Virus record (IMG/VR): IMGVR_UViG_3300048762_000330 | DNA: 64,000 nt | Origin: a virus | Strand: one strand, 5' to 3' | Shown here: piece after piece, positions 1-64,000 of the stretch | How the letters are laid out: every line of letters begins with the position of its first letter | Numbering within the stretch: the stretch's first letter is position 1 | The notes under the pieces: generated by a model | Database searches by the model: none | What the model was told of the DNA's origin: nothing | Seen by the model: the letters and a program-made list of their open reading frames with translations, nothing else | Position numbers and translations under genes: made by a program

Positions 1-71
1 ACATTTCATGTCACCTGGGATTCATATTCTCGGATCATTATTGAATTGAAACCCAAATCGGACTCAAACTA

Positions 72-581
72 ATGCGGTATCATGTCAATGTCATTGGGCG
101 CAAAGTCTTTGTCAATGGAGAAAAATGCGAACCTGTTAGTGAATACGAAGATAATCAGAGCGGCGGTTTTCGTTGGATAACCACAACTCCTGATGGAAAC
201 ATCATCAAACTAGATTTCACTCCAAGAAAATATCATTATGGTGACGATGATAATTACCTTTATCGTCAAACATGGGCCGAAATTCAATTGTGGAATATTC
301 TTGATAGTAAAGACAAGCGATATTTTCCAAAAATATTAGCTCACGGTATTCGTGGCCGCAATCTGTCTTGGCTAATTGAAGAAAATCTAAAGTTAGATCG
401 AAATTTCTATATGACCAAAGTCCAAACAAAAATCGTTCGGATGCTCATGAAAAAATATGGTATTTCCGACATCTGGCCATATGTCGGGAAAAAAAACGAC
501 AATTGGGGAGTGACAATTCGTGGTAGAGTAGTCATATTCGATTTTGGTTGCAACAAATTTAATGACTGTGCATATGACTGA
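72..581 (+). CDS. protein kinase-like fold protein
   Basis: C-terminal D-x-W...N-D-N-W-G...V-I-F-D-F-G resembles kinase catalytic and Mg-binding loops; 'EIQLW' and 'FPKIL' resemble the N-lobe. Confidence 0.45.
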   Translation: MRYHVNVIGRKVFVNGEKCEPVSEYEDNQSGGFRWITTTPDGNIIKLDFTPRKYHYGDDDNYLYRQTWAEIQLWNILDSKDKRYFPKILAHGIRGRNLSWLIEENLKLDRNFYMTKVQTKIVRMLMKKYGISDIWPYVGKKNDNWGVTIRGRVVIFDFGCNKFNDCAYD

Positions 582-789
582 AGGACAAACAATTCGATTT
601 CATGGTGGCTGGAACCACGAAGGTGTCCGTTGCGAAATTTGCAAATTTTCTTGCGTTGTAATTGAAAGGTATCAAATTTGGGATCAGGCGTCCCAAAGGT
701 TTGTCCTTCACTCCAATGATTTATGGGTTGCACGGCTTGAAACGGGCAGCTATGTAGTTGGGTATCCAGAACAGTTTGAAGCATCATGA
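574..789 (+). CDS. hypothetical protein
   Basis: ATG overlaps the upstream stop and its own stop overlaps the next ATG (coupled operon). Confidence 0.5.
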   Translation: MTEGQTIRFHGGWNHEGVRCEICKFSCVVIERYQIWDQASQRFVLHSNDLWVARLETGSYVVGYPEQFEAS

Positions 790-1151
790 TCGTAGCATTT
801 GATATCGGCGGTGTGCTTAGTCGCTACCCCGAAAAAATGAAAGCGTTAATGCACGCTCTCATGGCCGGTGGCGTTGATGTGCGGATTGTTACGGACATCA
901 ACCATTCAAAGGCAATTGAATTGCTGCATTTGAATGGATTTGGTTTTGTGCCAGACGAAAAGGTTCATTCTGGTGATTGGAGTGTCGATGGCGATCTGTG
1001 CAAAACAAATGTGTGTACTGAAATTGGGGTAGATTTTTTGATCGATGATCGGCCAGATTATTGTGCAGAAGGTGATTTTATTGGGATGGTTTTATCGCCT
1101 CGCCCACGGGTTTCATATTACGCAAAGACGTGGATGAATGGCCCGATTTGA
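786..1151 (+). CDS. HAD-superfamily hydrolase-like protein
   Basis: N-terminal AFDIGGVL (motif I-like) and FLIDDR (motif IV-like). Confidence 0.55.
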   Translation: MIVAFDIGGVLSRYPEKMKALMHALMAGGVDVRIVTDINHSKAIELLHLNGFGFVPDEKVHSGDWSVDGDLCKTNVCTEIGVDFLIDDRPDYCAEGDFIGMVLSPRPRVSYYAKTWMNGPI

Positions 1152-1183
1152 CACCACATCTTCGGTAGTGCTATACTTAGGGA

Positions 1184-1528
1184 ATGAGCAACACGAAGAA
1201 ATGTCTGTATGAAATTCTCGTTCCAACGATGCGGAACGACGGACGCCCCGTTCGCACTCGTTTTCATCGGGTTTGGGATGCGAAGGTGCGTGACATTTCA
1301 GGTGGTTTGACCGTCATGCCAGTTGCAAAAGGGCAATGGCTGTTTAAAGATAAACTGTTTCAAGAGCGCATGATACCTGTTCGGGTTATCGCTACGAGAT
1401 CCGAAATGGAAAAGATCATCGCCATGACGATGGAATATTACGAGCAATTAGCGGTTTTGGCATACAAAATTAGTGAAGAAGTCATTTTGCGTCATGCTGA
1501 TGGAAATTCAACTGAAGACATCGGCTAA
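1184..1528 (+). CDS. hypothetical phage protein
   Basis: clean ORF with AGGG-like RBS and upstream TTGACA...TATACT promoter. Confidence 0.6.
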   Translation: MSNTKKCLYEILVPTMRNDGRPVRTRFHRVWDAKVRDISGGLTVMPVAKGQWLFKDKLFQERMIPVRVIATRSEMEKIIAMTMEYYEQLAVLAYKISEEVILRHADGNSTEDIG

Positions 1529-1579
1529 AGCACATTTGATGGTATCCTGATAATTCAGGACAAAAAATAGGAGAACACC

Positions 1580-3331
1580 ATGGCAAAGTCAACCTATGCA
1601 ACTGCATTCGCAACCAAGAAAACTCCACAGACCCAAGCAATTCCGGGTCGTGAAGCGGAAATGAAACAGAATAACGCTGGTGGTGTAACATTCACCATCA
1701 CGCCGGTTCAGATGTTGGAACGTTTCCTGATCCTTGGCAGCAATGCGCCTACGTATTACTCGTCTGCACGCAAACTGACAACAGACAATGCTGACAACAT
1801 CCGTGCGTGTCTGAAGGCCGATGGAAAGCGAACGGTTGACAAAATCGTTGAAATCTCTGTAGCTGGCCGTGCGCCATCGAATGATCCTGCAATTTTCGCT
1901 CTTGCGGTAGCTTCAACACCCGAATTTGGATCTCAAGAAACCGCATTGTATGCTTTATCACAATTAACTAAAGTGTGTCGAATTGGTACCCATTTGTTTC
2001 ATTTTGCTGAATACTTAACCTCAATGAGAGGTTTTGGTCGTGCTGTAAAAAGAGAACTTGGTTTATGGTACACTGACAAGAACGAAGGTCAACTAGCATA
2101 TCAAATTCTTAAATATCAATCAAGAGATGGCTGGAGTCATAAAGATATTTTGTCATTGGCTCATGTAAAAACCTCTGATCCACTTAAATCAGCAGTTTTG
2201 GCTTGGAGTGCAATTGGTGGTCTAGATGCTTTGGCTGAAGCTGAAAAAAATTGGACCAGATCTACAAAAAAGTACAATCTTTCAGAACAAGAAATTAACC
2301 AACGTCGCCATCGTTATGGAAGTGCTTATTCTTTATTGAGTAGTGGTGTTGCGCCAAAGATTATTGTTGGGTACGAGGCAGCTAAAAAAGCAACAACTAC
2401 CAAAGAAATTGTAAAGATTATTCGGGACACTAAACTCAGTCATGAAATGATTCCTACTCAATTTAAAACAGAGCCAGAAGTGTGGATGGCATTGCTAGAA
2501 AATGGGATGCCACTTACCGCAATGGTTCGTAATTTAGGCCAGATGTCGAAAATCGGTCTTTTGAAACCGCTGTCAGATGCATCGAAGTTAGTTGTCTCTC
2601 GCTTGAGTGACCAGCAATTCATTCAGAAGAGCCGTCTACACCCGCTGGCAATCATGCTGGCACAGGGAACCTATCGTCAGGGTCATGGTATGCGTAGTGA
2701 TTCTACATGGGATGTGGTTCCGACTGTTGTTGACGCTTTGGAAGATGCGTTTTACTTGGCGTTCGCAAACGTGATTCCGACTGGCAAAAGTATCTTCATC
2801 GGTCTGGACATTTCAGGTTCGATGAGATGGTCTTACATTGGGGCAACCGGCATTTCAGCGGCGCAAGCCGGTGCTGCAATGGCTTTAGTTATCGCACGTA
2901 CTGAACCAAATTACGCTATCTACGGGTTCAGTACTTCGTTGATTGATTTGGGTATCACAAAGAAGGATACTCTTGAATCAGCAATGAAGAAGACTTCTGA
3001 TCGCAATTTTGGTGGCACCGATTGTGCTCAACCAATGGTCTACGCCGAAAAGAAGGGTTTGACAGTTGATTCTTTTGTTACAATTACAGATTCCGAGACA
3101 TGGGCGGGAAAAATACAGCCGATACAGGCTTTGCAGAGTTACCGCAAGGCACGTGGTAAGAATGATGTGTCTATGATAGTTGTCGGGATGACAAGCACTG
3201 GCTTTAGTATTGCGGACCCTCAAGACCCGTACAATTTGGATGTGGTTGGTTTTGATGCGGCGATACCGTCATTTATATCTGATTTTATTCGTGGCACCAA
3301 TACAGGAATTTCTGAAGATACCGAAGAATAA
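1580..3331 (+). CDS. rsr: Ro60/TROVE-domain RNA-binding protein
   Basis: N-terminal NNAGG-x-x-F, RFLILGS, HEAT-like TROVE region (KYQSRDGWSHKD), C-terminal vWA with MIDAS DISGSM, GGTDCAQPM, TDSETW, VVGFD; GGAG RBS. Confidence 0.95.
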   Translation: MAKSTYATAFATKKTPQTQAIPGREAEMKQNNAGGVTFTITPVQMLERFLILGSNAPTYYSSARKLTTDNADNIRACLKADGKRTVDKIVEISVAGRAPSNDPAIFALAVASTPEFGSQETALYALSQLTKVCRIGTHLFHFAEYLTSMRGFGRAVKRELGLWYTDKNEGQLAYQILKYQSRDGWSHKDILSLAHVKTSDPLKSAVLAWSAIGGLDALAEAEKNWTRSTKKYNLSEQEINQRRHRYGSAYSLLSSGVAPKIIVGYEAAKKATTTKEIVKIIRDTKLSHEMIPTQFKTEPEVWMALLENGMPLTAMVRNLGQMSKIGLLKPLSDASKLVVSRLSDQQFIQKSRLHPLAIMLAQGTYRQGHGMRSDSTWDVVPTVVDALEDAFYLAFANVIPTGKSIFIGLDISGSMRWSYIGATGISAAQAGAAMALVIARTEPNYAIYGFSTSLIDLGITKKDTLESAMKKTSDRNFGGTDCAQPMVYAEKKGLTVDSFVTITDSETWAGKIQPIQALQSYRKARGKNDVSMIVVGMTSTGFSIADPQDPYNLDVVGFDAAIPSFISDFIRGTNTGISEDTEE

Positions 3332-4077
3332 TTTTCTTCACGCCAATCATCAAGGAACTCACAAATATCCAACAATGCGAGTTCTTTGAAACATTCTGTT
3401 CTTCCTCCACTGATACAAGATGGAATGTAACGATAATGTGAAAATTTTTCTATAATATACTGTTCCAAATCGTACAGTTTGTTCAATGCACCATTTAATT
3501 GGAATAAACATGATATAGATAGTTTGTTGTGTCTCCATTTTATTGATCGTTTCGCTATTGATTCTTGTGTTATACCAATTTTAAAAAATGATTCAAAATT
3601 GGAACGAATTAAAATTAAATATAATATTGTGTTTTTATTTTCTCTTGTTTTTCTAACTTCAGGTTGAGAGTAATAACCTCGTGTAACACATTTTGGGCAT
3701 CCGTTTCCGTGCCAATGACCATCTGGTGTTTGTTTGAAGTCACCATGAATTGGACAAGTTATGATGACTTTTGTGGTGCATACAGTATATTTTGATTTGT
3801 CATAATTGTATTTGTTACCATGAATTAATCTACTACGCTGAATGAAAGAATCGGTATTTTTCTTTGTTGGGTGACATAATTTACAGCCCCGACCTCGAAG
3901 ATGTTCACCGGCAATCTGTTGAAAATTTCCATGAATTTTACATGTGATTATTATTGGTAATTTGGCTGTTATATAAAAACTCTTACTGTATTCATATTTG
4001 CTATTATGCACGCTGTTTGCTTTTATAATGAACTCTGTAGTAGTGCGTTTTTTATTTGAATAAATACTTTCAGACAT
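3220..4077 (-). CDS. putative homing endonuclease (repeated H..KY.Y / C..HG.F.Q / GC..C modules + GIY-YIG-like C-terminus)
   Basis: two DUF723-like repeats, then LYLI...FFKIGIT; starts at MSESIY behind a GGAGG RBS; overlaps the Ro60 3' end convergently. Confidence 0.7.
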   Translation of the reverse strand: MSESIYSNKKRTTTEFIIKANSVHNSKYEYSKSFYITAKLPIIITCKIHGNFQQIAGEHLRGRGCKLCHPTKKNTDSFIQRSRLIHGNKYNYDKSKYTVCTTKVIITCPIHGDFKQTPDGHWHGNGCPKCVTRGYYSQPEVRKTRENKNTILYLILIRSNFESFFKIGITQESIAKRSIKWRHNKLSISCLFQLNGALNKLYDLEQYIIEKFSHYRYIPSCISGGRTECFKELALLDICEFLDDWREENYSSVSSEIPVLVPRIKSDINDGIAASKPTTSKLYGS

Positions 4078-4155
4078 GATTTGCTTGCCCTCCAAGCGTT
4101 TGTGTTTAGAGTGAGCGGCGGGTACTGATTATACCTGCCACTCATTCGTATTTAT
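4078..4155 (-). promoter_or_regulatory. late promoter + 5' hairpin leader of the nuclease gene
   Basis: minus strand ATAAATA-N5-GAGTGGCAGGTA(loop)TACCCGCCGCTC-ACTC-TAAACACAA...GGAGG...ATG. Confidence 0.7.
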
Positions 4156-4196
4156 ACTTGACATTCGAAAATTTGATAGTATACTAAATAAAGTTT

Positions 4197-4385
4197 ATGA
4201 TCAAAGCAATTGTTAACGTACTGAAGTTCGATGGGACACTTGTTAGTCATAACGAGTTTGTAACTAATCAGGAAGCTGCTGACTTTATGGTTCCCTTTGT
4301 TATAGAGCATCGACAATTCGATATCAATTATCAGCCGATTGGGGCACTTGACAACCTTGATGAGTGTGCTATACTGAAAGAGTAA
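4197..4385 (+). CDS. hypothetical protein
   Basis: ORF just downstream of TTGACA/TATACT and CTAAATA. Confidence 0.5.
   Translation: MIKAIVNVLKFDGTLVSHNEFVTNQEAADFMVPFVIEHRQFDINYQPIGALDNLDECAILKE
4348..4375 (+). promoter_or_regulatory. sigma70-type promoter of the ncRNA operon
   Basis: TTGACA-16nt-TATACT with TG extended -10. Confidence 0.75.
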
Positions 4386-4438
4386 GAGTGAACGCCAAGC
4401 GATCCGCAAGGGACGTTAAACGACCCAAAGGAACGCAA

Positions 4439-4452
4439 GGATCTTTGACAAT
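4439..4452 (+). promoter_or_regulatory. boxA-like antitermination element
   Basis: GGATCTTTGACAAT resembles rrn-leader boxA and lies about 60 nt after the promoter and ahead of structured RNA. Confidence 0.5.
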
Positions 4453-4462
4453 AAAAATTTCA

Positions 4463-4658
4463 TGGTACGAGCCGCTGGCATTAAGGTTACCTACTTGATG
4501 AAGACCCGGTGAGAAGTTGAAACACCAAATCCGGGAATATTAGCAGTTAGTAACAAGTGCTCCGCAAGGAGTGTAGTAAACAATGCAATGCAAGGGAATG
4601 AAATGCCCAATTTGGAGGCAAGTAATTCCCGGCCTTGAGCTACAATTTGCTCGTACCA
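4463..4658 (+). ncRNA. Y RNA-like RNA 1 (long, with inserted multi-helix domain)
   Basis: 5' TGGTACGAGC pairs with 3' GCTCGTACCA; GAGC-C-G / TTTGCTC bulged helix; GGTTACCT motif; internal CCGGGAAT/ATTCCCGG helix and GCAA tetraloop hairpin. Confidence 0.7.
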
Positions 4659-4662
4659 AATA

Positions 4663-5050
4663 TTCATGTAGAGCTAAAGCTCCATGATCGAGTTCTTCTC
4701 GTCATTAAACCATGAGAAGACGTTCCTGAACTTAACGCATGAAGGAGGCTACTTTGATGCATAGTGGCAAGCGTGACTGTGAAGCAACCGCCGACGATGC
4801 AGAAGGCTATCGCTTCCAATACAGACCTTCTTGTCTACGATAAAGTTCAGCAGTAATTCGCCTGTAAAGCGGGGTCATTTGGTGATGGACGTTAACTAGC
4901 ACTGGTCATTATGGATTAAGACCTTAAATTAATCCTGGTCGCAAGGATCGACAGAAAAATATCCAGTCATTGCCGGTTGCGGCCTTAAATCGGATAGCCT
5001 TGGTGGTGGGCGATATCATCACCCGATTTTTGAATCTCCTTGCGGGAGTT
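4663..5050 (+). ncRNA. unassigned structured RNA domain A
   Basis: no credible ORF; stems TCATG/CATGA, CTTCTC/GAGAAG, CTGAACTT(4726)/AAGTTCAG(4843), GGATTAA/TTAATCC. Confidence 0.5.
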
Positions 5051-5057
5051 GTATTTG

Positions 5058-5119
5058 ACTGAGCCGAAAGTAAGGGTTACCTTCTCATAAAAAGTCTCCT
5101 TACAAAATATTTGCTCAGT
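5058..5119 (+). ncRNA. Y RNA-like RNA 2
   Basis: ACTGAGC/GCTCAGT terminal stem; GAGCCGAAAG...GGGTTACCT...AATATTTGCTC. Confidence 0.7.
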
Positions 5120-5126
5120 ATTTGAG

Positions 5127-5224
5127 TTTTGGATCGAGCCGAAAGGGTAGGGTTATCTCATACCATTTTAATTGAATGCCAGGAAACTGGCTAGCTCCTT
5201 CTCGAATATTTGCTCGTTCCAAAA
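5127..5224 (+). ncRNA. Y RNA-like RNA 3
   Basis: TTTTGGATCGAGC/GCTCGTTCCAAAA stem; GAGCCGAAAGGGTAGGGTTATCTCA; GCCAG-GAAA-CTGGC hairpin; pyrimidine tract; AATATTTGCTC. Confidence 0.75.
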
Positions 5225-5590
5225 ATTTCTGTATTGGCAGAAACGCAGTTTCGCTGTTGTGCGAAAAATAGAACAGCGTGGCGGTGGGTAGAACCGGATG
5301 GCACAATGTGCTCTAAGGCGACTCTCCTGTGACCAGTACACATAAAAGCTGGTGGGAGACCGGGTAGGATAGAACCTATCGGCCTTTTGGGAGAGAAATC
5401 TCCCTAAAGTTTAGTGGTACGTGGCAGCAGATTAATGGAATCGTTGGGATGACGCTGCTTGAGTCATATGTTGAGTAGTGATACTTCAGCATACTTTAGT
5501 GTTGTATATGACGGCGGTATGTAGTATGACATAGGATCTTGAAAATCCTGCTGACGATTCAACCACTTGAGTTTGCCGAAAGGCAAAAAT
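5225..5590 (+). ncRNA. unassigned structured RNA domain B
   Basis: GGGAGA-GAAA-TCTCCC, TTTGCC-GAAA-GGCAAA, GAATCGTT/GACGATTC long-range helix, AGGAT-CTTGAAA-ATCCT anticodon-arm-like hairpin. Confidence 0.5.
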
Positions 5591-5593
5591 GGA

Positions 5594-5775
5594 GCCGATC
5601 ACATTGAACGTCGGGTCTTGCCAGACTGTGATAAACAAGTCGGGGTTGCCGATCACCTAATCCGGGTCTTTCAGAGAGCTAGTGACAACAAGCCATCGGT
5701 TGCCGATCACCTTAATCCGGGTCTTACCAGACTGTGACGACAAGTCGGGGTAGCTGAATCACCTTAATCTCAGGG
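5594..5775 (+). repeat. tandem array of about 54-nt structured repeats (3 full + 1 partial)
   Basis: units start at 5594, 5648, 5702, 5753; shared GCCGATCAC...CGGGTCTT...GTGA..ACAAG...GGT. Confidence 0.85.
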
Positions 5776-5922
5776 AAGCTGAAGAACCTTACTCTTAGCG
5801 TTTTTTTAAGTGTGTACGTTAACATCATTTGAGGTTTATTTGGTCAATCCTTAAAGGCTGGACGTTTCCACTTCACGTCAGAAGTGGTAGGATTCTGTTG
5901 ACCAATAAACAGCAGAGGCTTC

Positions 5923-5957
5923 GGCGGCGGGTGCCAAAACAGCCGCCATTATTATTT
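5923..5957. terminator. hairpin terminator between the ncRNA operon and the convergent gene
   Basis: GGCGGC/GCCGCC stem followed by an AT-rich tract. Confidence 0.5.
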
Positions 5958-7595
5958 TGTGCAAACATTCCAAATCGGATTATAACAAAGATTGCTTGTT
6001 GATGGATCACACGCCGCCCAATCAACTTCTGAGTTAGTCCCATTACCATTCACACATCCACCGGTATAAGGGATAAATCCCGATCCTGTTACTCCCGAAT
6101 CAATTAAGATTCCCACTTGATTGTTGGTTACATTCATTACCCCGATTGCTATATTGGTTAGAGGATCTGGATTCTTTTGAATATGGATTCCGTAACTATT
6201 GCTACTGATGCTTCTAATCAAACCAGTGTTAGGGTCAAGCGCAGAAATATAACTCAAAATTCCCTGATGCATAATGATTCCGGTTCCGCCGCCTCCCGTC
6301 GAACTGGCTATGTGGTTTATAATTGAGTTCCCTTTCAATGCGGTTGAATGCCCATCTATCTCGATAGCATCCACTCCTAAGTCTGGTGTAACCGGGCAGG
6401 AATATCCTGACAGTTGTCCTGATACTCCATTGACGGTTTGAATAATTCCCGTTGCTGGAGTTATTTGTTTATATCCGTTAAGATAGTTACCGTCAATTTC
6501 TACTTTGGAAGCAGAATTCCAAACCGTTAGTTGTCCACCTGGAACTCCATCAGGCTGCTCGTATCGGTTTCCGAGAAATTGATTTCCTGTAATATCGCCC
6601 CATCCACTCATAGTAACACCAGCCGTCCCGTTAAAATTCAAATTACTATTTGCAACGACAACATACCCGTCATTTAAACTACCATTTAAAACCCCATTAG
6701 TTCCACCTTGTATGCCGGTTGTTCTTGCGCTAAACACAGTTGAATTAAGTACAGAGCCGGTGTAGATTCGAACCGCACTTCCGGGAGAATTAATCACTTC
6801 TACATTTTGTAAGAAGGCGTAACTCGCATTACCAAAATCAACATCCCAATTAGCGTAAGCATCGCCGTTGTTAAGAGCACAACCCCAATAAGTTGGTTGG
6901 TCGAAATGAAATGCAAACCTATTTCCATCTATTGTAAGATTTTGTATTCCAACATTTGTGACACCCGCACTGGCGTTCACTACATTGTTTATTTGCTCAT
7001 TGTGACGTTGAATTGTAGTTGCCCATGGAGAATTACTCGAACCTGTCAAAATATAATTTGACTTTGTGAATGTGAGAGGTACATCTGTTGGATATGGAAC
7101 TCCTTGTGCTAAGATGCAATATGTCATTCCATTTGATACATTACCAGGAAGAATTCCAGATAAACAATTTTGTATTGAATTCAAATCGGAATAAACTGTT
7201 CCATAAATTTTACATGCTGCTGGACTTTTCGCATCTGTCATATTGGCATAGTTAGTTACCGTTGTCAATATTTGTGGTCGAAGCGTAGCGAGAAATTGTT
7301 GTGCCACGGTGGTTGTAAGTGTCACACGTTGTGGAACGGTTGCTTTTCGTAGTTGTTGAACAGCAGCGTCTAATGCAGCAACTTCAGTTGAATTAAGTCC
7401 AAATTGCTTCGTATAGCCGTCTTCCATAATGGTGACGAGAGAAGGCACCCAATGTGGATTGGACAAATTTGTGAAAGTGGAATATAGGTAGCTGCATGGT
7501 AACGTATTAGATTGTATTGGTTGTGCCAGACGCTTTGGCGTTTTACCCGGCAGCAGAATCATGAAAATGGTCAGCAATAAAATAAGTTTTCGCAT
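5952..7595 (-). CDS. secreted right-handed beta-helix (pectin-lyase-like) repeat protein
   Basis: signal-peptide-like MRKLILLLTIFMILL; N/G/I-rich beta-helix repeats (IQNLTIDGN, ITGNQF, IDGNYL); start sits 5 nt after CTAAATA. Confidence 0.65.
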   Translation of the reverse strand: MRKLILLLTIFMILLPGKTPKRLAQPIQSNTLPCSYLYSTFTNLSNPHWVPSLVTIMEDGYTKQFGLNSTEVAALDAAVQQLRKATVPQRVTLTTTVAQQFLATLRPQILTTVTNYANMTDAKSPAACKIYGTVYSDLNSIQNCLSGILPGNVSNGMTYCILAQGVPYPTDVPLTFTKSNYILTGSSNSPWATTIQRHNEQINNVVNASAGVTNVGIQNLTIDGNRFAFHFDQPTYWGCALNNGDAYANWDVDFGNASYAFLQNVEVINSPGSAVRIYTGSVLNSTVFSARTTGIQGGTNGVLNGSLNDGYVVVANSNLNFNGTAGVTMSGWGDITGNQFLGNRYEQPDGVPGGQLTVWNSASKVEIDGNYLNGYKQITPATGIIQTVNGVSGQLSGYSCPVTPDLGVDAIEIDGHSTALKGNSIINHIASSTGGGGTGIIMHQGILSYISALDPNTGLIRSISSNSYGIHIQKNPDPLTNIAIGVMNVTNNQVGILIDSGVTGSGFIPYTGGCVNGNGTNSEVDWAACDPSTSNLCYNPIWNVCTK

Positions 7596-7658
7596 GACCA
7601 TATTTAGAAAGCCCTTGACGGCCATTAAAAAATGTGCTATAATAAAAATAGGAGCATT

Positions 7659-7892
7659 ATGACCGGAAAAGATTTGTGGACGATCTTCGATGAAGAGTGC
7701 CGAAAAGACGGTACGATAGCGCTGTTGTTCGGTGTGGAATTTTCCATTGCCAATGGCCGCAGCATCGAACGAAGCGGCCCGCCTGAAGATTTGACGCTGT
7801 GGAATACGATTGCTGCTCGGTTGGAGCGTGGTACAATTGATACCATTGTAGATGTGCTGAAGAAAAAACGAGAAGGATTGCGGCACGCTTGA
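7659..7892 (+). CDS. hypothetical protein
   Basis: GGAG RBS; TTGACG/TATAAT promoter upstream. Confidence 0.6.
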   Translation: MTGKDLWTIFDEECRKDGTIALLFGVEFSIANGRSIERSGPPEDLTLWNTIAARLERGTIDTIVDVLKKKREGLRHA

Positions 7893-7902
7893 AGTGTGCT
7901 TT

Positions 7903-9000
7903 ATGAAAACACTACTCTTCATATGGCTGGCACTGAGTGTACACGCACAGAGTACAACCGAAATTGTACGTCGTGTGAACAATTATTTCAGTATGGATTT
8001 TACGGTGGTAGCAATTCCCGACATCCAAAACCTCGCACAATATTATCCATCGACCTTGAACACGATGATGCAAGCCATCGTGAATAATTCCACAACATGC
8101 GCCGCACCATTCTGTCCTGCGAGCGGACAATGGAACATCGAAGCGGTTTTAGGCGAAGGAGATAATGTCAACGCTACAGATACGGCGCAAATGACTGTTT
8201 CACAGACCGCATGGAATTACATTGCGGCTTCGAATATTCCGTTTTTGATAGCAATCGGAAATCATGACTATGATAATATTTCGGAGCGTAACACAACCAC
8301 CTTTGACAAATTTTTTGGACCGTCATATTATGCTGCTCATTTTTGGTATGGCGGTGGATTCCCTGCCAATTCAAACGCAAATTCATATGCACTTGTCACT
8401 CTTGGCGGCTATCCTTTCGTCCTTCTCAGCATGGAGTTTTATCCACGTTGCACAGCGACGGGAATATTTGCAACTGTGTGCGCCGGATCGACAATAGCTG
8501 TTGACGCTGATGCTGCATCGTGGGCCGAAGGAGTTTTGACCGCAAATAGTGAGCGACAAGCCATTATTGTGACTCATGCATACTTGGATTCTTGGCCCGA
8601 CACCCACAGAATGGACGATTCCGATCCTACTGTCTTTGGGGTTGCTGGTCCCAATTGGCTTAACGGCGTAGAGATGAATAGCACGATTGTGCAGCATAGT
8701 AGTGTTGCGCTTGTAGTGAACGGACATTTTCCAAATGCTTCTTACAGCGCCCATATAGCTCCCCAAGAAACAAACTCGGTGGGAGCGCTGGTATCAGAAG
8801 TTTTCAGCAATTATCAAAATGACATGGCTAATAGTTGGATTGCGTTGTTCAAATTTCGCCCTTCATTGGGCCAAATCGAAGTCTACCATTACTCCGTAAG
8901 CCTTGCAGGATTCGATCCAAATTTTCCGATGTACACGTTGCAATGGAATCCGAAAAGAAACCGGATGGCGGTAGAGAGACCAAAAGACCGGATGAGATAA
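7903..9000 (+). CDS. secreted calcineurin-like metallophosphoesterase
   Basis: signal peptide; PDIQ, GD..N, IGNHDYD, THAYL and NGH motifs. Confidence 0.8.
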   Translation: MKTLLFIWLALSVHAQSTTEIVRRVNNYFSMDFTVVAIPDIQNLAQYYPSTLNTMMQAIVNNSTTCAAPFCPASGQWNIEAVLGEGDNVNATDTAQMTVSQTAWNYIAASNIPFLIAIGNHDYDNISERNTTTFDKFFGPSYYAAHFWYGGGFPANSNANSYALVTLGGYPFVLLSMEFYPRCTATGIFATVCAGSTIAVDADAASWAEGVLTANSERQAIIVTHAYLDSWPDTHRMDDSDPTVFGVAGPNWLNGVEMNSTIVQHSSVALVVNGHFPNASYSAHIAPQETNSVGALVSEVFSNYQNDMANSWIALFKFRPSLGQIEVYHYSVSLAGFDPNFPMYTLQWNPKRNRMAVERPKDRMR

Positions 9001-9007
9001 AAGGCCC

Positions 9008-9036
9008 TTGACAAGCGTTTAAAAGCGTGCTAAACT
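9008..9036 (+). promoter_or_regulatory. sigma70-type promoter of the Y RNA/tRNA cluster
   Basis: TTGACA-17nt-TAAACT. Confidence 0.75.
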
Positions 9037-9050
9037 GGGTTTTGAATGAT

Positions 9051-9115
9051 GATCGAGCCGGAAGATTTGGGTTATCTTATAAAAATCAAACCTATGTCAA
9101 ACAATTTGTTCGGTC
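9051..9115 (+). ncRNA. Y RNA-like RNA 4
   Basis: GATCGAGC/GTTCGGTC stem with G-U covariation; GAGCCGGAAG...GGGTTATCT...ACAATTTGTTC. Confidence 0.7.
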
Positions 9116-9128
9116 TAAATATAGAATT

Positions 9129-9204
9129 GGGCCTGTAGTTTATTACACGAAAACACGTCCCCTGCAAGGATGAGAGTCGGGAGGGAAGCCCGGTGGGTCC
9201 ACCA
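9129..9204 (+). tRNA. tRNA-Ala(UGC), non-canonical
   Basis: 76-nt cloverleaf ending ACCA; G3:U70 pair; loop CCTGCAA; T-loop AGGGAAG; D-loop lacks GG. Confidence 0.75.
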
Positions 9205-9474
9205 GTTTAGAAAGGGTCTTGAGCCAGCAAGCCTTTCCGAATAATCTGGCTATGCAAAGGGTCTGGCTAATTTACGCAGAATGCAAAACAGACCCAGGCT
9301 AAACGCCTTGTAGTACAACGGCGCATCGGTACATCCGGTGCGTCGTTGAAAAGAGTATGATTATGACCTACTTTACAATGATTATGACCTACTTTACATT
9401 GAATTGGCGATTTACCAACGGAACATAACCGCTGTTGATAACCAGCGAGTTGTGTTCTTCACATTGATACACAC

Positions 9475-9550
9475 GGCTGGTAAGCTAATCTAGTGAAAGT
9501 ATCGGTCTGAAAAACCGAGGAGTTGAGAGCGTAACTCAAACCAGCCACCA
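9475..9550 (+). tRNA. tRNA-Phe(GAA), non-canonical T-loop
   Basis: GGCTGGT/ACCAGCC + ACCA; TCGGT-CTGAAAA-ACCGA; T-arm TTGAG-AGCGTAA-CTCAA. Confidence 0.85.
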
Positions 9551-9553
9551 TAT

Positions 9554-9631
9554 AGGGGACGAGTGTTACATAGACAGCATTACAGCCTCCAAAGCTGATA
9601 GGTCGGGCCGCAAGAGTCCGGTCCCCTGCCA
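9554..9631 (+). tRNA. tRNA-Trp(CCA), non-canonical T-loop
   Basis: AGGGGAC/GTCCCCT + GCCA; CAGC-CTCCAAA-GCTG; T-arm CGGGC-CGCAAGA-GTCCG. Confidence 0.8.
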
Positions 9632-9654
9632 TTTTATTAAGTATAAATACTTGC

Positions 9655-10236
9655 ATGGAAAATGCAAATTTCATAATATCCACTCAATACGACGGAAAAC
9701 CTCGTAAACTTTACCGCCATCTGTGTTTGATATGTGATGTGGAATTTTGGGTTCCACGTCATAAAAAAAAGTTATGCTGCTCGCTTACCTGTCGTGGAAA
9801 AGCTAAAACAAAAAATCAAACTGTAATTCTTATTTGTACAAGATGCGGAATTGAATTTCACAAACGACAAAGCAGTTTAGTTAACAGCAAACATCAAAAA
9901 TTTTTTTGTTCAAGAAAATGTAAAGATTTAGCTCAAAGATTAGATGGTGATTGTCCAGAGATCAGACCTTCGCATTACGGAACCGGAACTGGGATTCATG
10001 GATATCGTTTAATAATGGCAAAAGAAATTAAAGATGGATGCATTGATTGTCATGAAACACAATCATATTTTTTGGAAGTTCATCATATAGATGGAAATCG
10101 AAACAATAACGCAAAATCTAATTTGGAGGTTGTTTGCGTGAAAGATCATCGTCGCCGTCATTTACAATTTATAAAGGACACATGGAATTTTAGTTCCCAT
10201 GTGTTAACACCCCGTGAAAATCTGGCTGAAGTTTGA
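9655..10236 (+). CDS. HNH endonuclease with N-terminal zinc-ribbon repeats
   Basis: CxxC...CSxxC repeats; C-terminal CIDC...LEVHHIDGNRNNN...NLEVVC..DH. Confidence 0.85.
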   Translation: MENANFIISTQYDGKPRKLYRHLCLICDVEFWVPRHKKKLCCSLTCRGKAKTKNQTVILICTRCGIEFHKRQSSLVNSKHQKFFCSRKCKDLAQRLDGDCPEIRPSHYGTGTGIHGYRLIMAKEIKDGCIDCHETQSYFLEVHHIDGNRNNNAKSNLEVVCVKDHRRRHLQFIKDTWNFSSHVLTPRENLAEV

Positions 10237-10268
10237 CATTTTCCGCTCCGTATGCTAAACTAAAAGGT

Positions 10269-10808
10269 ATGAAACTCAGAACTGGATTTGTAAGCAACTC
10301 TTCAAGCAGCAGCTTTATTGTCGCATTCTCCGTCCTTCCAAAGACGAAAGAAGAACTTCAAGCTATGCTTTTCGGAGACGAAAAAGTTTATCCTAATCCG
10401 TACATTTTTAATGCCAATGATACGTATGGCTGGACTGCCGAAGAAGTTACCGCAACTGTATGGGCCGATTTGTTTTCCTCAACCAATTCAAAAAGAACCG
10501 GCGTCATTTCCCGTGAAGAAGCCATTGAAGTGGGAATATCTGGTTACCTAGAAGGTGCAGAACGCCCGGAGATGCCGTCTTTCAATCGCAATCGCTCCGA
10601 TAAAGAACGGGCAAAAGATTGGGACGAATATCAAGAACAATGGAATCGTGCCAACGGGAAAGTCATGGAAGCTTTTCTCGCTAGAGTTCCAGAAGGACAC
10701 ATTCTGACTCATTTTGAGTACTGCGACAATGATGGTGATTACTTTCAAGCCTTGGAGCATGGTCCGTTGTTTCGAAATCTCCAAAGTCTTCGTGTCAGCC
10801 ACCACTAG
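10269..10808 (+). CDS. MKLRxGFVSNSSSSSF-motif protein (paralog 1)
   Basis: N-terminal motif shared with four genes at 59.2-61.6 kb. Confidence 0.75.
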   Translation: MKLRTGFVSNSSSSSFIVAFSVLPKTKEELQAMLFGDEKVYPNPYIFNANDTYGWTAEEVTATVWADLFSSTNSKRTGVISREEAIEVGISGYLEGAERPEMPSFNRNRSDKERAKDWDEYQEQWNRANGKVMEAFLARVPEGHILTHFEYCDNDGDYFQALEHGPLFRNLQSLRVSHH

Positions 10809-10827
10809 AAATGTGTTATACTTAGGT

Positions 10828-11079
10828 ATGAGCCATAGACTTGAAGTAACCTACAAAGGAAGTTTTGATACTGAAAAAGACGCCGCTATCGAAAAAGTCA
10901 TCGGCAAGCAATCCGGTGCCAGTGGTTATGGATTTGGTGAGCGGGATTTGGCCTTCTACTTCGACAAATCAAAAAAGGGAAAGACCACAAAGCAATGCGC
11001 CGATGAAGCTCTCGCCAAATTGAAGAGCGCTAAAATTCATGGTGTGAAAGGTGAAGTGGTCGAAGATAAAAAAGAATGA
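10828..11079 (+). CDS. hypothetical protein
   Basis: AGG RBS; coupled to the next gene. Confidence 0.55.
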   Translation: MSHRLEVTYKGSFDTEKDAAIEKVIGKQSGASGYGFGERDLAFYFDKSKKGKTTKQCADEALAKLKSAKIHGVKGEVVEDKKE

Positions 11080-11312
11080 CATTCAACCGAAATATGAAAT
11101 TCGTGACGACGATTTATAAGCAAGGCAGATGGAATTGGAAAAACTGCTGGCGTATCACTTTCATCCTCCTCTTGATAGGTGCGTTCTTTTCCTGTATGGA
11201 TTGGAAAATTGCTGCCAATGTCTTTGGTGGACTTGGTGGCGTAACCTTCATCCTAATGTTCGTCATTCGTTTTAAAGATGTAGGGAGGCTATTACGAGCA
11301 ATGAGCAGATGA
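11076..11312 (+). CDS. small membrane protein
   Basis: two hydrophobic segments. Confidence 0.55.
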   Translation: MTFNRNMKFVTTIYKQGRWNWKNCWRITFILLLIGAFFSCMDWKIAANVFGGLGGVTFILMFVIRFKDVGRLLRAMSR

Positions 11313-11464
11313 CGCTGATTAACTGTTGGCGTATCACTTTCGTATTATTCCTGCTAGGCGTGCTCTTTTCCTGGATGCAATGCAAAGCCATTGCCAACAT
11401 ATTCAGCGACATTGGTGGCATAGCTTTCATACTATATCATGGGTTGGTGGAGATGAATGCCTAA
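11309..11464 (+). CDS. small membrane protein, tandem paralog of the preceding gene
   Basis: [19 protein letters not shown] matches NCWRITFILLLIGAFFSCM; not in the ORF track (51 aa). Confidence 0.5.
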
Positions 11465-11672
11465 AGAAGACGCCATCGAAATGATCGGAATTGTAAAAGA
11501 GAAATTTCCCAGTGGAATGTTCTCCGTGGATTGCGCTGGTCGGATCATCCTCGCAACATTATCTGGTAAGCTTCGTATGAACCGAATACGAATATTGGTA
11601 GGAGATAAAGTGACAGTTGAGCTTTCGCCGTATGATTTAACAAAAGGTCGTATTTCGTTCAGACACAAATGA
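11457..11672 (+). CDS. infA: translation initiation factor IF-1
   Basis: KEDAIEM.G.V...P...F.V...[38 protein letters not shown]. Confidence 0.95.
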
Positions 11673-11794
11673 GAAAATATATGTCAGGCTTACTTTTATT
11701 CGTTGCTGCTCTCGTTGCTATCCCTGTTTCCGTAAGATTGGGAGTGTCTCTTTTAGATTGGTTGGATCGTCGTCGCAAAAATAGGAGATTGTAA

Positions 11795-12700
11795 ATGGGT
11801 CAACAAGAAATGTATTGGTCTCTTCTGGCATTATCAGTTGGTGATGCAAGCGGCGAAAATGAATTGAAGATCCTGCCGCAATCAGAGTACAAAGCTGGTA
11901 ATGTTGCGGCCACACGAGATGGGTCAATTCTTTGGCCCTGGACCGACGACACCGCAATGGCTATAGGAGTCTTCAGGACGCTTTCCCGCTACGGAACCAT
12001 CAATCAGGTCGAGCTTACCAAAGAATTCGCACGTAACGCCAAGCTAGACCCACAGCGTGGTTATGGCAAAGGCACCGCCCGGTTGCTTTTCAATTATCTC
12101 TACGATGCAGAGAATTGGAGAGAACTCAGCGAACATGCATGGGGTCTAACTCCAATGTCAGGTTCTAAAGGCAATGGCAGCGCAATGCGTGATGTCATCA
12201 TCGGGCCGTATTTTGATCGAGATTTTCACCGCATCGCAAATGAAGCACGTCGTTCTGCTGAAGTAACGCATTTCCATTTAGAGTCAATTCATGGTTCTAT
12301 CGCTGTGGCCGTCGCCGCCGCTGTTGCGACATTCGAAGCACATCCTGAAAAATGGTTCTGGTCAGAACTCAACATGCATGTACCGGATGGCGAAATAAAA
12401 ACTCGCATTCAAACCGTCGCTAAAATGGGAAATGAAACCAATTGGAAAGTGGTTGGTGCCGTAGGAAACGGAAGTTCGGTCCTGGCAGTCGATACCGTTC
12501 CATTTGCTTTATGGCTGTCTCATCAAGTACTGACAAAAGGGATGAACTTTGAACAAGCCATGAAGAGTATTATTGAAGTTGGCGGCGACACCGATACTGT
12601 AGCCGCAATGGTAGGCGGAATCATTGGCAACAAAGTTCATCCTACACAGGAAATGATTGACCGGACTGAACCACTTCCAGCAGACATTTGTAAGGAATAA
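11795..12700 (+). CDS. ADP-ribosylglycohydrolase family protein
   Basis: SVGDA, WTDDT, GNGSAMR and GGDTDT..AM.G motifs. Confidence 0.9.
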   Translation: MGQQEMYWSLLALSVGDASGENELKILPQSEYKAGNVAATRDGSILWPWTDDTAMAIGVFRTLSRYGTINQVELTKEFARNAKLDPQRGYGKGTARLLFNYLYDAENWRELSEHAWGLTPMSGSKGNGSAMRDVIIGPYFDRDFHRIANEARRSAEVTHFHLESIHGSIAVAVAAAVATFEAHPEKWFWSELNMHVPDGEIKTRIQTVAKMGNETNWKVVGAVGNGSSVLAVDTVPFALWLSHQVLTKGMNFEQAMKSIIEVGGDTDTVAAMVGGIIGNKVHPTQEMIDRTEPLPADICKE

Positions 12701-12701
12701 A

Positions 12702-12920
12702 ATGCCAAGATATTCAAAAGAAGCTAAAAAATCAATTCAAGATAAGTTGGCTTGTGGTAGAAACTGTGTTCATCCGCAGGATCAGCGCAAGGTTATTGGC
12801 TTTGGTATTTTTTGCATGAAGTGTCAATGTCGTATGGATTTAGTATCCAATAACCCTGGTTTTATTTCTGACGCTAACGCCGAAAAGAAAATTTTGAATG
12901 ATATCCAGAAGGAATTATGA
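12702..12920 (+). CDS. hypothetical protein
   Basis: AGGA RBS; Cys-containing. Confidence 0.5.
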   Translation: MPRYSKEAKKSIQDKLACGRNCVHPQDQRKVIGFGIFCMKCQCRMDLVSNNPGFISDANAEKKILNDIQKEL

Positions 12921-13318
12921 CAACCAAATATTACGCAAAATTTTTGTTCCCCGGACTATTATTTTCCGAATCGGAACGTGTAGAACTGAAAAACCACTCT
13001 TCGCAAGAAGCATTAAAAAAGATGCCAAAAAATGCATTTGCTTTTGAGTTATATGATGTAGAAACACGGAGTTATGTTCTGAGTGAGACAGAAACACATG
13101 ATAAACTAGGAGATGATGCCATTACAAAGGACAAAACTGTCAACCGATCCGGGGTATTCTATCCAGGTGGAGTTTTATTCACTTTAGAAGAAGTCAAATC
13201 TATGGGCAAGAAATATAGCATTCTTGCCAGCAATATGGAAGGGAATTGTTGGGACCCGGTAGTAAAGACTACTGCCGGAAATTTCCAACCATTTGAAAAA
13301 AATGATGTGATTCTTTAA
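12917..13318 (+). CDS. hypothetical protein
   Basis: coupled ORF, AAGGA RBS. Confidence 0.6.
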   Translation: MTTKYYAKFLFPGLLFSESERVELKNHSSQEALKKMPKNAFAFELYDVETRSYVLSETETHDKLGDDAITKDKTVNRSGVFYPGGVLFTLEEVKSMGKKYSILASNMEGNCWDPVVKTTAGNFQPFEKNDVIL

Positions 13319-13377
13319 TTTCTCACGGGTGAAGAACACATACAGCCCATGAGTTTTGAAGGGCACCGTGAAAATTT

Positions 13378-13548
13378 CTAATCTTCGTCGTCCATATAAT
13401 GTTCGCCCATACACAGCCATAGAAAGAAGTCTCGTACACCTACGGCAATCGTCAGAAGTGCCAGCTTTGTGCAAATGAGCGGATGATGCAACCATACCCG
13501 CCAAAACCCCAAATTCAGTTGTCTAATACCATCCAACCAATGAACCAT
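13378..13548 (-). CDS. small hydrophobic protein (56 aa)
   Basis: GGGAG RBS then MVHWLDG...LALLTIAVGVRDFFLWLCM...; not in the ORF track. Confidence 0.45.
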   Translation of the reverse strand: MVHWLDGIRQLNLGFWRVWLHHPLICTKLALLTIAVGVRDFFLWLCMGEHYMDDED

Positions 13549-13575
13549 TTTTGTTCTCCCACATATAGAATAACG

Positions 13576-14259
13576 CTACGGTGTTACAGAGAACGATAAT
13601 CGATAATTTTGGTTCCTTTGCCGCCCATTCCGTTGCAAGTGTGGCATATGATCGTATTCCATGACATAAAGTCGTCCTGTCTGTGGATTTATAGGAAATT
13701 CTGACTCATGCTTTTTGCAACAAAGACATTTGTTGCCATATTTTTCTTTTAAGTCAATTCGTTCTTGTGCTGTGTTGAACCCTTCAGCTTGCGCTCGGTG
13801 GGCACGAATTTTGATTTGCCCAGTTCGCCGGATCTCTCGCCACTTTTCTGGATTGGCTATTGCCCATTTTCGACTTTGATTACGTTTCTTTTCTGCATTG
13901 GCAAGATAATATTTTCGACTGTATTCAAGTTTCTTTTCTATATTGGCTTGATAATATTTTCGAGCATTTTCATAGTATTTTTCTGGATTGGCTTGCCGCC
14001 ACTTTCTAGTTTGTTCACAAACTTTTTCTGGATTTGCTTGATATCGGTTTCGTCCCTGTTCACAAACCCTTTCTCGATTCGCTTGATACCATTTTCGAAG
14101 ATACTCGCATTTCTTTTTGGAATTTTTTTGTGTCCATTTTTGATTTTGTTTGCGATCACAAGCAATACACTTTTTACTGCTTGTATACCTTTTTGGTGAC
14201 CCGCACTTCCGACATGGTTTTCCTTCAAAAAATTTTGGTGATAAATTGTCTTCAGACAT
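13576..14259 (-). pseudogene. repeat-HNH element copy 1, HNH core deleted and frameshifted
   Basis: Zn finger + 7 repeats; after EYDH the VVPLSKGGTNWISNIQPL segment seen in paralogs is missing, and GGKGTKIIDYR lies in another frame. Confidence 0.8.
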
Positions 14260-14330
14260 GACGGTACGCTCCGTTGTGTTTAGGCTGTATTGTGAAGCTC
14301 ATTACTTCACATACAGCCGTTTGTATTTAG
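14260..14330 (-). promoter_or_regulatory. HNH element leader (late promoter + hairpin + RBS hairpin)
   Basis: CTAAATA-CAAAC-GGCTGTATGTGAAG..CTTCACAATACAGCC-TAAACACAACGGAG..CCGTC-ATG. Confidence 0.85.
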
Positions 14331-14358
14331 CATCTATATAAAACCAGGAGTGTGTTAT

Positions 14359-14964
14359 ATGTCGAAATTTTCTGAAGCGATTCCATTCATTTTAAAACAT
14401 GAGGGTGGGTTAGCCGGGCCAACCCCGGCTGGTGAGTACGTGAACATGGGCATCAATACCGATACCCTAATTGCACTCGGTTATAAAGGTACAAAGGATG
14501 AACTGGAAGAAATTATAAAAAATCTCACAATAGAGCAGGCAGTAGATATTTACCAAAAATATTACTGGACTTTTAAAGCACCAAGTATTCCCAATGCTTT
14601 AGATTTGATCCAATCTCAACCTGTAGGCGGAAAGATCCTAGACATGACCGTTCTAAGCGGTCAGCGCACTGCTATAAAGTTGGTACAGCGTGCTGCTAAT
14701 CTCCCGGAGAACGGATACTTCGATCAGGGCACCTTGGATACAGTGAACGGGCTAGGAGACGGCTTTGTGCAGGCATTGATCGCCACCTGGACGGCTTCGC
14801 TGTCATCCATTGCAGATCAAAAAATTGCAGCAGCACAAGCACAGAAAGTTGCAGCCGAAGCCAATAATGACGAAGCTGCTGTAAAGGAAGCCACTACATT
14901 AATAGTCTATTGGACTCGTGTGAAATTGGGCTGGCTTAATCGGGCTGCTTGGACAGGAGTATAA
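14359..14964 (+). CDS. glycoside hydrolase family 108-like lysozyme (endolysin candidate)
   Basis: FSEAIPFILKHEGG...NMGI...LT.EQA..IY..YYW, then AIKLVQRA peptidoglycan-binding-like segment. Confidence 0.7.
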   Translation: MSKFSEAIPFILKHEGGLAGPTPAGEYVNMGINTDTLIALGYKGTKDELEEIIKNLTIEQAVDIYQKYYWTFKAPSIPNALDLIQSQPVGGKILDMTVLSGQRTAIKLVQRAANLPENGYFDQGTLDTVNGLGDGFVQALIATWTASLSSIADQKIAAAQAQKVAAEANNDEAAVKEATTLIVYWTRVKLGWLNRAAWTGV

Positions 14965-14971
14965 TTACATT

Positions 14972-15634
14972 TTAGGTTCTATAATCAATAATTTTAGTTC
15001 CTTTGCCGCCCATTCCATTGCAGATATGGCATAAAGGTTGAATATTTGAAATCCAATTAGTTCCAAGTTTTTGATTTGGACAACAGCAGACTTTATAATT
15101 TTTACTACACCACTGACAAACTGAAAGTGGAACTATGTGATCTCGTTCCATTACATAACATCGTCCTGTTATTGGATTTATAGGAAATTCTGATTCGTGT
15201 TTTTTACAACGAAGACAATGATGCCCATAACATTCGTTAAGATCAATCCATTGTTTTGTTGAGTGATATCCTTCGGCGTTTTTTCGTCTGGCACGATTTT
15301 TTATTCCTGATGTTCGTGTACTTTCACGATACTTCTTTGTATAAGATTGAATCATCTCAGAATTTGATTGTCGCCATTTTCGATGAATTTCATAACACTT
15401 TTCTGGATTTTCTTGTTGCCATTTTCGACTTTTTTCACAAACCTTTTTAAAATTTGATTGATACCATTTTTGACTACGTTCATGACACTTTTCTAGATTT
15501 TTTGTACTCCATTTTCGAATGCGCTCACGACTACAATTAACACATTTTTTGTTGTTAATATACCTCATCAATCCATTACACTTCTTGCATGGTTTTCCTT
15601 CAAAATATTTGGATGATAAATTATTGTTAGACAT
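14972..15634 (-). CDS. repeat-HNH element copy 2 (intact)
   Basis: EGKPCKKC...CVNC; 15-aa repeats; ERDHIVPLS...GTNWISNIQPLCHIC; ends IIDYRT. Confidence 0.85.
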   Translation of the reverse strand: MSNNNLSSKYFEGKPCKKCNGLMRYINNKKCVNCSRERIRKWSTKNLEKCHERSQKWYQSNFKKVCEKSRKWQQENPEKCYEIHRKWRQSNSEMIQSYTKKYRESTRTSGIKNRARRKNAEGYHSTKQWIDLNECYGHHCLRCKKHESEFPINPITGRCYVMERDHIVPLSVCQWCSKNYKVCCCPNQKLGTNWISNIQPLCHICNGMGGKGTKIIDYRT

Positions 15635-15706
15635 TGCGCTCCAAAGGCAGTGCTTTGTTTAGGCTGTATGCGAACTAGAACTTCACATGCAGCCGTTTCT
15701 ATTTAG
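15635..15706 (-). promoter_or_regulatory. HNH element leader
   Basis: CTAAATA-GAAAC-GGCTGCATGTGAAG..TTCGCATACAGCC-TAAACAAAG. Confidence 0.85.
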
Positions 15707-15731
15707 CATCTATATATGTTATAATCATATT

Positions 15732-16319
15732 ATGCAAGAAAATCTTTTTCAAGAAGCGCAAAGGCATTTCAATCAACCAATCCTAATCGGATTCGATTTG
15801 TGCCGGTGTATCGGTTACGGCGAAGACGATGAAGATTGCTACTTGATCGTGCGTGACCCGCATCAAGAAAAATTGAGATGGTGTACATTTGTCGGCGGAT
15901 ACACCTATTTGAATATTCTAAAAGGACAAGATCAGTGCAAATCATCTACTACCGGCGAAGAGTGGAATGATTATACTCGTCTGGATTCACTACTGGAATT
16001 GAATGGGGCACCAAAAGAGAAGGAATTTATTTGCAAAGTCGAAGAAAAGATCGCCTGGGAAATTGATGTTTCAAATGATATTCCGCCTCATGTCGTTGCG
16101 CCAATTAAACCATATGTTTGTAAAGTGATTGATTACGACTCAATAATGAAAAAGCATGGACTTGAAGACAAGATGGTGTTTCATGATGGCGATCTTGTTC
16201 TGATGCTAGGTGAGATTGAACATATGCCTGGACATGTTGTCGTAGTCACAAGAGACGGTATCGTGCGATGGGCCTACCATACAGAGAATTTTCAAAAACT
16301 TACCAAAGATGAAGTATGA
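15732..16319 (+). CDS. hypothetical protein
   Basis: start trimmed because the upstream part is antisense HNH leader. Confidence 0.55.
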   Translation: MQENLFQEAQRHFNQPILIGFDLCRCIGYGEDDEDCYLIVRDPHQEKLRWCTFVGGYTYLNILKGQDQCKSSTTGEEWNDYTRLDSLLELNGAPKEKEFICKVEEKIAWEIDVSNDIPPHVVAPIKPYVCKVIDYDSIMKKHGLEDKMVFHDGDLVLMLGEIEHMPGHVVVVTRDGIVRWAYHTENFQKLTKDEV

Positions 16320-16582
16320 TAGAACACCCAGAAATTCCGCAAGGTTATTACTGCTATCGGAGAGAAGGTCGCATCTCCATCGATCCAAATGAGAAGACCC
16401 ATGGCACATTTCAAGAAGTCAGAAATTTGTGTCCGCATTGGGGTTCTGATCCAACCCAAGATTTTCAAGAGAACGGTTATTGCCGATTGCTTAATCTCCG
16501 AGATTGGGAACACGACACATTGTTGTGGGATCAAGTGAAAGAGTGTAATTTCAACATTGAAGATGACGAAGATAATGTCTAA
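16316..16582 (+). CDS. Cys-rich hypothetical protein
   Basis: IPQGYYCY...CPHW...GYCRLL...LLWDQVKEC. Confidence 0.6.
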   Translation: MIEHPEIPQGYYCYRREGRISIDPNEKTHGTFQEVRNLCPHWGSDPTQDFQENGYCRLLNLRDWEHDTLLWDQVKECNFNIEDDEDNV

Positions 16583-16592
16583 ATTATTAGAC

Positions 16593-17108
16593 ATGAAGAA
16601 ACTCATTTTTATCTTGCTATTTATTTTCTGGGCTGCTTTCGCACAAAATCAAACTCCATCATATGACAAGTATAGCGTGGGCGTCAGCGTGGGATCTACA
16701 TTACTAAGAGAGCCGTTTTCTCCACGACTTTACACTAGTGCAACATTCGGCTACAAGTTCGCAGCAAATTACGATAAGTTTTTTGACAAGGCATACTTCA
16801 CATTCTCGCATTGTGGCGTTGATAAAGGTTCAACCGGCTATGTGATGGGATTGCAGCGCACAATGATAAATGAAAGAGACCGTATGGGACTCATTGGCGT
16901 TGTAGAAGCCGGTACGACTCGAAGCAGTGTGGGTGTATTTCGACCTGAGTTTGCTGTTGGTTTGGGTGTGGGATTCGATTTTAACGGAAACCCATATCCA
17001 AAATTTTTGAACAAGACTACGCTTTCTCTTGTGCCGAAACTCGTTGAAGTCCCTGGAAGACCGGTTTCATTCATACTTCCGATTGGCTTGACAAAGACGT
17101 TCAAGTAG
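16593..17108 (+). CDS. exported, beta-strand-rich protein
   Basis: signal peptide MKKLIFILLFIFWAAFA; alternating hydrophobic strands; terminal F. Confidence 0.5.
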   Translation: MKKLIFILLFIFWAAFAQNQTPSYDKYSVGVSVGSTLLREPFSPRLYTSATFGYKFAANYDKFFDKAYFTFSHCGVDKGSTGYVMGLQRTMINERDRMGLIGVVEAGTTRSSVGVFRPEFAVGLGVGFDFNGNPYPKFLNKTTLSLVPKLVEVPGRPVSFILPIGLTKTFK

Positions 17109-17116
17109 GGTATACT
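17088..17116 (+). promoter_or_regulatory. sigma70-type promoter of ncRNA cluster 2
   Basis: TTGACA-17nt-TATACT. Confidence 0.75.
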
Positions 17117-17128
17117 GAAATTTGTGGC

Positions 17129-17345
17129 GTGTGGCCGCAAGGCGAAGCCGGAATAAGCGCTGTTCGGGTGTGAAAGCATATATATTGGGGCGACAAAGGG
17201 CAGAATGGTTACCAAACGTCTGCTGCTGAACGAACGATGGTTCCAAGGGAGCCGGGAGAGAAGTCTCCAATCGTCATCGTTTACTAAGACAAATCGCCCA
17301 CCTTTGGTAGAGGGACCCGAATCCAATGAGGTTCGGCACTCACAC
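17129..17345 (+). ncRNA. structured RNA, 6S-like architecture (tentative)
   Basis: GTGTG/CACAC, GCCGGA/TTCGGC and TTCGGGT/ACCCGAA stems; AT-rich bubble; GGGCGA/TCGCCC stem; branched tip. Confidence 0.45.
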
Positions 17346-17350
17346 TTTTA

Positions 17351-17430
17351 AGGCTGGCGACGGACAGGCGGGTATTCGGTCGCTCCAGGTTCCAAGGATC
17401 GTAAACGGAGAAATCCGTTACGCCAGTCTT
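17351..17430 (+). ncRNA. unassigned small structured RNA
   Basis: AGGCTGGCG/CGCCAGTCT closing stem; AACGGA-GAAA-TCCGTT; GGTTCCAAGG shared with the preceding RNA. Confidence 0.45.
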
Positions 17431-17579
17431 ATTATTTTGACTTTTTGGTGTGGGAAGCGTGCAACAAATTGGTAGGAGTTGGGATTAAGTTCCCAACATA
17501 GCGTTCAGGGAAAGCGGGTAGTCGGATAGAGTGAACGTACTCCGACATTTTTAAGCTGTATAAATAGGAATTGGATTAT

Positions 17580-17686
17580 GTCTTTCAGCCTACATATGTA
17601 GCTCCGTCCTCTGACACCGGAAACGGGATGTCACGGTGACCACAAGTCGGACACTTCACATCGGGGTTCGATTCCCTGGAGAGCCA
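17580..17686 (+). ncRNA. tRNA-like RNA lacking a normal anticodon loop
   Basis: canonical T-arm CGGGG-TTCGATT-CCCTG; acceptor-like GTCTTTC/GAGAGCC with one mismatch; TGACA-CCG-GAAA-CGG-TGTCA in place of an anticodon; no CCA. Confidence 0.4.
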
Positions 17687-17696
17687 AAATTTTTGT

Positions 17697-17791
17697 TGGA
17701 CGGTCTTCTAATTTGGTAAGAAAACGCACTGTGGTCCGTAAGGACAAAATTAATGCGTAGAATTTGGGTCCGAATCCCAACTGTCCAGCCA
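17697..17791 (+). tRNA. tRNA-Asn(GUU) with an 18-nt insertion in the anticodon loop
   Basis: TGGACGG/CTGTCCA + GCCA (G73); D-arm TTCT/AGAA; ACGCA/TGCGT stem closes a 25-nt loop CTGT[GGTCCGTAAGGACAAAAT]TAA; T-arm TTGGG-TCCGAAT-CCCAA. Confidence 0.75.
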
Positions 17792-17890
17792 TTCTTTTAA
17801 ATTACCTTCTCGAAATCCAAAATTCAACAAAACCTCACCACAAAGTTGGATAAATTCTGGATGTGTGATATTGTGTAAGTAGGCGGAAAA

Positions 17891-18160
17891 ATGACTTGGC
17901 AGAATCAGATTTGGACGAATTACCCACATGCAGTGATTGATAATCTCACCAAAACCTTTGATCCGAATGAAAATGATGACTATTTCGAGCGTTTGGCATC
18001 AGCGGCGGAACTCGATGGTTCAATTCCGTTTTTTGATCATCATATACTAATGCAAATACCAGATCACATCAGAAGGCAAATCCAAATATGGTATGAGGTC
18101 CAACACGGATCTACTGCGATGATAGACGAGATCGTGCAGAGGCTACTCGACAATGACTAG
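17891..18160 (+). CDS. hypothetical protein
   Basis: AGGCGG RBS; coupled ORF. Confidence 0.5.
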   Translation: MTWQNQIWTNYPHAVIDNLTKTFDPNENDDYFERLASAAELDGSIPFFDHHILMQIPDHIRRQIQIWYEVQHGSTAMIDEIVQRLLDND

Positions 18161-18380
18161 AGAAGAATTTATAGAATTGCAGCAGAAGTATCACTCGACG
18201 GCAACTGCCCCGGATGGCTGCGCTGGAAGATATAGGATGAAAATGAGAAATAAATTGGAATTTGTGCTTCAAGAATTTGCAGAACAGAAGAAAAAACAAA
18301 TCAAGATTTCGGTGCCGGATGATATCACAAAGCAGATCACTAGACTCATCGAGCAGATCGAAATTGTCACTGAAGGATGA
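18153..18380 (+). CDS. hypothetical protein
   Basis: coupled ORF. Confidence 0.5.
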   Translation: MTREEFIELQQKYHSTATAPDGCAGRYRMKMRNKLEFVLQEFAEQKKKQIKISVPDDITKQITRLIEQIEIVTEG

Positions 18381-18386
18381 CCGCAA

Positions 18387-18833
18387 ATGAACCCTGCAAA
18401 ATACAACATCCGCCAGCGGTTCAATCATTTTAATAACATTCTCTTCGACGGCACACTCCCGTCTAATTTCAGAATGCAATGGGTTAGTAGAGACGACGCA
18501 TTAGGATATTTTCGGTACTATAATAATAAGCCGTATTCTTTGTGCTTGTCATCAACTCGTTTATCCAAATTACCACAACAAGATAGTGATTGCGTACTAG
18601 TTCATGAGATGACTCATTTGAAATTGTATGTGTTAAAATCTGAAGATAGCTTTCAGAGAGATGATGGATTCTGGATTCACGGCCCGAACTTTTGTGCGCT
18701 GAATGCTTCGTTTAGTAAATATGGCGTGTCGGATATGGACTATTCCAAAACATTTCAAAATCTTTGTTTTTCAAATGTTCCCAAAGCAAAAAGACGAATG
18801 GCACATGTTCGATGGCTACAGATAGGAAAATGA
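18387..18833 (+). CDS. SprT-like zinc metalloprotease domain protein
   Basis: FNHFNNILFDGTLP, LVHEMTH (HExxH), HGPNF. Confidence 0.75.
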   Translation: MNPAKYNIRQRFNHFNNILFDGTLPSNFRMQWVSRDDALGYFRYYNNKPYSLCLSSTRLSKLPQQDSDCVLVHEMTHLKLYVLKSEDSFQRDDGFWIHGPNFCALNASFSKYGVSDMDYSKTFQNLCFSNVPKAKRRMAHVRWLQIGK

Positions 18834-19022
18834 CCATCCACATTGAAATCGACATTGACGCCGAAAACAAAACCGTCAACGAAGTCTCCCAAATCATCAC
18901 CAAAGCTATGCATGTTCCCGGCGTCAATCGCTTTGCCATCTCCCACCGAACCAAAAATAAATTTAGATCTATTGACTTTTTAAGCTAAAATGCGGTAAAC
19001 TAACAATTGAGGACCAAACAAA

Positions 19023-19244
19023 ATGATTCGACAATTGTTAAAAGACTGGTTGAAAACTGTGAAGTGGGACCACACCGGAGCTTTCGGAATTACCATAGCT
19101 CTTACGTGCCCTTACTGCGACCAGCTATCCGAGAGGGTGGACAATTCACCGCATTCTCCACGTCCCGATATTGCCACGATTAAACATACCAACAAGTGCT
19201 TGGTATTCAGGACTATGAATGCTCTGAAGAAAGATTTGGTATGA
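19023..19244 (+). CDS. hypothetical protein
   Basis: GAGGA RBS; promoter TTGACT upstream. Confidence 0.5.
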   Translation: MIRQLLKDWLKTVKWDHTGAFGITIALTCPYCDQLSERVDNSPHSPRPDIATIKHTNKCLVFRTMNALKKDLV

Positions 19245-19855
19245 AGATCAATTGGCCGATGTTCCCCACCCAAATGCCAAGTTGTGCGTTGGAGAAGAGA
19301 AATCCCTGACGGTAGACGAAATCAAGGAAGCCAATGAAATTATAGGCCGCATGTTTACAGATCGAAACCGGCTTGGCCAGATTTTTCATACCGCTCGTAA
19401 ACGGGCACTTGTTTGCCGTCAGATTTTAGGATTTTGATGCAGCATCGTTTTTGCTATTGACACAGGACTTGGAAGTGTGCTATCCTGAAAGCATGATGAC
19501 GGTAGAGCAATTTCCGATGATCCTGGCCGATCCAAAAGCAGCCAGCCTGTTATCCAAAATTCTCGACGTGTTGAATCCTGCCATTGAAGCCGGGTCCATT
19601 CTTGGACCTTTCAATCTCAACAGTGAATACTGGAAGAGAATATGATACTCCTGAAATTCCTTTTATGGGCGGGCTTCTTTTTGGTGGCCTGTATGATAAC
19701 AGCGCCATTCACAAAGCGGGAAAGTAGCTTTCTATACTTTCCGGTGCTTGGTATTAACACAATCGCCTTCTTTGCGTTCCTGATTTGCCTTTGTGGATTC
19801 GCCTGGAATCTTGTCGTAGTATGCTGGCGCTTTATGATTTCGTAGAAAGTAACTC

Positions 19856-20080
19856 ATGCCACAACACATTTTCAAACATATCGACAGCGGCGATCATGTA
19901 TGCTCTATCTGTAAACAATCCGCTGAAGATTGCATTGACATAAAGAAGAACAGCTATACAGAATGCCTTGGTCGCAATGTAGCGCAAGGTGACGCTTTCG
20001 ACCGCACTCTTGATGAAATACTTATGCGTCAAGATATTCAAGAAATGCTTGAAGTAGATCGACTGGAATTTGAAGAATAA
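19856..20080 (+). CDS. hypothetical protein
   Basis: stop overlaps the integrase start. Confidence 0.5.
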   Translation: MPQHIFKHIDSGDHVCSICKQSAEDCIDIKKNSYTECLGRNVAQGDAFDRTLDEILMRQDIQEMLEVDRLEFEE

Positions 20081-21279
20081 TGGCACTCACCTTATACCGC
20101 CGCCATACGGCAAGTTGCATAAAGGGCTATCTACAGAATTTTCGGGTTCATTTTCCAACCACCAAACGAGAGCGTAATAAAGACTGTCAATGCCCGATTA
20201 ATTGCGAAGGCAAGCTCTCTAGCGAATTGCGGGTGTCAAACCGGTCCTTGCATACCTCCGACTGGCTTCAAGCCCAGGAAACGGCTCTAAAGTGGCAAGA
20301 ATGGCGTGCTGTGGCAGAACCGCTACCCAAAGATCCTACGGTTCAATATGCTGTAGATTCGTTTCTTACTTCGCAAGGTTCACAAGGCCGAAATGTGGAG
20401 AAAAACACCTTTCACGGTTTCGATGTTTTATTGCACCAACGGCTGCTTCCGTTTGCCAAGTCGTTTGCCAGCATTCGAGTATTTGATGATCTGGATGTAG
20501 TAAGCAAATTTGTGGAATCTTGGACGAATCTTCAAGCCGGGGGACCGCTGGCTGATTCAACAAAAAAAACGGAAATCGAGCGGCTTCGTTTCTTTTTCAA
20601 CTATTGCAAAGATCGTGAATGGCTGAAAAACAACTATGCCAAAAAAATCAAAATAAGTTTCACTACACAGAAGAAATTTGGGCTTTCACCAAAAGAAGAG
20701 CAGCGTTTGTTTGATGCCATCGACTCTGAAGAACTCAAAGTATTTTGCTTGGTAATGAGACACAGCGGTCTTCGCATTTCCGATGCAACAATGCTCAATG
20801 CATCACAGTTGGTTACTCGTGTTACCAACGGTGAAGGTTTCGCATTGAAGCTCTTCCAGAAAAAAACAAAGGAATTAGTTTATATCCCAATCCCGATGTT
20901 GCTTGCTGATGCGCTTCATGCGCTTCCATACAAAAGTGGTGAATATTGGTTCTGGACCGGTAAAGGAACTCCAGACACCGCCATTGATAATATGTACAAT
21001 CGTTTTAAGGTAGTTGTGAACAAATTGAAATTTGACCGCTCTGTAAGTCCTCACGTGTTAAGACATACATTCAGTATAAACCATTTAAACGCTGGAACGC
21101 CGGTGAAATTTGTTAGTAGATGGTTAGGTCATCACAGCACGACAATTACAGAAAAATCATATTCTCATGCTGTACAAGAAACTTTACTTGCATCAGATGA
21201 AGCATATGATAAATCTATGTTGCGGCAACAAGAGCAACAGTTGAAGTGGAGTCATGCTTCTGGAGCCGTTTCTATTTAG
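20080..21279 (+). CDS. tyrosine recombinase / integrase
   Basis: RHSGLRISDA (R), K, HVLRHTF (HxxR), LGH, Y; SAM-like core-binding domain. Confidence 0.9.
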   Translation: MALTLYRRHTASCIKGYLQNFRVHFPTTKRERNKDCQCPINCEGKLSSELRVSNRSLHTSDWLQAQETALKWQEWRAVAEPLPKDPTVQYAVDSFLTSQGSQGRNVEKNTFHGFDVLLHQRLLPFAKSFASIRVFDDLDVVSKFVESWTNLQAGGPLADSTKKTEIERLRFFFNYCKDREWLKNNYAKKIKISFTTQKKFGLSPKEEQRLFDAIDSEELKVFCLVMRHSGLRISDATMLNASQLVTRVTNGEGFALKLFQKKTKELVYIPIPMLLADALHALPYKSGEYWFWTGKGTPDTAIDNMYNRFKVVVNKLKFDRSVSPHVLRHTFSINHLNAGTPVKFVSRWLGHHSTTITEKSYSHAVQETLLASDEAYDKSMLRQQEQQLKWSHASGAVSI

Positions 21280-21310
21280 ACGTGGTATAATGGAATTTGG
21301 AGTGTAAACT

Positions 21311-21745
21311 ATGACTATTCTTCTTTCTGTTGCCGCAATCATTCTCGTTTTGACCATTGTGTGGTTAATTCGCCGTTCCAACCGGCAAATAACAGCGCTC
21401 CGACCAGCATCACAAGAACCATCTGTCGGTCCAGTTGTGAGTCATGTGAAATACGTCGATACCGATGAAGCCGTTACCGACATTACTGCTACCACCAATG
21501 TCATGATAGATGCTTTTTTGCAATTTGCTGATATATTGGCGCAGGGTCCGGTCAATGACCAGCCTGTTGACGATTCACCCATCTTTGTGCCGGGTGGAGG
21601 CGATTCCGGTGGCGCTGGCGCATCGGATTCGTGGGATCAGCCACAAGAATCTGTCTCAGAACCAGGGACCGATGTTACACTTGAATCGGAACCAGATAGT
21701 TCTGATTCTAGCTCCGATTCTGATAGCAGTTCCGACAACAGTTGA
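21311..21745 (+). CDS. membrane-anchored protein with acidic Ser/Asp-rich tail
   Basis: N-terminal TM helix; GGGDSGGAGAS and DSSDSSSDS low complexity. Confidence 0.65.
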   Translation: MTILLSVAAIILVLTIVWLIRRSNRQITALRPASQEPSVGPVVSHVKYVDTDEAVTDITATTNVMIDAFLQFADILAQGPVNDQPVDDSPIFVPGGGDSGGAGASDSWDQPQESVSEPGTDVTLESEPDSSDSSSDSDSSSDNS

Positions 21746-22128
21746 CAGGACTTTGTAGCCATGCTACACTAAAATTGTACTGGAAACTGAGGCGTCCGGT
21801 TGGGCAAACTGATCGGTTTATGAAAACGTCATGTCTGTATGGTAGGTTGATCCACAGTAGAATAACCCCGGCGATTCCTACCAATAAGCTGACGCAGGGC
21901 GGGTGGATGAACTGCGGTAAAGCAGATTCAGGTAAGTTTTCATACGAGGGTATTGGTTTTCTGGATTGATTAAAATGGGTAACAACGCTGCATTTACGAG
22001 TTTCGAAGCATCGGTAATTGCCGTCTACAATCACAGTCTGGATTATGATTTTGAGATGCGGCATTGGAGAACTTGAAAAAAGTGGGGTTGGGGTTGACAC
22101 CATTCGAAAACTGTGCTAGTATAGATAT

Positions 22129-22200
22129 TAGCAGAACAGATTGGAAAAATCGACAAGTGGTTAGGGCTGTTCGCAGCTTAATATCTGGTCTGTTCTGCTA
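22129..22200 (+). ncRNA. rod-shaped small RNA
   Basis: begins at the predicted +1 of TTGACA-17-TAGTAT; 12-bp TAGCAGAACAGA/TCTGTTCTGCTA stem; GCTG-TTCG-CAGC hairpin. Confidence 0.5.
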
Positions 22201-22236
22201 AAAGAGAACTTCAATGACACACTATTACTATATCGA

Positions 22237-22301
22237 GGGTATGAACGACGGCGCAGACGACTAGTCGCACCGTTAAGCCCTTGCTGTAGTTCGTTCATGC
22301 C
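22237..22301 (+). ncRNA. rod-shaped small RNA
   Basis: 12-bp GGGTATGAACGA/TCGTTCATGCCC stem with a G-U pair and internal hairpins. Confidence 0.45.
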
Positions 22302-22314
22302 CCACCTTAATCAT

Positions 22315-22404
22315 GGACGAATGGGTGAGTCTGGTTAAAACCAATTGCCTGTAAAGCAATCCTCCTTCGGGAGTACAAAGGTTCAAATCCTTTTTCGTCC
22401 ACCA
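22315..22404 (+). tRNA. tRNA-Tyr(GUA) 1
   Basis: GGACGAA/TTCGTCC + ACCA; ATTGC-CTGTAAA-GCAAT; long variable arm with TTCG loop; TTCAAAT. Confidence 0.95.
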
Positions 22405-22414
22405 TCTTTCTTTT

Positions 22415-22503
22415 GGCGCATTAGACCGCTAAGGAGACGGCACCCGCTGTAACCGGGTTGTCCTTTATGGACCCGAGAGGTTCGATACCTTTATGCGCCA
22501 CCA
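22415..22503 (+). tRNA. tRNA-Tyr(GUA) 2
   Basis: GGCGCAT/ATGCGCC + ACCA; ACCCG-CTGTAAC-CGGGT; long variable arm; TTCGATA. Confidence 0.92.
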
Positions 22504-22835
22504 AATTCTTTACCAAATATTGATTATATTTGGGGTACAAAGTAAGAGTGGAGTTATTTTTTGGTTTGGGTAATAAAAATATTTGTCCATTTCCACAAAT
22601 GACAAATAGAAAATCATATTTGAGATCCAACCCACCTTTATGCACAAAATTTTTCTTGCTATTTCCGCCTTTTATACTGAGACCAACTATATAAAATCCA
22701 CTTTTAGATATTTGCGTCGTAGTCTTCACCTGGACCTTTTTCAAGCCATCTTCAAACTCCGCAACGAGATCGTAGTCCTGGCTGTCGGTCAACGGAATGC
22801 ATACCGGCATTCCTTGCGAACAGAGATATTCACGG
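22421..22835 (-). pseudogene. PD-(D/E)XK (group I intron-type) endonuclease, 5'-truncated
   Basis: YLCSQG.PVCIPLTDSQDYDLVAE...VQVKT...YDFLFV; N-terminus replaced by antisense of another gene; reads into antisense tRNA-Tyr2. Confidence 0.65.
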
Positions 22836-23074
22836 AAAAGCCGAAAGTGATGATCGAGCGTGGCGAAATGGCATCCGTCGCAATCCATTTGGTCGGAACA
22901 AAAGGACAAGAGATTGAAGACAACGACTACGAATCGATGGCAAAGATGGTTATCGATGCATTCAAAAAGCATCGGGAAGTAATGAAGGAGCGCTCCTTCG
23001 CACCAGCCACTATCGGCCCAAAGAATGTTCCTGCTCTTCAAGACCTTCGGAAAGCACAAATTGATGGAATGTAA
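22835..23074 (+). pseudogene. 3' fragment of a hypothetical gene
   Basis: protein-like TEKPKVMIERGEMASVAIHL... has no own start; upstream is antisense endonuclease. Confidence 0.4.
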
Positions 23075-23116
23075 GAATAGGCACAAAGCTATTTAGTTTT
23101 TCGACTAAATACCATT

Positions 23117-23599
23117 GTGCTTTCATTTGGTCAATTTTTATCAGAAGCTCTAACTAAAAATCAACGACGCACTGGTTTTGGTGAACGTGGATATCGAGGA
23201 TTCGGTGGAAAGTATTATGCCGAATATGGCTTCATAGATTCTCAAAACGGAAAAGTAATCAAAGGTGCTGGTAACGGAGATCATGAGATGCTTGCAAGAA
23301 CGGCACTTCAAATTAAAGGTACCAAAAACCATCAAGATTCAAGTCAGATAGCCATTATGAATGGATTTATCCGATACATCATTTCTCCGCAGCATGAAGG
23401 TATTTTTCATTGTGTGAACCAATCCAGTTCTAGACACAAAATTGTTGACTTTATGCATAATCATCCAAATCTCACAACCTGTTTAATTACTTTTGAGAAA
23501 CCAAACAGCAATGGTGAATTTGAAAATATAAAGAAGTTAAATAGGGACGATTTGGATGATTTAATTTCTGGCGATTTGTCTAGATACAATTACTACTAA
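23117..23599 (+). CDS. late protein with capsid-targeting-like N-terminus
   Basis: CTAAATA-N5-GTG; MLSFGQFLSEA. Confidence 0.65.
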   Translation: MLSFGQFLSEALTKNQRRTGFGERGYRGFGGKYYAEYGFIDSQNGKVIKGAGNGDHEMLARTALQIKGTKNHQDSSQIAIMNGFIRYIISPQHEGIFHCVNQSSSRHKIVDFMHNHPNLTTCLITFEKPNSNGEFENIKKLNRDDLDDLISGDLSRYNYY

Positions 23600-23600
23600 T

Positions 23601-24347
23601 ATGTTAAGCTTTTCTCAATTTCTCATGCTTCAATCCAAATTCGCTGGTGGTCCATCTGGCGCACGCCCATTCGACAACATTCCAATGGGCGACCGGGGCG
23701 GCAATCCGCAGACGGTTTTTCAGAACGCCACGAAAGGACAATTCGGGAATCTAGAGCGAATGAAGTTTGCTTATGAAGACGTGAAAGAGTGGGATATGCA
23801 ATGGTGCTTCGCAGCGCCGTATAAACCATCGTTAGGTGAGTCTGAAAAAAAGAAAGATCAGTATGCTTACATCGATCATCCAGACAAAGGAATACTTTTG
23901 CGTAAGGTGGGAAGCAATCCAAATGAACACGCACATGAATTAATGACAAAGGAACATGGTTTAGATTGGACTAAAACCTATCCACATGGTCATATTTTCA
24001 TTAACCACACAAAGAAAAGAACATCCATGGTTCATTATCCATTAACGGGAAAACAACGAAGAGATTTACACTCTGATCTTCGTACCAAGTTACAAGTTCC
24101 AAAGTCTTATTTACAAGAGTCCGAAGAACCGCATTTGATTGGTAGGATTCAAGATCATCTGAAAGATCCTAACAATGCAATTGTTGTTCGAACAGCGACA
24201 AAAAATTTTGGACCATACAAAAGCAAACACGCCGGAATGTTTAGCAATCCAAGTCGTAAAGAACCAGGAGTATGGATTCAACACGGCAAGGGAAAAATGT
24301 ACGCTGACCCTTCTCAAGTTAAGTTTGGGCACTACAAGACTTCTTAG
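23601..24347 (+). CDS. late protein with capsid-targeting-like N-terminus
   Basis: MLSFSQFLMLQ; tandem with the previous gene. Confidence 0.6.
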   Translation: MLSFSQFLMLQSKFAGGPSGARPFDNIPMGDRGGNPQTVFQNATKGQFGNLERMKFAYEDVKEWDMQWCFAAPYKPSLGESEKKKDQYAYIDHPDKGILLRKVGSNPNEHAHELMTKEHGLDWTKTYPHGHIFINHTKKRTSMVHYPLTGKQRRDLHSDLRTKLQVPKSYLQESEEPHLIGRIQDHLKDPNNAIVVRTATKNFGPYKSKHAGMFSNPSRKEPGVWIQHGKGKMYADPSQVKFGHYKTS

Positions 24348-25141
24348 ATACAAAGCGGATGCGGGTTTTTACGAAAATCTTTTTGTGCTCCGGTTTTTTG
24401 ATAACGGTGCCAATTTTTTCGATTACATGAAAAACACAAAGGTTGAATGTTCCAAATCCAGTTAGTGCCGCCTTTTGAAAGCGGAATGATATGGTCTGGT
24501 GTCAAGTATCTTTCCGCTACCCGGCGATGAGATAATTCTGATTCATGAATACCGCAGTCAAGACAACGAATTTTATATTGCTCTTTTAAATCAATCCATG
24601 CTTGTGGCGGATATGAACCTTCGGCTCCTGCTCGTTTGGCATTAGATTTTCTGTGCGATGCTCGTTGACTTTCATAAAATTTTTCTGGATTTTCTTGACG
24701 CCATTTTCGGCATTGTTCCTGACACTTTTCTGGATTGGCTTGTGACCATTTTCGACTTGCTTCACGACGCTTTTCTGGATTTTCTTGCACCCATTTTTGT
24801 TTTATTTCATTGCTTCTTCCTGGATTTTCTTGTACCCATTTTTGATATCTCTCACGAACCTTTTCTGGATGAGTTTGTGCCCACATTCGTCTGCTTGCAT
24901 GTGCTTTCTCTAAATTTGCCCAATACCATTTTTGAGACTTCTCACAACACTTTTCAGAATTGTCTTGATACCATTCTTTTTTCTTCTTATGAACTTTTTC
25001 TAAATTTTCTTGTTGATATTTTCGATCTGATTTGTGTTTGCAATTAACACAAGCTTTGCTGCTAATAAGTCTTATCAGTGACCCACATGTTACGCACGGC
25101 TTTCCTTCAAAATATTTCGATGATAAATTCTCGGTAGACAT
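24344..25141 (-). CDS. repeat-HNH element copy 3 (intact, 8 repeats)
   Basis: MSTENLSSKYFEGKPC; TPDHIIPLSKGGTNWIWNIQPLCFSCN; ends QKDFR + borrowed tail. Confidence 0.85.
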   Translation of the reverse strand: MSTENLSSKYFEGKPCVTCGSLIRLISSKACVNCKHKSDRKYQQENLEKVHKKKKEWYQDNSEKCCEKSQKWYWANLEKAHASRRMWAQTHPEKVRERYQKWVQENPGRSNEIKQKWVQENPEKRREASRKWSQANPEKCQEQCRKWRQENPEKFYESQRASHRKSNAKRAGAEGSYPPQAWIDLKEQYKIRCLDCGIHESELSHRRVAERYLTPDHIIPLSKGGTNWIWNIQPLCFSCNRKNWHRYQKTGAQKDFRKNPHPLCI

Positions 25142-25213
25142 GATGGCTAACTCCATTGTGTTTAGGCTGCATTGCGAAGGTAAGAACTTCACATGCAGCC
25201 GTTTCTATTTATA
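25142..25213 (-). promoter_or_regulatory. HNH element leader
   Basis: TATAAATA-GAAAC-GGCTGCATGTGAAG..CTTCGCAATGCAGCC-TAAACACAATGGAG. Confidence 0.85.
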
Positions 25214-25216
25214 CTC

Positions 25217-26977
25217 TTACTTCAATCCGCCGATTTGAACCAAATTTGGTTTTGGTTTTGCATTCAAGTGAACAATCCCATTCTGATCCACGGTATTTGC
25301 AAAGTGGCCTGCTGTTTCGTTACCTATTCCTTTTAAAGCAAGTCCTGAAATTACACCTTGAGTTCTTGGCACACCAATCTGTTCATGTCTTTGAAAAATA
25401 TTATCGTCGGCATCGCCCGCAGCAACCGGGTACATTTTTCCGGTGGCATCATCTTGGTAAAATTTTGCTTGGGGTTCATGCTTGCCCCTGCGGTACACAG
25501 ATGCAACTACACCGCCATTCTCCAAGTGTTTGACAACTTCTTTATCATTACTTTCATCGTGACCCGAGCCGGTATGAGACAAAGCTAAATGGTAATTCTG
25601 AGGCTGATCTTTGTGGCCTAAGCGCCCGTGCATCTTTGTGTAGTCGTAAAAAGTTGTATTTGGATTCTCAGGATCATTTCCCAAATGCGAGTGAAAAAAT
25701 TCTTTCGGCATCAAATGTTCATACGGTAAGTCGGATGTAACATTCATACGAATACCAGATTTATAGTGAACAGGTTGGCCTGCTTTGTCAAAGACAGGTT
25801 CCGTTTTTGGAGCCATTATAGGTTTGCCAGACTTCCGATCAACTTTTCCGGTGGGTTGCATTGCTGGCTTGCCATCTGGACCCATCATCGGTCTTTGGAC
25901 TTGCGCTTCCGAAGCTCCCTTTTCATTGTCCAGAATTTCTTGATGCATAATTCGAGCAGCTTCTTCCGGGTGTTCGTGCATAAAGTGTGTACGCAGTAAT
26001 TTGGCTCTTGTTGTTGAAAATGGAAAATTGACATTGCCGCCAGCAGTGAGACCTAAACAACCTTTTCTGCATTCAGAAGAAGCATTTGGACACATGTCAT
26101 ATTCTTTTCCGGTTGTTGGGTGCTGATATCCAGAATGCAAACCAGGACTCAAAGAAAGACCAATAGTTTTGTAACCTACACCAGCACTTGAAAGTGTTTT
26201 GTGGTTTACACCAAACATATTAGATCCTTTGGCTGTAGCTGGACTCAACTTACCATGTTGCACAAGATGATTCACAAACATCTTTCTTGCATCTTGATAT
26301 TTCTTTTGCCGAGTAGGTTCATCTTCCTGTGCAACTTTTTGACCTGTTTTTGGATCAACACCAAATGCAGCATGGAAACCTCTTCGCATATACTCAAACG
26401 GGTTTGACATGGCTTGAGCTTCGTAATGCTTGCCTTGGGCATGTAGAATTCCTGCTTGTTGCCCTCTAGCATTCATTCTTGCTCTAGCTTCATTTTTTAT
26501 ACGTTCTATTTCTTGAACACCATGTTGTTTTTTTGGATCGACGGCTCCACTTTTCCGTTGTTGAAGCCATGCAGCCCGTCTTTCTTTGGCTCTGGCTGCG
26601 GGATCGGCTGATACAGGTTGTTTAAGTGCAACCTTTTTTGGCTTCATTGCCGGTTTTGCAACAGCAGCAGGTTCTTCAGTAAGATCAAAGAATCCTTTAT
26701 ATGGTTCTAGTTCTTCATTCACACTTGCTTCGCCATATATTTTATGGGATTGACCGGGCATGTAAGAAGGGTGAATCATCGGAGAAGAAAGATGGTGAAG
26801 GAACCGACCGACTGTGCTGTCCATCGGATCATCTTCTTCTGATTCTTCAGGCTCTTCCGGTTCTTCGTCTTTTTGAACTGGATTGACAGCTTCGATAAGC
26901 TCTGGTTCAAGTTCAAGAATAGCGTCTAGAAAAGTCGTGCCGAAGAATTTTTTATAATCTTCTGTTGTTAAAGCCAT
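25217..26977 (-). CDS. GP88-like protein with long acidic/basic N-terminal extension
   Basis: C-terminal LSLSPG..CPNAS..CRKGCL..AG..RAK...IRMNVTSD..FYDYTK..NYHL..S; ATAAATA-N5-ATG. Confidence 0.55.
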   Translation of the reverse strand: MALTTEDYKKFFGTTFLDAILELEPELIEAVNPVQKDEEPEEPEESEEDDPMDSTVGRFLHHLSSPMIHPSYMPGQSHKIYGEASVNEELEPYKGFFDLTEEPAAVAKPAMKPKKVALKQPVSADPAARAKERRAAWLQQRKSGAVDPKKQHGVQEIERIKNEARARMNARGQQAGILHAQGKHYEAQAMSNPFEYMRRGFHAAFGVDPKTGQKVAQEDEPTRQKKYQDARKMFVNHLVQHGKLSPATAKGSNMFGVNHKTLSSAGVGYKTIGLSLSPGLHSGYQHPTTGKEYDMCPNASSECRKGCLGLTAGGNVNFPFSTTRAKLLRTHFMHEHPEEAARIMHQEILDNEKGASEAQVQRPMMGPDGKPAMQPTGKVDRKSGKPIMAPKTEPVFDKAGQPVHYKSGIRMNVTSDLPYEHLMPKEFFHSHLGNDPENPNTTFYDYTKMHGRLGHKDQPQNYHLALSHTGSGHDESNDKEVVKHLENGGVVASVYRRGKHEPQAKFYQDDATGKMYPVAAGDADDNIFQRHEQIGVPRTQGVISGLALKGIGNETAGHFANTVDQNGIVHLNAKPKPNLVQIGGLK

Positions 26978-26995
26978 GATTGTATTTATGCAAAA

Positions 26996-27769
26996 TCAAT
27001 CCAATCCAAGTGCAGTTAAGTGTTTGCAAGCCTTACGTCTGCCATTTACAGGAGCATGTTTCGTCCAGCCAGGACATGAGCATCCATAAGTTCCATTTGA
27101 AGCATTTCGGGCCACAACATATTTTCTGCCGCTTGATCGAGATGTAACTTCGTGCCTATTTTCCCATTCTTTTGAAGGAGGAAGTTCTTTCAAACCTTTA
27201 AAAACCGCTAAAGCCGATCCTGCTTCAGCAACCATGGTTCGTAGTTCCGCCGCTTCTAGTTCTGCAATCTGTTCTTCTTCAGAGAGTTCTTCTTCTTTAA
27301 CTGTTCGATTTGACTTAACCCATTCGCCGCCGCAGCCTGAACATTTTTTTTCAATTGGCTTTGCTCCTGGTACATGAACAGTTAATTTGGCACTACACTT
27401 TGGGTTTGAACAATGATATTTCGTTGCTTCGTCAAGTTCAAATTCTTCGTTGACGGCAGCGACCGGCTTGCCCTGAAGCATAGCTTTCAATTCAAGTTTG
27501 ATGCGCTTGGCGGTCTCGCCTTTCCATTGGCTGGCATTGGAAAGAAAATAACTGACCACCGACTGAGCGCTATCTTGTCCGTAGTTGTCTTCCATCTTGT
27601 CCAAAGAGTGCATGGCAGTGAGGTAAGGTTTTGCAGCGTAATAAACGGAATGCCAATCCTTGGCAATTTCGCCTGCGATGTCGGAAATGCTTCTGTAGTT
27701 GTGATAATTTTCGTCCAACACACAGCAAATCGCTTCAAAAAGACCTTCATCAATATCGTTAATTTTCAT
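26996..27769 (-). CDS. acidic protein with C-terminal SWIM-type zinc finger
   Basis: YVVAR...GCSCPGW...CKHL; internal C-x4-C...CxxC. Confidence 0.55.
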   Translation of the reverse strand: MKINDIDEGLFEAICCVLDENYHNYRSISDIAGEIAKDWHSVYYAAKPYLTAMHSLDKMEDNYGQDSAQSVVSYFLSNASQWKGETAKRIKLELKAMLQGKPVAAVNEEFELDEATKYHCSNPKCSAKLTVHVPGAKPIEKKCSGCGGEWVKSNRTVKEEELSEEEQIAELEAAELRTMVAEAGSALAVFKGLKELPPSKEWENRHEVTSRSSGRKYVVARNASNGTYGCSCPGWTKHAPVNGRRKACKHLTALGLD

Positions 27770-27776
27770 AAAGTAC

Positions 27777-28571
27777 CTACCTTTGTTTATTTATGTCTCT
27801 TCGGTAATCAATAATTTTGGTTCCTTTGCCGCCCATTCCATTACAATCGTGGCAAAGCGGTTGGATGTTCGAAATCCAATTTGTTCCAAGTTTTTGATTT
27901 GGACAACGGCAGACTTTATAATTTTTACTACACCACTGACAAACTGAAAGTGGGATTATATGATCTTGTTCCATTGCATAAGGTCGCCCTGTCCTTGGAT
28001 TTATAGAAAATTCTGATTTGTGTTTTTTACAGCAAAGACAATGGTTGTCATATTGTTCTTTTAGATCAATCCAGTCTTGTGTGGTGTAATAACCTTCGGC
28101 TTGATTTCGTTTTGCACGAGATTTTTCCAATGCAACTCGGTGGATTTCACGATATCGTTCACAATTGTTTTCTCGCCGCTTTAGATCCCTTTTATGATTT
28201 TGCTCACGGACTTTTTCTGGATTCGCTTTCAGCCACTTTAGATGATTCTCACGATTCTTTTCTGGATTTGCTTGTTGCCATTTTCGAGATTGCTTATTAG
28301 CTTTTTCTGAATTTTGTTGATACCACCGTTGAACCTTCTCTGGATTTGCTTGTTGCCATTTTCGAACAATCTCACGAGCCTTTTCTAGATTAGCTCGACG
28401 CCATTTTCGATTTGCTTTAAGAACTTTTTCTGAATTTTCTTGTTGCCATTTTCGAGCCTGATTAAATGCACAATCAACACAGTGTTTATTGCTTGCATAC
28501 CTTTTCGTTGACCCACACTTCTTGCATGGTTTTCCTTCAAAATATTTGGGTGATAAATTATCTTCAGACAT
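27777..28571 (-). CDS. repeat-HNH element copy 4 (intact)
   Basis: MSEDNLSPKYFEGKPCKKC; EQDHIIPLS..GTNWISNIQPLCHDC; IIDYR + tail. Confidence 0.85.
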   Translation of the reverse strand: MSEDNLSPKYFEGKPCKKCGSTKRYASNKHCVDCAFNQARKWQQENSEKVLKANRKWRRANLEKAREIVRKWQQANPEKVQRWYQQNSEKANKQSRKWQQANPEKNRENHLKWLKANPEKVREQNHKRDLKRRENNCERYREIHRVALEKSRAKRNQAEGYYTTQDWIDLKEQYDNHCLCCKKHKSEFSINPRTGRPYAMEQDHIIPLSVCQWCSKNYKVCRCPNQKLGTNWISNIQPLCHDCNGMGGKGTKIIDYRRDINKQR

Positions 28572-28639
28572 GACGGGCACTCCGTTGTGTTTAGGCTGCT
28601 TGAGAAGGTCACACTTCCCATGCAGCCGTTACTATTTAG
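28572..28639 (-). promoter_or_regulatory. HNH element leader
   Basis: CTAAATA-GTAAC-GGCTGCATGGGAAG..CTTCTCAAGCAGCC-TAAACACAACGGAG. Confidence 0.85.
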
Positions 28640-28692
28640 CATTGCAAAAACTATTGACATCTTTCAGCGTTTGTGATATGCTGAAATCTGCT

Positions 28693-28782
28693 GGATTTAG
28701 CGTTGGTTGTGGTGTGCGAGGAAATCTCGCAACGGCGGTTCTCTAATCGTCTTTCCGCTCTTGAATCACCAGCGCTAAATCC
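28693..28782 (+). ncRNA. candidate small RNA (three-way junction)
   Basis: 15-bp GGATTTAGCGTTGGT/ACCAGCGCTAAATCC stem; GCGAG/CTCGC and GCGG/CCGC arms; TTGACA-17-TATGCT promoter just upstream. Confidence 0.5.
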
Positions 28783-28839
28783 TCTGCGGTATTTATCCTT
28801 CCCTCTCTCAACAAATTCCTATTTCTCTCTTGACAATTT

Positions 28840-28849
28840 AGATGCATCT
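28840..28849. promoter_or_regulatory. palindromic AGATGCATCT operator-like site in promoter spacer
   Basis: between TTGACA and TATCCT; recurs at 40370, 40677, 42663, 52070. Confidence 0.6.
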
Positions 28850-28868
28850 ATGGTATCCTAGAATTGTA

Positions 28869-29276
28869 ATGAAGATCAACGATGCAATGAAACTGCCGGA
28901 AGGCACCAACTATTACGAAGTCTCCGAAGAGGTCTGGTATCAAACCGGCCCGGATGACGCTGATCGAGATTTCGACAATTTTCAAACGTTCGACAATTTT
29001 GCGGAAGCCATCGCTGCCGTTTTGAAATCGAACACCCACAATCGCCTCTACATCGACTTGATGGTGCGTACCAACAAAGATGGTCGGTTTGGCGCATACG
29101 GATTGCCGGTGTGGTCTGGTAGCAGACTCATGATGCTCGATTGCAAGCCAACTGGCTGGCTAGTAAACATGCAGCCTGATTTACCCTCTGGACGCACGGA
29201 ATGTATTACAGAACTTGAAGCGTGTGCATCGGCTATCATTTGGAAGTGGTGGAATGCCAGGAAGCGTAATGGGTAA
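28869..29276 (+). CDS. hypothetical protein
   Basis: ATG just downstream of a sigma70 promoter. Confidence 0.55.
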   Translation: MKINDAMKLPEGTNYYEVSEEVWYQTGPDDADRDFDNFQTFDNFAEAIAAVLKSNTHNRLYIDLMVRTNKDGRFGAYGLPVWSGSRLMMLDCKPTGWLVNMQPDLPSGRTECITELEACASAIIWKWWNARKRNG

Positions 29277-29321
29277 ATATCAAGGGCTAAATATCTTGAT
29301 GAACCGGAAGTAAATGACAAT

Positions 29322-30563
29322 ATGCAGACCTTTACACAATTCATAGCGGAGGAAGGTCATGGATCGCATCAAGATGCGTTGCATATCATTCGTACTTTGA
29401 AGTCTCACGGATATGAGCATTCATACATTGCTGGTGGGGCTGTAAGAGATACGCTCCGTGGGCGGCAAGATCAAATCAAAGACTTTGATGTAGCCACCGA
29501 GTGTCCGATGGAAGTGACGCTCAAATTGTTTCCCGGTAGTCAAAAAGTTGGGGCTGCATTTGGTGTATGTCTGTATCGAGGCATTGAGATTGCTCAATTT
29601 CGTCAGGAACAAGGATCTGTCGATTCAAGACACCCTACAAATGTTACCTTTGTACGAGATCCAAAACAAGATCAACAACGGCGTGATTTCACAATCAATT
29701 CTGCCATGATGGATGACAATGGGAAAGTGTTGGATCACTTTGGAGCAAAGCGGGACATTGAAAAAAAGGTTATCAGATTTGTTGGTAATCCAGATGATCG
29801 TTTGTCCGACGATCTTTTGAGAGCATTAAGAGCTTGCCGTTTCGCCACAAAGCTTGGCTTCGAAATTGAACCCGAGAGTTTGGCCGCAATCAAAAAACAT
29901 GCTCCAAATATTCTTAAAATCTCTGCTGAACGTATTACACAAGAAATAACTAAAAGCTTGGAAGCGAATCCGGGTCGGACATTGGAGCTTTTGCAAGCTA
30001 CCAATTTGCTCAAATATATCCTACCCGAAGTGGACAATTTAAGTCCTAAACAGCACAGCACATTAATGAACATCCTAAACCAATCTCATTCCGAGAGCCA
30101 TATGTTCGCTCTGGCTGCTTTGTTCTCTGAACTGGACCAGAACACCGTCCAACGCATTCTGAAGCGCCAAAGGCTATCTAATGACGAACAAAGCCATATT
30201 CTCGCTGTATTGGGATTGCAGCAACGCATTTCCGCCGTCTCTGAACGCACCAGCATGGATGTAATGAAGCGCCTGATGCGGGAGCCGTTCTTTGCAGATG
30301 CCTTGAAATTGTATGGAATGCGAGTTCGAGCCGGTGACGGTGCTGTGAGCCGCCACCCATTCGATTTTTTGACGAAGCTTTTTGGTCGGATGCGGGCGGA
30401 CGATTTGCACCCCGAGAAATTGATATCGGGCGATGATCTCGTAAAACTTGGTATGAAGCCAGGAAAGCAATTCAAAGACATCTTGGATCGAATTGAAAAT
30501 GCCCAACTTCGTGGTGAAATACATTCCAAAGCACAAGCCTTGGCGATGGTTCATTCAATATGA
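29322..30563 (+). CDS. cca: CCA-adding tRNA nucleotidyltransferase / poly(A) polymerase family
   Basis: AGGAVRD..G...KDFDVAT, RRDFTINS, DD.LRALRA.RFA, ISAERI..E; N-terminus MQTFTQFIAEE. Confidence 0.9.
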   Translation: MQTFTQFIAEEGHGSHQDALHIIRTLKSHGYEHSYIAGGAVRDTLRGRQDQIKDFDVATECPMEVTLKLFPGSQKVGAAFGVCLYRGIEIAQFRQEQGSVDSRHPTNVTFVRDPKQDQQRRDFTINSAMMDDNGKVLDHFGAKRDIEKKVIRFVGNPDDRLSDDLLRALRACRFATKLGFEIEPESLAAIKKHAPNILKISAERITQEITKSLEANPGRTLELLQATNLLKYILPEVDNLSPKQHSTLMNILNQSHSESHMFALAALFSELDQNTVQRILKRQRLSNDEQSHILAVLGLQQRISAVSERTSMDVMKRLMREPFFADALKLYGMRVRAGDGAVSRHPFDFLTKLFGRMRADDLHPEKLISGDDLVKLGMKPGKQFKDILDRIENAQLRGEIHSKAQALAMVHSI

Positions 30564-30802
30564 ACCCGCCAAAAGATTACACCATTCAAGAATTAACTCA
30601 TGATGTTCGTGTTCTCATGGACTATCTTCACGAACGTGGAATTTTGAATCGGTTTTACCCAGGTGTTGATTTCAACGCTATGACAATTCTGACAAAAGAT
30701 GGTGAAATCGACGTAGATGTGTTTGATGGTGTGATCGAAATACCGCCAGAGATTGTCAACAAAATTCGTCGGTTTATTTCTTTGCAAGGGCCGACAAGTT
30801 GA
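30560..30802 (+). CDS. hypothetical protein
   Basis: coupled to cca. Confidence 0.5.
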   Translation: MNPPKDYTIQELTHDVRVLMDYLHERGILNRFYPGVDFNAMTILTKDGEIDVDVFDGVIEIPPEIVNKIRRFISLQGPTS

Positions 30803-31304
30803 CAGAAACACCAGCTTGAAGCACTGGGTTCCATCCAGCACTTGCGCCACCTACAAAAAGCATTCTTTCCGGCGCTACGAATGAGACAACCGGCGTAATT
30901 TGTACAACGGTAGTAAACACAAACGAAGACGAAAAATTAATGTTAGTGCCGCTTGGTTGGGCGGAACTAAAACTAGGTCCGATATCACCGCCAAGCAAAA
31001 ATGTAAAGCGACCTGTAGTCAACAAGCTCTTATGTAAACCTTGTCTAATTCCAGCGGATATTCCCCAAAATGCTTGACCTGTTGCCGTTGTCATTTTCTT
31101 TGTAAAAATATCGGCTGTGGTGGTCATATACACACCACTTTGCCCAACTATCGGATAAAGAGCAGTAAGACCTATAGTAAACTTTGGTGAGCCAAGTTGA
31201 TTATACGATTGTACAGCGGAAACAGATGCCGGAAGTGGAAATGTGGGGAAAGTCTGGCAGAACGCAACACTACAAAACGCAAGTAAAAGTAAAAGGTTTT
31301 TCAT
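30774..31304 (-). CDS. exported beta-rich protein
   Basis: signal/lipoprotein-like N-terminus MKNLLLLLAFCSVAFC. Confidence 0.5.
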   Translation of the reverse strand: MKNLLLLLAFCSVAFCQTFPTFPLPASVSAVQSYNQLGSPKFTIGLTALYPIVGQSGVYMTTTADIFTKKMTTATGQAFWGISAGIRQGLHKSLLTTGRFTFLLGGDIGPSFSSAQPSGTNINFSSSFVFTTVVQITPVVSFVAPERMLFVGGASAGWNPVLQAGVSVNLSALAKK

Positions 31305-31666
31305 ACAAATTATATAGGCATTTTATTGTAACTGCGTCGATCTTCACATGCCGATAAGAAGAGTGGCGTAAACACATGCTTGAATTGTGTTTGAAAACAT
31401 ACTTTCGACAAAACCTTTACAGTCACAATTAGGCATAGTACATCGGGATGGTAAGAATTGATCTTCCAATTTTCCACCATTGCCGGCAAAGGTAACATGC
31501 AAAATAGAATGATGACCACATTGACATTTCATAATGTAAAGGCGTACCCGGTTCAACGCCGGGTACGCCGCTGCATTTCCCGTGCAAAAGGAGAGAGACG
31601 GGAAGCTGATCCTATTAAACCACAATTTTAGATTTTGTCAAGCCTATATAAACGCAGGGATGATTT

Positions 31667-31960
31667 ATGGTGCAATTAACAGGAAAAAACTTTGACGCAG
31701 AAGTCTTGCAAAACCAACCATTGCCGGTTCTTTTACTTTGGGGTGCCTGGATGGATGTCAATACAACCAAAATTCGGTTACAAATGATGAAGCTAGATGA
31801 AACAAAAGTGAAATTAGCACAGGCTTATATTGATGATGTGCCGGATCTGGCGATGAAATTCAGTATTAGAAACTGTCCCTATGTTATTTTAATAGTCGAT
31901 GGTATGGTAGTGGCTGAAGGCACAAACCTGACATCCGAAATTCTTCAAAAAATTCAATAG
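31667..31960 (+). CDS. thioredoxin-fold protein lacking CxxC
   Basis: LTGKNFDAEVL...PVLLLWGAW...DDVPDLAMKFSIR.CP. Confidence 0.65.
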   Translation: MVQLTGKNFDAEVLQNQPLPVLLLWGAWMDVNTTKIRLQMMKLDETKVKLAQAYIDDVPDLAMKFSIRNCPYVILIVDGMVVAEGTNLTSEILQKIQ

Positions 31961-31967
31961 GTACATC

Positions 31968-32762
31968 ATGTTTGACAAAATCTATAAGTTTAGCAAATTA
32001 GCAGCAGTGCTTTGTGTGATTCCAATCACATTTTATCTTTGTGTTTTTCTCCATTCTCTGACTGCTACTACGAACCAACTTGCTATAACGGCAAAAGTAT
32101 TACCCACACAAGTAGATGGTCGTATCGGAAAATTGCAGAAAGATGTATTAGACAAAATCGACACTGTTCAAGGGAGCTTGAACACAGAGGTCAACACATT
32201 GGCGCATCTTATTGATACTCGAATGGACAAGTTCACAACGACAACTGATAACCGGCTTGGCGCACTCGAAACGGATACATTCAAAGCTGTTGGTGACATT
32301 CGAGAAACTGCCAATACACAGTTGACTACAGCGAACAATTCTGTAACCACATTGGTTACTGCTTATGCTGAAATTCCAAAGGTTGTTGGCGCAAGATATG
32401 AAAGAGATTTTAATTCATATTTTGATTGTAAAATCAATAAATTATGTTTAACAGGGCAGGCAAGTGATATGTTATTTGCAATGCGGCAAACAAGCCGACA
32501 AATTGAGAAAGCTTCAGATGACTTTGATGCCGCATTACCAATAATTTTAACCAATGTAAAATTAATTACAACTAAGTTTCAAGACACGGAAGATCAATCT
32601 CAATCACTCATGCGTGAAAGTGCCGGGATGATGGCTAATATGCGGAAGGCCACAACGCCGCTTCCAACTTGGTTAAGAATTGTACTTGGTGTAGGACCGC
32701 CAGTTGCTCAAGGCGGTGCAGCAGTGGTAGCTGCCGGGTCGGTGTTAGGATGGTTTAAGTGA
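31968..32762 (+). CDS. membrane-anchored coiled-coil protein
   Basis: N- and C-terminal hydrophobic segments flanking long heptad helices. Confidence 0.55.
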   Translation: MFDKIYKFSKLAAVLCVIPITFYLCVFLHSLTATTNQLAITAKVLPTQVDGRIGKLQKDVLDKIDTVQGSLNTEVNTLAHLIDTRMDKFTTTTDNRLGALETDTFKAVGDIRETANTQLTTANNSVTTLVTAYAEIPKVVGARYERDFNSYFDCKINKLCLTGQASDMLFAMRQTSRQIEKASDDFDAALPIILTNVKLITTKFQDTEDQSQSLMRESAGMMANMRKATTPLPTWLRIVLGVGPPVAQGGAAVVAAGSVLGWFK

Positions 32763-33721
32763 TTTGTTATTTCCTGGCAAATTTGAATGAAATAATTTTG
32801 CGAATAATTATATTTCATAAGTTGAATATCTTTATGCACCCATTGAATATTTCCAGGTATGTAGCCCTTTGTTGAGTCAATACGGTCTAATGACGCCGTT
32901 CCCCAAGATCTACCTCCATGTGTTGATTGTCTTTGCTGTATAGAAAGTCCAGTTAAAGCGCAACATTCATTTTGTTTTTCAAATAATTCCCACCCTTCTT
33001 TGATAGTTACTTCAAATTTCAATTCTCGTTTTTTTGCACCATTTTTTAAACTACTCCAGTAGCGTCTGCTTAAATTTTTATAACCACGCCAAGAATGAGA
33101 TCGATTCTTAAAAGTAGTGGTTTCAACATTTTGATGTATCAATGCTTTATATGATGAAACTTTTTCGCATAACGCAAAAAACTTTTCTTCTGATAACGCC
33201 CATTTCATTCTTTGAATATCTTTATGTATCCATTGAATATTTCCTTTTGTATACCCTTGTGAAGAATCTATCCGATCAAGAGAAGCATTTCCACATCTTT
33301 TTTTATGTATTGTAAAAGGAAGTGTTAATTCTCTTCCAGTCAATGCACATTGTTTATTTTGTTGGGTAAAAATATTCCAGGCATCTTGAATCGTAATTAA
33401 AAATGAAAATTTTCGAAGTTGTGCTTTGCGTCGAACCCCATACCAATATGCTCCTGATAAATCCATATATCCTTTCCACCCATTATTATTTTTCCCGCAA
33501 ACGCTGTGGCGATAACACTGCGGACATCCAGATTTCAATCTGCTATAAATTTTAGCTTTCCATTCGTGTTTACAAATTGAACAAGACCACCAAACAATTT
33601 TATTACTTTGTGTTGTGAATTGATTTGGTGTGTTTGGTGTATTTCGTGAAGGATGCCATTCTTCTGCAATTTTTGGAAAGGCAATATTTAAAAATTGGTG
33701 TTTGTAAATAGAAACAGACAT
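32708..33721 (-). CDS. putative homing endonuclease (zinc ribbon + two tandem His-Me-like domains)
   Basis: EEWHPSRN...VWWSCSICKHEW...CPQC, then 2x CALTG...ASLDRIDS..GY..GNIQW.HKD. Confidence 0.7.
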   Translation of the reverse strand: MSVSIYKHQFLNIAFPKIAEEWHPSRNTPNTPNQFTTQSNKIVWWSCSICKHEWKAKIYSRLKSGCPQCYRHSVCGKNNNGWKGYMDLSGAYWYGVRRKAQLRKFSFLITIQDAWNIFTQQNKQCALTGRELTLPFTIHKKRCGNASLDRIDSSQGYTKGNIQWIHKDIQRMKWALSEEKFFALCEKVSSYKALIHQNVETTTFKNRSHSWRGYKNLSRRYWSSLKNGAKKRELKFEVTIKEGWELFEKQNECCALTGLSIQQRQSTHGGRSWGTASLDRIDSTKGYIPGNIQWVHKDIQLMKYNYSQNYFIQICQEITNHLNHPNTDPAATTAAPP

Positions 33722-33799
33722 TGGGCGCTACCTCCTAAGTAGCGACATGTTCAGGGCAGATGTGATGCTAAAACATTACTTCTGCCCGATTCTATTTAT
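33722..33799 (-). promoter_or_regulatory. late promoter + 5' hairpin + RBS-sequestering hairpin
   Basis: ATAAATA-GAATC-GGGCAGA...TCTGCCC-TGAACAT-GTCGCTAC TTAGGAG GTAGCG..ATG. Confidence 0.7.
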
Positions 33800-33827
33800 A
33801 CTTGACAAATGTAATTTATATGCTCTA

Positions 33828-34402
33828 ATGAATAGTATGCAATTTATTGACGAACATAAAAATCACCCTCCATTACAATTTTATAAAATTATACCAGAAG
33901 CCTTTGCTCCCGTATGGGCTACTAAACATGCTGGATGTTTTGACATCAAAGCATGTCTCATACCAGGACAAAAGATTAAAGGCTATACAGAATTTAACGA
34001 CAAAATTGAGTTAACCGTTAAACTCGGCTCTGATATGATTAATACATCAATTGAGGAAGCAAATTATTATGGAATCATGATTACACCAAATGAAAGAATT
34101 TTAGTACCTACTGGATTAATTTTGGACATTCCGGTGGGGTATAAAGTCAATCTATTTGCTCGTTCCGGTATTTCTCTCAAACAGGGACTTTCGTTAGCAA
34201 ATGGTGTCGGAAAAATTGATTCTGATTATATAGATCCAACTTTTATTTTAATTGTTAACAATAGCAAAAACATTCAAACTATTTTTCATGGTCAAAGAAT
34301 TGCACAATGTCAGACATTTCATACGAAGTGTTAGAGACACCAGATCGACCGCAACAAAAGACTGACCGAATTGGAGGTTTTGGGTCAACTGATAAAAAAT
34401 GA
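33828..34402 (+). pseudogene. dut: dUTPase, frameshifted near 34313
   Basis: AGCFDIKA, ILVPTG, ARSG, GVGKIDSDY, RIAQ; motif V (DRIGGFGST) lies in another frame ending at TGA 34402. Confidence 0.8.
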
Positions 34403-34481
34403 TTTATAAATAAAATTGGAAGCGCTCAACAATGAGGTTTCCGAAAAGCAATTTCTTGCTTTACATTAAAGGAGAAACTAT

Positions 34482-34928
34482 ATGGATTACAACAAAGCAG
34501 TAACAGATATGTTCAAACGAGGGGAAGAAGTTATCGACAACTTCTGGAACGTACTCGAACACAACGAGTTCCCGTTTTTAACTCTTACATCAACAACCAA
34601 CGGATTTCGAAATTTTCCAGTTTACAACATCATTGAAGATAAAGATGGAAATGTGCGATTGGAAATGGCTATCGCCGGATATGCCAAAGATCAGGTCAAA
34701 GTTGAAAAAGAAGGTAACACTCTTATCATTCAAGGTAATAAATGTGTTGCCACTGAAAATGAAGTATATCGGCACAAAGGAATTTCGAGTGCTGCTTTTC
34801 TTCGTACCTTTGATTTAAAAGTGGGTGTTGAAATTGGAGATGTCCAATTGAAAGATGGTATTCTGACAGTTGGGGTGATTTCATCAAAACCAGTTCAACC
34901 GCCTCGTACAACATTTGAAATTAAATAG
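34482..34928 (+). CDS. small heat shock protein (Hsp20)
   Basis: FPVYNII...LEMAIAGY.K....HKGIS..AF.RTF.L....LKDGIL.V. Confidence 0.9.
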   Translation: MDYNKAVTDMFKRGEEVIDNFWNVLEHNEFPFLTLTSTTNGFRNFPVYNIIEDKDGNVRLEMAIAGYAKDQVKVEKEGNTLIIQGNKCVATENEVYRHKGISSAAFLRTFDLKVGVEIGDVQLKDGILTVGVISSKPVQPPRTTFEIK

Positions 34929-34937
34929 TCTGTAAGT

Positions 34938-34974
34938 AAAAAGCCGGAAGTGAAGGTGTGCTTCCGGCTTTTTT
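34938..34974 (+). terminator. intrinsic terminator
   Basis: AAGCCGGAAG/CTTCCGGCTT stem + T-run. Confidence 0.8.
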
Positions 34975-34986
34975 CTAAATATACGT

Positions 34987-35250
34987 ATGGAACTTGAACC
35001 GCTTGAACCTCAATATTTTGATTGTGCTTGTTATTCTTCCGAACACACATTAAAGTTCACTTGGGATGATGAAGACAATGAGATTTATACTGAGGTCTTT
35101 CTGCGTCAGTACCGTAACTTCTTTAAGCGAATCTGGATTGCGATAAAATACATATTTGGTTACAAGTGTCGATACGGGCATTGGGATTGCTTTGTGCTAC
35201 AAAATAAAGATGCTCAACGATTGAAGTGCCTGTTGGACAAATTAAAATGA
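34987..35250 (+). CDS. hypothetical protein
   Basis: CTAAATA-N5-ATG. Confidence 0.6.
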   Translation: MELEPLEPQYFDCACYSSEHTLKFTWDDEDNEIYTEVFLRQYRNFFKRIWIAIKYIFGYKCRYGHWDCFVLQNKDAQRLKCLLDKLK

Positions 35251-36332
35251 ACATCAGTCAGCTTTCTCAGATATGGAAGACATTATTAATCGGTCAAGAT
35301 CAAGCAATCGATAAAATCACACCATACCTCGTCCGGGCACAAGCAAATCTAAATGCACCAGGAAAACCAATTGGCGTATTTTTCCTGATGGGTCCAACAG
35401 GCTGCGGGAAAACAAAAAGCGCTGAGACACTAGCCGAACTACTTCATGGCAACGAAAAAAATATTCTTCGTGTTGATTGCGGCGAATTTCAGATGGAGCA
35501 TGAAGTAGCAAAAATAATTGGTGCGCCTCCTGGATATTTGGGTCATAGAGAAACACAGCCAGTTTTTACACAGCAGAAGCTCAACGCTATTGCATCGGAT
35601 AAAAGTCCGTTCAGTATTATTTTGTTTGATGAAATTGAAAAAGCACATCCTGGTGTCTGGCGTGCTATTCTTGGTATCTTAGATAAAGCCGTCCTGCGCC
35701 TTGGAGACAATTCTCAAACTAATTTTGAGAAGTGTATTATTTTTCTTAGTTCCAATGTGGGAACTAAAGAGATCAGCAATCTTTTATCACCAGGATTCGG
35801 CTTTATGGAAGCACGTCTAGTCAACAAAGTCACTGATACACAGCAAAAGACAATTGAAAAGATTGGACTTGGTGCGATGGCAAAAAAGTTTCCACCTGAA
35901 TTTCAAAATCGTGTAGATGAGATCATTACATACCGCAGTTTGGATAAAAATGCGCTTTCATTAATTACCGAAATTGAACTGACCAAGATACGTAGACATA
36001 TTCAAGAACGTCTTGGAAGTATGTCATTTACTTTCATTTACGAAAAAGACACAATAGATTTCATTACGAATATTGGAACTAGTATAAAATTCGGAGCGAG
36101 AGAACTTAAGCGTACTTTAGGTCGTTATATTTTGAATCCTCTTGCCGATAACTTTGTAGATGGTAAAATTTCACAAGGTAGTTTGGTTAAATGCAAAGTA
36201 GTGAATAACCAAATCGAATGGATTATAGAAGCACCAGCCGCTAAATCAGATGAAGAAGAGTTTGTTTTTTCTACCGCTGCTGCGGAAAGCACGACGGTTA
36301 AAAAGACTCGCCGAGCCAAGATTTCTAATTAA
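35247..36332 (+). CDS. ClpA/ClpB-type AAA+ ATPase (single D2 module)
   Basis: IGQDQAI, GPTGCGKT, GAPPGYLGH, ILFDEIEKAH, PEFQNR.D, GARELKR. Confidence 0.9.
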   Translation: MNISQLSQIWKTLLIGQDQAIDKITPYLVRAQANLNAPGKPIGVFFLMGPTGCGKTKSAETLAELLHGNEKNILRVDCGEFQMEHEVAKIIGAPPGYLGHRETQPVFTQQKLNAIASDKSPFSIILFDEIEKAHPGVWRAILGILDKAVLRLGDNSQTNFEKCIIFLSSNVGTKEISNLLSPGFGFMEARLVNKVTDTQQKTIEKIGLGAMAKKFPPEFQNRVDEIITYRSLDKNALSLITEIELTKIRRHIQERLGSMSFTFIYEKDTIDFITNIGTSIKFGARELKRTLGRYILNPLADNFVDGKISQGSLVKCKVVNNQIEWIIEAPAAKSDEEEFVFSTAAAESTTVKKTRRAKISN

Positions 36333-37465
36333 CAAATCTGTGTGCGTTTTTGTCTTTGCTTTGTAAGTGATATTTTCAGTTTGCTTTCTTCTGAATGATA
36401 ATGCCCTTTGTGAGAATTGCTCATTTTCTGTTTGGTTTCTTCTGAAGGATAACGCCCTTTATGAGATTTACTTATTTTCTTTTTATGTTCATCACTTAGA
36501 AGTTTTCCTGTGTTCCACGGAGTTTGCCCTAAATGTGATTCCCGAAGTTTTACTATCGTCTCGGGTGCGGCTTTTCTTCCCCAATAATTTGGATAATTTG
36601 AAGATGGCTTTCTAACATACACTTTAACAGGACTTATTTTTTCGCACTTATACCCTTTACAAGTTCGATTAACTTGTTGTGAAGTTGAATGAAGATCTCC
36701 TTGATTCATATTATTGTTTCGACACCATTGCGAAAGATTTGTGATCTCAAAAGGATCTCCGGTAGGAGGAATAATACGCCACCGGGTTGAGTGTTTTTCA
36801 ACAAATGATATTGGCATTGACTTTCCTATTTTGGCTTCCGATATTATTTGTTTTGTTTTTTCTGAATGATGTCGTTCTTTAAATGGCGCATTGTAAAAAT
36901 ATCTACCATTTTGGCGTCTGGTTTGTACTCCTCTAATAACAGAGTCTAAGGATTTTTTCTTATGCGGCGGCGCAATTGTTTTCAATTCTTCTAGGCGCTT
37001 GGCGCAACGATAACCTTTATGCGAACGTCCGGTTCCAGCGATCCGAGACATAACAACCATATTAAGAATATGTTCTCGGCAAAATTGACTGAGATTAAAA
37101 ATTCTTTCTTGATGCCCGTCTGGAAATAAAATAATCCAATATTGAGCATTTTGTGGATTTTTAAAAGGAACAAATCCACCACCTTTTCGTGCATTATATC
37201 CGCTTGGAAATAAACTGTTGTACTTGTGTATGAAGTGTGGCTCCATTTCTTGTAAGGTGTGATCTTTATCGAGCGAACAATAAATCACTTCCCACGCAAA
37301 ATCTTCCCATCCATATTGGCGTATCGCTTGATAAAATGGAGTGGTTTTGTTTTTGACTAGCGCCGCATATTTGTGCGTTCTTCGTCTATGATTAAGATCC
37401 GTACAGAAGCCAATGTAATTTTTCTTTGTAGTAATGCTTGTTGCTTTATAAATCGAATAAATCAT
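36329..37465 (-). CDS. GIY-YIG homing endonuclease with NUMOD3-like repeats
   Basis: IYKAT...YIG...R...H; H.EETK.KIS repeats; ATCATACAT/ATGTATGAT hairpin covers the start codon. Confidence 0.85.
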   Translation of the reverse strand: MIYSIYKATSITTKKNYIGFCTDLNHRRRTHKYAALVKNKTTPFYQAIRQYGWEDFAWEVIYCSLDKDHTLQEMEPHFIHKYNSLFPSGYNARKGGGFVPFKNPQNAQYWIILFPDGHQERIFNLSQFCREHILNMVVMSRIAGTGRSHKGYRCAKRLEELKTIAPPHKKKSLDSVIRGVQTRRQNGRYFYNAPFKERHHSEKTKQIISEAKIGKSMPISFVEKHSTRWRIIPPTGDPFEITNLSQWCRNNNMNQGDLHSTSQQVNRTCKGYKCEKISPVKVYVRKPSSNYPNYWGRKAAPETIVKLRESHLGQTPWNTGKLLSDEHKKKISKSHKGRYPSEETKQKMSNSHKGHYHSEESKLKISLTKQRQKRTQIC

Positions 37466-37517
37466 ACATTCATATATAGCGTCCTTTTGCGTATGTATGA
37501 TAAACCGTTTACATTCA

Positions 37518-38765
37518 TTACTTTGGAAACGGTACGAGTGAACTGTCCTTTATCAAAAGTAAATGCGTCAAAAATTTGTCTCTGTTGATTGTGTGCCGAA
37601 CGCTCTGAACCAAAAATCTTCCATTGTAATACTTGTCATCAATTTGTTGATCTTGAATGGTAGGCTCTGGCGACGGGAGTCTCAATTCGATAACTTCTCC
37701 TATGGTGCGGTCGGAATCGCCAGGAATGGTAAGTGAAATTTTAACATTCTGCAATTGCTGAAGTTGTGAAATTCTGCATGGTATCCATTTTTCAGGCATT
37801 GTTGGATACCCATCTTGATCATGCCCGGTTGAATGAAATTTCAATCTACTGTCTGGTTTATCGTCATTAAATTTTGCATTGAAAAGATAGTTACCCGGAT
37901 AAAGATGTTTGTATTTGTCAAATGATTGAGGGTAATCGAATGTGTAATCCTTCCAAAGTTTTCTTGTTTGGCTGTATGTGATTAGCTCGTTCCCATACAT
38001 TCCGCTTTGTAGGTTCTCTAAAATGTTGCTGGAGTTTTCGAAAGTATAAGTTTGCATCGCAATGACATCTGCTGGAAGATCTGGAGCGTGGTGAGTTAAT
38101 CCGTCTTTACGAATATTAGCAGGCTGAAAAGTATAGTGCTGTGCGACTGGTTGCGCTAATCTCGATTCCATTGACACAAATTGAAATTGATCTTTGTCTT
38201 CGTAGTAAAGGTAATTTGCACCTTCATACATTGCGGAATTGGCTCTCATGGCAAGCCAGTTAATTGCATGGCAAGGATTCAGCTTGGGAATGATAATGTG
38301 TTGTTGAAACTTAGTTGGCTCGATAATAATTGAACCACCTTTGAGCCAATTTTTGTGCAAGTCATATACAATATCACTCACCAGCGCTCCTTTATACGAC
38401 TTGCTTACCCGCACTTTCAAATTGTTGATGGCTTCCACGCTGACGAAATGAAGAATGTATGCAGCACACCGTTCTTTGAGTAATGTCCGATTGGAAATGT
38501 TGAACAAACGGAAAGTTTTTTTGAAAGTGGTGTTTTTGTGTGGGGTTTTAAATTCGAGCAGCAACGTCTCGAATCCAAAAAGCGGAAGATTTTGAATCAT
38601 GTTCGTGGTGTCGGTCACGAGTATGTCAGCGGTTGTTTGGTTGTTGAATAAATCTTGATAAACGTTGCATTCACTTTGTACAAAACGAATATTATGTTTT
38701 ACTTCATCCACGGTTGTTAAAACCATTTGGATAATTTCGTAAGCCCCAACATAATTATTGGCCAT
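37518..38765 (-). CDS. baseplate hub / tail-associated protein (T4-like)
   Basis: D..NMIQNLPL.G.E.L...F.TP; IPGDS...IGEVI; YYNGRFLV..VRH. Confidence 0.6.
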   Translation of the reverse strand: MANNYVGAYEIIQMVLTTVDEVKHNIRFVQSECNVYQDLFNNQTTADILVTDTTNMIQNLPLFGFETLLLEFKTPHKNTTFKKTFRLFNISNRTLLKERCAAYILHFVSVEAINNLKVRVSKSYKGALVSDIVYDLHKNWLKGGSIIIEPTKFQQHIIIPKLNPCHAINWLAMRANSAMYEGANYLYYEDKDQFQFVSMESRLAQPVAQHYTFQPANIRKDGLTHHAPDLPADVIAMQTYTFENSSNILENLQSGMYGNELITYSQTRKLWKDYTFDYPQSFDKYKHLYPGNYLFNAKFNDDKPDSRLKFHSTGHDQDGYPTMPEKWIPCRISQLQQLQNVKISLTIPGDSDRTIGEVIELRLPSPEPTIQDQQIDDKYYNGRFLVQSVRHTINRDKFLTHLLLIKDSSLVPFPK

Positions 38766-38962
38766 TTACACAACCCTCAAATTACGATAGGTTTGTCCGA
38801 CATAGCCGTTTCCGGTGATTCGATTTCGCAGCAAATATATCATTCCGACCATATTTATTATGTAGACTGCCGTCCAGAGCAAATTTCCTGAACAGTTTTA
38901 AAATCGCTATTGACAAAAAGGAATCCAATCTGTTATTCTGAAATTGAAAGGAAATAAATTTC

Positions 38963-39721
38963 ATGGCAACTGCAACAGCAACCCTAGTGGCCCATAGCGG
39001 GGCCGTCAAAGTGCAGCGTGAAGATTTGATGTCCATCTACACGCCGCCAAGTACCAGATCTTTCATGCCGGTTCCCCACAGCAGGCTCGTAGAACTCGTG
39101 GAAAACAATCTGACATCGAATGGCTACGGCATCTCCAAATCGGAATTCGCCGTACAGGACGGCAAGCTGGACGGCCAGATGCTTTCTGGTGCGAAGCTTT
39201 TCGCCACCTTCATTCTGAAACACACCTGTGAAGATTTCGCTTTTGCTCTCGGCCTTCGTGCGGCCAATGACAAGAGCATGGCAATCGAATTGGTCGCCGG
39301 GGCCAGCGTTTTCGTGTGCGACAATCTCGCACTCTGCGGAGATGCCGATCTTTTGTGGCGCAAGCACACTTCTGGTTTGAGTCAGGATTCGCTTCAGGAA
39401 TCCGTCACTGTCGGCATTGCCAAGGTCATCGCTCGCTTCAGCGGTTTTGAAGTAGGCGTCAATCGGCTGAAGGCAACCTTCATCAGCGACAACGAAGCGA
39501 AGGCCAACATTTACGACGCCGTTGTTAAGGGCGTCATTCCGCAGCACTTCCTTCCGAAAGTCGGAGCCGCTTATTTCGAGCCGCTGCACCCGGAGTTTGA
39601 GCCACGCAATTCGTGGAGTCTTCAGAACGCCTACACTGAGGTCATTCGTACCGAGTATGACACAAAGCCGCATCTGGCGTTGGAATGTTCACAATCAGTT
39701 GGTGCCTTGTTTGGTCTATAA
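38963..39721 (+). CDS. DUF932-like protein
   Basis: T.SFMPVPH..LV; LGLRAANDKS.....AG.SVFVCDNL; WSL.NA.TE. Confidence 0.65.
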   Translation: MATATATLVAHSGAVKVQREDLMSIYTPPSTRSFMPVPHSRLVELVENNLTSNGYGISKSEFAVQDGKLDGQMLSGAKLFATFILKHTCEDFAFALGLRAANDKSMAIELVAGASVFVCDNLALCGDADLLWRKHTSGLSQDSLQESVTVGIAKVIARFSGFEVGVNRLKATFISDNEAKANIYDAVVKGVIPQHFLPKVGAAYFEPLHPEFEPRNSWSLQNAYTEVIRTEYDTKPHLALECSQSVGALFGL

Positions 39722-39724
39722 CAC

Positions 39725-39753
39725 AAAGGGCCGGGACTACAAACCGGCCCTTT
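39725..39753. terminator. hairpin terminator
   Basis: AAAGGGCCGG/CCGGCCCTTT. Confidence 0.65.
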
Positions 39754-39769
39754 CGAATCGAAAAATATT

Positions 39770-40069
39770 ATGAACCTGAACGATAGATACAACGCTATTT
39801 GGGAAGCAAATCCAGTGCTCATTTATCACTTCGATGAAGCACCGATATGTTTGAAGGATCTGGCAGTGACGTTTAAGGAACACAAATACATCATTCTAAT
39901 TCCGACTGGAATTTACGCCAATGCTGAATCGTTCGAGCGCCGCCTTAACATCGTTCGAGCCGAAGATATTCTCAAAAGATTTGGTGTAGAGGACAAATGT
40001 TATGCCGGTACAGTAAATCTCCAAATCACTCCGGTCAAAAATATCAGTTGCCGGGTCTTCATCGTTTGA
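39770..40069 (+). CDS. hypothetical protein
   Basis: clean ORF after the hairpin. Confidence 0.45.
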   Translation: MNLNDRYNAIWEANPVLIYHFDEAPICLKDLAVTFKEHKYIILIPTGIYANAESFERRLNIVRAEDILKRFGVEDKCYAGTVNLQITPVKNISCRVFIV

Positions 40070-40080
40070 AAGGAAAATTT

Positions 40081-40368
40081 ATGAAAGCTGAAGTTCACAT
40101 TCGCAGCCAGCACGCCAAAAAAGGACGCTCTGGATTTTCGGGGCCGGATGCTTACATAGCGGTCACCATTGCGCCGGAAGGTGTGGAAGTTCCATACCCT
40201 CTCAATCAAACTGTTCTCGCCAAACGGGGTATCGAAATTCATTATTTTGGCGAAGGCTACAGAGAACATCAAGGGCCGAAATCTTCATTGGGTCGTGCAA
40301 TTGCCGCTGCCCAAAATTTTGCGAACGAAAAAAACGACATCCAGAAAAATCTTTTCGCTACCGCTTGA
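40081..40368 (+). CDS. hypothetical protein
   Basis: AAGGA RBS. Confidence 0.55.
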   Translation: MKAEVHIRSQHAKKGRSGFSGPDAYIAVTIAPEGVEVPYPLNQTVLAKRGIEIHYFGEGYREHQGPKSSLGRAIAAAQNFANEKNDIQKNLFATA

Positions 40369-40727
40369 CAGATGTATCTATTTTGTGGTATAGTAAAAGA
40401 GTAATGAAAAACTCTACTGCGGATTACGTTGATCTTCCGTTTCCGGCGAAGATGGAAATCGTCGGTATACCTTCAACTCCGTTTGATTGGTGGTTTGGTC
40501 ATCTCGGCGAAACTATTGTTGTGGTTTCATACCGGGAAAATTGGGATGATTTTATTTTAGACAACGGAGATGCCATTGATCGGAATCAAGTAAAGGTGTT
40601 GACAAAGTAGATGGTGAAAATTAAAAGTTTCGTCGCCAGGGATACCAAAAAAATTTGGTGTCCCTCTTGACAAAGTAGATGCATCTGTTGTATAGTAAAA
40701 GAGTAAACAATTTTCGAGGAGCAAATC

Positions 40728-41645
40728 GTGATTAAACTCGCAGTTCAGACTTACGGCAAGAAAGACAACATCGGGTTTTTGCCCGCTGACCTTCTCGCCA
40801 ACCTACCCGCCTTCACCGGACGCAAAAAGCGCACCCCGCAGCAGATTCAGAAAATGGTCGATTCGCTTTTGAAGGAAGGCCAGATTCAGGATGTGGTCTA
40901 CCGCATCAGCTTTGACCGCAAGCCTGTCCTTGTCGCTGGTGTGACTCGTGCGATGGCTGGTGACCGTATCAACAAAGAAGGTCTTACTGACGCCAAGGGC
41001 AACACCTACACCGAAGCAAATCCCTTCATTCTGACCGGGCGCTGCAAATCTTTCAAGCAGGATCGTTCCGGCGAACTGGATGCCCTTTGCATGACATGGT
41101 TCGAGAACGCCGAAGATACCCGCACACCGCTGAACGACGTGGATGTTTCCGCATTCATCGAAGTTCTGAGCGAAAACTACGGTCTCACGGATGCCCAAAT
41201 CGCAGAACGTCTGCGTCAGGAAGTTTCTTGGGTGATCTCTCGCAAGCGGGTCGCCACACTGGATACCGCCACGCAGACCGCTCTGGCTGCTGGCTCCATC
41301 AGTTTCGATGCCGCAATGGTTGCGGGTGAAATTGATCCCGCTGTTCGTTCCGCTGCTTTTGCCAAGGCTGCTGCCGCTGTTGGTGACGGTAAGAAGGTCA
41401 CCGCTTCCGCTCTAGCCGAAGCTGCCCGTGATCTCGGCGCTGCTACCGGCAAACCTTTGAGGCGCACCGAAAAGCAGGTCAAGGATTGGATGAAGGCGAA
41501 GGCCAAGGAAGCACCCGAAAGCTGCGCTACGGACTTCCTGTTGGCTCTGTTCGACTACCGCCAGGGCACCAATACCACCGAAGACCTGGACGCCGCATTT
41601 GCTGCGCTCCTGCCCAGTAACGGCCCCAATCTCTGCCGCTGCTAA
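40728..41645 (+). CDS. ParB-like protein (ParB N-terminal + HTH)
   Basis: SLLKEGQIQ.V...LVAG..R..A; R..L...D; GLTDAQIAERL. Confidence 0.7.
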   Translation: MIKLAVQTYGKKDNIGFLPADLLANLPAFTGRKKRTPQQIQKMVDSLLKEGQIQDVVYRISFDRKPVLVAGVTRAMAGDRINKEGLTDAKGNTYTEANPFILTGRCKSFKQDRSGELDALCMTWFENAEDTRTPLNDVDVSAFIEVLSENYGLTDAQIAERLRQEVSWVISRKRVATLDTATQTALAAGSISFDAAMVAGEIDPAVRSAAFAKAAAAVGDGKKVTASALAEAARDLGAATGKPLRRTEKQVKDWMKAKAKEAPESCATDFLLALFDYRQGTNTTEDLDAAFAALLPSNGPNLCRC

Positions 41646-41695
41646 CTACAACATCGAATTTGGGCCGGTGAAATTCCGGCCCAAAGGATAATTGC

Positions 41696-41902
41696 ATGAT
41701 TCCCGAACAAATCGCCGAACAACTCAAAGCCAGAAATGACAAGATCGAATACCGTGTGTTCATGACGATCAACATCATCATTCTGTTGGCAATACTTGCT
41801 CTTGCCGTCGCCTTCATCGTGCATGTGTTCAAAGCGCAATGGGGCATGGCCGCTGGTTTCGGTATCATCACCTACATTATATGGCGGTCATGGAGAAGTT
41901 GA
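41696..41902 (+). CDS. small membrane protein
   Basis: two TM segments; AAGGA RBS. Confidence 0.55.
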   Translation: MIPEQIAEQLKARNDKIEYRVFMTINIIILLAILALAVAFIVHVFKAQWGMAAGFGIITYIIWRSWRS

Positions 41903-42082
41903 CGGTGAGCGTGGGTATTCCGCCGTGTGCCGTGGCCGAAAACTGCCGCTGAAAAGAAAGCCGCCGAAAGAAGCCTTGAACTGGCGGCAATCATGGAACG
42001 ATTCCGCCAGTACCTACCGCCAGAGTAGATTTACCAATGTGTATATACCTTTGGAGTGCGAAAGCACAAAAGGTAAAATACA

Positions 42083-42304
42083 ATGGTAAGATCAGTCAAA
42101 TTTGAAAATTACGAAGAAGAAAAAGCCAAGAAAGTATTTCAATTCATGGCAGTTACATACGGCAAGACGGTACTTGACACACTTCAGGAAATGCAAGTAT
42201 CGTTCAAAAATAGTCCTGGCATGACATTTGTTTTCGTAGGTTCGATTCAGGAAATGCTGAGTCAAGCTACGGCGGTTCAACGGGATTTGGCAAATTTGAA
42301 ATAG
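42083..42304 (+). CDS. hypothetical protein
   Basis: AAGGT RBS. Confidence 0.5.
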   Translation: MVRSVKFENYEEEKAKKVFQFMAVTYGKTVLDTLQEMQVSFKNSPGMTFVFVGSIQEMLSQATAVQRDLANLK

Positions 42305-42317
42305 AAAGCAGCAACGA

Positions 42318-42548
42318 ATGACAAGAGCGGACAAACCGACCACTCGACTTACATACAGCACATACCGAGGCCGGGAAATAGCTGTCACTATTCACTCCAC
42401 GTGGTTGGGATTGCGATTGAAGGGCACAAGAAAGGTGCATCAGATGAACGTGCTTGCCGCTTTTCAACGTGCTTGCATGGATGAAGCGAATAAACTTCGA
42501 GCCGAGCGCATCGCAGTCAAACAAAACCGTCGCAGAAAGAAGCTCTAA
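42318..42548 (+). CDS. hypothetical basic protein
   Basis: clean ORF. Confidence 0.5.
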   Translation: MTRADKPTTRLTYSTYRGREIAVTIHSTWLGLRLKGTRKVHQMNVLAAFQRACMDEANKLRAERIAVKQNRRRKKL

Positions 42549-43153
42549 ATGTTTGCCGCAATCAAAGTTATCTTCAAACTTCTGATGGTGATTTTGTTTT
42601 TGTGGCTGCTGGTGAATGGTCTCTATCTCTGTATGCTGCACTTCACGCCCATGAAACTTTTTTGATGCATCTATTGACATTCGAGTTCTGTTGTGGTATC
42701 CTTAAATCATGACTGGAATGACATTAAAACAGTTTGCAGCCGTTCAATTCTACGCCGCTTTGGACAACTACCGTTTACGGCTTGACAAAAACAACGATTG
42801 GAGGGAGAATAGCAAATGGACAGAGGGCCGCTAGCTTTAGGCCAACAGCCCTCCGCATGGCACTACCATCGCAAGCTGGTGGTGCTGGTGACTCTACTGC
42901 GTCCACCATGGGCCACAGCGACCGGTCGCTCAAAGTCAGCGCTGTGGTCCTTCCGGTTTCGGCCTCAACCGTCGGTGAACTTGAACGGTAGAGGCTATTA
43001 CTCTCGGTGGGTTTGCGACGACTGCAAATCAGCCAGCGAAAATCTGGTAGACTTCAAGCATGAGCCGGGATGTAAACACGCATGATAATCATAGGAAACA
43101 TTCTCAGTGTTGTTTTCCTTGCGGTAGCCGGTTATTGGTAGGAATCGCCGGGG

Positions 43154-44041
43154 TTATACCATTGCTTGTTTCTCATTCTCATATCGTTCGTTCGAGAGCT
43201 TGATGTATTCCGGTTTCAATTCAATTCCTACATATTTTCGTCCATGTTGGATTGCTACAATTCCAGTCGTAGCTGCACCTGAGAATGGATCAAGTACAAC
43301 GCCACCTTCAGGACATCCGGCCAACAAGCATGTTCTAGGCAGTTCTGGCGTAAACACGGCGAAATGAGCACCCTTATAGGAAGATGTGTTCATTGTCCAG
43401 ACAGATCTTTTATTCCTACCTAAAGGGTTTCCTGGCATCACACCATCGTAGCGATAACTCATTGACGGCTTGCGATCACTACGAGTCGTCCCTTGATCGC
43501 TAAACGCTGTCTTGGTAAATCGACGCTGTGGTTTTGTCGTCATTGGCTCTCTGATAGAGTCCTGATTATAGAAATACTTTTCAGACTTGCTCAAGAGGAA
43601 GATCTGTTCATGCGCCCTCGTAGGCCGATCTTTTACGCTTTCCGGCATTGGGTTAGGTTTGTGCCAGATGATTTCACTTCGCAAATACCAACCGTCTTTC
43701 CGCAAAGCAAACGCCAACATCCACGGAATGCCGATCAGGTCTTTCGGTTTACATCCTTCCGGCACTTGATACGTCCGGTTCGCTGCGTAACTGTCACCAA
43801 TGTTGACCCACAAAGTTCCATCGTCCCGAAGCACTCGACGGACTTCACGAAAAACGCAGACAAGGTTATCGACATACTGTTCCGGTGTCTCTTCAAGGCC
43901 GATTTGTCCCTCTACGCCATAATCTCTCAAACCGTAGTATGGCGGGGATGTAATGCAACAATGAATCGACTCTGACGGTAACGTTTTCAATACTTCCAAG
44001 GCATCACCACAATGAATGACAAAAGCGTTCTGTTCCTGCAA
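43154..44041 (-). CDS. beta-class DNA methyltransferase (N4-C/N6-A)
   Basis: ITSPPYY; HFAVF; VLDPFSGAATT; GIEL. Confidence 0.92.
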   Translation of the reverse strand: MQEQNAFVIHCGDALEVLKTLPSESIHCCITSPPYYGLRDYGVEGQIGLEETPEQYVDNLVCVFREVRRVLRDDGTLWVNIGDSYAANRTYQVPEGCKPKDLIGIPWMLAFALRKDGWYLRSEIIWHKPNPMPESVKDRPTRAHEQIFLLSKSEKYFYNQDSIREPMTTKPQRRFTKTAFSDQGTTRSDRKPSMSYRYDGVMPGNPLGRNKRSVWTMNTSSYKGAHFAVFTPELPRTCLLAGCPEGGVVLDPFSGAATTGIVAIQHGRKYVGIELKPEYIKLSNERYENEKQAMV

Positions 44042-44232
44042 CTCCTTCTCCCGGCGTTATTGCTACGCCGAAGATATGTAGTCCTACTGGATCAGGATGC
44101 TTTCTCGGTTCTTTCTTGTCATCATTGTAGCCGGACATGACGGGTCATCTACTGCAAAGGCAGAGCCGATCAACAAGACCATTGCGTTCAGTGTCATGTA
44201 TCCGCCCGCCCATTCTCGAAAAGTTTGAACAA

Positions 44233-44784
44233 TCATACAATGGCTTGTTTCATGATCTGATCGGCTTCGTTGTCCACTTGACTCACAAATTTTTTATCTA
44301 GCAGCCGAATGGTGCGTTTCGCTTCATTGGCAGCAACTTCTGCATCATAGATCATAACCACGCTACGCTCAGATGCGGGTAGATGTAAGTAGGTGGTTTC
44401 GTCAATCGGATTGCCCCACTTATCTTCATAATGGTCAACGGTTTGATAAGCGTATACAAGTCCATCTCGAATAGATGTACTATATTTTTTCTGAATTGTG
44501 GCGATGAGATCGTCTTGATTCATCGGCCAATCATACACCGGATCAACGATGTTGTTTGCAAGAAGTACCAACCAATGATATTGGCTTGAGCCATACAGCT
44601 TGTCAGCAATGATTTCCGGCGTGTCGTTTTCTTTTATTTGATATGTGTAAAACACAAGATAATCGTTGATTAAAATGTCCCGCATTTTAATTCGTTGGAG
44701 AATGTTAACAGCAATGGTCTTCTGTCCATCACCATTGATATCGTATCCCAAAAGTTGAAATTTGCTAAAGAAAGGATTAGGCAC
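44233..44784 (-). CDS. baseplate wedge protein (T4 gp53-like, LysM-like)
   Basis: FFSKF....Y; YQIKENDTPEIIADKLYGS..YHWLVLLANNIVDP.YDWP; CTAAATA-N5-GTG. Confidence 0.8.
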   Translation of the reverse strand: MPNPFFSKFQLLGYDINGDGQKTIAVNILQRIKMRDILINDYLVFYTYQIKENDTPEIIADKLYGSSQYHWLVLLANNIVDPVYDWPMNQDDLIATIQKKYSTSIRDGLVYAYQTVDHYEDKWGNPIDETTYLHLPASERSVVMIYDAEVAANEAKRTIRLLDKKFVSQVDNEADQIMKQAIV

Positions 44785-45325
44785 AAAACTATTTAGAACC
44801 AAAAGATACATCTGTCGAAGCAACTTGACAGTTTTCGGAATGCGTGCGATGATAGAAAGTATGTTGGACAAATATCGTGAGGTTGAAGACCATTTTGAAT
44901 GTGTGAAATGTGGAGCCATCATTCTCGCAGCTACGGTTGCCCATCCAATATGGGACGGACCATTTCCTTGTTCTGGTAGCGGCCAGTGTCAATACGAAGA
45001 TGTCCATATTGTCCCACATGCGAGAAAGTGCCTTCTTACAACGGGCGTCCCATTACAATTCCATTCACTTTAACACACATGATGAAGACGGAGCCAAAAC
45101 TCTGTCGCCGGAAGACGAAGCAATCTGGAACTCTCAATTACACGCTGGTGGATTTGTCGCTCATCAACTTGATTCTAAACACGGAAAGGGGTTTTATAAA
45201 TTGATGGATGCTATTTTGTCGTATGAAGATACCTTTCGAGACGGAAAATATCACTCCACGGATGAAGTGCTTGCCGCATTGTTGGAATTGATTCGTGTTG
45301 GTTTGGTGCGCTACGAGGTTGTGCC

Positions 45326-45673
45326 ATGAGTGAACCAAGACAGTACACGGAAGACGAAGTACGAAAAATCTTCATCCAACAAATTTGGGCAGAGCTTAAT
45401 TGGTGGGAAAAGGAAAGTCGTGCAGTTACTATTCATGAGAAACTAAGAGGACTTGCATTTTCCATATTGGTCACTCTTGATGGTGCATCAGCGATACCCG
45501 GTTTCCATGTGGTTCCCTGTGTAGCACCAGAAGACAAAGCCTACTACATAGAAAATGGAGAAAACTGGTATCCTGAACTTTCCAAAGAACAAGCCAAAAA
45601 AATGTGCGACATCGGCGGGGATCTCCATGAAGTTTTTCATGAACTCGATCCCGCTGCAACGAAATGGATTTAG
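45326..45673 (+). CDS. hypothetical protein
   Basis: coupled ORF. Confidence 0.55.
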   Translation: MSEPRQYTEDEVRKIFIQQIWAELNWWEKESRAVTIHEKLRGLAFSILVTLDGASAIPGFHVVPCVAPEDKAYYIENGENWYPELSKEQAKKMCDIGGDLHEVFHELDPAATKWI

Positions 45674-45785
45674 AAAATGGACGAAGAGATCTGTCCGCTA
45701 TGTAGATCTTGCCGTTCCAGCCAAAAAGAGTTTTTTGTAAGAAATGCAATCCGAACTACTAGATATATTCTGGATAAGTACATTT

Positions 45786-46211
45786 ATGGAAGAAGAAAAA
45801 AAACCTACCCTTGAAAATCCTTTCGGCCCCCGGAAATTCACACCGCCGCCAATAGTCAAACCAGAACCGAAACCGTCGTACAAGCCGCCGTATTATGTGT
45901 CGCAAGCTACGCTCAATTTTCTAGCAAAGCAGATTGAAACCGGCGCATTAACTGTAGACGAATTACCGATTGTGTATAAACTTTCATTGGGCATTGGCAA
46001 AGCTATGAACCGTGCTACTCCCACGGTTTCTGATGTAGAGATTGCCGTTATGTTTCGCAACTTGGAGCACACCCAAAAAATTGCTGCTGGTGAAGAAACG
46101 GTAGAAAAATTACGGCATACTTCGCAACAGGAAGTCATGCCCCGCAAAGAACGTATCGAATTTTGGAAACTGTTGGCGCAACGAGTTGTTGAAAATTACG
46201 AAACGCTTTAA
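45786..46211 (+). CDS. hypothetical protein
   Basis: MEEEKKP start within the predicted ORF. Confidence 0.5.
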   Translation: MEEEKKPTLENPFGPRKFTPPPIVKPEPKPSYKPPYYVSQATLNFLAKQIETGALTVDELPIVYKLSLGIGKAMNRATPTVSDVEIAVMFRNLEHTQKIAAGEETVEKLRHTSQQEVMPRKERIEFWKLLAQRVVENYETL

Positions 46212-46285
46212 ATACAGAGAGGTTGACATATTTAAAAAGTGCGGTATTCTAGTAATGGTCATTGTATCAAAGGTCAATAACATTC

Positions 46286-47254
46286 ATGCGAGACAATTAT
46301 TTTAACGGACCAGAAGATGACGGAGATGGAGATGAATCCCCAGTGCCAAATACCAAGATAAGTTCCAAGACCGAAACAGACATGGATTATAGTCAATGGC
46401 AAGTAGGTCCAAATGGAAAATATCGTGCAGCCGCCAGGACCGTTGTTAATTTACCATCTGGCGTTTACAAAATTGAACAAGACGATGCTGGTTTATATCT
46501 TCAACTTCAAAACGTCATCAGCGATAATATCGTTGAGTTGCCGGAAACTGCTAACACAACTGTTCTAAGTGGAATGAAAATTTTTTGGACACGTAAGGAC
46601 CGTTATGAGAAATACGGCTTTGTGTACAAGCGTGGCGTGCTGCTTTGGGGTCCAGCCGGGAGCGGGAAGACAGTAACTTTGAATCTGTTGATGAAAGAAC
46701 TTATCAATCTCAATGGAATTGTATTGCTTTGTGGGCATCCCGAATTTCTGTCTCATATGCTCCAACGCATTCGGCAAATGGAACCAGATCGGCCCATCAT
46801 TGTGGTCATGGAAGATATTGATGAGATCATTGAGAAGCATGGTGAGCATTCAATTCTTTCGATGCTTGACGGCGAAAATTCTATTGCCAATGTCGTATAT
46901 CTCGCCACGACTAACTTTCCAGAACGTTTAGGCGCACGTATTGTAAATCGCCCATCTCGTTTTGATGAAAGAATTTTTGTCGGTATGCCTTCTGAAGCTG
47001 CACGCAGAACATATTTGAAATTTGCAGCACCGGATTTGACCGAAGAAGAATTGGACAAGTGGGTGAAAGATACAGAGAATTTCAGTATCGCCCATTTGCG
47101 TGAATTAGTTGCAGCTTGTTATTGTTTGGATCAAGAGTATAAGGTTACTCTAAAACGTCTGCGTAGCATGACTGAGAAACCACGTGGCGGCGGTGATGGA
47201 TTCCGTAAGGGCAATGTGGGCTTCAATGAAGACGAAAAGGAAACAACAATATGA
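46286..47254 (+). CDS. AAA+ ATPase
   Basis: RGVLLWGPAGSGKT; VVMEDID; ATTN.PERL...NRPSRFD. Confidence 0.9.
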   Translation: MRDNYFNGPEDDGDGDESPVPNTKISSKTETDMDYSQWQVGPNGKYRAAARTVVNLPSGVYKIEQDDAGLYLQLQNVISDNIVELPETANTTVLSGMKIFWTRKDRYEKYGFVYKRGVLLWGPAGSGKTVTLNLLMKELINLNGIVLLCGHPEFLSHMLQRIRQMEPDRPIIVVMEDIDEIIEKHGEHSILSMLDGENSIANVVYLATTNFPERLGARIVNRPSRFDERIFVGMPSEAARRTYLKFAAPDLTEEELDKWVKDTENFSIAHLRELVAACYCLDQEYKVTLKRLRSMTEKPRGGGDGFRKGNVGFNEDEKETTI

Positions 47255-47535
47255 GCTTGCGAACATTTTTTGAACCTTTATACCGAGATTGTCCCAGTAA
47301 AAGAATGCAATCCGAAATCGAAGGAGAGTTACCCTTGACAAACGAATCAGATTCCCAATCACCACATACCCACGAATGGGGTTTGTGGGAAATTGTAAAA
47401 GAAGATGCACTCATTCGTTACAATTCCGAAACTTGGACGGACGATGAAATTGGTTCTTATCTTGACCAACGACGGCGCTGTGCAACATGTGGTAAATATG
47501 AACTTGATACACAAGTGACATACATAAATGACTAA
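47251..47535 (+). CDS. hypothetical protein
   Basis: coupled ORF. Confidence 0.45.
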   Translation: MSLRTFFEPLYRDCPSKRMQSEIEGELPLTNESDSQSPHTHEWGLWEIVKEDALIRYNSETWTDDEIGSYLDQRRRCATCGKYELDTQVTYIND

Positions 47536-47860
47536 TATGTTCGATCAAAACGAACCCGATATTTTTGGAGATGCGGAACGGCTTCATGAAAGTGAACCCT
47601 TTCAAGAAGTACAAAACGATTTTTCTAAAATTTCGGAAGAAGAATTTTTATATCGCTACAAAGCTACTAAGTTGCAATACCAAATTATCTTCACTGCTAT
47701 CCAAGAACTTCATAAAGTTAATGAAGTTCTCTCTGAAATGGGAGCACTCTCCATTGATCCTGAAATCGTAGAAAACACAACTTTACTAATTGAAGATTAT
47801 GCTCAGTTACTTGAACAAATGAATTCATCAAACTACTGGTATAATGAAGAAAATCGATAA
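47528..47860 (+). CDS. hypothetical acidic protein
   Basis: its stop lies inside the end of the convergent HNH element. Confidence 0.55.
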   Translation: MTNMFDQNEPDIFGDAERLHESEPFQEVQNDFSKISEEEFLYRYKATKLQYQIIFTAIQELHKVNEVLSEMGALSIDPEIVENTTLLIEDYAQLLEQMNSSNYWYNEENR

Positions 47861-48525
47861 TCTATCTGCGATCCGGTTTTTAAATAATGATGCCAATTTT
47901 TTCTGTTGCATGGAAAACACAAAGGTTGAATATTAGTAATGTAATCTGTGCCGCCTCTTGAAAGTGGAATGATATGATCTGGTGTTAAATGTCTTTCCGC
48001 TATATTAAGACGAGTTGCTAATTCTGATTCATGGACACCGCAATCCAAACATCGATTGTTATACTGTTCTTTTAGGTCGATCCAAGCTTGTGAAAGATAT
48101 GAACCTTCGGCTCCTGCTCGTTTGACCCGTTGACGATGCCCATATTCAAGACATTTTCCTGGATTATTTCGTTTCCACTTTCGGTGATTTTCAATATTCT
48201 TTTTTGAATTTATCTGTTGCCATAAAAGAGTCTGCTCGCATTTTTTTCTAGAATTTTTCTGATACCAGTTTTGATTTATGTTGCGTCTCTTTTCAGAGTT
48301 TTCTTTTGCCCATTTTTGTTTTTGTTTACTATGTTTTTCTTGATTAACTTTTGCCCACTTTCGTTTTGCTCCACAACTCTTTTCTGGATTATCTCGTGCC
48401 CATTCTTGACTCTGTTTGCGTGTGCAATTAACGCAATTTTTGCCGTTGACATATCTTTCTATTGATCCACACTTTACACAAGGTTTTCCTTCGTAATATT
48501 TTGGTGATAAATTATTTTCAGACAT
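47833..48525 (-). CDS. repeat-HNH element copy 5 (intact)
   Basis: MSENNLSPKYYEGKPC; TPDHIIPLSRGGTDYITNIQPLCFPCN; QIDYR + tail. Confidence 0.85.
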   Translation of the reverse strand: MSENNLSPKYYEGKPCVKCGSIERYVNGKNCVNCTRKQSQEWARDNPEKSCGAKRKWAKVNQEKHSKQKQKWAKENSEKRRNINQNWYQKNSRKKCEQTLLWQQINSKKNIENHRKWKRNNPGKCLEYGHRQRVKRAGAEGSYLSQAWIDLKEQYNNRCLDCGVHESELATRLNIAERHLTPDHIIPLSRGGTDYITNIQPLCFPCNRKNWHHYLKTGSQIDYRFSSLYQ

Positions 48526-48595
48526 GACGGGTCACTCCGTTGTGTTTAGGCTGCTTGCGAAGGTCAATACTTCACATGCAGCCGTTTGTATTTAG
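48526..48595 (-). promoter_or_regulatory. HNH element leader
   Basis: CTAAATA-CAAAC-GGCTGCATGTGAAG..CTTCGCAAGCAGCC-TAAACACAACGGAG. Confidence 0.85.
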
Positions 48596-48632
48596 CGCTT
48601 GACAAATCTTAATTCTATGGTTTAATAAAATT

Positions 48633-48944
48633 ATGACAAACACAAAACGACATCAATCAGAACTTGATAGAGTACAAACAAAGTACCACGAAGAAGATAG
48701 AGACCCTTGCACCACGGAAAAGGCAGAAGAAACCATAAGCATGACTCTAGATCGACTATTGGGAGAGTTAAGTGCCACTGCTCTTATGGTAGACGATCTT
48801 CGTGGCAAATCTTTTTCTGAAGGCGAAGCTAAAGCGGAAGCAAAGGATATTGAAAGCAACTGTCTTCAATCCCAGGCATGTCGTGCGGCAGCTAAAGCTA
48901 CAGAGATCAATCGCAGATTAAAATCAATTTTAGCTCGTCTGTAA
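48633..48944 (+). CDS. hypothetical coiled-coil protein
   Basis: sigma70 promoter TTGACA upstream; sits between two HNH elements. Confidence 0.55.
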   Translation: MTNTKRHQSELDRVQTKYHEEDRDPCTTEKAEETISMTLDRLLGELSATALMVDDLRGKSFSEGEAKAEAKDIESNCLQSQACRAAAKATEINRRLKSILARL

Positions 48945-49535
48945 ATGGTTACGAAAATTTATCTGTGCTCCAGTTTTCAAGTAGTGGTGCCAATTTTTTC
49001 TATTACAATCATGACATAACGGCTGTATGTTCCAAATCCAATTTGTACCTCCTCTTGAAAGCGGAACGATGTGATCTGGTTCCACTGGGCGCTGTCGTCC
49101 TGTTCTTGGATTTATAGGAAATTCTGATTTGTGTTTTTTGCAGTCAAGACAATGGTGCCCATATTGTTCGTTTAGGTCAACCCATTGCTTTGTGGAGTGA
49201 AAGCCTTCGGCTTGACGACGATTTGCTCGCTGTTTTGTTCTGGATATTCGCATACTTTCTCGATATTTTTCTGGATTGTTTTGTCTCCATTTTCTACTAC
49301 TTTCTTGATCTTTTTCTGAATTTTCTTGTTGCCAACTTTTAACTTTTTCTGGATTTTCTTTACGCCATTCATGAACTCTTTTACGAACTCTTTCTGGATT
49401 CACTTGATATGCTTGGTTAACATATTTGTGGGCACAATCAACACAACATTTACTTTTAACATACCTTTTTGTTGATCCACACTTCCGGCAAGGCTTCCCT
49501 TCATAAAATTTCGATGCTAAATTATCGTCAGACAT
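48930..49535 (-). CDS. repeat-HNH element copy 6 (intact, 4 repeats)
   Basis: MSDDNLASKFYEGKPC; EPDHIVPLSRGGTNWIWNIQPLCHDCN; QINFR + tail. Confidence 0.85.
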   Translation of the reverse strand: MSDDNLASKFYEGKPCRKCGSTKRYVKSKCCVDCAHKYVNQAYQVNPERVRKRVHEWRKENPEKVKSWQQENSEKDQESSRKWRQNNPEKYRESMRISRTKQRANRRQAEGFHSTKQWVDLNEQYGHHCLDCKKHKSEFPINPRTGRQRPVEPDHIVPLSRGGTNWIWNIQPLCHDCNRKNWHHYLKTGAQINFRNHLQTS

Positions 49536-49607
49536 TGCGCTCTCCAAAGTGCTTTGTTCAGGCTGTGTGCGAAGGTCAATACTTCACTCACAGCCGTCTC
49601 TATTTAG
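49536..49607 (-). promoter_or_regulatory. HNH element leader
   Basis: CTAAATA-GAGAC-GGCTGTGAGTGAAG..CTTCGCACACAGCC-TGAACAAAG. Confidence 0.85.
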
Positions 49608-49651
49608 CACTAACCAAACACTCAAACAAACGACCTTGAAGATATAAATAA

Positions 49652-50119
49652 ATGCAGGAAGATAAACTTATGTTGTCAAATTCGTATTACGCCAAATTTT
49701 TTGGGGATGCCCTTTTGAAAGAAATATTTCATCTAGACGAAGAGCTAACACAGGCAATTGCCACCAAACAAGACCCGGTAGTTGAAGATGAATTAGAACA
49801 CTCTTTGGATGTTGCTTTATCCGAAGCTGATGTTGAAGGCACTAAACTTTTGAGCGAAGCCAAGAAGCCTAAATACCACGTCTATTCGGCATATGGTGGA
49901 ACTCGGTTATCCTCACATCACTCTTTAGCAGCCGCCCACAAAGCTGCCGTTAAGCACAGCGATAAACAGCCAGTACATGTTTGGACCGCAACAGGCGGTG
50001 AATTAGGGATGGGTAAGCCGGTGGCTCATTATAGTAATGGGAAGAAAACTGTCTTTGAAGATGTGAAGTTTGAAAAAGATCTTGATTCTATGATGAAATT
50101 GATAATCGGTAATCAATAA
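49652..50119 (+). CDS. late acidic protein, possibly virion-internal
   Basis: TATAAATA upstream; LSEA motifs; last codons (IGNQ*) derive from the antisense HNH end. Confidence 0.55.
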   Translation: MQEDKLMLSNSYYAKFFGDALLKEIFHLDEELTQAIATKQDPVVEDELEHSLDVALSEADVEGTKLLSEAKKPKYHVYSAYGGTRLSSHHSLAAAHKAAVKHSDKQPVHVWTATGGELGMGKPVAHYSNGKKTVFEDVKFEKDLDSMMKLIIGNQ

Positions 50120-50670
50120 TTTTTGTTCCTTTATGTGCCATATCATTGCAAGTGTGGCACAACGGTTGTATGTTTGAAATCCAATTTGTTCCACCTTTTG
50201 AAAGTGGAACAACATGATCGTATTCCATTGAATGCGGTCGTCCTGTTCTTGGGTTTACGGGAAATTCTGACTCATGAATTTTACAACAAAGACATTTATT
50301 GCCGTACTTTTCTTTTAGGTCAATTCGTTCCTGTGCCGTGTTAAATCCTTCTGCTCCTGCTCGTCTTGCACGAGCTTTTATATTCCCATTTCGATGTAGT
50401 TCTCGATAGCGTTCAGGATTATTTTTCTTCCACTTTTGTTGTTTCTCAAATACTTTGTCCGGGTTGGCTTGATCCCACTTCCGATTATTCTTACGAACCT
50501 TTTCTGGATTTTCTTGTTGCCATTTTTTAACACTCTTATAATGTTTTTCTAAATTTGCTTGGACCCATTTTCGCTTCTGTTCACGATTCTTTTCTGGATT
50601 TGCTTGCACCCATTTCTGTTGTGATTCATGTTTCTTTTCTGGATTTTCTTGCGCCCATTTTTGAGCATTT
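50088..50670 (-). pseudogene. repeat-HNH element copy 7, 5'-truncated
   Basis: repeats + EYDHVVPLSKGGTNWISNIQPLCHTC + KGTKIIDYR; no Zn finger or leader. Confidence 0.75.
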
Positions 50671-51223
50671 CTATCATGGCTTAGAGCACATCAAAGAGTG
50701 CTTTGCCGAATTATACAAACTCATCGATGCTGGTCTAATTGAAAACGAAGAAAGTATGCGAATCGCTTTGTGGTACCATGATTACTTTCAAAACCACACA
50801 GCCGACGATGAAGAACGGTCTGCTTTAAAAGCCTACGATGCTGCCATTTCGTTGGGCTACGATGAAGCATTTGCAAAAATCGTGCGGCGGCTAGTCCTGG
50901 TGACGAAGCATGGTATGTATTTTCCAGAAACGAATGATGAACAATTTATGTGCGACATTGATCTGACCGGGTTCGCCGCCGAAGATTTCCAAGCCCGAAC
51001 TGATCGAGTCCGCATGGAGTACCCAGATGTGCCATTAGAAGCCTTCATAGTGGCACGCAGAGGCATTCTGAGAGGCTTTATGGACCGTCCGCATATCTAC
51101 TACACCCCTTACTATCAAAAGCGCTGTGAGGCTAAAGCACGCCAAAACTTGAATGATGCAATTGATGGCTGTAGGCACGGTGTTTCTTACGAGCATCGTT
51201 GCTTTGAATGCAAAGTAGAATAA
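50665..51223 (+). pseudogene. HD-domain phosphohydrolase, N-terminus lost
   Basis: YHGLEHI...ALWYHD...EERSA...TKH...DIDL; upstream in-frame sequence is antisense HNH repeats. Confidence 0.7.
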
Positions 51224-51271
51224 CTTCATACATCTATTGACTTTTGAACTTAGATTTGGTACACTTGAGAC

Positions 51272-51586
51272 ATGGAAATACCTAATCTTTGTGATCGCAT
51301 CCTTTACGACGGTCATACTTACAGGGTCAATGGTTATCTCAAAACCGTTACCTTTGCTATTGCCCCTTTCGCAATAAACGGTGTCAATATCGTTGATGCA
51401 ACGACGGTTACCCGGCAAGTCTTTTGCAGCCGGGAAGAAGCCGAACTCGTTACCGCTGTTGGCGTTTGTGGCGTGCAAATACCTGTAAACGAAGCAGTTG
51501 TGGTTGGTCGAGTCGAATGGACCGATGCACAAATTGCTTGTGAAAAAGCGGACTATGCCCTGTTTATGGGACTCTTCGTTTTTTAA
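51272..51586 (+). CDS. hypothetical protein
   Basis: downstream of a TTGACT promoter. Confidence 0.5.
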   Translation: MEIPNLCDRILYDGHTYRVNGYLKTVTFAIAPFAINGVNIVDATTVTRQVFCSREEAELVTAVGVCGVQIPVNEAVVVGRVEWTDAQIACEKADYALFMGLFVF

Positions 51587-52266
51587 GGTACATCTATTGA
51601 CTTTTTGGTCGAAATCTGCTATTATGAAGCTGAAGGTATGAAAACCATGAAAACCAAGATTTGCGAAGTTTGCGAAAAAAGAAAACCGATCAACCAACTC
51701 AAATCGGGCCGCTATTGCGCTATGTTGGTCTGCGATACCTGCCGTGAAACCGCTGAACCCAATGAAGAATGGCCGGAAGAGTGGTCGGACGCCGAATAAA
51801 GTAGGTCATGAAAACCATTTTCAACAACGGCATTTTCTGGCGCTATCGTCCTGGTATCGTCTACACAGCGATGTATTACGGATGGAATATCAACATCCGT
51901 TTCATTCCTGCCCGCCACCCGGTAACTAAAAAAGCCGGATGCTGGCGGCTATTTGTGAGCAAGGGAATCGGCGGCGGGATCGGTCTTTCGTTTTCTCATC
52001 AATTTCACGAAACCATTGAAGCTGCACGCAAATATGGTAAAAAGCTAGTAGACGAAGCCAAATAAGATTTGATGCATCTATTGACTTCCGTTGCCGAAAT
52101 CTGGTAAGATAAAATTATGAAACTGACAAAAGACCAACGTGAGGATCTTCAAAGGACCCTCCAAGAAGACGAAGATCGGTTCTGCGACGAAGACGTAATG
52201 CGTGATCTTTGCCCAGAGCCGGATTTCGATGAAGATTACACCGAATTGGACAGGTGGTAACAACCC

Positions 52267-52458
52267 ATGACAAAGAAACCGAAGGTGAAGCTCATAGGTC
52301 GTGACGGAAACGCTTTCAGCATCCTGGGGTTCTGTCACCAAGCCGCAAAAAAGGCTAACTGGACAGACGAACAATGGAAGCTCGTTCAGACTGAAATGAT
52401 GAGCGGAGATTACGATAATCTTCTCCGAACGGCCACAGAGCATTTCAAGGTGTCCTAA
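52267..52458 (+). CDS. small conserved hypothetical protein
   Basis: VKLIGRDGNAFSILG...SGDYDNLL. Confidence 0.65.
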   Translation: MTKKPKVKLIGRDGNAFSILGFCHQAAKKANWTDEQWKLVQTEMMSGDYDNLLRTATEHFKVS

Positions 52459-52805
52459 TGAAACTGATGACGAAAGAAGTCGCCGCCCGAATTCCTACTC
52501 TCTATTCCCAAGAGCACAATTCCAATCCGACCGTCCAGGCAAAGTTTTTCACGCCATGGACGAATTGGACATGGTATGTAATCGAAGGCGAAAAGACTTC
52601 CGAGTGGGTGGAAGGCAAGCAGCAAAAAGTCGCCGACTGGCTATTTTTCGGCTATGTGGTTGGGCACGAATGCGAGCTTGGCTACTTCACGCTGAATGAG
52701 CTTGCCAGTGTTCGTGGACCGGCTGGCCTGAAAATCGAGCGGGACATGTATTTTAAACCCACTCCGTTGTCCGACATCAAAGCGAAGCATCTCGATGAAA
52801 AATAA
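52458..52805 (+). CDS. DUF2958-like protein
   Basis: P.LYSQE...V..KFFTPW.NWTWY..E...FGYV.G.E.ELGYF.L.EL. Confidence 0.7.
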   Translation: MKLMTKEVAARIPTLYSQEHNSNPTVQAKFFTPWTNWTWYVIEGEKTSEWVEGKQQKVADWLFFGYVVGHECELGYFTLNELASVRGPAGLKIERDMYFKPTPLSDIKAKHLDEK

Positions 52806-53706
52806 ACCCACCTGCGAAGACATGCTCACCGCCGCCGAATGGCTGGATGTCAATGGCAGTCAAGCCAAAGACGGCGATAATGAAGATGAAATGGCATCTT
52901 GCACCAAGGTCGCTGAATGGCTTCGTGCCAAGGTTGAAAAGGCTGACAAAAAACGGCTCGAAGAAACTGCCGTTGAAGAGATTTTATTGCGGCTTGAAGG
53001 TACGGGCACAACCAAGCAGGAAGCAAGAGCTAAAAAATTCCTTTCTGTGTGCGAACAAGAACAGGTTCGAAAACTCTTTCTTACCGGGCAGACCGCCGAT
53101 GGCCTTCAATACAAATTTCTCGATGAACTCATAGATGCTTTGCAGAGCAGAGGATTTGAAGTTGGCGTGAGAACCAACGGGTATCTTGCAAAAAAGAAAC
53201 TCACCGCCATTCAAAAAATGCAGGGCGAAATCGGCTATTCAATCCATACGATTCGGCCAGAAACTAACAAGCTAATCATGGGCCGAAGAGATCTGCCGGA
53301 TTGGGAAACAATCATTCCAGCCAGCGGCTCGAATGTGCGGGTCGCCATCGTGCTCAACCGCTACAATGTTACGGAATTTGACGAGATTGTCAAGTACATT
53401 GCAAAATTCCCGAATGTGCGCTACATTCAAGTAAGACGAATTTCAACGGATACTCGTCTTGCTTTGTTGCAAGAAGACATAGCGCTTTTTGAAAAATTCT
53501 ACACACAGTTTTCGGCCACGCATGAACAAACCGGAAGGTATTACAAAGCTCAACAATTTGAAGTGGAAGGAAAAGAAGTAGTCTTCTGGCGAACGATTGA
53601 GACATCAGTCAACAGCCTCAACTATTTTACTGACGGTACGGTCAGTGATGAATACTTTATTATTGAAGGGTACTTGAAGAACTTGGAGAGACCAAAATGC
53701 CAGTGA
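52795..53706 (+). pseudogene. chimera of a hypothetical N-terminus and a radical-SAM-like C-terminus lacking CxxxCxxC
   Basis: after about 53030: LFLTGQTAD, VRTNGY, IGYSIH, VRYIQVRRISTD; no Fe-S motif. Confidence 0.5.
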
Positions 53707-53911
53707 ACTGGAGAAAACTAAAACATCTCATGAGTCGTCGTGAGATCAAATACATGGAGCGGTTTGAACGCTTGGCTCTCGCAGTTTCCGTTACTCAAAA
53801 GGCAGCAGATAAAGCTTGGTCCAAGTACAAGGTCATGACCACCAAAGACGGCTTTCCAAAGTGTTTACAAGACGAATATGATCGTCTCAGAAAAGAAAGG
53901 GTAACAACAAA

Positions 53912-54211
53912 ATGAGAACGAGAACGGTTAAATTATCAGAAATCGCTGCATCGCCGGAATTACGATTCGACGCTGAGTATTGGTTAGCACATAAGACGCC
54001 GGAACAACCGAAACAAGAACAGACGCCGGATGAAGCGATTGATTTGCTCCGCTCACTGGTATTCGAGTATGAGCGCAAATTAACCGAACAGGTGAGCCAA
54101 GATACCGCTGAAAATATCACCGAAGACTACCACGCTGCTTTGGTTATGCTTCAGCGCTTTGTGGATGACCAAATACTCGAAGGCGGCAGCGACGAAGAAA
54201 CATTACCGTAA
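53912..54211 (+). CDS. hypothetical protein
   Basis: RFDAEYW motif; clean ORF. Confidence 0.5.
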   Translation: MRTRTVKLSEIAASPELRFDAEYWLAHKTPEQPKQEQTPDEAIDLLRSLVFEYERKLTEQVSQDTAENITEDYHAALVMLQRFVDDQILEGGSDEETLP

Positions 54212-54212
54212 A

Positions 54213-54233
54213 TGCAGCCGTTTCTATATTTAG
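54213..54233 (-). mobile_element. scar of the HNH element 5' end
   Basis: minus strand CTAAATA-TAGAAAC-GGCTGCA, then homology stops. Confidence 0.55.
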
Positions 54234-54473
54234 AACCGTTTTAATTTGATATACTTAAATCTAGGACAATAATGACACACAAAAAGTTAAACGAAATTCA
54301 TCAAGCTCTAGACTTATAGCTACCAACTGTCAGAAACACATTAGCGCCGGTCACAATGACGATCAACTGGATGTTGACGTGTGGTTGCGCCGTGGCATTG
54401 CTGACCTGGACTTTGATCCCGTTTATTTTTTGGCGTCAGGTAAGACATCGCCGGAAGGATGGGCAGTAAATAA

Positions 54474-54875
54474 ATGATTTACATCGACAGAATTTCCAAA
54501 GACAAGTTGTCCAAGGTTCGTTTTGGATTCGATCTTAATGGCAATACTTTACAATACGTAGAGCATTACACATTCAACCGAGACACGGTGAAAGAGCCGT
54601 GGGGAGATCGCTGGCCGAAGGCACTCTCATACGATGCTTGGTGCAAATCGCATGATCTGGAGCCTTCCTATTGCGAATGCGACCATAATGGTTTGCAAGA
54701 TCAATATCATGAATACCAGGAGAAAATGAATCCTGTGTGCCATCGCACAAAAAACGGCAAATCCAAGATGTCTGGTGTGTGGTGCATGGATACAAAAGTG
54801 CTGCCACCGTGCCCCGACGTGAGCAAAGAAGCATTGGTAAAGTACACCACGTCTCTTAGGGTGAAATGCAAGTAA
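54474..54875 (+). CDS. hypothetical protein
   Basis: clean ORF. Confidence 0.5.
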   Translation: MIYIDRISKDKLSKVRFGFDLNGNTLQYVEHYTFNRDTVKEPWGDRWPKALSYDAWCKSHDLEPSYCECDHNGLQDQYHEYQEKMNPVCHRTKNGKSKMSGVWCMDTKVLPPCPDVSKEALVKYTTSLRVKCK

Positions 54876-54882
54876 AGGATTT

Positions 54883-55107
54883 ATGACCGACAAAACGATA
54901 CAAAGAAAACTGAACCAACTCCGCAAGATTGCAAATGAATTGAATGAAGAAGCTATACTTCGGTTCGAACATGGCTCATTATTTTACGAGTCTGGAGGAA
55001 CTTTTTACATGATGGATGGAGATTCCGATAGTGGAACAGCAGAACGTCAAGCACACATTCAATTCAATTCTGACGGATATTGTCACATGGGTTGTGGATC
55101 TTGGTAA
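54883..55107 (+). CDS. hypothetical protein
   Basis: AAGGA RBS. Confidence 0.55.
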   Translation: MTDKTIQRKLNQLRKIANELNEEAILRFEHGSLFYESGGTFYMMDGDSDSGTAERQAHIQFNSDGYCHMGCGSW

Positions 55108-55262
55108 CACCTAAATACTCTTAATGCACACACATGAATTATTTTTGGAATTGGAGTGACCAGACTTCCTTTCCGTTGATGGTGTAATTGCAGAGTTTCA
55201 TTCTGTTTGCAACGAAAACGTGATAAAATAGAAAGGTATTTGAGACAAAAAGGGAGGATTTT

Positions 55263-55859
55263 ATGAAGTTTTCACTCTGGATCGATTCGGACGGAGTTTT
55301 GGCCTCATATGAAGAGATGTACAAAAAGCTTGGTGGTGATTTATTAGAAAAAGGCAAAGTGAAGGCGATGCGGTTTAAATCAATGCCACATTTTTTTGCA
55401 ACGCTCCCATTATGCCCGGACGCCAGAAAATTGTGGAATTTTTGTAAATCGCTTGATCCAGATTTTTATGTATTAACCGCTGCTTCTAATTATTCGCCTA
55501 CTAGTCGTGAAGATAAAGAACATTGGTATCGTAAAAATTTCAATTTCGGCGGATCTCATTTGGTTATAACTGCCTATCCCACAGACAAGCAAAAATACGC
55601 AGGTCCAAACAAAATTCTTGTCGATGACAACCCTAAAAATTGTTCTGAATGGGAGCGTGCTGGTGGCATTGCCATCGAACATAAAACGGTAGATAACACA
55701 ATTAACCAATTAAAGGCGCTGTATGGGCACGGAGAAGCCTTCCACGCCGTCGAAGCGGTTCAGCCTACCTACGAGACTCCAAATCTCATTGAAGCCTTCC
55801 AGCGCCTTCCTACATCCAATGTGGTGGAAACGATCAACAACATCAACGACTTGGATTAG
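55263..55859 (+). CDS. HAD-family 5'(3')-deoxyribonucleotidase-like protein
   Basis: WIDSDGVLA; VLTA; K..W; ILVDDNPKN..EW...GG.AI. Confidence 0.8.
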   Translation: MKFSLWIDSDGVLASYEEMYKKLGGDLLEKGKVKAMRFKSMPHFFATLPLCPDARKLWNFCKSLDPDFYVLTAASNYSPTSREDKEHWYRKNFNFGGSHLVITAYPTDKQKYAGPNKILVDDNPKNCSEWERAGGIAIEHKTVDNTINQLKALYGHGEAFHAVEAVQPTYETPNLIEAFQRLPTSNVVETINNINDLD

Positions 55860-55913
55860 TGATCTCCATAAATAGTATGGATGCTTTCTTTTTAGGGATC
55901 ACTCGCTCCATAT

Positions 55914-56288
55914 TTGGACGATGGATTAAACGTCATGGCCGATGCTCACGACTTCCTACTCGATTCGGTTTTCTGTGAGTATGCCTACATCGTCAATTTG
56001 GACGATATGACGCTCGAATTCTATGGTGGATTCAACGATAAAAAATTTCCTGCCGGTGTTGGTGGTCGTTATGCCGCAATGCAACAACCGCCAATAAAAC
56101 GGGCAGATGGCACTATACACCAATCTGAATATTATGGTGTTGTTCTAATGGACGCTATTCTACTAGCCGACCTTCCGAAGACGAAACGTTGCAAGATGTT
56201 CGTCAACAAAACCATTGGTCGGTGGAGTAAACTCTGTCATGAAGCCGCTAGGAGTGAAAGTGAAAACTTTATATTTGAGACACTATGA
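55914..56288 (+). pseudogene. C-terminal part of a hypothetical protein
   Basis: DSVFCEYAYIVNLD...LEFY.G; no credible start. Confidence 0.4.
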
Positions 56289-56694
56289 ATTATTCGGTTG
56301 GTGGTTAATGGAGTCAGATCAGATAGGACTGAATTGTACAGACCCCGGATATTTCAGAAACGGGGAAACAGACACATTCCCAGTTTGTCCTACTTGGTTT
56401 AACACCAACAAAGAGGCTAAAGAAGCAGCACAAACGATGGGATTTGATGTGGTTGAAAGGTTATGTGATACACGGAGGCAGAAGGCAACGATGATCAATT
56501 CAGAAACGATACTTGGAAATTTTGATGGGCATCATGGAGCAACCATCAAAGACCACATAAAGTGGTTAGAATCTGAACTAACTCCTCCTTATGCAGAGGT
56601 CTGCAATAGTGAAGAAGGCAGGTATGTCGTGTCTTGCTACCTACAACTATGTAAGCTTGTTGTATCGCAGCAGGACTAAATACAAATATAAAGC

Positions 56695-57225
56695 ATGTCT
56701 TTCAAAAAACCGTATCAAAAACAGCAATTCAACCCCAACCTAAACACCGGCATTCGTGCAAGAGAATTACGAGTAATTTTCCCGGATGACACTCATCAAA
56801 CACTACCAATCTCAACCGCTCTCCAATCAGCGAAGAACATCGGATTAGATCTTGTTTTAATAGCTCCCAATTCCGTCCCACCAGTGGCTCGCATAATTGA
56901 CTACAACAAGTATTTGTATCAACAAAAAAAGCAGAAACAGCAGGCAAAAGCAAACCAACATGTCACGAAAGTAAAGGAGCTTAAGTTTTCTCCTAACACT
57001 GATGAACACGATTACAATTTCAAAAAAGCCCACGCAATTGAATTTCTCAAAGACAAAAACAAATGCAAGGTTGTCGTTCAATTCCGAGGTAGAGAAGTAG
57101 TTCACGCTAATCTCGGTATCGCATTACTCAACCGGCTGCTGGCTGATCTCGATGCGGTTGGTAAAGCAGAGTTCCCGCCAAGACAAGAAGGCAAATCAGC
57201 ATTTGTCTTGGTAGCGCCAAAATGA
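56695..57225 (+). CDS. infC: translation initiation factor IF-3
   Basis: N..IRARELRVI; A...GLDLVLIAPNSVPPVARIIDY.KY.Y; KELKFSP.TDEHDY.FK...A..FL; FRGRE. Confidence 0.95.
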   Translation: MSFKKPYQKQQFNPNLNTGIRARELRVIFPDDTHQTLPISTALQSAKNIGLDLVLIAPNSVPPVARIIDYNKYLYQQKKQKQQAKANQHVTKVKELKFSPNTDEHDYNFKKAHAIEFLKDKNKCKVVVQFRGREVVHANLGIALLNRLLADLDAVGKAEFPPRQEGKSAFVLVAPK

Positions 57226-57443
57226 AGTATCTGACCGATGACGCACGACATTTGATTTGCTTGCCGTATTCAAAAGAAAACTTACACATTATGGCCGAAG
57301 CACTCGGAATTAAGCGCTGTTGGTACCACGGCGGAAAATTCCCGCATTTTGACATCCCAAAGCGCCGGGTCAAAGAAATTGAAGCAAAGTGTGGAAGAGT
57401 CTCAGCAAGAGACATTGTATCAATCACTCGTGGGATTCACTAA
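57222..57443 (+). CDS. DUF4031-like protein
   Basis: LH.MA..LGIKR.WY.....PHFDI. Confidence 0.7.
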   Translation: MKYLTDDARHLICLPYSKENLHIMAEALGIKRCWYHGGKFPHFDIPKRRVKEIEAKCGRVSARDIVSITRGIH

Positions 57444-57975
57444 ATAAGGATGGAAATTTGAAACTACACTTTGATTCGTGGCGCACCTTCTAAACTCTCA
57501 CCACACTCCGGGCAAATTAGCGTATCTGACGTGACCGGAGGTAATAAGCACATCATACAATGTGGTTTCTCAGAGCCACACTTACAAAGCACAAAGCGCT
57601 TACAATCTGATTGTAGCGTGCAGTAACCGTGAGAAATGCATTCATTCATACATTACCTCCAAGATGTTCAAAAGTGAGCAGGAAGCACGTGCCTTTGCCA
57701 CATGTTGGGCATGTCCATTCTTGGTCTTTGATGAGCTTTGGTGGAACTATGATATCAAGTTCAATCAAGCATAACGCCATCATCCGCTCTCTAAAATCAT
57801 CGTCCATATGTCTTCAATTTATTTACAATGTGTGTTGGCACTGTCACTGTTATTGGAGAACCGATTACAATTCCATTCTTTACATAAATTGTTCCGCTTA
57901 CAATTTGAGATGCTTGAATTGATTGAAAAAATTGGTTTATCCGCTTTATTTTTCCTACATAAGTCAAATTAGACA

Positions 57976-58260
57976 TTAAAATCCCAACCAACTATTGATC
58001 TCAGTTTCAGCCTGAAGCGCATTAACAAACAAAATTCCGATACCACCGTTTTTTATCCAATTGGCGATATTTCGATCCATGTCATCAACCAGCATGTTGC
58101 CTGCCGCATGAAGCACTTTATCACGTTTGCGTAAGACGATCAGACGATTCTCTTTCGCAATCCAAGGTGTCTCACGTTCAAGCCATTCGAGCTTTTGTTC
58201 TTTATGATGTACTTTGTCGAATTTTCCATGAAAAAGCTTCATGGTAAAATCGCCGTGCTT
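57976..58260 (-). pseudogene. C-terminal half of a second HAD nucleotidase-like gene
   Basis: QKLEWL...K...A...MLVDD..RNI.NW...GG.GI; N-terminal DxD motif absent. Confidence 0.55.
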
Positions 58261-58444
58261 CCCGGAGATTTTGACATCGAAATAGCACCGTCTAACAAAG
58301 CGCATTCCAAGGAGCAGTAGATGTATGGAGGATCAATATACTGTGTTCCACGTTCTGTGTACGGGTCCTCAAAATGCCGCCTTCTTTTACCACAGTCAGC
58401 GTATTTACAAGGTCTTTTTTCTTCCTTCTTTTCTGCCATATCTT

Positions 58445-58993
58445 TTATTTTACCACAGTTAGCCGGTCAAGTAGATTTTCAAAATCCTGTTGCAAGTCTG
58501 GCTGCTTGAATTTTCCATCACCCATCACGAAAGCAAACGAAATTGCGAATAGCTCATCATATTGATATTGAAAACCCGAATGTGAGAATGAATACTTCCA
58601 CTCACCAAGTTCAATCCAAAGATAGCGAGTACCGGTCTGTTGCTTCAACCATTCATGAGATGGACGACATGCAACTTTGATCCGATCTAGCAACGGTTTG
58701 ATAGTACTTTCAATAAAGTCTTTGTCAGTGTGGGTCAAAATTTCGTGTCCCAATTCATGAAAAAAGTTCTCGATACTATCACCGGGCCGCATCGCAATAA
58801 TTCCATCGGGAGAATTGGTTTCAATTTCGTAGGAATGTTTGAATTGTTTGCTATTAAGTTGCACCCATTTGATATGACTCCATAATCCAAATCGTGCCGC
58901 CGCCGCTTCCACTGTTTTAGGTGGTCTGACATCCGGTAACCCGGCGTAATATTCCAGCGGGTACTCGATAATAAACTGAGCGAATGTAATCAC
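58445..58993 (-). CDS. late protein with HExxH motif and capsid-targeting-like N-terminus
   Basis: CTAAATA-N5-GTG; MITFAQFIIE; FFHELGHE; ELFA.SF. Confidence 0.65.
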   Translation of the reverse strand: MITFAQFIIEYPLEYYAGLPDVRPPKTVEAAAARFGLWSHIKWVQLNSKQFKHSYEIETNSPDGIIAMRPGDSIENFFHELGHEILTHTDKDFIESTIKPLLDRIKVACRPSHEWLKQQTGTRYLWIELGEWKYSFSHSGFQYQYDELFAISFAFVMGDGKFKQPDLQQDFENLLDRLTVVK

Positions 58994-59008
58994 AGGTATA
59001 TTTAGAGT

Positions 59009-59110
59009 CTAAATACTAACGGCTGCGTGTGAAGTTCTTACCTTCGCAAGCAGCCTAAACACAACGGAGTGCCCGTCATGTCTGAAGACAATTCAATCCA
59101 CATGTCATGA
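59009..59110 (+). mobile_element. solo HNH element leader + first codons only
   Basis: CTAAATA-CTAAC-GGCTGCGTGTGAAG..CTTCGCAAGCAGCC-TAAACACAACGGAG..ATGTCTGAAGACAAT, then unrelated sequence with a stop after 10 codons. Confidence 0.8.
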
Positions 59111-59216
59111 CCACAAGAACATGTGGTGTTGAAGCCACTGTCTTACCAATGACATTATTTCAGGTTCGAGAGTAGAATACCAATCACTCATTTTTTGTGA
59201 ATCAGTTTAATGTTGA

Positions 59217-59507
59217 TTATCGATAACCGCCATTACTGTGCCACCAATCACCAATAACAGAATCGTTGACGCCAATTTTTTCAAGGAACTCTATCATATC
59301 GAAATTATCCATTTCAGTGGAGAAACGAACATTTTCTGAATCTACTTCGATGTTCCAATAATCCGAATCTGCGTAATCAATGCCTAGTTGTGCGCCTATG
59401 GTAGCGTGATTCACGATCTTCTCAAGCTGTTCAGCCGTGATGTCCTTCAATTGGATTACAAAGCTGCTGCTACTTGAATTTGAAACGAAACCGCATCTTA
59501 TCTTCAT
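59217..59507 (-). CDS. FVSNSSSSSF-motif protein (paralog 2)
   Basis: MKIRCGFVSNSSSSSFVI; GAGGA RBS. Confidence 0.75.
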   Translation of the reverse strand: MKIRCGFVSNSSSSSFVIQLKDITAEQLEKIVNHATIGAQLGIDYADSDYWNIEVDSENVRFSTEMDNFDMIEFLEKIGVNDSVIGDWWHSNGGYR

Positions 59508-59742
59508 ATTTCCTCATGCAATATTCAAACCGTTGGCAAAAAATACATTTCTATTATACCAGCGGTTTTAGCTTTGTCAAGTATTTAGGTATACCAACTG
59601 TAAACCTCTTTCAATTCCACCACCGAATACGTTGGCACTTGGCGCAATAACTAGTCGGTCGCAATGGCCACCGACTAGTTGGTTCGTGCGACCAAAAACA
59701 ACACCACGCCTGCCATACTTGCAAAATCCAATTCATTATTAC

Positions 59743-60090
59743 TTAAGTATACCAACTGTCAATACAAGTATTGCATTCCACTTCTTTGCCAAGTGCTTTG
59801 GCAACTTTAGTCGTGGCGTCTGCTTTAAATTGAGCACCGGTTTCGGCATCGCCCAATGTGTTGTAGCTGCGCCCGACTGCAACATTGCATTCCTCGTCAA
59901 TGTAATATTCCAACTTTGTTCCTTCAGTAATCTTGGACAAAGCTTCATAGATACATTCCGGGTCGTCATCATTGATTTCAATATTTTGGGCCTTCATTAA
60001 ACTCTCAAATTCGGTGTAGTCCAGAATTGCGCCAAAGATTGCGAAACTGGAACTTGAGCTATTTGAAACAAATCCATTACGGAACTTCAT
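59743..60090 (-). CDS. FVSNSSSSSF-motif protein (paralog 3)
   Basis: MKFRNGFVSNSSSSSFAI. Confidence 0.75.
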   Translation of the reverse strand: MKFRNGFVSNSSSSSFAIFGAILDYTEFESLMKAQNIEINDDDPECIYEALSKITEGTKLEYYIDEECNVAVGRSYNTLGDAETGAQFKADATTKVAKALGKEVECNTCIDSWYT

Positions 60091-60124
60091 GCTGTTTCTC
60101 CTACACTAACCAGTATATCACATG

Positions 60125-60193
60125 CTAAATAGAAACGGCAGCACGTGAAGTTCTTGGCTTCGCAAGCTGCCTAAACACAACGGAGTGACCGTC
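60125..60193 (+). promoter_or_regulatory. HNH element leader with compensatory stem change
   Basis: CTAAATA-GAAAC-GGCAGC...GCTGCC (versus GGCTGC...GCAGCC). Confidence 0.85.
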
Positions 60194-60952
60194 ATGTCTG
60201 AAGACAATTTAGCATCGAAATTTTACGAAGGAAAGCCGTGCCGAAAATGCGGGTCTACGAGACGATATGTTCGTAAAAAAGCTTGTGTTAATTGCCACCA
60301 CGATCAAGGACGAAAATGGCAACAAGCAAATCCAGAAAAGGTTCGTAAGCAAACTCAAAAGTGGAAACAAACTAATCCAGAAAAATATCGTGAATCAAAA
60401 CAAAAGTGGGAACAAACAAATCGACAAAAATGCCGTGATAAACTTCAAAGATGGCGGAAAGCGAATCTAGAAAAATGTCGTAATTATGATAGGAAACGGT
60501 ATCAAGCTAATCCAGAAAAGTACCGTGAATATGGTTTAAGGTGGAAGAAAAATAATCCAGAGGCATACAGGCAATCAAGTTTAAATGGAAGTATAAAAAA
60601 CCGTGCCAGACGAATGCAAGCTGAAGGTTCAAACACAGCACAAGAACGGATTGATTTAAACGAAGAGTACGGGCATCATTGTCTTCGTTGCAAAAAGCAC
60701 GAGTCAGAATTTCCTATACATCCACGAACAGGACGACCATATTCAATGGAATACGATCATGTCATTCCACTTTCAGTCTGCCAGTGATGTAGCAAAAATT
60801 ATAAAGTATGCCGTTGCCCGAATCAAAAACTTGGAACGAATTGGATTAGCAACATTCAGCCGTTATGTCATGATTGCAATGGAATGGGCGGCAAAGGAAC
60901 CAAAATTATTGACTACAGAATAGATTACTTCACCGCCCACGCACTCAACTAG
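60194..60952 (+). pseudogene. repeat-HNH element copy 8 with a nonsense mutation (TGG>TGA at 60785-60787)
   Basis: paralogs read VCQWCSKNYK; the frame continues in phase to GTNWISNIQPLCHDC...KIIDYR. Confidence 0.8.
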
Positions 60953-61284
60953 CAAGGATACTCACCGCTCATCATTTCAAGGTCTTTGTCTTTTATCTGA
61001 GTGCCGAAAACACTTTCAATTTGTGTCTTAACCCGAGCTTTGAAAGCCCGCAATGTTTCATCCTCACCGATGGTTATGAGACTAACACCGACTATATCGT
61101 TCCATTCCGTCTCGGCAAAGTACTCAAGTCCCGATTCTTCAAGAGCTTCATAAAGATCAAAGTCTTCTTTGTCGCCTTCTTGTTTTGCTTCCAATAGCTT
61201 GCTGAACTTTGGGGTCATCTCCATTCCATAAATCAAAAAACTGGATGTGCTTGAATTGCTAACAAAGCCGCTTCGTAGTTTCAT
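60949..61284 (-). CDS. FVSNSS-motif protein (paralog 4)
   Basis: MKLRSGFVSNSSTSSFLI. Confidence 0.75.
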   Translation of the reverse strand: MKLRSGFVSNSSTSSFLIYGMEMTPKFSKLLEAKQEGDKEDFDLYEALEESGLEYFAETEWNDIVGVSLITIGEDETLRAFKARVKTQIESVFGTQIKDKDLEMMSGEYPC

Positions 61285-61312
61285 TTGTTACCTCAATTAT
61301 AAATTATACCAC

Positions 61313-61639
61313 TTAACAAAGTCTCGTTCCAGTGAACACGCCTCGTTCGCCAGTCAATCCCGTTTTTGTTTCTACATCAGCAATCAGTTGTACAATCTGA
61401 TCCAATGAGAATGCTCCATAATCCAAGTAGCTCTCATCGCTGTGTACATCGGCCAGGGCTTTACCAATTACTGTGAAGCCCTTTGGAACGCCGTCTTCTG
61501 ACCCCGTAATAATCAGATTACCGTCATCATACAACTCGTCCAATTTCTCATGAGACAAAGCTGTATTTGGAATCTTTATTCCAGCAATGACAAAGCTGCT
61601 GCTGCTTGAATTACTTACGAACCCACTCCGAAATTTCAT
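61313..61639 (-). CDS. FVSNSSSSSF-motif protein (paralog 5)
   Basis: MKFRSGFVSNSSSSSFVI. Confidence 0.75.
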   Translation of the reverse strand: MKFRSGFVSNSSSSSFVIAGIKIPNTALSHEKLDELYDDGNLIITGSEDGVPKGFTVIGKALADVHSDESYLDYGAFSLDQIVQLIADVETKTGLTGERGVFTGTRLC

Positions 61640-61925
61640 GTTGTTATTACCTTCCTAATTACAAAAGACCACACCAATCATAACATTCTTTGTCGGAAAG
61701 ATAGATGTGTCGCTTCGATACAGACTTTGGTTTCCTTCCGTATACCCGCTCTCGATAGCTTTTATTTTGTCCACAGACCGGGCAATTTCCCCAGTAAAAA
61801 CGAATCCAATAACGCTTCTTCATAATTTCATTATAACACAACTAAAAACAGAACGCTAAATACAATTCCTCATGTGTAAACCGTCCATATGTGGGTCAGT
61901 TCGAGGACGGAAAAGGAGAAAATTT

Positions 61926-62102
61926 ATGTCATTTGTTGCTGTTTTGTGTTTATTGCTGCTCTTCATTGCGGCGCTTGGTCAATCATGGTGGTGGAGAAGT
62001 GCTCAAGGCCCATGGTATGGAAATGCTGCGTTCTGTTGGGGCGTGTTTCTTTTGGCTCTCTACATAGTGTGGCCCATAATTAAACCTTTGCTAGAGAGAT
62101 AA
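61926..62102 (+). CDS. small membrane protein
   Basis: AAGGAG RBS; two TM segments. Confidence 0.55.
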   Translation: MSFVAVLCLLLLFIAALGQSWWWRSAQGPWYGNAAFCWGVFLLALYIVWPIIKPLLER

Positions 62103-62104
62103 AC

Positions 62105-62251
62105 ATGCTCTTACTTCTAATTGTATTACTATTGTTATTCGGAGGTTTCGGCGGTGGATACTATGGATATCATTCATACGGACTACCGGGCGGCGTTGGA
62201 GTAATCCTATTTGTAATCCTTATAGTTTGGCTGCTAAGTCGTTATCGTTGA
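62105..62251 (+). CDS. DUF3309-like small membrane protein (48 aa)
   Basis: MLLLLIVLLLLFGGFGGGYYGY..YG..GG.G.IL.VILIVWLL; not in the ORF track. Confidence 0.6.
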   Translation: MLLLLIVLLLLFGGFGGGYYGYHSYGLPGGVGVILFVILIVWLLSRYR

Positions 62252-62494
62252 AACCTGCCCGAGACCTCGATCCGGTCTCTTACATTTTTCGGCACATGAA
62301 CTATAATTTTTTATTATAAACTTCATCATAATTTGGTAATTCCACCTAATTCCACCCAATAGAAGTATGATGTTATTATCGGAACATTGCCCCAATACAT
62401 CAAAAATCTTCCTTACTGGAAATGCGTATAATTGTGCCGACGCCGAAGCTTTCAGTTCCAATTGACTGTGGACTGGAGAAACCAACCACTTCTG

Positions 62495-62836
62495 TCATAA
62501 CTCTGTCCTGCAAAACTCAAGCAGTTTCTCTCGCACAATCTCATTTTTGCGCCGATCCATTTCTTCACAATACGCCATATGCCGTTCTCGTATTTCTTCA
62601 AAATCTGTTGATGTAATCAGCATCCTGCAATCGCATTGCACTACTTCTGTTGTGTAAGTCGCAAGAATTGGTGTATCTATGTCTAACGAACCAAATACCG
62701 GCATCTCGTTCATCTTAGGTAAGCAAATATAATTCTGGTGCGAACAAATCAATTGTCCAGCCATTTGCCCTAATACATGCTGTATTGTTGGATGCTTACA
62801 CAAAGGACAAACAAAATTGTAGCAACTATCCATCAA
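62495..62836 (-). CDS. hypothetical protein
   Basis: part of a coupled minus-strand run. Confidence 0.45.
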   Translation of the reverse strand: MMDSCYNFVCPLCKHPTIQHVLGQMAGQLICSHQNYICLPKMNEMPVFGSLDIDTPILATYTTEVVQCDCRMLITSTDFEEIRERHMAYCEEMDRRKNEIVREKLLEFCRTEL

Positions 62837-63071
62837 TTTATTGTTTCAGCAACAAACAAGTCGTAAGGCAAAAATGCCATCTCTTTTTTATTCGTCTGCG
62901 ATGCGTCAATAAGCATGACAGCCTGCCATGTATTGCAACCCCCGCAATAATAATCACCAGGACCAATCGATTCCAAATCGATTGTATATTCGTGTCCAAG
63001 CTTAATCGATTCTTTCAACACTGTGTGCCCACACGGGCAAATCGATAATTGAAGGATAGGCTTAACGACTT

Positions 63072-63401
63072 TCATAATTCTCCCGTTTCTACTGGCGTAT
63101 TGTCCTTGTAGACCAAATACGGCTTTGTGTTTACCTCATATGAGGTAATATGATTTCGATTGTAGTAAGTGTTATTGTCAGCATGTACCCACCTACAAGC
63201 CATCGCTTGACTCAACTCGAAGGTTGACTCACAATAATTATCACTTGCTTCAAAGACTCTGCCTTTACATGTAATCGTAATGAGCGTACCATCGAGTAAT
63301 ATCGCTTCCGCTACGCTAATGCCTACAGGGAATTTTTTGGGCGGGCCTGACTTGAACCAAGGCCAACAAAGCCACCATTTCATTGAGTCTAGTAGCGTCA
63401 T
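63072..63401 (-). CDS. hypothetical protein
   Basis: MTLLDSMKWW start behind a GAGGA RBS. Confidence 0.45.
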   Translation of the reverse strand: MTLLDSMKWWLCWPWFKSGPPKKFPVGISVAEAILLDGTLITITCKGRVFEASDNYCESTFELSQAMACRWVHADNNTYYNRNHITSYEVNTKPYLVYKDNTPVETGEL

Positions 63402-63596
63402 GTTATTCCTCTTCGCAATCCTGCCCGTTCTCACCAAAAAATTCTTGAAGGATTTTGAGAACTGTATCCGACTTTACATGATTACCAAGCAACACTTCAG
63501 CCAAATTATTAGCACGACCATATTCATGGTGCTCGTTTTCTGACTCGCAATACATATCGTAATTATTGATAAATTGCTCTATCTTTTTATTCATCT

Positions 63597-63986
63597 TCAT
63601 CGCAGCACCCGTTCTAACAGCTTTGCTTGTACAGCCGCTAACCGGTTCGACTCTTTCAATTCATCAGTTACCGATTTCAATGCTTCTACAATGGCTTGGC
63701 TTTGTGCGCCTGTCTCTGGTTGAATGACCGTTACCGGATCGCTCCCTACACCTTTGATAATTATGTAAGATAGGTTTGTTTTATTATCTTTGACAACAAT
63801 AAAATCCACAAGATCTCTGGATTCAGAAGAAACCGTTGTTGCATTGGTCGTTTGAAATCGTGCTGGTGGCTTTGGTGACGACGTGGCCGAAGAAACGTGG
63901 CAACCTATTGTGAATAATATTGCACATAGAACCACACAAAAAATGATCGCTACTTCCAATTCTCGATTACGCCCAACAACTCTCAT
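63597..63986 (-). CDS. putative lipoprotein / membrane protein
   Basis: hydrophobic N-terminus with TIGC; AAGGA RBS. Confidence 0.5.
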   Translation of the reverse strand: MRVVGRNRELEVAIIFCVVLCAILFTIGCHVSSATSSPKPPARFQTTNATTVSSESRDLVDFIVVKDNKTNLSYIIIKGVGSDPVTVIQPETGAQSQAIVEALKSVTDELKESNRLAAVQAKLLERVLR

Positions 63987-64000
63987 TCAGCATATTCCTT

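Follow-up and report, generated by a model that had tools for sequence, protein, structure and literature searches.

Phage proteins that enter the cell along with the DNA are active at the time when host defenses threaten the phage most, and to our knowledge few such proteins have been described beyond T4, P1, N4 and the phiKZ group. In T4, the internal proteins IPII and IPIII begin with MKTYQEFIAE/A and IPI begins with MKTFKEF...ITE/A, as given in the T4 record and in PMC8442874, in agreement with the T4 tag and its cleavage after Glu as stated in the original prediction. The prohead protease gp21 cleaves off this capsid targeting sequence (CTS) (Mullaney & Black 1996, as covered by the reviews PMC9026906 and PMC3012670). 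Residues 4 and 7 of the tag determine targeting, and residues 8 and 10 determine processing in accordance with the gp21 motif I/L-x-E (PMC9026906).

The window analyzed here, a stretch of 64,000 nucleotides, comes from a T4-related giant (jumbo) soil or environmental phage of the T4 superfamily. All four ORFs that had been proposed to carry a T4-like tag (23117, 23601 and 29322 on the plus strand and 58993 on the minus strand, named by their start positions) were found in place with the N-termini that had been read for them. These N-termini share the consensus M-x-[ST]-F-x-Q-F-[LI]. The tagged ORFs and their predicted cut sites are as follows:

23117..23599, plus strand: orphan tagged protein, a candidate internal-protein-like cargo; GTG start, 160 aa, MLSFGQFLSEA, pI 8.5
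23117..23146, plus strand: tag of 23117, MLSFGQFLSE, with a predicted cut after Glu10 (L-S-E/A), from the motif match and the T4 determinants (PMC9026906)
23601..24347, plus strand: basic tagged protein; ATG start, 248 aa, MLSFSQFLMLQ, pI 9.6
29322..30563, plus strand: class II tRNA nucleotidyltransferase, probably a CCA-adding enzyme; ATG start, 413 aa, MQTFTQFIAEE
29322..29351, plus strand: tag of the CCA enzyme, MQTFTQFIAE, with a predicted cut after Glu10 (I-A-E/E), from the motif match and the orthologs
58445..58993, minus strand: probable zincin-like metallopeptidase; GTG start, 182 aa, MITFAQFIIEY, HELGH at residues 79-83
58964..58993, minus strand: tag of the HExxH protein, MITFAQFIIE, with a predicted cut after Glu10 (I-I-E/Y), from the motif match and alignment A3

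When the motif [MVL]-x-[ST]-[FY]-x-[QE]-F-[LIVM] was searched against the six-frame translation of the window, it matched four times in all, and every match fell on the earliest start codon available to an ORF of at least 160 aa; in 200 shuffles of the window, the mean number of matches was 0.17 and the maximum 2. The four tags differ in codon usage (TCA or AGC for Ser, CTT or TTA for Leu, TTT or TTC, CAA or CAG). Since the codons vary between copies, the likeness lies in the peptide and not in the DNA, pointing to selection on the peptide. An all-against-all BLASTP comparison found 23117, 29322, 58993 and the 23601 family to be alike in residues 1-11 only. Phe-4 and Phe-7 are present in all four tagged proteins, and the processing positions fit in 23117 (L-S-E), 29322 (I-A-E) and 58993 (I-I-E) but not in 23601 (L-M-L-Q). 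The most conserved positions (aromatic residues at 4 and 7, I/L/V at 8 and Glu at 10) are the determinants mapped in T4. Together, these results support the notion that the four ORFs carry a T4-type capsid targeting sequence, M-x-[ST]-F-x-Q-F-[LIV]-x-E, as judged from sequence.

The protein encoded at 29322 matched phrog_2244 and the Pfam families PF01743 (1e-22), PF12627 (2e-18) and PF13735 (1e-8), and the head (Pol-beta-type), RNA-binding neck and tail domains of a class II tRNA nucleotidyltransferase were all found. The GG-x-VRD and RRDFT-x-N motifs are invariant in the alignment of the CCA enzymes (A1). The best NCBIfam model was the CCA equivalog NF009814 (239 bits, below its cut-off of 290), with PcnB at 132 bits; the protein is probably a CCA-adding rather than an A-adding or CC-adding enzyme or a poly(A) polymerase. 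Two tRNA genes lie directly upstream of the tagged pair 23117/23601:

22315..22503, plus strand: two tRNA-Tyr genes, both with an encoded 3' CCA

In the tRNA genes seen in the window, CCA is already part of the gene sequence, which is compatible with a repair function and gives no sign of a need for early delivery.

All 18 full-length phage orthologs of the CCA enzyme, which come from jumbo contigs of 320-405 kb and are 42-82% identical, retain the tag: Phe-4 is invariant in them, position 6 is Q/E, position 7 is F/Y/H, and an invariant Glu occurs at position 10-13. The comparison with cellular CCA enzymes that the original prediction had proposed found the tag absent from them: the cellular homologs (P0024-P0120) start with the first helix of the fold, about 15 residues further on. 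In the AlphaFold model, only residues 1-11 have a pLDDT below 50, while the remainder averages 92. Because only these residues are poorly modeled, the tag is an add-on whose end coincides with the predicted cut, and the CCA family has a single conserved cut site, at the end of the tag. In tblastn searches against the CCA genes of cultured phages, the alignments began past the tag, and no shared tag was seen in the aligned parts. Searching IMG/VR with the CCA protein alone gave no relative, and a profile search of IMG/VR found only CCA enzymes of at most 44% identity, none of them from this clade; the clade's IMG/VR member surfaced only through the DNA-pattern scan described below. In a second T4-like lineage in IMG/VR, the CCA enzymes start with M-[KR]-F-x-x-Y-[LI]-x-E-A, which has the same spacing (an aromatic residue, two residues, an aromatic residue, [LI], one residue and Glu). 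No report of a packaged CCA enzyme or a packaged Acb1 was found in the literature searched. A CCA-enzyme-like protein of podovirus SU10 was detected by one peptide in a phage preparation and is listed among early products (PMC4281155); we consider this too weak to serve as a precedent for packaging. The CCA enzyme of Atu_ph07 (gp18) appears in the supplement of that phage's paper in the annotation table only.

The original prediction had described 58993 as metalloprotease-like. In its favor, H79, E80 and H83 are invariant in 13 sequences (alignment A3), and the HExxH motif lies within helix 74-87 of a model with a pLDDT of 89. Foldseek returned only zincins (lethal-factor-type, ImmA/IrrE and M48/M56), but these matches were weak (best E values of 2e-3 to 4e-3, TM below 0.5), and no Pfam, PHROGs or NCBIfam family was matched. 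The motif and these fold matches suggest that 58993 is probably a zincin-like metallopeptidase. Among its 12 full-length homologs, F4 and E10 are kept in at least 90%.

The other two tagged proteins likewise had no match in Pfam, PHROGs or NCBIfam. For 23117, no homolog was found among 5.8 billion proteins, and there was no useful Atlas neighbor. The 23601 protein, for which tblastn against cultured phages returned nothing, is modular: its N-terminal 77 aa, its middle part and its C-terminal part each also occur as stand-alone small proteins, and the stand-alone version of the middle domain has a tag of its own, MITFAQFIVEE. Since 23601 and its family lack Glu10 and have Q at position 11, cleavage there is doubtful; targeting may occur here with no cut, or the tag may have a different role in this protein. 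Its N-terminus is thus at best a targeting-only variant of the capsid targeting sequence.

All four genes had been proposed to stand under late promoters. The sequence nearly agrees with this, in that three of them are each preceded by a CTAAATA element:

23105..23111, plus strand: CTAAATA late-promoter-like element, 5 nt before the GTG start of 23117
29287..29293, plus strand: CTAAATA element, 28 nt upstream of the CCA-enzyme start
58999..59005, minus strand: CTAAATA element, 5 nt before the GTG start of 58993

The fourth, 23601, has no promoter of its own and is coupled to 23117, its start lying 1 nt past the stop of that gene. The window contains 24 copies of CTAAATA against 7.4 expected, a number reached in none of 100 shuffles. 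Judged from these upstream elements, the tagged genes are apparently late genes. In one relative (L001), no CTAAATA stands directly before the CCA gene. We also scanned IMG/VR for CTAAATA followed after 4-6 nt by M-x-[ST]-F-x-[QE]-F, counting distinct ORFs of at least 50 aa. Among the 80 ORFs obtained, position 8, which the pattern left free, was hydrophobic in 69, and [LIVFM]-x-E, likewise left free, occurred within residues 7-14 in 65. Two common tagged proteins in IMG/VR had no annotated counterpart in cultured phages.

Two genes in the window place the phage in its lineage:

44233..44922, minus strand: homolog of the T4 baseplate wedge protein gp53 (tblastn E=7e-12; PF11246), which marks the T4 superfamily
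37518..38765, minus strand: tail protein (phrog_350) of the T4 superfamily, as context

Among the cultured-phage matches listed for the phrog_350 protein are mainly cyanophages and Pelagibacter, Vibrio, Aeromonas and Rhizobium phages; megablast of positions 23000-31000 against cultured phages gave no match. No head genes were found in the window or in its 68.6-kb contig. A complete relative of 405,631 bp (G001), in which kb 242-299 are collinear with the window at 35-74% amino-acid identity, encodes gp20, a gp21-type Peptidase_S77 protease (E=1.4e-38), gp22 and gp23, and also gp17, gp19 and others. In its capsid protein, L-M-E/A aligned to the L-T-E/A cleavage site of T4. The relative also carries the tag on about seven unrelated ORFs, including an Acb1 anti-CBASS enzyme (PF23474, E=5e-22). 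From this relative, whose CCA enzyme is 46% identical, we infer that the source phage has such head genes as well. T4-type head machinery, which capsid loading would require, is thus present in the lineage, as judged from this relative.

We consider that these observations are best explained, with a probability of roughly 75%, by CTS-mediated loading, cleavage at Glu10 in three of the four proteins, retention and delivery with the DNA; the four tagged proteins would then probably be packed into the head and delivered to the next host. For the individual steps, we infer the following course. The four proteins would be made late from the CTAAATA promoters, and their aromatic residues 4 and 7 would dock them on the scaffolding core of the assembling prohead. 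There, the gp21-type head protease would cut three of the four after Glu10 (with I/L/V at position 8), and the freed enzymes would stay inside the filled head and pass into the next host along with the DNA. Besides two small basic proteins, such cargo would comprise a CCA-adding enzyme for mending tRNA 3' ends and a zincin-like HExxH protein, and its likely purpose would be to have counter-defense or repair activities in place before phage gene expression.

The tag might instead load the prohead core with proteins that act there as assembly or scaffold components, or that are degraded, rather than with effectors to be delivered. Core proteins of T4 (gp22, gp67 and gp68) are likewise directed there and then destroyed by gp21 (PMC5694885), IPIII influences head morphogenesis (PMC9026906), and 23117 and 23601 lack a recognizable enzyme domain. 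However, a scaffold role is implausible for a complete and well-folded tRNA nucleotidyltransferase (pLDDT 92), for the Acb1 of the relative or for the HExxH protein, and the CCA family conserves no cut site other than that at the tag's end, a pattern shared with those T4 internal proteins that escape degradation and are ejected; we therefore regard this explanation as unlikely.

Somewhat less probable still is that the tag is the recognition sequence of another phage enzyme, serving as an N-terminal degron or handle for a ClpX-like AAA+ protein or as the leader for a modifying enzyme. An AAA_2/ClpB_D2-small protein (35226-36332) is conserved in the window and its relatives, but positions 8 and 10 of the tag agree with the motif cut by gp21, a motif that the capsid protein of G001 conserves as well. 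Moreover, the same peptide in T4 is known by experiment to load into the head and to be cut there, and we know of no such AAA+ partner in T4. As for a modifying enzyme, the window contains a weak radical-SAM-like ORF (52795-53706; 24.9 bits, below the cut-off), yet the tagged relative G001 has no credible radical-SAM gene (best 14 bits, with an internal stop) and no SPASM domain, and we reject a radical-SAM leader for this clade. That the shared start is an RNA-level signal for translating leaderless late mRNAs, with the peptide as a by-product, is very improbable: CTAAATA precedes two of the four starts by exactly 5 nt, and many IMG/VR examples share that spacing, though it was imposed by the search, but synonymous codons vary freely (including TCA versus AGC for Ser), 23601 and the CCA gene stand in other 5' contexts, and the T4 internal-protein genes encode the same peptide behind ordinary ribosome-binding sites.

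Beyond CTS-mediated packaging at this locus, we tentatively propose, at slightly less than even odds, that environmental T4-superfamily phages use a short CTS as a general label for pre-loading counter-defense and RNA-repair enzymes into the capsid. If so, the pre-loaded set of this clade would consist of a CCA-adding enzyme, an Acb1 anti-CBASS phosphodiesterase and a zincin-like protease, and tRNA 3'-end repair and the destruction of cyclic-nucleotide signals would start at DNA entry, before phage transcription. CCA enzymes would be a recurrent cargo, because the second T4-like lineage in IMG/VR has a motif of the same spacing on them. If the tag works as in T4, it suggests a ready-made delivery of tRNA-damage repair and immune-nucleotide removal, which would explain, in a testable way, the survival of large phages against tRNA-targeting and CBASS-type defenses in the first minutes of infection. 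The set of injected effectors of uncultured giant phages could then be read from their genomes via a ten-residue tag, and the T4 CTS packaging tool would be extended to new natural cargo sizes and types.

The closest described system is the CTS of T4 IPII, IPIII and IPI, which the tags resemble in their position at the extreme N-terminus, their length of about 10 residues, and their pattern of aromatic residues 4 and 7 followed by I/L/V at 8 and Glu at 10. [quoted passage not shown] In both cases, the tag sits on otherwise unrelated proteins whose genes are apparently late, in a lineage with gp20, gp21, gp22 and gp23. The systems differ in that the predicted cargo here, known from sequence alone, extends beyond small basic proteins to an HExxH protein and a tRNA nucleotidyltransferase of 46 kDa (with Acb1 as a further case in the relative), that the phage belongs to a soil or environmental lineage of jumbo phages (320-405 kb) distant from the T-evens, that several tagged genes start 5 nt after the late promoter without a ribosome-binding site, and that the 23601 family lacks the cleavage Glu. 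The T4 ADP-ribosyltransferase Alt, which is packaged into the head and injected together with the DNA, is likewise a non-structural enzyme with an N-terminal propeptide ending in Glu (MELITELFDE/D in the T4 record); it is addressed to the prohead core, cut by gp21 and active in the next host before phage gene expression, but its propeptide has another sequence and its activity is not the tRNA 3'-end synthesis or repair predicted here. The CCA enzymes of jumbo-phage groups 2 and 3 (Iyer et al. 2021, PMC7824862) belong to the same enzyme family and are presumed to restore tRNA 3' ends within RNA-repair gene sets, but they are not described there as virion cargo, whereas in this clade the tag has been added. 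Finally, the ejection proteins of phiKZ-like phages and SPN3US are also unrelated head-internal proteins whose propeptides are removed after Glu by a gp21-related protease; these propeptides span 80-130 residues and are cut at A/S/G-x-E (PMC5694885), whereas the tags described here are of the short T4 type, with I/L/V-x-E.

The window is a 64-kb part of a 68.6-kb soil metagenomic contig whose source is a large phage. Near-identical N-termini had been claimed in the original prediction for four of its ORFs, and all four were found, with nearly the same peptide in each (M-x-[ST]-F-x-Q-F-[LIV]-x-E, referred to here as the tag):

23117-23599, + strand, 160-aa protein, GTG start, MLSFGQFLSEA
23601-24347, + strand, 248-aa protein, ATG start, MLSFSQFLMLQ
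29322-30563, + strand, 413-aa CCA enzyme, ATG start, MQTFTQFIAEE
58445-58993, - strand, 182-aa HExxH protein (ORF 58993), GTG start, MITFAQFIIEY

The pattern [MVL]-x-[ST]-[FY]-x-[QE]-F-[LIVM] matched the six-frame translation of the window four times, each time at the most upstream start codon available to a long ORF, and shuffled window sequence gave a mean of 0.17 matches and a maximum of two. Past residues 1-11, the four proteins are mutually unrelated. Since the codons for identical residues differ among the four copies (TCA/AGC, CTT/TTA, TTT/TTC, CAA/CAG), it is the peptide that is conserved and not a DNA or RNA element.

The motif CTAAATA is over-represented in the window (24 copies versus 7.4 expected; 24 was reached in 0 of 100 shuffles). 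Copies are found 5 nt upstream of the start codons of ORFs 23117 and 58993 and 28 nt upstream of that of ORF 29322, so that the placement of all tagged genes under late promoters held for these three but not for ORF 23601, which starts one base past the stop codon of ORF 23117. Tagged genes often begin 4-6 nt past CTAAATA without a ribosome-binding site, as seen at 23105-23119 and 58991-59005 (-) of the window and at the starts in loci L001, L002, and L004. If their transcripts begin where they do at T4 late promoters, the tagged genes would have mRNAs with little or no leader. The following genes surround the first two tagged ORFs:

22315-22404 and 22415-22503, + strand, two tandem tRNA-Tyr (GTA) genes directly upstream of the tagged pair, both with an encoded 3' CCA
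22421-23086, - strand, mechanical ORF of 221 aa with a PD-(D/E)XK match (PF11645), overlapping the second tRNA-Tyr gene
25217-26977, - strand, 586-aa protein of the GP88 family (PF17338), conserved in relatives
26996-27769, - strand, 257-aa protein (phrog_13953)

The last two genes separate the tagged pair from the CCA gene and are flanked by two copies of a dispersed HNH endonuclease.

ORF 29322 encodes a class II tRNA nucleotidyltransferase (PF01743, PF12627, and PF13735; phrog_2244 at 8e-60). Its nearest model is the CCA-adding equivalog NF009814 (239 bits, under the model's cut-off of 290), which makes CCA-adding activity likely. Among cultured phages, the best match to the CCA enzyme is in the Acidobacteriota phage Tunturi_5 (30% identity). 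The database contained 18 full-length orthologues (42-82% identity), several of them on contigs of 320-405 kb, and all 18 N-termini read x-[ST]-F-x-[QE]-[FYH] followed by an invariant Glu within a few residues; for some, gene calling had put a few extra residues upstream of the tag. About 100 cellular CCA homologues start about 15 residues later, right where the first helix of the fold begins. The original prediction had named cellular homologues with the same N-terminus as the observation that would speak against it; the cellular forms lack the tag, whereas the phage orthologues carry it. AlphaFold modelled the window's CCA enzyme with pLDDT below 50 at residues 1-11 only (mean of 92 for the remainder), and thus the tag is a detached appendage that ends at the proposed cut after Glu10; such a cut would leave E-G-H-G-S as the new N-terminus. 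Because both tRNA-Tyr genes already encode CCA, the enzyme likely repairs damaged tRNA 3' ends rather than maturing phage tRNAs. Such repair would fit a counter-defence role.

ORF 58993 had no family match. Its HExxH motif (His-79, Glu-80, and His-83) is invariant in 13 homologues, and its structural model was confident (pLDDT of 89); the nearest folds were all zincin metallopeptidases, with weak scores (best E-value of 2e-3, TM-scores below 0.5). Phe-4 and Glu-10 are conserved in at least 90% of the family members, as in the tag pattern of the CCA enzyme. ORF 23117 was an orphan in the homologue search. ORF 23601 encodes a basic protein (pI 9.6) that is a modular chain of three parts: the N-terminal 77 residues, the middle part, and the C-terminal 80 residues are each also found as a separate small protein, and the middle part, where it stands alone, has its own tag, MITFAQFIVEE. 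A 1031-aa protein (P0136) contains nine repeats of the middle module.

No head genes were found in the window. A gp53 baseplate homologue is present at 44233-44922, and the listed cultured-phage matches of the window's tail protein are mainly cyanophages and Pelagibacter, Vibrio, Aeromonas, and Rhizobium phages. An IMG/VR DNA-pattern scan brought up a relative, G001 (IMGVR_UViG_3300050821_002957; 405,631 bp; CheckV 100% complete), which encodes an orthologue of the CCA enzyme (P0020) and is collinear over kb 242-299 with the window (protein identity of 35-74%). G001 possesses a T4-type head module consisting of a gp20 portal (38% identical to that of T4), a gp21 prohead protease (G001:24478-25206; a Peptidase_S77 match that exceeds the curated cut-off, E = 1.4e-38), a gp22-like scaffold, and a gp23 capsid protein (36% identical), and it has further homologues of T4 gp17, gp19, gp5, gp6, gp25, gp13-15, gp2, gp4, and UvsW. 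Aligned to T4 gp23, its capsid protein has L-M-E/A at the L-T-E/A maturation site of T4 (a slash marks the cut). Therefore, this lineage has a T4-type head assembly line, and the alignment indicates that its head protease very probably has the same cut specificity as that of T4.

In G001, the tag stands at the head of about seven unrelated ORFs, most of them right after a (C/G)TAAATA element. One of these, a 303-aa protein starting MKTFAQFMTE/D (369676-370587 (+), equal to L225:9676-10587), contains an Acb1 anti-CBASS domain at residues 15-155 (PF23474, E = 5e-22), which suggests a capsid-loaded anti-CBASS enzyme. The IMG/VR scan for CTAAATA, 4-6 nt, and then M-x-[ST]-F-x-[QE]-F yielded 119 loci with 80 distinct ORFs of at least 50 aa. 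Among these 80, position 8, left free in the scan, was hydrophobic in 69; Glu at position 9 or 10, also left free, was present in 53; and [LIVFM]-x-E occurred inside residues 7-14 in 65. Thus, the tag is widespread on viral contigs that use the CTAAATA late-promoter motif. The cargo is diverse and mostly without assigned function, with a few HTH proteins, a Zn_protease, a zeta-toxin-like kinase, and an FMN reductase.

We took the N-terminal sequences of T4 proteins from the T4 record, where IPII and IPIII start MKTYQEFIAE/A, in agreement with the internal-protein N-terminus and cleavage past Glu cited in the original prediction; IPI starts MKTFKEF...ITE/A, Alt has MELITELFDE/D, gp24 has ...LLRE/S, and gp23 is cut at FLTE/A. 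The tag of the CCA enzyme is identical to IPIII at six of ten positions, with two further conservative ones. According to a review of Black's work (PMC9026906), residues 4 and 7 of IPIII are the main determinants of targeting and residues 8 and 10 those of processing; a protein with Asp at position 10 is still packaged but no longer cut. Residues 4, 7, 8, and 10 are the best-conserved tag positions here. By analogy, ORF 23601, which lacks Glu10, may be loaded but uncut.

We propose that the tag would bind the prohead core and be cleaved after Glu10, and that the tagged proteins would be retained in the head, ejected, and act ahead of phage transcription. Loading of tagged proteins that serve assembly alone is plausible for ORFs 23117 and 23601 but implausible for complete enzymes. 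Less probably, the tag is a handle for another enzyme, such as the clade's ClpX-like AAA+ protein; its agreement with the determinants mapped in T4 and with the capsid cleavage site points instead to the head protease. In all relatives seen, the ClpX-like gene (35226-36332 (+); AAA_2 plus ClpB_D2-small; phrog 'ATP-dependent protease') has kept its place beside a GIY-YIG endonuclease and the tail protein. A radical-SAM enzyme was rejected as the tag reader, as no credible radical-SAM or SPASM gene was found in G001, which does carry the tags; the window has a weak radical-SAM-like ORF at 52795-53706 (+) (PF04055, 24.9 bits, under the cut-off), without a counterpart in G001. It is unlikely that the tag copies reflect an RNA-level signal for leaderless translation, since synonymous codons vary freely among them and T4 internal-protein genes carry the same peptide with ordinary ribosome-binding sites.

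Internal proteins bearing a capsid targeting sequence (CTS) are textbook knowledge for T-even phages. T4 57B (L086:23952-24410 (-)), adjoining ipI, starts MMEFKDF, which resembles the targeting half of the CTS in having Phe-4 and Phe-7 but lacks Glu10. Its first strand aligns with the post-tag part of the G001 Acb1-domain protein, suggesting that 57B, annotated as RNA ligase in the T4 record, is the Acb1 homologue of T4. A second IMG/VR group of CCA enzymes has an N-terminal extension of 27-29 residues starting M-[KR]-F-x-x-Y-[LI]-x-E-A, in which the key residues are spaced as in the T4 CTS (aromatic, two residues, aromatic, [LI], one residue, Glu) but lie one residue closer to the start; it was not found in any cultured phage. 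The CCA ORFs of this group start about 80-100 nt before position 10001 of loci L013, L015, L020, L021, L024, L026, L028-L030, L038, L039, L043, L047, L054, L060, L069, and L076, and gp5, gp25, gp4, or UvsW homologues are present at many of them. The CTS has already been proposed as an evolutionary device for loading varied proteins (PMC9026906), and packaging of a CCA enzyme or of Acb1 was not reported in the literature examined. Compared with the T-even systems, what appears to be new is the predicted cargo types (a CCA-adding enzyme, an HExxH protein and, in G001, Acb1), the occurrence in a jumbo environmental lineage, and late genes predicted to be nearly leaderless.
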